The position numbers and the translations under genes were made by a program. A model generated the notes under the pieces. It made no database searches. It was not told where the DNA came from and saw only the letters and a program-made list of their open reading frames with translations. Positions 1 through 14,443 of a DNA stretch of 14,443 nt are shown one piece after another. Location of the stretch: the NCBI GenBank assembly GCA_024404275.1, contig JAKSQG010000028.1, positions 1 to 14,443 on the forward strand. The letters are read 5' to 3'. Source of the stretch: Clostridia bacterium (GTDB taxonomy: Bacteria; Bacillota; Clostridia; Christensenellales; Aristaeellaceae). Position 1 is the first letter of the stretch. Each line of letters starts with the position of its first letter.

Positions 1-191
1 TTTTGAGTTTTTTTCACTTTTTTTTGAACTTTTTTTCGAAAACGAACGGGGTTTTAGCCTCAAACAGCTATTGTTCGTGTTTTAGTCAATATATAGTGTG
101 TACGTCATTATAACCCCACAACGGGCAACGTACAGCCAAAGAAGAGCATTCGTAACTTCCTTCAAAATTGTGCTGAAAAATTGTCCGGCTC

Positions 192-220
192 TTGTCATTT
201 TTCGTGTTTGATGGTAGAAT
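192..220 (+). promoter_or_regulatory. Sigma-A/sigma-70-type promoter for the HAD-GntR-isomerase operon
   Basis: TTGTCA (192-197), a 17-nt spacer, then TAGAAT (215-220) preceded by TG at 212-213 (extended -10). An AGGGAGG RBS lies at 235-241 ahead of the ATG at 253. Motif reading only. Confidence 0.5.
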
Positions 221-252
221 AAGTCATACCTTTTAGGGAGGCAATCATAGAT

Positions 253-981
253 ATGGATCAGAACGTTAAGCTCATTGCCATGGATCTTGACGGCACACTG
301 ACACAGCATCGTTCTCTCCTCGGAGAAGAAAACCGTGCTGTGCTGAGTGAGCTCAAACAGCATTATGAGCTGCTCATGGTCGGGGCCGGCACCTGCCGCC
401 GCATATTTGATCAGATGCAGCAGTTTCCTATAAACATTATCGGCAACTACGGTATGCAGGAATCCCGCTATACAGATAAAAACGGTTTTGAACTTATCCG
501 CAGTGAGGATGCTTCCGTTGACAAAGCAGAAGTGCTTCGCCGTTCCGCCGCCATCCGCAACAAGTATGCTTTGAACACCTGGGCCGGTGAAACGCTTGAG
601 ATCCATCCGACCGGTATGCTCACCTTTCCCGTCCTGGGCACAAAGGCGCAGATCGCCGACAAGCTAAGCTATGACCCCGATAAATCCAAGCGCACTGTGA
701 TGTATCCTTTTGTAAAGGAACTCTTTTATGACTATAACGTCATGATCGGCGGCAGCTCTTCCTTTGATATCGTTCCCGGTCGCTTCGGCAAGAAGAACGC
801 GCTGACCCGCTATATGGCAGAGCACGGCTACACCATGGATCAGGTCGTCTACTGCGGCGACGATTTCGCCGAGGGCGGCAACGATCATGATGTGTATGCT
901 GCGGGCTTCCGCTTTATCAAGGTGGACCATTATCAGAATTTCGGCCGGCTCATCCGTGAAGCCGGTCTGTTGGGAGATTGA
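253..981 (+). CDS. HAD-superfamily hydrolase, subfamily IIB (Cof-like sugar-phosphate phosphatase)
   Basis: Uninterrupted 242-aa ORF ending in TGA. HAD motif I is IAMDLDGTL at the N-terminus and motif IV-like is CGDDFAEGGNDHDV near the C-terminus. The cap region between them is typical of IIB members. Confidence 0.8.
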   Translation: MDQNVKLIAMDLDGTLTQHRSLLGEENRAVLSELKQHYELLMVGAGTCRRIFDQMQQFPINIIGNYGMQESRYTDKNGFELIRSEDASVDKAEVLRRSAAIRNKYALNTWAGETLEIHPTGMLTFPVLGTKAQIADKLSYDPDKSKRTVMYPFVKELFYDYNVMIGGSSSFDIVPGRFGKKNALTRYMAEHGYTMDQVVYCGDDFAEGGNDHDVYAAGFRFIKVDHYQNFGRLIREAGLLGD

Positions 982-984
982 TTT

Positions 985-1704
985 ATGGCTACGCTCTATT
1001 CTCAGGTGGAAAACTATGTCCGTGAGGGGATCAACAACGGCCGATGGGCACCCGGTGATGTGCTGCCCAAAGAAGTCGAGTTGTGCGAGCAGTTCGGCGT
1101 CAGCCGTCCGACGGTGCGCACCGCGCTGAGCAAGCTGGTACAGGAAGGCTACATCCAGCGCATCAAGCGTAAGGGCACCGTGGTGCGTGAATGGCGCACG
1201 CTGGCTTCCTCCACCCTCTTCATCGAATCCTTCCATAAAGAACTGGAAGAAGAAGATGTGGATGTGGTGACCGAGGTGCTCGATCGCCGTCTGGTCGATG
1301 CCCCCGAGGATGTGCGCAAGCACCTGCATCTGCCCACGGGCGCAAAGATGGCGCTGCTGCGCCGGCTGTGCTATGCCCGTGACTCCTTTGCCAAGGGACC
1401 TGTTGTGCTGACCACTTCTTATCTGAATGAAAAGATCTGGCCCGTGCTGAAGGACTCCGACCTGGAGCATGTTTCGCTGCATGCCGTAACGGAGCAGTGC
1501 GACTGCAAGCGTGTGCAGATGGAAAAGGAGATCACGCTGCACTATCTGACCGTTGACGAAGCACGCATTCTGTGCGAAAGCACCGGTGCGCCTGCCTTCA
1601 AGGTCAGCACCGTCAGCTATGACCGTCACGGACGTGTGGTGGACTGGTGCGAAAGCATCTATCCCCCAAACCGCAACAAGTTTACCCTGTGCATCCGCAA
1701 GTAA
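985..1704 (+). CDS. GntR-family transcriptional regulator, HutC subfamily (wHTH plus UTRA effector domain)
   Basis: 239-aa ORF starting 3 nt after the HAD stop and ending in TAA. The N-terminal winged helix is LPKEVELCEQFGVSRPTVRTALSKLVQEGYIQRIKRKGTVV. The roughly 160-aa C-terminal length is consistent with UTRA. Confidence 0.85.
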   Translation: MATLYSQVENYVREGINNGRWAPGDVLPKEVELCEQFGVSRPTVRTALSKLVQEGYIQRIKRKGTVVREWRTLASSTLFIESFHKELEEEDVDVVTEVLDRRLVDAPEDVRKHLHLPTGAKMALLRRLCYARDSFAKGPVVLTTSYLNEKIWPVLKDSDLEHVSLHAVTEQCDCKRVQMEKEITLHYLTVDEARILCESTGAPAFKVSTVSYDRHGRVVDWCESIYPPNRNKFTLCIRK

Positions 1705-1734
1705 TCTGAATTCTATATAAAGAAGGTGTTTTGG

Positions 1735-2661
1735 TTGCGCCTTTCCACCTCCAGCAATATCTGCAATTTTGACCGCGGTCAGCCCTACATGGTGTCGTTT
1801 GAAGAAGCCCTCCGCATCTGCGCCGCCGCCGGTTACAAATACATCGATGCCAATCTTTGCGGTCTTGCCCGCCCCGGCAAGAAGGTCAGCCCTCTGACGC
1901 AGGAGGACTGGATGGAGAAGGCAAAATAGTGGCGGCAGCTGGCGGATGAGCTGGGGATCACGCTTTTGCAGGGTCACGCCTGGTGGGCCATCGGTCGCGG
2001 CGTACAGCAAGGAGAAAACCCCGGTGACGAATTCGGGGAAGAGATGATGCGCCGCAGCGTACTGGCAGCGGAGCAGTTGGGCATCCGTGAGCTGGTGGTG
2101 CACCCCTACTCGGTCTTCCGGGGCGACACAATGCTGACAGATGAGGGGTACGCCGACAATCTGCGCTATTTCAGCCGTTGGGCGGCATTTTTCAAGCAGC
2201 ACAACATGGAAATGTGCATTGAAAACATGGTTGGCAAGCCCGGCAGTGAAAACCCGAGCATCTGGGCTGACGTCACCCGTCTGTGCCGTCTTGTCGACGA
2301 GATCGGCGAGCCGCATGTGGGGACTTGTCTGGATACCGGCCATGCATTCCTGTCAGGAGATGATCCCGCCGCATGCGCGCGGCAAATGGGCAGCCGGCTC
2401 AAGGCTACACACATTGCCGACAACAAGGGCGACCGGGATGCGCACGTCTCCCCCTTCATGGGCAGTATTGACTGGCCGGAGCTGGTGCGTGCCCTGCGTG
2501 ACATCGGTTATCAGAATGATTTCTCCTTTGAAACGCAGAACCTGTCCGCCTGCTTCCCGCTGGCGGTGCAGCCGGAGATCATCCGCTTCTCGTATACGCT
2601 GGGTGAATACCTGCTCTCCGACGCACTGTTTACCGATATCGGACAGCAGCCGCCGATGTAA
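1735..2661 (+). CDS. Sugar phosphate isomerase/epimerase (xylose isomerase-like TIM barrel), interrupted by an in-frame TAG at 1927-1929
   Basis: Track ORFs 1726-1929 and 1966-2661 are in the same frame. Reading through gives ...EDWMEKAK[TAG]WRQLADELGITLLQGHAWW..., a continuous protein of about 308 aa. Family-typical motifs are present: VVHP, CIEN, LDTGH, FSFE. The likely start is TTG 1735 (M-RLSTSSNI...), 6 nt after AGAAGGTG; GTG 1726 is an alternative. The gene ends in TAA. Under code 11 it would be a pseudogene or split gene. Confidence 0.75.
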
Positions 2662-2674
2662 ACTTTGCTGATTG

Positions 2675-2711
2675 CCGCTTTCTGTATGATACAGGAAGCG
2701 GTTTTTTGTTT
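2675..2711 (+). terminator. Rho-independent terminator of the HAD-GntR-isomerase operon
   Basis: An 11-bp stem pairs 2675-2685 (CCGCTTTCTGT) with 2691-2701 (ACAGGAAGCGG), including one G-U pair. The loop is 5 nt and is followed by TTTTTTGTTT (2702-2711), 14 nt after the TAA stop. Confidence 0.75.
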
Positions 2712-2739
2712 GCGCAATCTGATTCCGCTGTGTTATAAT
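2710..2739 (+). promoter_or_regulatory. Sigma-A-type promoter for the CotH-family gene
   Basis: TTGCGC (2710-2715), an 18-nt spacer, then TATAAT (2734-2739) with TG at 2731-2732 (extended -10). GGAGG RBS at 2772-2776, 8 nt before the ATG at 2785. Confidence 0.5.
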
Positions 2740-2784
2740 ATATATCTGTACGATTTTGCCGCGTTCTGCACGGAGGCTTGAGAT

Positions 2785-4776
2785 ATGAAAAAAACATTCC
2801 TTCTGCTTATGTTCCTGCTGGCGCTGCTGCCCATTGGCGTAAGCGCCGACATCATCATCAATGAGGCCATGGCCAGCAACGGCGTGTTCCTCAATGAACG
2901 CCACGACGACTGGATCGAACTGTACAACAGCGGCAGCGACAAGGTATCGCTGGAGGGATGGTATCTGAGCAACGATCCCTTCAATCTGCACAAGTGGAGC
3001 TTTCCCGCCAAGGCTTCCATCAAAAAGGACGGCTACCTCGTTATTTATTGTACCGATGATGATGTGATCACAGGCGGTCCCTCCGGTGCCATCTATGCCA
3101 ATTTCAAACTGTCCGCCAAAGGCGAATCGGTCTATCTGACCGACCCCGACGGCAGCACGACCTCTGTGACCTTCGGTGCACAGTTTGGCAACATATCAAG
3201 CGGTATTCCAAGCGGAGGTGAGGGCTGGCATTACCTGGAGAAGTCCACCCCCGGGGCTGTCAACAGCAGCGCCGCTTATGACGCCCGTGCCAAGGAGCCT
3301 GTCATCGAAACCGCCGCCGGCTTTTACAGCGGCAGCGTCATCGTGACCATGAGCTGTGCCGAGGGACAGGAAATACGCTACACCACGGACAGCAGCGAGC
3401 CCGACCGCAATTCAACGCTGTACACGGAGCCCTTTGAGATCAAAAAGACCACGGTCATCCGCGCCCGTGCCTTTGGCAGTGAGCTGCTCGGCTCCACCAC
3501 CGCAGGCAGCACCTTCTTCATCAACGACGCCGCGGTGGATGCGTCGGTCCCCATCGTTTCCATCTATACCGATCGCGATTACTTCTTCTCCAACAAAATG
3601 GGCATCCTCGTGGAAGGCAACGCCAAGAACCCCAATTATAACCGCAACTGGGAATACCCGGTGACCATTGAGTATTTTGACGAGAACAAGACCCGTGTGA
3701 TCGCCCAGACAGGCAGCGTCAAGGTCAACGGCGGCTCCTCCCGTCAGAATCGTCAGAAAAAATCACTGGCCATTTACGCCCGCAGCGTATACGGCGGCAG
3801 CGACAGCTTTGATTATCCCTTCTTCGAAAACCGCGATTACGATTCTTATTCCACCATTCTGCTGCGCTCCACCGCCTCCGACTTCAACTCCTGCCGCTTG
3901 CGCGACGCGGTATTCGGTGAGATGAGTGACGGTCTCGGCGTCTACTATCAGGCAGGTCGCCCCATCATTGTCTTCATCAACGGCGAATACTACGGTCACT
4001 ACAATCTGCGTGAAAAGCCCAACAAGTATTCCCTGGCACAGTGGGAGGGCATTACCGACCCCGATGTCATCAAGGGCGTGGATATTCTGATGGGCACCGG
4101 CATGAACGCCACCGATGTGGTGCAGGGCAGCTCCGCCGACTGGGTGGAACTGATGAACTACTGCCGGAAGAACAAACTGGACACTCCCGAAAAACTGCAG
4201 TATGTGCTGGACAGGGTCGATATCGACAGCCTGTACAACTACGCTATCTTTAATATCATCCTCGGCAACTACGATATCGGCAACACCCGCGTATATCGTT
4301 TCCCCGGTGGAAAATGGAAGTTTATGCTGCATGACATCGAATCCGGCTGCATGGGCGACAAGAGCGATCCCCTTGGTTCCATCATCCGCAGCAAAAGCAG
4401 CAAGACCAACAACTATCCTCACTATATTCTGGCCGCGCTGCTGGAGCAGGAGGAATACAAGGATCTGTTCCTGCGCCGCACCGCGGAGATCGTCAAAAGC
4501 AATTTCCTTTATTCCGAACAGGTCAAGCCCATCTATGAAAAATGGTCCGCCAAGCTGGAAGAGCTGCTGCCGCGGCATCTGACCAAGTTCCGCAGTTTCA
4601 GCAGCATCAAAGACTGGCGTGTCAATGTGAAAGCCAGCATGTATTATGCGCGTATCCGTCCGCGCAAGATGATCGATCAGATCTGTTCCAAGCTGGGCGT
4701 CCAATCCGCCGCCAAGCAGGAGTATTTCGGTGAGGTCTTCAAGCTGCTGGACATTTACAATGCCGAAGGAACATAA
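2785..4776 (+). CDS. Secreted CotH-family protein (signal peptide, lamin-tail domain, chitobiase/hexosaminidase-C-like Ig domain, CotH kinase-like domain)
   Basis: 663-aa uninterrupted ORF ending in TAA. Signal peptide: MKKTFLLLMFLLALLPIGVSA. LTD-like segment: IIINEAMASN...DDWIELYNSGSDKVSLEGWYLSND...GYLVIYCT. CHB_HEX_C-like segment: FYSGSVIVTMSCAEGQEIRYTTDSSEPDRNSTLYTEPFEIKKTTVIRARAF. CotH-like core: SLAIYAR...LRSTASDFNSCRLRDAVF...VFINGEYYGHYNLREKP...MLHDIESG. Confidence 0.8.
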   Translation: MKKTFLLLMFLLALLPIGVSADIIINEAMASNGVFLNERHDDWIELYNSGSDKVSLEGWYLSNDPFNLHKWSFPAKASIKKDGYLVIYCTDDDVITGGPSGAIYANFKLSAKGESVYLTDPDGSTTSVTFGAQFGNISSGIPSGGEGWHYLEKSTPGAVNSSAAYDARAKEPVIETAAGFYSGSVIVTMSCAEGQEIRYTTDSSEPDRNSTLYTEPFEIKKTTVIRARAFGSELLGSTTAGSTFFINDAAVDASVPIVSIYTDRDYFFSNKMGILVEGNAKNPNYNRNWEYPVTIEYFDENKTRVIAQTGSVKVNGGSSRQNRQKKSLAIYARSVYGGSDSFDYPFFENRDYDSYSTILLRSTASDFNSCRLRDAVFGEMSDGLGVYYQAGRPIIVFINGEYYGHYNLREKPNKYSLAQWEGITDPDVIKGVDILMGTGMNATDVVQGSSADWVELMNYCRKNKLDTPEKLQYVLDRVDIDSLYNYAIFNIILGNYDIGNTRVYRFPGGKWKFMLHDIESGCMGDKSDPLGSIIRSKSSKTNNYPHYILAALLEQEEYKDLFLRRTAEIVKSNFLYSEQVKPIYEKWSAKLEELLPRHLTKFRSFSSIKDWRVNVKASMYYARIRPRKMIDQICSKLGVQSAAKQEYFGEVFKLLDIYNAEGT

Positions 4777-4793
4777 ATCATCAACATAAAAAC

Positions 4794-4840
4794 CACCCTT
4801 GCACTCGCGAAAGAAATCTCTTCTTCTCTGTGCAAGGGTG
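4794..4840. terminator. Bidirectional rho-independent terminator between the convergent CotH and solute-binding-protein genes
   Basis: A perfect 11-bp stem pairs CACCCTTGCAC (4794-4804) with GTGCAAGGGTG (4830-4840) around a 25-nt loop. It is flanked by TTATTATT on the plus side and, on the minus strand, by the T-tract that is the complement of ATAAAAA (4787-4793). Confidence 0.65.
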
Positions 4841-4871
4841 TTATTATTGAGGGTAATTGTCTTTTCTTTTG

Positions 4872-6443
4872 TTACCTTCTGAAACTGTCCAGACCGCGCA
4901 GCACCTACGGCTCGCGCACGTCACGGGCATCGGTGAACATCTCGCGCGTCAGGATGGCGCCGTTGCGGTAATACAGGCAGATGAACGGACAATCCTGCCA
5001 GAACAGATTCTGAATGTCGATGAGCGCGCTCTTATAGGAATCAAAATCCAGCGCAGCGCGCAGCTTTTTGTGCAGCGCATCCATGGAGGAATTTTTATAA
5101 CGGCCGTAGTTGCCGGTGTTGCCGCTCATCAGCAGATAGCCGGGGTCCGGCGTAAAATCGATGTTGTAGGCGCAGATGCATAAGTCATAGCTGGCGGCAT
5201 TCAGTTTTTCCTGCGCGTTTTTGAAGGTATAGGTCACCACGGAGCATTCAATGCCCACCGCCGCAAGATCATCGGCGATGCGGTTGGCCGTTTCCACGCG
5301 TACGGAATTGTCCTGCTCCTCATACACATAAAAGCGCAGATGCAGATTGGCTTTGCCGCCGTTGATGATGGTATCCCGCACGCCGTCGCCGTCGGTATCG
5401 GTCCACCCGGCTTCCTCCAGCAGCGCCATGGCCTTCTGGCGGTTGGTCTCCTGTTTGGTGGCACCATCCCAGTACGTCCAGGTATTGGGAATCAGCGGCG
5501 TATCGGTACGGGTGACCATGCCGTAATACACATTGTTGGCGATGTCGTCAATGTTGATGGCGTAGCGGATGGCCTGACGCACCCGCACATCATTCAGCTC
5601 CCGGGACGCGTTATTGAGCATGAGCACTTCCAGCTGGGTAGTGCGGAAGTCAATGTTATAAGAGTTGACGCCGCTGCGGTACTGTGCCGCCGTGATGGCG
5701 CGGGTCAGGATGGCATCGACGTTACCGTACTCGTAGTCGGTGATCAGGCTGCGGCTCTTGTCATAGAAGATCACCATGATCTGTTTATAGTCGGGTGCCT
5801 GTTTCCACCAGCCATTGTAGGCGGACAAAAGCAGATAGGAATCCTTATCGTAGATATCCAGATAATAGGCGCCTGTGCCCACGGGGTTAGCCGCCTGGAC
5901 CTCGCTGCTTTTGAGGACAGGGAAGGTCATGGCATACAGGAAACCGAAATTGGCGCGGTCTGTCGTGATGACCACGGTGGAGTTGTCACTGGCCTGAATG
6001 CTGTTGACAAAATACTTGAGGGTGGAATAGCGGCCTGTTTTTTCTTCATTCGCCAGGCGCAAAATCTCCTGCGCCGTCGCTACCACATCATAGGCTGTCA
6101 GCGGCGTGCCATCGTGAAAGGTAATGCCTTTGCGTAAATAAAAATACCATGTTTTTCCGTTCGCGGAGGAGGAGTAGCTTTCGCACAGACAGGGCTGCGG
6201 CATATAGTCATCATCCAGCTACAGCAGACCCTCGTACATCAGGTCGGTCACGCTCATGAATTCGCGCTCCACCGGCACCAGCGGATTGACCTTTTCGGTG
6301 GCCACCGAAATAATGCCGATATGCAGCGCGTCAGACACATAATCCGCCCCCGCCGTCTGCGGCATCATGGAAAGCAGCAGCACTGCCAGCAAAAGCAGGC
6401 TGTTAATGCGCGTCCGGATAGAAATGCTGGAAATAGATCGCAT
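4872..6443 (-). CDS. ABC-transporter substrate-binding protein, family 5 (peptide/nickel/opine type), with in-frame TAG at 6219-6221 and a second TAG at 4905-4907
   Basis: Track ORFs 6219-6500 and 4905-6203 are in the same frame. Read-through gives ...SVTDLMYEGLL[TAG]LDDDYMPQPCLCESYSSSANGKTWYFYLRKGITFHDG..., the canonical N-terminal region of SBP_bac_5. The probable start is ATG 6441-6443 (MRSISSISIRTRINSLLLLAVLLLSMMPQTAGA signal peptide). The standard-code end is TAG 4905-4907; reading through adds VLRGLDSFRR and then TAA at 4872-4874. Under code 11 this is a split or pseudo gene (6219-6443 plus 4905-6203). Confidence 0.7.
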
Positions 6444-7104
6444 AGGCTTCGTAAACCTTTCTTGCGTAATAGCGGGTATCATCGGTGGGGATGGTATCAA
6501 TGGTCAGCGTGTGTCCGTCCTCCGAATGGTTCATCATCCAGTACTTGACATTGTTAGCCCCGGCGTGATAGGCACTGGCCATTTTGATGGGGTCGCCGTT
6601 GAATTCCCGGCTCAGACGCCCCAGATAATAGCAGCCGTAACGGATGTTGGTCTCGGGGTCGAACATATCGTCAAAGGTGGTCTTTCCCTCTTCATCCAGC
6701 CAGCGGCAGATATCGGTGAAGGTGCCCTGCATGATCTGCATCAGTCCGCGGGCACCCACGCTGCTGACCGCCTTTGGGTCATAGCTGCTCTAACGCAGGA
6801 TGATGGCTGCCACGAAAGCGGGATGAATGTCGTTTTCGGCGGCGTACTTTTCAATCCAGTCACGGTAGCGCACCGTGTGGCGGTTGACCAGCGTTTCATA
6901 GGCGGCGGCTTCCCGCTCTCTTTCCTGCTCCAGCTGACGGAGGTTGCCCTTCATCAGACCCAGCAGCAGAATGGACAAAATCAGCAGAAGGCTCAGCACG
7001 ATGACTGTTTTAAGCGGAAAAGGCGCTTTCATGGAAAAGAACAGCACTGGTCGCTTCTTTTCCTGTTCGGAACGCCGTCTGCGAACCGTCTGATCTTCAC
7101 TCAT
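6403..7104 (-). CDS. Membrane-anchored lytic transglycosylase (SLT domain, GH23), interrupted by an in-frame TAG at 6790-6792
   Basis: Track ORFs 6790-7176 and 6403-6759 are in the same frame. Read-through gives ...HPAFVAAIILR[TAG]SSYDPKAVSSVGARGLMQIMQGT...AYHAGANNV, the SLT signature, with the TAG at the catalytic Glu of the E-S motif. The N-terminus has a basic stretch followed by a TM helix (TVIVLSLLLILSILLLGL). The likely start is ATG 7102-7104 (MSEDQ...), which overlaps the coaE stop as ATGAGTGA. The gene ends in TAA. Confidence 0.75.
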
Positions 7105-7708
7105 GGCGCATGCTCCTTTCCGCGGCGCGCAGCAACCGCCGCGCTCGCTTTTGCGTTTCTCCAAGCGGTCTGTCATTTTGGATCACATGATCCGCCCGCT
7201 TTGCTTTCTCGTCAAGCGGCATCTGCGCATCGATGCGCGCTTCCGCTTCCGCTGCCGGCAGATGATCGCGGCGATGGATGCGGCGGATCTGCGTCCCCCG
7301 GCGCACGGTGACGCACCAGGTCTCATCGCACAAGCGGTCCATGCCCGTTTCAAACAGCAGGGGGACATCCCACACCAGCACCGCTGCCGCGCTTTCCCCG
7401 GTCTGCCGCTGCATGCGGCCAATGACCAGCGGATGCAGGATGGCGTTCAGCTTTTCCAGCGCTTCGGGATGCCCAAACACCGCTTGCCCGAGGGCACGGC
7501 GGTTGAGCACTTCACCGTTGAATACCTCATCCCCAAAGACAGCGCGGATCTGCGGCAAAGCTTCGCCGCCCTCCGCGGTCAGTTCATGGGAGATGGCATC
7601 AGCATCCAGCACCGGTACACCCAGCGTACGCAGATAGCGGGCCACCGTGCTTTTGCCGCAGGCGATGCCGCCTGTCAGACCGATTACATACGGCTTATTT
7701 GGTTTCAT
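7097..7708 (-). CDS. coaE: Dephospho-CoA kinase
   Basis: 203-aa ORF ending in TGA. The N-terminal P-loop is VIGLTGGIACGKSTV, and the length and layout are typical of CoaE. It lies immediately downstream of polA, a common Firmicute arrangement, and its start overlaps the polA 3' end by 14 nt. Confidence 0.9.
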   Translation of the reverse strand: MKPNKPYVIGLTGGIACGKSTVARYLRTLGVPVLDADAISHELTAEGGEALPQIRAVFGDEVFNGEVLNRRALGQAVFGHPEALEKLNAILHPLVIGRMQRQTGESAAAVLVWDVPLLFETGMDRLCDETWCVTVRRGTQIRRIHRRDHLPAAEAEARIDAQMPLDEKAKRADHVIQNDRPLGETQKRARRLLRAAERSMRHE

Positions 7709-10238
7709 ACCAGCTCTTTCCGGTGTGCACTTCTACGGTCAGCGGCACATCCAGCTCCATCACGTGCTCCATGCAGTCGCGCAGCAGCGCTTCCACCACA
7801 GCGCTTTCCTCCTCGGGGCATTCGATGATCAGTTCATCGTGTACCTGCAGAATGAGACGAGCCTTCAAGCCCTTCTCCTTGAGGGCACTGTGCACACGCA
7901 CCATGGCCAGCTTGATAATATCGGCAGCTGTGCCCTGCACAGGCGTGTTCATGGCGGCACGCTCGCCGAAGGAGCGCACATTGGCATTGGCCGCCTTGAG
8001 CTCGGGCAGTCTGCGCACACGGCCGAACAGCGTGCGGCTTTCCCCCGCGGCATAGCCATCGGCCACCGCTTTTTTCATAAAGCGCTGCACGCCGGGATAG
8101 GTCTCAAAATACTTTTGGATGAAGGCATCGGCTTCCTTGCGGCTCATGCCCGTGTTGCGCGCCAAGCCGAAACCGCTGATGCCATACACCAGCCCGAAGT
8201 TGACCGCCTTGGCGTTGGAGCGCAGCTGCGGCGTTACCTCTTCGATGGGGATTCCCGCCACCTCTGCCGCCGTACGGGCGTGGATATCCTGTCCCCTGCG
8301 GAAGGCGTCCAGCATGGCGGCATCGCCCGAGAAGTGCGCCAGGATGCGCAGCTCGATCTGGCTGTAGTCGGCATCCACCAGCACACAGCCGGGGGCAGCC
8401 GTGAAGGCGCGGCGGATTTCCCGTCCCAGCGGCGTACGCACAGGAATGTTCTGCAGATTGGGCTCCGCGCTGGAGATACGCCCCGTAGCGGTGCCCGTCT
8501 GGTCGAAGCTGGTGTGGATGCGCCCGTCGGGCCCGATCTTTCGGATCAATGCCTCGATGTAGGTGCTGTTCAGCTTGCTGACCTGACGATACTCCAGAAT
8601 CATGCCAATGACAGGATGATCGTCCTTCAGCGCTTCCAGCGTATCGGCATCGGTACTGTAGCCCTTCTGCGTCTTTTTGCCGGCACGAAGGCCCAGCTTT
8701 TCAAACAGGATAACACCCAGCTGCTTGGGAGAATTGATGTTGAAGGTTTCGCCCGATGCGGCATAGATCATTTCCTGCAGTTCCTTTTCCCGGGCGGACA
8801 GACGGCTGCCGATATCCCGCAGCACCTGCGCATCGGCGCAGAAGCCCACGCTTTCCATATCGCGGAGTACAGTCAAAAGCGGCAGCTCGATCTCATCCAT
8901 GACGCGGGTCAGTTTCTCTTTTTTCAGGGCGGCTTCCTGACGCTGCATCAGCGTCAGCACACCCGAGGCATCGTTATCGGCAAAGGCGGACAGATGATAA
9001 CTCTTTTCCTGCGGATTGAGCACATACGCCGCCAGCATGGTATCAAAGGCAATTTCGGGCAGCGGACGGCCCTCCGCCGCAAGGCGGTGCAAAAGACGCT
9101 TGCCGTCATGGGTAATGACCTTGCCCTGCCACAACGCATCACAGTCGGAAAGCGGATCGCCGCCCATCGCGGGCAGATCAAACAGCCCGATCTGACCGCC
9201 CAGCTGCACACGGGCACGGCTGGTGCCCAACGCTGCCGAAAGGGTTTCATCTCCCAGCAGCACGGCAGGGATACCCTTCGCCAGTTTCTGCGCGGCGGCG
9301 GCATCCAGCTCGGTCCAATCTTCAAAAACAGGGGCTTCAACCGGCGTTTCGGTCTCGGTCTCCGCTGCGGCGGCGGAAGTGCCGAACTCTTTTTCCAGAC
9401 GCTGCGCCAGCTGCATCAGACCGTACTTTTTCATCAGCGGCACGGCGTCCGCCATATGATGCACATCGTAATCGTCATAGTGCGGCACGATGGGAATGTT
9501 GCGCAAGATGGTGGCAAGATGCTTGGAGAAGCGGCCGCTCTCGGCGCCGTTCCGTACCTTTTCGCCCAGCTTGCCTTTGATCTCCTCCGCGTGGTCGAGT
9601 ACGTTTTCCAGTGTGCCGTATTCGGTCAACAGCTTGACCGCCGTCTTTTCGCCGATGCCGGCGATGCCTGGAATATGGTCGCTGCTGTCTCCCATCAAGC
9701 CCTTCAGGTCGGTGATCTGCGCGGGCGTGACACCGAACAGCTCCTTGACGCGGGCAGGGGTGCACTCCTCAATTTCGGAAATGCCCTTGCGGGTCAAAAG
9801 CAGCGTGACCTCGTCATCCACCAGCTGCAGGGCGTCGCGGTCGCCGGTCAGCAGCAGCGCGTCCAGACCGTGGGCACGGCAATCCAGCGACAGGGTGCCC
9901 AGAATGTCGTCCGCCTCATAGCCGGAAAGGCTCAGTACCCCCAGCCCCATGGCGGACAGGATCTCCTTGATGATGGCAAACTGGGGCTTGAGCTCCTCCG
10001 GCGTGGCGGCACGCCCGGCCTTGTATTCCGCATACTCGGTATGGCGGAAGGTGGGCGCATGCTCGTCAAAAGCCACGGCGCAGCAGCGGGGCTGACGCTC
10101 CCGGATACAACGCAGCAGCATCATCAAAAAGCCATGCACGGCATTGGTATACACCCCGTCATGGTCCATCAGCGGCAGGGCATGAAAAGCCCGGTACATC
10201 AGGCTGTTTCCGTCCACAATCAGCAGTACATCCCGCAT
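7695..10238 (-). CDS. polA: DNA polymerase I
   Basis: The 5'-nuclease N-terminus is MRDVLLIVDGNSLMYRAFHAL. Pol motif A is VLVDADYSQIELRILAH, motif B is RSNAKAVNFGLVYG and motif C is LQVHDELIIE. The start is placed at ATG 10236-10238, 6 nt after GGAGGTG. The longer track ORF (to 10403) adds a non-homologous leader. The gene ends in TAA. Confidence 0.95.
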   Translation of the reverse strand: MRDVLLIVDGNSLMYRAFHALPLMDHDGVYTNAVHGFLMMLLRCIRERQPRCCAVAFDEHAPTFRHTEYAEYKAGRAATPEELKPQFAIIKEILSAMGLGVLSLSGYEADDILGTLSLDCRAHGLDALLLTGDRDALQLVDDEVTLLLTRKGISEIEECTPARVKELFGVTPAQITDLKGLMGDSSDHIPGIAGIGEKTAVKLLTEYGTLENVLDHAEEIKGKLGEKVRNGAESGRFSKHLATILRNIPIVPHYDDYDVHHMADAVPLMKKYGLMQLAQRLEKEFGTSAAAAETETETPVEAPVFEDWTELDAAAAQKLAKGIPAVLLGDETLSAALGTSRARVQLGGQIGLFDLPAMGGDPLSDCDALWQGKVITHDGKRLLHRLAAEGRPLPEIAFDTMLAAYVLNPQEKSYHLSAFADNDASGVLTLMQRQEAALKKEKLTRVMDEIELPLLTVLRDMESVGFCADAQVLRDIGSRLSAREKELQEMIYAASGETFNINSPKQLGVILFEKLGLRAGKKTQKGYSTDADTLEALKDDHPVIGMILEYRQVSKLNSTYIEALIRKIGPDGRIHTSFDQTGTATGRISSAEPNLQNIPVRTPLGREIRRAFTAAPGCVLVDADYSQIELRILAHFSGDAAMLDAFRRGQDIHARTAAEVAGIPIEEVTPQLRSNAKAVNFGLVYGISGFGLARNTGMSRKEADAFIQKYFETYPGVQRFMKKAVADGYAAGESRTLFGRVRRLPELKAANANVRSFGERAAMNTPVQGTAADIIKLAMVRVHSALKEKGLKARLILQVHDELIIECPEEESAVVEALLRDCMEHVMELDVPLTVEVHTGKSWYETK

Positions 10239-10259
10239 AGGTCGCACCTCCACAATACC

Positions 10260-10288
10260 ATTATACCACACCCGCGGCAGGAATACAA
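10260..10288 (-). promoter_or_regulatory. Sigma-A-type promoter for the polA-coaE-slt-SBP operon
   Basis: On the minus strand: TTGTAT (complement of 10283-10288), a 17-nt spacer, then TGgTATAAT (TATAAT is the complement of 10260-10265). The GGAGGTG RBS follows just downstream. Confidence 0.5.
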
Positions 10289-10320
10289 AGGGGCGAAAAG
10301 CGGCTTGCATGGTAAAAAGC

Positions 10321-10349
10321 TTGCATCCACAGCGGTTTTTGACTATAAT
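10321..10349 (+). promoter_or_regulatory. Sigma-A-type promoter for the deacetylase-parE-parC unit
   Basis: TTGCAT (10321-10326), a 17-nt spacer, then TATAAT (10344-10349). It is divergent from the polA promoter. Confidence 0.55.
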
Positions 10350-10380
10350 ATAAGGTATGAAAGTATGCTTTTCCGGGAGG

Positions 10381-11736
10381 ATGAACGTTTTGAAGCGATT
10401 CACCGTGCTTTTAGCCGTTTTGATTTTGCTTCTGCTTGCCGCCTTTGCGCACGCGGAAGAGGTTTCCTATTATACCGAAACGCCGGAGCTGCTCCGCTTC
10501 AGCCAGACCATCAGTGAGAAAAAAACGGTCGGCAAAAAGGGCTGGTACACCTGTACCTATCCCAAAACCGCCCGTGAGGATGTCAACGCCGCCATCGCCT
10601 CTTTGGTGGACGACATGACCGCCGCTCAGCTGGACGCGCTGAAGGCGCTCAAGTGTGAGGACGAAGCCTGGCTGGATACGGGAGCCGAAATCAGCCGCAC
10701 CGGCGAAAAGTATCTGAGTTTTCTGCTCATCAGCCGGCTGTCGAGCGACAACACACTGGTCAACACCGATATGACCACCCGTGTCTATGACATGGAAAGC
10801 GGTACTCAGCTTTTTCTGACGGATCTGTTTGACACCGGGTCCGATTTTTGGACACTGCTTGAGCAGGAGGTGCGCACCCAGCTGACCGCTTACTTCGGCG
10901 AGGCTGTCGCCCCCGACACCGACGCGCTGGACGCCCTGTGCCGCCGCGAAGCGCTGGAAAAGGCCGATTTTACGTTGGAAGCCGCATCTCTGCAGCTGCA
11001 CTACCCGGCGGATGTACTCTACGAAGGCAAGGAAACGCTGATGCATGTGCGCCTGTGGTACAGGGATGTGCGCCCGCTGATGAACGGAGCCGCTGCCCAG
11101 AGTGTGGATAACAGCCGCTACCGCATGGTCGCAATGACGTATGATGACGGTCCCTCGGTCTATACCAAGCGGCTGCTCAATTATTACCGCAACTATGGCT
11201 ATAAATGCACCTTCTTCGTCATTGGTCAGCGCTTTGGCTATGCCAACACCCTGCAGCGTGAACATGACGCCGGGCATCAGGTGGCGAGCCATACCTACGC
11301 GCATGACATCGTCACCCGCAAGACCATTGACTGGTGCCTGGATGACTGGGCTAAAATGACAAACGGCATGCAGCGCCTCTTTGGCAAAGCGCCGGTTTGC
11401 ATGCGTGCCCCGGGCGGCAACGACCACAGCTATATGTACGAGGGCAATGTGCCGCTCATCCACTGGTCATGGTCGGCAGCGGACGCAGTGGGCAACAACT
11501 GGAGCGATGAAAAATACGCCAACCGCATCATTGCCAATGTGCGGGATGGCGGCATCATCCTGATGCACGATATCAACAATCTGGTAGCGGATTACTCCAT
11601 CCGTGTACTGCGTCATCTGCAGGACAACGGCTGGATGGCCGTGACCATCGAGGACCTGTTTATGGACGCCGGCTACGCACTGGAAAGCGGCCACATCTAC
11701 TACAGCACCCACGAGATCATCACCGAACCCAAATGA
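10381..11736 (+). CDS. PdaC-like polysaccharide/peptidoglycan deacetylase (signal/anchor peptide, DUF3298/DUF4163-like domain, CE4 NodB domain)
   Basis: CE4 motifs are present: MTYDDGP, ASHTYAHD, MRAPGGN and IILMHD. The N-terminal hydrophobic segment is KRFTVLLAVLILLLLAAFAHA. The start is ambiguous: ATG 10357, ATG 10381, or TTG 10390 (9 nt after GGAGG at 10376-10380). The gene ends in TGA. Confidence 0.8.
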   Translation: MNVLKRFTVLLAVLILLLLAAFAHAEEVSYYTETPELLRFSQTISEKKTVGKKGWYTCTYPKTAREDVNAAIASLVDDMTAAQLDALKALKCEDEAWLDTGAEISRTGEKYLSFLLISRLSSDNTLVNTDMTTRVYDMESGTQLFLTDLFDTGSDFWTLLEQEVRTQLTAYFGEAVAPDTDALDALCRREALEKADFTLEAASLQLHYPADVLYEGKETLMHVRLWYRDVRPLMNGAAAQSVDNSRYRMVAMTYDDGPSVYTKRLLNYYRNYGYKCTFFVIGQRFGYANTLQREHDAGHQVASHTYAHDIVTRKTIDWCLDDWAKMTNGMQRLFGKAPVCMRAPGGNDHSYMYEGNVPLIHWSWSAADAVGNNWSDEKYANRIIANVRDGGIILMHDINNLVADYSIRVLRHLQDNGWMAVTIEDLFMDAGYALESGHIYYSTHEIITEPK

Positions 11737-11746
11737 GAGGATCAAA

Positions 11747-13723
11747 ATGGCAGATAATTCTTACAACGCGGGAAAAATTCAAGTTTTGGAAGGTCTGGAC
11801 GCGGTCCGTATGCGTCCCGGCATGTACATCGGCACCACCTCCGTGCGCGGTCTGCACCACCTGTTATGGGAGATCGTGGACAACGGCATCGATGAGGCGC
11901 TGGCCGGCCATGCCACCGAGGTACAGGTAACGCTGCACAAGGACGGCTCCGCCTCCGTGTGGGATAACGGCCGCGGCGTGCCCGTGGATGAGCATCCCAC
12001 GCTGCATGTCACGGGCATTGAGCTGATCTATACCCGCCTGCACGCGGGCGGCAAATTCGGCAACGACAACTATGCCTATTCCGGCGGTCTGCACGGTGTT
12101 GGCGCTTCGGTGGTCAACGCGCTTTCCAAATGGATGGTAGTCGATTCCTACCGCGATTGGACGCACTATCAGATGCGCTTTGAGACCGTATGGGATGAAA
12201 AAGAAAAGAAGTTCCACGGCGGCCGCCCCGTGACCGGGCTGCAGAAGCTCGGGAACACCCGTAAGCGCGGCACGCTGGTGCGCTTCATGCCCGATGATAC
12301 CATTTTTACCGAGGATCACCGTTTTAACGGCGAGACCGTTTCCCGCCGTCTGCGGGAACTGGCGTACCTCAACAAGGGGCTCAAGATCCTGTTTGTGGAT
12401 GAGCGTGCCAAAGAAGAAAAGGACCGGCAGATGGAATTCTGCTATGCCGGCGGCATCAGCGATTATGTCAAATTCCTGAACAGGGACAAATCACCCCTGC
12501 ATGATGAGCCCATCCTGCTGGAGGGCAAAAAGGACGACGTCATCTGCTCCGTGGCCATGCAGTACACCGACGGCTACACCGAATCGGTGTTCAGCTATGT
12601 CAACAACATTCCCACCGGTGAGGGCGGCACCCACGAGATGGGCTTCCGCACCGCCATGACCCGCGCCTTCAACGATTATGCCCGCAAGATCGGCGCGCTC
12701 AAGGAAAAGGACAACAATCTGGCCGGTGAGGACTTCCGTGAGGGTCTGACCGCCGTGGTGACCGTGATGGTCAAAAACCCGCAGTTTGAAGGACAGACCA
12801 AGGGACGCCTTGGCAACAGCGAGGTCAAGCCCGCCGTGGAAGCCATTCTGTCGCTGCGGCTGGCTGAGTTCCTGGAGAACCTCAAAAACGGCGAGCTGGC
12901 GCAGAAGATCATTGAAAAAGCCGTCAAATCGGCCAAAGTGCGCGAGGCTGCCCGCAAGGCGCGTGACGCCGCCCGCGTGCGCAACTCGCTGGAAGCTGCG
13001 CCGCTGGTGGGCAAGCTGTCCAGCTGCACCGGCCGCAAGCCGCAGGAAAACGAGCTGTTCATCGTGGAGGGCGACTCCGCAGGCGGCAGCGCCAAGCAGG
13101 GCCGTGACCGCCGCTTTCAGGCCATTCTGCCGCTGCGCGGCAAGCCGCTCAACGCCGAAAAGAAGCGCCTCGATCAGGTGCTGGCCAATGAAGAATTCCG
13201 CAGCATCATCACGGCGCTTGGCACCAACATCGATGAGGACTTTGACCTGAACTCCCTCAAATATCACAAGGTCATCATCCTCTCCGATGCCGACCAGGAC
13301 GGCGCGCACATCCGCGCCATTCTGCTCACCTTCTTCTACCGCTACATGCGCGAGCTGGTAGCACAGGGACATGTGTACATCGGCATGCCGCCGCTGTATC
13401 TGGTCAAGCGCCCCGGCAGCGAGGAATACGCCTATGACGACAAAGCGCTGCGTGAGCTGACCGCCGGTAAAAAGAACTATTCCATCCAGCGCTACAAAGG
13501 TCTGGGTGAAATGAACCCTGAGCAATTGTGGGAGACCACCATGGACCCTGCCCGCCGCCGCCTGATGCAGGTCACGCTGGAGGACGCCGCCCGCGAGGAT
13601 GAGATCATCACCGTGCTGATGGGCGACAAGGTCGATCCCCGCCGTGAATACATCATCAGCCACGCCGAATTCAACAAGGTGGACAATTTTGAACAGCACG
13701 CCGATCACATCGGCCAGAAATAA
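11747..13723 (+). CDS. parE: Type IIA DNA topoisomerase subunit B, probably topoisomerase IV ParE
   Basis: 658-aa ORF ending in TAA. GHKL ATPase motifs: LHHLLWEIVDNGIDEA, DNGRGVP, GLHGVGASVVNALS. Toprim motifs: ELFIVEGDSAGGSAKQGRDR, PLRGKPLN, IILSDADQDGAHI. The ParE-over-GyrB call rests on the ParC-like partner gene downstream and the absence of a dnaA/dnaN/recF context. It is not certain. Confidence 0.8.
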   Translation: MADNSYNAGKIQVLEGLDAVRMRPGMYIGTTSVRGLHHLLWEIVDNGIDEALAGHATEVQVTLHKDGSASVWDNGRGVPVDEHPTLHVTGIELIYTRLHAGGKFGNDNYAYSGGLHGVGASVVNALSKWMVVDSYRDWTHYQMRFETVWDEKEKKFHGGRPVTGLQKLGNTRKRGTLVRFMPDDTIFTEDHRFNGETVSRRLRELAYLNKGLKILFVDERAKEEKDRQMEFCYAGGISDYVKFLNRDKSPLHDEPILLEGKKDDVICSVAMQYTDGYTESVFSYVNNIPTGEGGTHEMGFRTAMTRAFNDYARKIGALKEKDNNLAGEDFREGLTAVVTVMVKNPQFEGQTKGRLGNSEVKPAVEAILSLRLAEFLENLKNGELAQKIIEKAVKSAKVREAARKARDAARVRNSLEAAPLVGKLSSCTGRKPQENELFIVEGDSAGGSAKQGRDRRFQAILPLRGKPLNAEKKRLDQVLANEEFRSIITALGTNIDEDFDLNSLKYHKVIILSDADQDGAHIRAILLTFFYRYMRELVAQGHVYIGMPPLYLVKRPGSEEYAYDDKALRELTAGKKNYSIQRYKGLGEMNPEQLWETTMDPARRRLMQVTLEDAAREDEIITVLMGDKVDPRREYIISHAEFNKVDNFEQHADHIGQK

Positions 13724-13747
13724 CCGTCCCTTTCAAAGGAGCCTTTT

Positions 13748-14443
13748 ATGCCTGTAAAACCGCCGGCACCCCCCATTACCCCCGATATCATTCAGATGCC
13801 GCTGGAGGACGTCATGCACATGAGCATGATGCCCTATGCCGAGCATGTCATTTTGGAGCGCGCTCTGCCGCGTGTGGAGGACGGACTCAAGCCCGTACAG
13901 CGCCGCATCCTGTATACCATGATGGAGCTCAGCAACACCCCCGATAAGCCGCACCGCAAGTGTGCGCGTATCGTGGGTGACTGTCTGGGTAAATACCACC
14001 CCCATGGCGACAGTTCTGTCTATGACGCTTTGGTGCGCATGGCACAGGACTTTTCCATGCGTGAGCAGCTGGTGGACGGTCACGGCAACTTCGGTTCGCT
14101 GGACGGTGACAGCGCCGCCGCCATGCGTTATACCGAGGCACGCATGGCTCCGCTGGCACTGGAAATGCTGCGCGATATTGACAAGGATACCGTGCCCTTC
14201 CACCTGAACTTCGACGATACCCTGAAGGAACCCGACATCCTGCCTGCCCGTTTCCCCAACCTGCTGGTCAACGGTACCTCGGGCATTGCGGTCGGTCTTG
14301 CCACGAATATTCCGCCGCACAACCTCAAGGAGGTCATCGACGCCGTCAACCTGCGCATCGATCATCCCGAGGCAGGTCTGGATGAGTTCATGAAGGTGCT
14401 GCCCGGTCCTGATTTTCCCACCGGCGGCATTCTGCTGGACACC
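13748..14443 (+). CDS. parC: Type IIA DNA topoisomerase subunit A, probably topoisomerase IV ParC (5' partial, continues beyond the window)
   Basis: I translated this by hand because it is not on the ORF track (no stop within the window). It starts at ATG 13748, after AAAGGAG. The sequence reads ...[24 protein letters not shown]...[25 protein letters not shown]...[10 protein letters not shown] (active-site Tyr)...[29 protein letters not shown] and KPVQRR favour ParC over GyrB's partner GyrA. Confidence 0.8.

Follow-up and report, generated by a model that had tools for sequence, protein, structure and literature searches.

In-frame TAG codons point to glutamate decoding of UAG in a lineage of uncultured Clostridia

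Judged from sequence comparison, there is a good probability that a lineage of uncultured Clostridia reads the codon TAG as an amino acid, with glutamate the likeliest. This lineage comprises the species of the window (the whole 14,443-nt stretch of DNA analyzed; MAG 'Clostridia bacterium', GCA_024500545.1) and at least one sister species (GCA_045599485.1). In total, the two species carry six TAG sites in five genes, namely those for a sugar-phosphate isomerase, a family-5 solute-binding protein (SBP), and an SLT lytic transglycosylase, together with parE and polA. These codons occupy internal positions of intact, conserved genes, and at most of them relatives use the glutamate codon GAG, from which we infer that TAG is translated as glutamate. 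A preliminary description of the window had suggested that TAG encodes an amino acid, a proposal borne out by retention of the codons across strains and a species split, by constraint on the sequence downstream, by interchange with GAG, and by glutamate-rich alignment columns.

In-frame TAG codons in the window

The window (G+C content ~57%) contains four in-frame TAG codons within ~4,600 codons, located in three genes at the positions first described. The open reading frame pieces on either side of each TAG share a frame, and the three genes contain no frameshift and no further internal stop. Reading through TAG restores family-typical proteins, with Pfam models crossing each join (AP_endonuc_2, SBP_bac_5, and SLT). 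In the NCBI annotation, the split pieces are given as separate or shortened proteins.

The isomerase gene (1735-2661, plus strand) encodes a sugar-phosphate isomerase/epimerase with a xylose isomerase-like TIM barrel. It runs full length through a TAG at codon 65 (1927-1929) to a TAA stop, and its TTG start was assigned by comparison with a full-length, 308-aa orthologue (P0121; 93% identity). The AP_endonuc_2 match (5.6e-33) crosses the TAG. Codon 65 is GAG (Glu) in the sister species (L097), while the homologue column is variable in a wider set. The 64-aa piece produced by the split was present in one more Logan sample (P0246).

The SBP gene (4872-6443, minus strand) begins with ATG and contains two TAGs, at codons 75 (6219-6221) and 513 (4905-4907), which when read through give a SBP_bac_5 match of 6.5e-71. 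Codon 75 falls in a variable column, where E and R are the commonest residues (12/57 each). At codon 513, eight of the 12 closest homologues have E, and 34 of 58 homologues have either E or D. The latter TAG had been described as terminal, with a TAA 10 codons downstream and still ahead of a terminator hairpin. The TAA (4872-4874) and the hairpin are both present, but the TAG is internal and does not act as a terminator. The 10 codons that follow it encode a conserved tail (VLRGLDSFRR), matched in homologues by [E/D]-x-L-R-G-I/L-E, and the true stop is the TAA. The hairpin and U-run beyond this stop were detected by folding (-27.1 kcal/mol, z = -4.5); a simple terminator scan missed them because of the long loop.

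The SLT gene (6403-7104, minus strand) ends in TAA, and its ATG at 7104 matches the start of the 233-aa sister-species orthologue. A further ATG upstream, at 7176, is also open. Counted from position 7104, the TAG is codon 105 (6790-6792), and reading through it gives a Pfam match of 3.5e-26. In alignment with E. coli Slt70, this codon falls on the catalytic residue Glu478, and the column is invariant for Glu in two sets of homologues (14/14 and 18/18).

Stop codon usage was as first described. TAA ends the GntR, isomerase, CotH, SBP, SLT, polA, and parE genes, and TGA ends the HAD, coaE, and polysaccharide deacetylase (10357-11736) genes, such that the 10 complete genes use TAA seven times, TGA three times, and TAG never. 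TAG terminates 64 of 665 homology-supported genes (~10%) in 90 related loci, from which about one would be expected in the window. Against so low a background, its absence from 10 gene ends is not significant. Comparable in-frame TAGs numbered only one or two in ~250,000 homology-supported codons of other loci. Candidates in this census were filtered by best-scoring frame because antisense shadow ORFs swamped the unfiltered count. A minus-strand ORF in the window (13733-14365) was likewise rejected as a gene, being a shadow of parC.

Conservation across samples and a sister species

Comparison with other assemblies proved decisive. Four assemblies from other samples, representing the same or a closely related species (L093, L094, L095, and L098; 94-97.6% nucleotide identity), kept the TAGs. 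The SLT TAG was retained in all four, SBP codon 75 in L093 and L098, and SBP codon 513 in L098. Overall, the same TAGs were found in five or more independent assemblies of separate sequencing runs, whose divergence from the window ranged from 2.4 to 13% of positions. Protein-cluster look-ups located TAG-split pieces in several further short contigs as well.

The sister species (87% identity) was compared over 12.8 kb of its 38.9-kb contig. Both SBP TAGs are common to the two species, while the SLT codon is GAG in the sister species and also in a more distant relative (L096). The sister species has TAGs of its own in two essential-type genes that are uninterrupted in the window. The first is at parE codon 146 (12182-12184, plus strand), which is GAG (Glu) in the window and whose column holds Glu in 94 of 115 homologues. 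The second is at polA codon 359 (9162-9164, minus strand), which is GGC (Gly) in the window. It lies in a variable column, within the linker that joins the 5'-3' exonuclease part to the remainder of the protein, and GGC and TAG are separated by more than one mutational step. Altogether the species show four TAG/sense differences, of which three are TAG/GAG. For comparison, GAG/CAG and GAG/AAG exchanges were seen once each. The preliminary description had raised a GAG-to-TAG relationship as a mark of sequencing error or oxidative damage. The relationship itself is evident at these three sites, but in place of damage we see apparent synonymy of TAG with GAG (Glu).

Sequence 3' of the TAGs remains under strong constraint. 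Within the species, synonymous and non-synonymous differences beyond the TAG numbered 19/0 in the SBP gene and 9/0, 9/0, and 8/0 among strains in the SLT gene. Between the window and the sister species, the corresponding counts were 56/13 for the isomerase, 103/13 for SBP codons 76-513, 19/3 for SLT, 25/2 for parE codons 147-298, and 141/14 for polA codons 360-848. The resulting pN/pS values (0.02-0.07) were as low as those 5' of the TAGs.

The distribution of TAG-bearing genes is coherent. They occur in the window, the four same-clade contigs, and the sister species, and no sign of recoding was seen in L096 (73% identity; three genes looked at), in L100/L101 (12 genes looked at), or in L002, whose SLT gene appears to end at TAG. 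As the nearest outgroups show no such sign, the change would be either young and narrow or patchy. SBP orthologues in L002, L004, and L009 lie in the same polA-coaE-SLT-SBP order as in the window, an arrangement common to other Clostridia MAGs that places the locus in a chromosomal setting.

Among the matches listed for polA in genome contigs, the nearest species representative was 62% identical; a search of metagenome contigs with CotH returned nothing above 64% identity; and the sister-species pieces were absent from the parE and parC protein clusters. Two candidates for further sister-species sequence were rejected. P0433 was traced to another long-read contig, one with frameshifts, and P0308 to a more distant genome with a differing gene order and no TAG signal.

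Identity of the inserted residue and alternative readings

Summed over five sites, column log-odds favored glutamate (+11.9 bits), with the next residue at -4.3. The SBP codon 75, polA codon 359, and wider isomerase columns are variable and therefore say little on the residue inserted. It seems likely, on balance, that UAG specifies glutamate genome-wide as a natural code of the clade, with a tRNA-Glu(CUA) and no functional RF1. By the same reading, the code would belong to a small, moderately GC-rich gut clade at an early stage, in which TAG and GAG continue to replace one another by drift.

General knowledge of decoding suggests how such a code might operate. A dedicated tRNA with a CUA anticodon would be charged with glutamate, and its simplest origin would be tRNA-Glu(CUC), through one anticodon change at position 36. 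Many Bacillota have a non-discriminating GluRS that accepts both YUC and YUG anticodons, and such an enzyme may have eased the recoding. RF1 would be lost, or would no longer compete at UAG, leaving termination to TAA and TGA. After the code change, GAG-to-TAG substitutions would be nearly neutral and could drift in and out.

It is unlikely, though less so than the readings considered below, that TAG is translated as something else, be it glutamine, pyrrolysine, or a mixture delivered by near-cognate tRNAs with RF1 weak or absent. A tRNA scan found no tRNA genes in the window or same-clade loci (and an Rfam scan of the latter gave no matches), the charged residue is deduced from alignments only, and three of the sites fall in variable columns. 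Glutamine also has a biochemical route. In bacteria with GluRS and GatCAB, a tRNA derived from tRNA-Gln first receives glutamate and is then amidated, and in E. coli an engineered tRNA-Glu(CUA) reportedly receives mostly glutamine. Set against this, TAG in SLT stands at the position of the catalytic acid. That residue is Glu in all homologues and is not known to tolerate glutamine, Slt70 E478Q reportedly being inactive. Moreover, Gln occurs in none of the 115 sequences of the parE column, TAG interchanges with GAG but never with CAG, AAG, TAY, or TGG, and the log-odds margin for glutamate is ~16 bits over any other residue. As for pyrrolysine, the TAG-bearing genes include no methylamine methyltransferase, its usual home.

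Slightly less credible is a reading in which TAG remains mainly a stop, subject to inefficient readthrough by a weak natural suppressor, with the affected genes persisting as tolerated hypomorphs or as separately translated pieces. The rarity of TAG (four in the window) would suit such a model, as would the start codons that follow some TAGs closely (GTG at 6759 in SLT; ATG at 6203 in SBP). However, the C-terminal piece of SLT would have neither a membrane anchor nor the catalytic Glu, that of SBP would lack a signal peptide, and the 658 codons of sister-species parE would be interrupted at codon 146. Deleterious nonsense alleles are unlikely to outlast the divergence of two species that are now 87% identical, and their repeated origin at Glu codons is not expected. 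Constraint 3' of the TAGs equal to that on the 5' side also argues against weak suppression. The related idea of a one-off suppressor strain, raised in the preliminary description, is excluded because the sister species shares both SBP TAGs; it also bears its own in parE and polA.

That the three genes are amber pseudogenes fixed in the species is highly improbable. The preliminary description had argued against pseudogenes from the uniform use of TAG. The pattern itself is real, but the argument is weak: under uniform mutation of the window's codons, 54% of nonsense events would be TAG, and four of four has p ~0.085 on its own. That the NCBI annotation presents these genes in fragments would also fit decay. 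Other evidence weighs more heavily. Frameshifts and other stops are entirely absent, two species share TAGs, parE and polA are hit in the sister species, and comparable TAGs are all but missing from the ~250,000 codons of other loci. Non-synonymous changes 3' of the TAGs are zero or very few, and this strong purifying selection downstream of each TAG excludes pseudogenes. The least plausible reading of all attributes the TAGs to errors of sequencing or assembly, for example G-to-T oxidative damage. Three sites are GAG in a relative and thus differ by G-to-T, but the same TAGs recur in independent assemblies of other samples, which excludes artefacts, and G-to-T or C-to-A damage acting on the window's codon usage would favor TAA (49%) over TAG (34%), with no in-frame TAA or TGA observed.

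Relation to known codes and significance

Stop codon reassignments known in bacteria all involve UGA (PMC8629427), as do all of those accepted (PMC13462651). Such a change is expected to be accompanied by a tRNA whose anticodon matches the codon and by loss of the release factor that reads only that codon and UAA (PMC13462651, PMC8629427). A 2026 screen of 2.7 million assemblies lists no TAG reassignment. It is one of two large prokaryotic genome screens that contain no report of TAG recoding of the present kind, which counts against the proposed code. The literature searched yielded no published reassignment of amber to an amino acid in a bacterial chromosome, in keeping with the earlier view that TAG-to-sense decoding as a bacterial chromosomal code would be new.

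UGA is read as Trp (table 4) or Gly (table 25) in Mycoplasmatales, several insect endosymbionts, Absconditabacteria/Gracilibacteria, and, more recently, some Eggerthellaceae. Those codes resemble the present case in being lineage-wide stop-to-sense changes, recognized from stops that fall in frame within intact genes, at conserved sites. They differ in that here the codon is UAG, the residue is glutamate, and RF1 rather than RF2 is expected to be dispensable, in a sequence that is not AT-rich.

Among crAss-like and other gut phages, TAG is recoded to Gln (code 15), with a suppressor tRNA expected (PMC9523058). The gut habitat, the reading of amber as an amino acid, and the means of detection are all shared with our case. 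However, code 15 belongs to phage genomes, often to late genes only, and inserts Gln, whereas here the codons occupy chromosomal housekeeping genes in conserved bacterial order and align with Glu. Chromosomal gene content and order, and the absence of Gln from informative columns, thus speak against phage-type recoding.

In the peritrich ciliate nuclear code (table 30), UAA and UAG both specify glutamate. The outcome for UAG is the same as that proposed here, but ciliate codes are eukaryotic, nuclear, and dependent on eRF1, and UAA usually changes along with UAG, whereas UAA is the main terminator in the window (7 of 10 genes). UAG reassignments in phyllopharyngean ciliates are among those treated in PMC11687900. 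TAA/TAG-to-Glu signals in archaeal assemblies were handled as contamination in the 2026 k-mer screen. Contamination cannot explain the window locus, which has the gene content and order of Clostridia.

Pyrrolysine systems, found in some Bacillota, Deltaproteobacteria, and methanogenic archaea, likewise combine in-frame UAG with a dedicated tRNA(CUA). They are typical of methylamine methyltransferases and need pylTSBCD, in contrast to the Glu positions in unrelated genes, and the interchange with GAG, observed here. Work covered in PMC4434889 and PMC6207430 includes laboratory strains with amber suppressors and recoded E. coli lacking RF1, indicating that bacteria can live with UAG as a sense codon when RF1 has been removed or the suppressor is efficient. 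Such strains are engineered or single isolates; the present case is natural and spans two species and many samples.

If true, a chromosomal UAG-to-Glu code would break the UGA-only pattern of bacterial stop reassignment. It would be the first reassignment of amber to a canonical amino acid in a cellular prokaryote, and would mean that RF1-dependent termination can be abandoned in nature. It would also give codon-capture and ambiguous-intermediate models a testing ground of recent origin, in which individual codons are GAG in one sister species and TAG in the other. Because public annotation splits genes at TAG, gene calls, completeness estimates, and protein databases for the clade would be wrong. 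The presence of TAG-recoded phages in the same habitat would in turn bear on host range and on conflict between phage and host codes. Finally, the lineage might supply a natural glutamate-inserting amber suppressor pair together with an RF1-independent translation system.

In-frame TAG codons and gene ends in the window

The window, a 14.4-kb chromosomal contig of ~57% G+C, encodes in order a HAD hydrolase, a GntR regulator, a xylose-isomerase-like TIM-barrel enzyme (1735-2661, + strand), a CotH-family protein, a family-5 solute-binding protein (SBP; 4872-6443, - strand), an SLT lytic transglycosylase (6403-7104, - strand), coaE and polA (both - strand), a polysaccharide deacetylase and parE. 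These are followed by the start of parC/gyrA (from ATG 13748, + strand; NCBI MCQ2453544.1, partial), which runs off the window end. A 210-aa ORF on the opposite strand (13733-14365, -) was rejected as an antisense shadow of this gene; further long shadow ORFs include 664-2343 (-) and 7647-10517 (+). SLT and SBP overlap by 41 nt (6403-6443) and polA and coaE by 14 nt (7695-7708), and a sister species, L097, shows equally tight packing. The polA-coaE-SLT-SBP order is common to several uncultured Clostridia MAGs. Among the matches listed, the closest polA genes in species representatives (≤62% identity) belong to uncultured gut Clostridia MAGs (human and ruminant), and those beyond them to Christensenellales-like genomes. 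The window is bacterial chromosomal DNA rather than phage.

All four in-frame TAG codons claimed in the preliminary description were present: isomerase codon 65 (1927-1929, +), SBP codons 75 (6219-6221, -) and 513 (4905-4907, -), and SLT codon 105 (6790-6792, -). Scanning the window revealed no frameshift and no in-frame TAA or TGA in the TAG-bearing genes, and Pfam models crossed the joins at the TAGs. The TAG at 4905 had been described as an SBP terminator with a TAA downstream, before a hairpin. The downstream TAA (4872-4874) was confirmed and is the true SBP stop, with a strong hairpin and U-run directly after it. The TAG itself is not the gene end, as SBP homologues run on with the same short tail (E/D-x-L-R-G-I/L-E).

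The lack of TAG gene ends held as an observation (seven of the ten complete genes stop at TAA and three at TGA) but not as an argument. TAG terminates only ~10% of homology-supported genes in 90 related loci (64/665), and zero of ten is therefore unremarkable. Similarly, all four interruptions are TAG, but this argues only weakly against pseudogenisation, as random nonsense mutation under the window's codon usage would give TAG in 54% of cases (four of four, p ~0.085). The case for recoding depends on comparing the window with other genomes.

The residue probably read at TAG

A 93%-identical full-length isomerase (P0121) pointed to L097, which comprises the initial 12.8 kb of a contig of 38.9 kb in MAG GCA_045599485.1 and aligns colinearly with the window (87.4% identity). 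SBP codons 75 and 513 are TAG in both species. The window has TAG and L097 GAG at isomerase codon 65 and SLT codon 105, with the reverse at parE codon 146; at polA codon 359, GGC in the window corresponds to TAG in L097. The GAG-to-TAG relation raised in the preliminary description was borne out. Three of the four TAG/sense differences were with GAG, for which codon usage predicts ~20% if every one-step neighbour is equally acceptable, and none were with CAG, AAG, TAY, TGG, TCG, or TTG. These three GAG/TAG changes also outnumbered the non-synonymous first-position changes GAG/CAG (one) and GAG/AAG (one) between the two genomes.

At the SLT TAG, homologues invariably have the Glu of the E-S motif (14/14 and 18/18), and an alignment places the codon at Glu478 of E. 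coli Slt70, the known catalytic acid in family-1 lytic transglycosylases. In the parE column, Glu is found in 94 of 115 homologues and Gln in none. For SBP codon 513, 8 of the 12 closest representative homologues have Glu; 34 of 58 carry either Glu or Asp. The columns of SBP codon 75 and the isomerase TAG are variable, with Glu common in both. Column log-odds over five sites gave +11.9 bits for Glu and -4.3 for the runner-up residue. Together, the comparisons show a UAG that appears to be read as sense across the lineage, with the statistical signature of Glu. Translation as another residue, or as a mixture, is unlikely given the catalytic Glu at the SLT site, the informative columns without Gln, and sense interchange with GAG only among one-step neighbours.

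Constraint downstream of the TAGs

Between the window and L097, synonymous and non-synonymous changes numbered 141 and 14 in polA codons 360-848, 25 and 2 in parE codons 147-298, and 103 and 13 in SBP codons 76-513. The pN/pS downstream of the TAGs was 0.02-0.07, a constraint as strong as upstream. Truncation of this topoisomerase subunit at parE codon 146 would leave it non-functional, so TAG would have to be read efficiently. Weak suppression, with the TAG-bearing proteins hypomorphic or split, is hard to reconcile with this parE TAG in L097, with the persistence of TAGs across species, or with the undiminished constraint downstream.

Four contigs assembled from other samples have 94-97.6% nucleotide identity to the window. 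Of these, L093 (Logan SRR21150839), L094, and L095 (ENA ERZ27247139 and ERZ27247127) are clearly strains of the window species, and L098 (Logan SRR27361835) lies at the species boundary (94%). Each partly covers the window and retains all window TAGs that it covers, and L098 has the window's codon states at all five sites covered. Synonymous/non-synonymous differences between strains and window were 9/0, 9/0, and 8/0 in SLT 3' of the TAG, and 19/0 in SBP codons 76-365. Neutral decay would be expected to give ~3 non-synonymous changes per synonymous change. Purely synonymous differences argue that the regions downstream of the TAGs are in all probability translated and functional, and these substitution patterns contradict the amber pseudogenes considered in the preliminary description. 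Sequencing or damage artefacts are contradicted by independent assemblies carrying the same TAGs. Cluster look-ups showed that the split pieces (432-aa SBP, 104- to 118-aa SLT, and 64-aa isomerase) recur in several further short contigs.

Extent, mechanism and annotation

On present data, the recoding appears limited to a narrow clade. Three genes of L096 (JGI metagenome), the nearest outgroup at 73% nucleotide identity, contained no in-frame TAG; its codon at the SLT site is GAG, and its residue at SBP codon 75 is Thr. Twelve genes of L100/L101 (parE 90% identical) also had no in-frame TAG. Since the window species and L097 have both SBP TAGs in common, the recoding would predate their divergence, and new TAGs would have continued to arise afterwards. 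In L002, the nearest GTDB species representative among the matches listed (polA 62%), SLT seems to end at a TAG (~13857-13859) at the exact end point of its homologues; TAG termination therefore seems to be retained in that lineage.

A single in-frame TAG lies in coaE of L003, a Clostridia MAG at greater distance (CALCTW010000010.1, polA 59% identical; ~4940-4950), with homology on both sides and Glu the commonest residue in its column (15/37). The contig looks chimeric and of doubtful quality, its SBP ORF passing into a MurE/F-like C-terminus (~7200-7260). L003 may represent another recoded lineage, or simply a poor assembly.

Other interrupted genes were also encountered. A Lachnospiraceae MAG (L058) has a small conserved ORF (83-454) with an in-frame TAG where three of five homologues have Tyr; this resembles a routine TAY-to-TAG nonsense mutation or an error and hints at the background rate. 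In L099 (9583-12040), an ENA contig matching at 82% nucleotide identity across parE/parC, parC lies in five pieces, broken by frameshifts and not TAGs. Unpolished long-read assemblies typically show this pattern, which provides a contrast case for assembly noise. Two near-identical TARA ocean contigs (L089, L090), reached via a distant CotH match, have many TAGs within TAA/TGA-delimited ORFs; they resemble only each other, and nothing can be inferred from them.

For the reading of UAG as Glu, we infer a tRNA(CUA) charged with Glu. Mutation of anticodon position 36 alone would be enough to derive it from tRNA-Glu(CUC), and C or G at this position is already accepted by the non-discriminating GluRS of many Bacillota. 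RF1 would be lost or weakened, with RF2 handling termination at UAA and UGA. A tRNA scan found no tRNA genes in any same-clade locus, window included, and an Rfam scan of these loci gave no matches.

Amber recoding is also known from ciliate nuclei, and pyrrolysine is a special case of amber decoding. Gut phages with amber recoding read UAG as Gln, whereas the window lineage bears the signature of Glu. According to the Codetta screen, every known bacterial stop reassignment concerns UGA (PMC8629427). A 2026 report of UGA-to-Trp in Eggerthellaceae likewise names UGA for bacterial stop reassignments and gives release factor loss with a mutated tRNA as their signature (PMC13462651). No bacterial TAG reassignment is listed by a k-mer screen that covered 2.7 million assemblies in 2026; it ascribes the TAA/TAG-to-Glu signals of archaeal assemblies to contamination, with the warning that stop-codon inferences are generally contamination-prone. 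Bacterial UAG-to-Glu was not described in the literature searched, which lay mostly outside subscription journals. From its gene comparisons, we rate the window lineage as a candidate new instance of stop-codon reassignment.

The public NCBI protein entries for the window MAG (GCA_024500545.1; MCQ2453531-44) list the TAG-split pieces separately, including 64 aa (MCQ2453533.1, hypothetical) and 231 aa (MCQ2453534.1, isomerase) from the isomerase gene, 432 aa of SBP (MCQ2453536.1), and 118 aa of SLT (MCQ2453538.1). Protein databases therefore carry truncated entries for the window clade.

Follow-up and report, generated by a model that had tools for sequence, protein, structure and literature searches.

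In-frame TAG codons that probably encode glutamate in an uncultured lineage of Clostridia

Introduction

Reassignments of stop codons reported for bacteria in the reviews and screens of 2021-2026 concern UGA only, which is read as Trp or Gly (PMC8629427, PMC13462651). The same picture for bacteria emerges from two preprints (bioRxiv 10.64898/2026.04.02.715157 and 10.64898/2026.05.24.727570). The sources that we used comprised the work of Shulgina and Eddy (PMC8629427), the study of UGA-to-Trp reassignment in Eggerthellaceae (PMC13462651), the gTranslate preprint and the KACI screen of approximately 2.7 million assemblies. The UGA-recoding groups taken for comparison were Mycoplasmatales, insect endosymbionts and Eggerthellaceae MAGs (UGA-to-Trp, table 4) as well as Absconditabacteria/Gracilibacteria (UGA-to-Gly, table 25). 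In these bacteria the reassignment of the stop codon is chromosome-wide, in-frame stops are present in conserved genes and the other two stops are kept, and the lineage presented here appears to be alike in each of these respects. In contrast to the UGA recoders, the codon is UAG, the amino acid would be Glu, RF1 and not RF2 is implicated, and the GC content of the genome is 57%. The genome is neither AT-rich nor reduced.

For UAG, the literature of 2021-2026 describes decoding as pyrrolysine in archaea and TAG-to-Gln recoding that is confined to phages. Our search of the literature to August 2026 did not reveal a bacterial UAG-to-Glu code or any bacterial reassignment of UAG. Gut phages that use code 15 (crAss-like, Lak and others) recode the same codon and, as in our case, the genes from gut metagenomes that contain in-frame TAGs are intact in other respects. 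However, the phages use phage-borne suppressor tRNAs and insert Gln, whereas the TAGs described here are located on a bacterial chromosome and have GAG, not CAG, as a partner. Users of pyrrolysine (Methanosarcinales, some Bacillota and, genome-wide, some archaea) are likewise prokaryotes in which UAG has a sense meaning. Their system requires pylTSBCD and inserts a derivative of lysine, while the evidence in our lineage points to canonical Glu.

UAG is otherwise read as Glu only in eukaryotic nuclear codes, namely those of peritrich ciliates (table 30) and Blastocrithidia (table 31). In these UAR-to-Glu codes UAG is decoded by a derivative of tRNA-Glu, which is similar to the reading that we propose. 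The eukaryotic codes are nuclear, have UAA reassigned too and involve an altered eRF1, whereas here UAG alone would be affected. The proposed mechanism, a tRNA with anticodon CUA and removal of the competition from RF1, is the same as in RF1-deleted E. coli (C321.deltaA, RFzero) and in laboratory amber suppression. Those strains were engineered, while our lineage would be a natural equivalent which inserts Glu.

We analysed a contig of 14,443 nucleotides from a Clostridia bacterium, and this whole stretch of DNA is further called the window. One of its genes encodes an SLT-domain lytic transglycosylase. Family 1 lytic transglycosylases (GH23; Slt70, P. aeruginosa Slt, MltE, MltC) have the catalytic domain, the predicted fold and the E-S, GLMQ and AYNAG-type motifs in common with the window enzyme. 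Compared with Slt70, the window SLT is short: it is a Gram-positive form that has a single domain and a membrane anchor, and it lacks the U and L domains. It differs from the GH23 family 1 enzymes in that its catalytic Glu would be written TAG. Our analysis of this and other TAGs leads us to propose that an uncultured lineage of Clostridia very probably decodes UAG as a sense codon for Glu.

Results

Genes of the window

We re-read the window with TAA and TGA as the sole stops. The first block of genes is located on the plus strand and comprises, in order, a HAD hydrolase, a GntR regulator, a TIM-barrel sugar-phosphate isomerase (AP_endonuc_2; 1735-2661) and CotH. The middle block, on the minus strand, consists of SBP_bac_5 (6443-4872), SLT, coaE and polA, and it is followed on the plus strand by polysaccharide deacetylase, parE/gyrB and parC/gyrA. 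The window is bacterial chromosome, with a polA-coaE-SLT-SBP synteny that is common to ordinary MAGs. Three minus-strand ORFs (664-2343, 10411-11463 and 13733-14365) were considered as genes and rejected, as they had no Pfam matches and are shadows of the plus-strand genes.

Besides the TAG in SLT, we detected three in-frame TAGs in the window. One is codon 65 of the TIM-barrel gene (1927-1929, plus strand) and the other two are codons 75 (6219-6221) and 513 (4905-4907) of the SBP gene, both on the minus strand. Past SBP codon 513 the frame continues for 10 residues more and ends with TAA at 4872-4874, the same as in the orthologues. The C-terminus of the orthologues reads '...DVREPE/QILRG...', which is aligned with '...DVREP[TAG]VLRG...' in the window.

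TAG at the catalytic position of the lytic transglycosylase

The SLT gene (6403-7104, minus strand) begins with ATG at 7104, ends with TAA at 6405-6403 and has 233 codons, including those of an N-terminal membrane anchor. The sole interruption of this frame is the TAG at codon 105 (6792-6790, minus strand), in a stretch that reads ATC CTG CGT TAG AGC AGC TAT GAC CCA AAG GCG GTC AGC AGC GTG GGT GCC CGC GGA CTG ATG CAG. In the NCBI record the gene is split into the fragments MCQ2453539.1 and MCQ2453538.1, of 104 and 118 aa.

With X at the TAG, the protein matched the Pfam SLT profile PF01464 over residues 84-195 (profile positions 3-110 of 117; E = 2.7e-26; 91.9 bits, cut-off 21.3). A phmmer search of the PDB aligned residues 69-231 with residues 442-604 of Slt70 (1QSA/1SLY; E = 2e-23). 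There are no gaps in this alignment from residue 69 to residue 105, and residue 105, the TAG, corresponds to residue 478 of Slt70, in 'AIARQESAWNPKVKSPVGASGLMQIM'. Glu478 of Slt70 is reported to be needed for activity (PMC6587636, citing van Asselt 1999). The column was occupied by Glu in all 19 SLT matches obtained with tblastn in the loci that PolA had retrieved from genome_contigs, and in 31/31 SLT homologues of 42-78% identity. An earlier note on this DNA had placed the TAG on the catalytic Glu of the E-S motif with the help of an Slt70 motif. That motif was essentially correct, and so was the assignment of the TAG to this column.

The residue after the TAG is Ser, and the catalytic Glu of the E-S motif would be present only if TAG encodes Glu. 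The downstream motifs of the GLMQ and AYNAG type are kept ('GARGLMQIM' and 'AYHAGANNV'). G120, L121, M122, Q123, H180, A181 and G182 are invariant among the homologues.

We used the AlphaFold2 model of a 78%-identical orthologue (P0001) as a stand-in for the window SLT (pLDDT 90.3). The best 35 PDB matches of this model in Foldseek were all lytic transglycosylases (Slt, Slt70, LtgA, MltE, Cj0843, MltC; probability 1.00), and the window SLT is predicted to have the goose-lysozyme-like fold of these enzymes. Titles of two of the matched structures describe an 'inactive mutant E503Q' of P. aeruginosa Slt and an 'inactive mutant E64Q' of E. coli MltE. Since both substitutions were titled inactive, Gln at codon 105 would be expected to kill the enzyme. 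This agrees with the argument of the earlier note that an active enzyme requires Glu here and that the site constrains the meaning of TAG. It had called the site the only one of this kind in the window, and we observed that no other TAG is located on an invariant column.

Related genomes

The window (genome A) was compared with four genomes from independent assemblies: B (ENA ERZ27247129; L001, L095), C (Logan SRR27361835; L091, L094), D (GCA_045599485.1; L092, L097) and E (Logan SRR21150928; L093). Through exact proteins and protein clusters, the window itself was matched to a contig of 14,444 bp in the NCBI MAG GCA_024500545.1. Nucleotide identity of genomes B-E to the window was 89.5-98.5%. 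For genome D, positions 1-26379 of a 38.9-kb contig were covered, and shorter pieces were available for the other genomes. The next closest PolA beyond the five genomes was 74% identical. In the sister lineages (L083-L090; PolA identity of 71-74%) the genes are uninterrupted and arranged in the same polA-coaE-SLT-SBP order. No member of the lineage was detected in a PolA scan of the GTDB representative set (genome_contigs), in which the best match was 62% identical. The sources of related MAGs suggest that the host habitat is a ruminant or animal gut.

TAG alternates with codons for glutamate

We aligned the 11 window-region genes of the five genomes at the codon level. There were 10 distinct in-frame TAG sites in 9 genes, including polA, parE and parC, and an eleventh site was identified in the extension of the genome D contig. 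We did not observe any in-frame TAA or TGA, or any frameshift, in the 11 genes of all five genomes. In-frame TAG, and TAG alone, is recurrent in conserved and essential genes across the clade.

Seven of the sites were polymorphic. At codon 161 of GntR (1465-1467, plus strand) genome E has TAG, genomes A, B and C have GAG and D has GAA. Codon 65 of the TIM-barrel gene is TAG in the window, GAG in B, C and D, and GAA in E, while codon 281 of the same gene (2575-2577, plus strand) is TAG in C, GAG in A, B and E, and GGT in D. The catalytic codon 105 of SLT is TAG in A and C and GAG in B and D. For codon 161 of the polysaccharide deacetylase (10867-10869, plus strand) we found TAG in B and GAG in A, C and D, and for codon 146 of parE/gyrB (12182-12184, plus strand) TAG in D and GAG in A, B and C. 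Codon 359 of polA (9162-9164, minus strand), located in a hypervariable linker, is TAG in D and GGC in the window and the other genomes, and this is the only polymorphic site without a Glu codon as a partner. The remaining three sites had TAG in every genome that covers them (SBP codons 75 and 513 in A, B, C and D; parC codon 237 in B and D).

Thus the partner of TAG was GAG or GAA at 6 of the 7 polymorphic sites, and CAG, AAG, TGG, TAY, TTG or TCG at none of them (0/7). Under a model of one-step neutral mutation, weighted by the codon usage of the window, the probability of at least 6 of 7 Glu partners is about 1e-4 (5e-4 for a transition:transversion ratio of 1; 2e-5 for a ratio of 4). The changes of CAG to TAG and of TGG to TAG are transitions, the commonest class of mutations, and should dominate among random nonsense mutations. 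We regard GAG at the SLT codon in close relatives, together with the alternation of TAG and GAG at five other sites, as positive evidence that TAG stands for Glu. At the level of codons, the comparison shows that UAG of this lineage is apparently translated in frame and acts like a synonym of GAG.

The other TAG columns were less informative. Among the 12 aligned rows at SBP513, Glu was present in 7 rows from 5 lineages (L083 group, L002, L008, L011, L019), Gln in 3 rows from a single lineage (L087 group), and the remaining ones were Asp and Lys. The SBP75 column was variable among orthologues (Y, S, R, A, T, K, Q, E, D, I), with Tyr in the two nearest outgroup lineages. Among the matches listed, the five PDB homologues of ParE have Glu (three) or Lys (two) at residue 146, and the PDB homologues of ParC have Lys at residue 237. 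The SBP513, parE146, parC237 and SBP75 columns seem to be compatible with Glu and are not diagnostic. Based on the Glu-codon partners at 6 of the 7 sites, the invariant Glu column of SLT and the majority of Glu at SBP513, the recoded positions appear to have a consistent amino-acid identity, namely Glu.

These data allow two other meanings of the codon to be weighed. UAG could be read through without specificity for Glu, either by an amber-suppressor tRNA for Gln, Tyr, Lys or Trp or by near-cognate decoding after loss of RF1, and we consider this unlikely. Such a reading would agree with the fact that natural and phage recoding of TAG is usually to Gln (code 15; PMC9523058), with Tyr (TAY) at SBP75 in the closest outgroups and with the Lys residues aligned with parC237 and, in part, parE146. 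It would also predict that pairs of TAG with CAG, AAG or TAY dominate, and they were not seen at any of the seven polymorphic sites. In the columns aligned with TAG, Gln was recorded at SBP513 only, as a minority from one lineage, which is not what would be expected of code 15. Further, the strong purifying selection on the SLT catalytic domain in TAG-bearing genomes, described below, would be unexpected if the residue were Gln. As regards the consequences for the enzyme, SLT would be catalytically dead in the suppressor version and heterogeneous in the near-cognate version.

Pyrrolysine throughout the genome is the only known natural sense meaning of UAG in prokaryotic cells, and it has a genome-wide precedent in archaea (Kivenson et al. 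2025, cited in bioRxiv 10.64898/2026.05.24.727570). As an explanation of our data it is very improbable, because the polymorphic partners of TAG are codons for Glu and not for Lys, pyrrolysine at the general-acid position would abolish the lytic transglycosylase chemistry, and no PYLIS-like structure was found in the RNA downstream of the SLT TAG.

Selection on the SLT gene and spread of the TAG allele

We compared residues 106-233 of SLT, downstream of the TAG, between genomes. The two genomes with TAG at codon 105, A and C, differed here by 17 synonymous and 2 nonsynonymous changes (dN/dS 0.026), and dN/dS between A and D was 0.058. For the whole SLT gene the value was 0.08. All of the 11 window-region genes were under purifying selection between A and D (dN/dS 0.015-0.12).

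In protein clusters at 90% identity we identified 8 distinct N-terminal SLT fragments of 104 aa ending with '...AAIILR', from NCBI, ENA and Logan assemblies. The same clusters contained two distinct full-length variants of 233 aa with Glu. Since the TAG allele occurs in at least 8 distinct fragment variants and in three assembly sources, it is widespread and diversified, which neither an artefact nor an allele that died recently could account for.

We also considered a repeated origin of the SLT TAG and rejected it. As this region is mosaic and the 'CGT TAG' haplotype is found in both A and C, a single origin with recombination suffices.

The earlier note had named a knockout mutation or a sequencing artefact as the direct competitor of recoding, and this alternative did not hold. 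A change of GAG to TAG needs only a single G-to-T, and the NCBI annotation of SLT as two separate fragments would agree with a genuine nonsense mutation (pseudogene) or with a sequencing or assembly error. Nevertheless, the same TAG was present in an independent Logan assembly (L091), the 8 fragment variants end at the same residue, and dN/dS downstream of the TAG was as low as 0.026-0.058 (approximately 0.03-0.06). In-frame TAGs, and only TAGs, were found in polA, parE and parC too. A true pseudogene, according to the earlier note, should have relatives with additional lesions, and none of the copies had a frameshift or an in-frame TAA or TGA. We therefore regard a nonsense mutation or an error as extremely improbable.

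Terminators, tRNA genes and recoding signals

TAG is not the terminator of any of the 10 complete genes of the window. Each true terminator of the 11 window-region genes was TAA or TGA, in every genome covering the gene. UAA was the commonest terminator. In genome D, 0-1 of 24 genes ended at TAG, compared with approximately 6% in the sister lineages (2/33), in which TAG is a true, rarely used terminator; the sample is small and the difference gives P of about 0.2. In the GDSL-lipase gene of genome D, TAG is located three codons ahead of TGA and could be a real stop.

These observations bear on the possibility that UAG is ambiguous, i.e. that RF1 is kept and termination is in competition with a suppressor tRNA that inserts Glu, so that the codon would be both a leaky stop and Glu. 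In its favour, the reassignment looks young (TAG makes up 1.3% of Glu codons, with sites mostly polymorphic and private), the lipase gene has a TAG just before its terminal TGA, and zero TAG terminators in approximately 24 genes is not significantly different from the usage in the sister lineages. On the other hand, the single-copy essential genes polA, parE and parC contain TAGs, and those of SBP and parC are fixed, which would need efficient read-through, and TAG does not terminate any of the 11 window-region genes in the genomes covering them. An ambiguous UAG is accordingly judged quite improbable.

We searched for the tRNA that would read UAG as Glu. ARAGORN did not detect any tRNA gene in the window or in the lineage loci (approximately 40 kb of lineage sequence). 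Further, we scanned for a tRNA-Glu-type anticodon arm with CUA, using a pattern modelled on the tRNA-Glu of Limiplasma. The pattern gave one match in metagenome_contigs and a close variant of it gave one match in viral_contigs, neither of which is a tRNA.

The nucleotide context flanking TAG was compared over 12 sites and none was found in common. The RNA 3' of the SLT TAG did not form significant structure in comparison with shuffled sequence (z = -0.7), and an Rfam search of the window gave no match. Given the lack of a common context, of significant downstream structure and of an Rfam match, the data would fit a general reassignment of UAG rather than site-specific recoding.

Discussion

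Our results point to UAG being a sense codon for Glu in this lineage. We think it likely that this is the first natural bacterial code in which UAG was reassigned to a canonical amino acid, Glu, and that the code is at an early stage. As part of this reading, the code would be limited to one clade of gut Clostridia, at the level of a species or genus, in which GAG/TAG polymorphisms segregate even at a catalytic residue.

If so, SLT would be intact and active, with its general-acid Glu merely written TAG. TAG would act as a rare synonym of GAG, and new TAGs would arise from GAG by G-to-T as near-neutral polymorphisms. For decoding, GluRS would charge a tRNA with a CUA anticodon, to which the shortest route may be one base change, C36 to A, in tRNA-Glu(CUC). 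RF1 would be lost or weakened, with TAA and TGA left as terminators that are read by RF2.

TAG constitutes approximately 1.3% of the Glu codons in the window (4/311), and the majority of TAG sites were seen in a single genome only. Together with the rare use of TAG in the sister lineages, these features would fit a recent codon capture. Rare use of a codon is an expected precondition for its capture.

If a free-living, GC-balanced bacterium does read UAG as Glu, it would mean that a new natural code exists and that termination dependent on RF1 is dispensable in nature, as it is in engineered RF1-less E. coli. The case would be a young one, so that intermediate stages of codon capture could be studied across strains. 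A natural pair of Glu-inserting amber-decoding tRNA and GluRS would be available for synthetic biology. The code would also explain the split 'pseudogenes' in MAGs of this kind and their possible failure in quality filters. Finally, the compatibility of these bacteria with phages and with horizontally transferred genes may be affected.

Haplotype and genomic context of the SLT TAG

We compared the stretch around the TAG codon in the catalytic glutamate column of the lytic transglycosylase (SLT) gene (window 6760-6830, minus strand) with the corresponding sequences of three related genomes, namely genome B (L095), genome C (L091) and genome D (L092). Genomes A, which carries the window, and C read 'CGT TAG' at this site; genome B has 'CGG GAG' there, and genome D has 'AGG GAG'. 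Over a wider region genome A was nearest to B, but in the N-terminal half of the SLT gene it was nearest to C. Therefore the sequence comparison indicates that strains of this lineage have recombined.

The genes of this region overlap, polA with coaE by 14 nt (window 7695-7708), coaE with SLT by 8 nt (7097-7104) and SLT with SBP_bac_5 by 41 nt (6403-6443). The order polA-coaE-SLT-SBP_bac_5 is kept in the sister lineages L083 and L087, and this suggests a single operon, in which the lytic transglycosylase would be placed together with a family-5 solute-binding protein. For the topoisomerase pair adjoining the deacetylase gene (window 11747-14443, plus strand), ParE/ParC (topoisomerase IV) structures were matched better than GyrB/GyrA; the NCBI record names its A subunit 'DNA gyrase subunit A'.

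Further TAG codons in genome D

Two further genes with TAG were observed in L097 of genome D. The GDSL-lipase gene (19186-19821, plus strand) reads '...FLRHFL TAG ACA AAC GGC TGA', with TGA three codons after TAG. Either this TAG still terminates the gene, as a remnant of the older usage, or it stands for Glu and the protein has three more residues after it. The gene of a hypothetical small membrane protein (21195-21674, minus strand) contains an in-frame TAG ('RIHRMR[TAG]GELYGQL') and was called as two products of 37 aa and 112 aa.

Genome collections and TAG depletion

Searching with PolA, we found no genome of the recoded lineage among the GTDB species representatives searched (best match 62% identical); two MAGs of it exist in NCBI. 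Such MAGs may score as less complete because their genes are split by TAG, and may for this reason be missing from curated sets.

Naive ORF calling was misled by long antisense ORFs on the minus strand (window 664-2343, 10411-11463 and 13733-14365), two of which have an apparent TAG "end". We rejected all three as genes, as they gave no Pfam matches and overlap real plus strand genes. A shadow ORF of 956 codons (7647-10517, plus strand) lies antisense to polA (10238-7695, minus strand). There are no TTA, CTA or TCA codons in polA, and therefore the frame opposite to it is without stops. In all 11 genes of the region these codons were counted 4, 1 and 6 times, respectively, of 4608, and the out-of-frame TAG trinucleotide was likewise rare (6/9194). 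The depletion of TAG and CTA is compatible with an ancestor that had nearly purged TAG.
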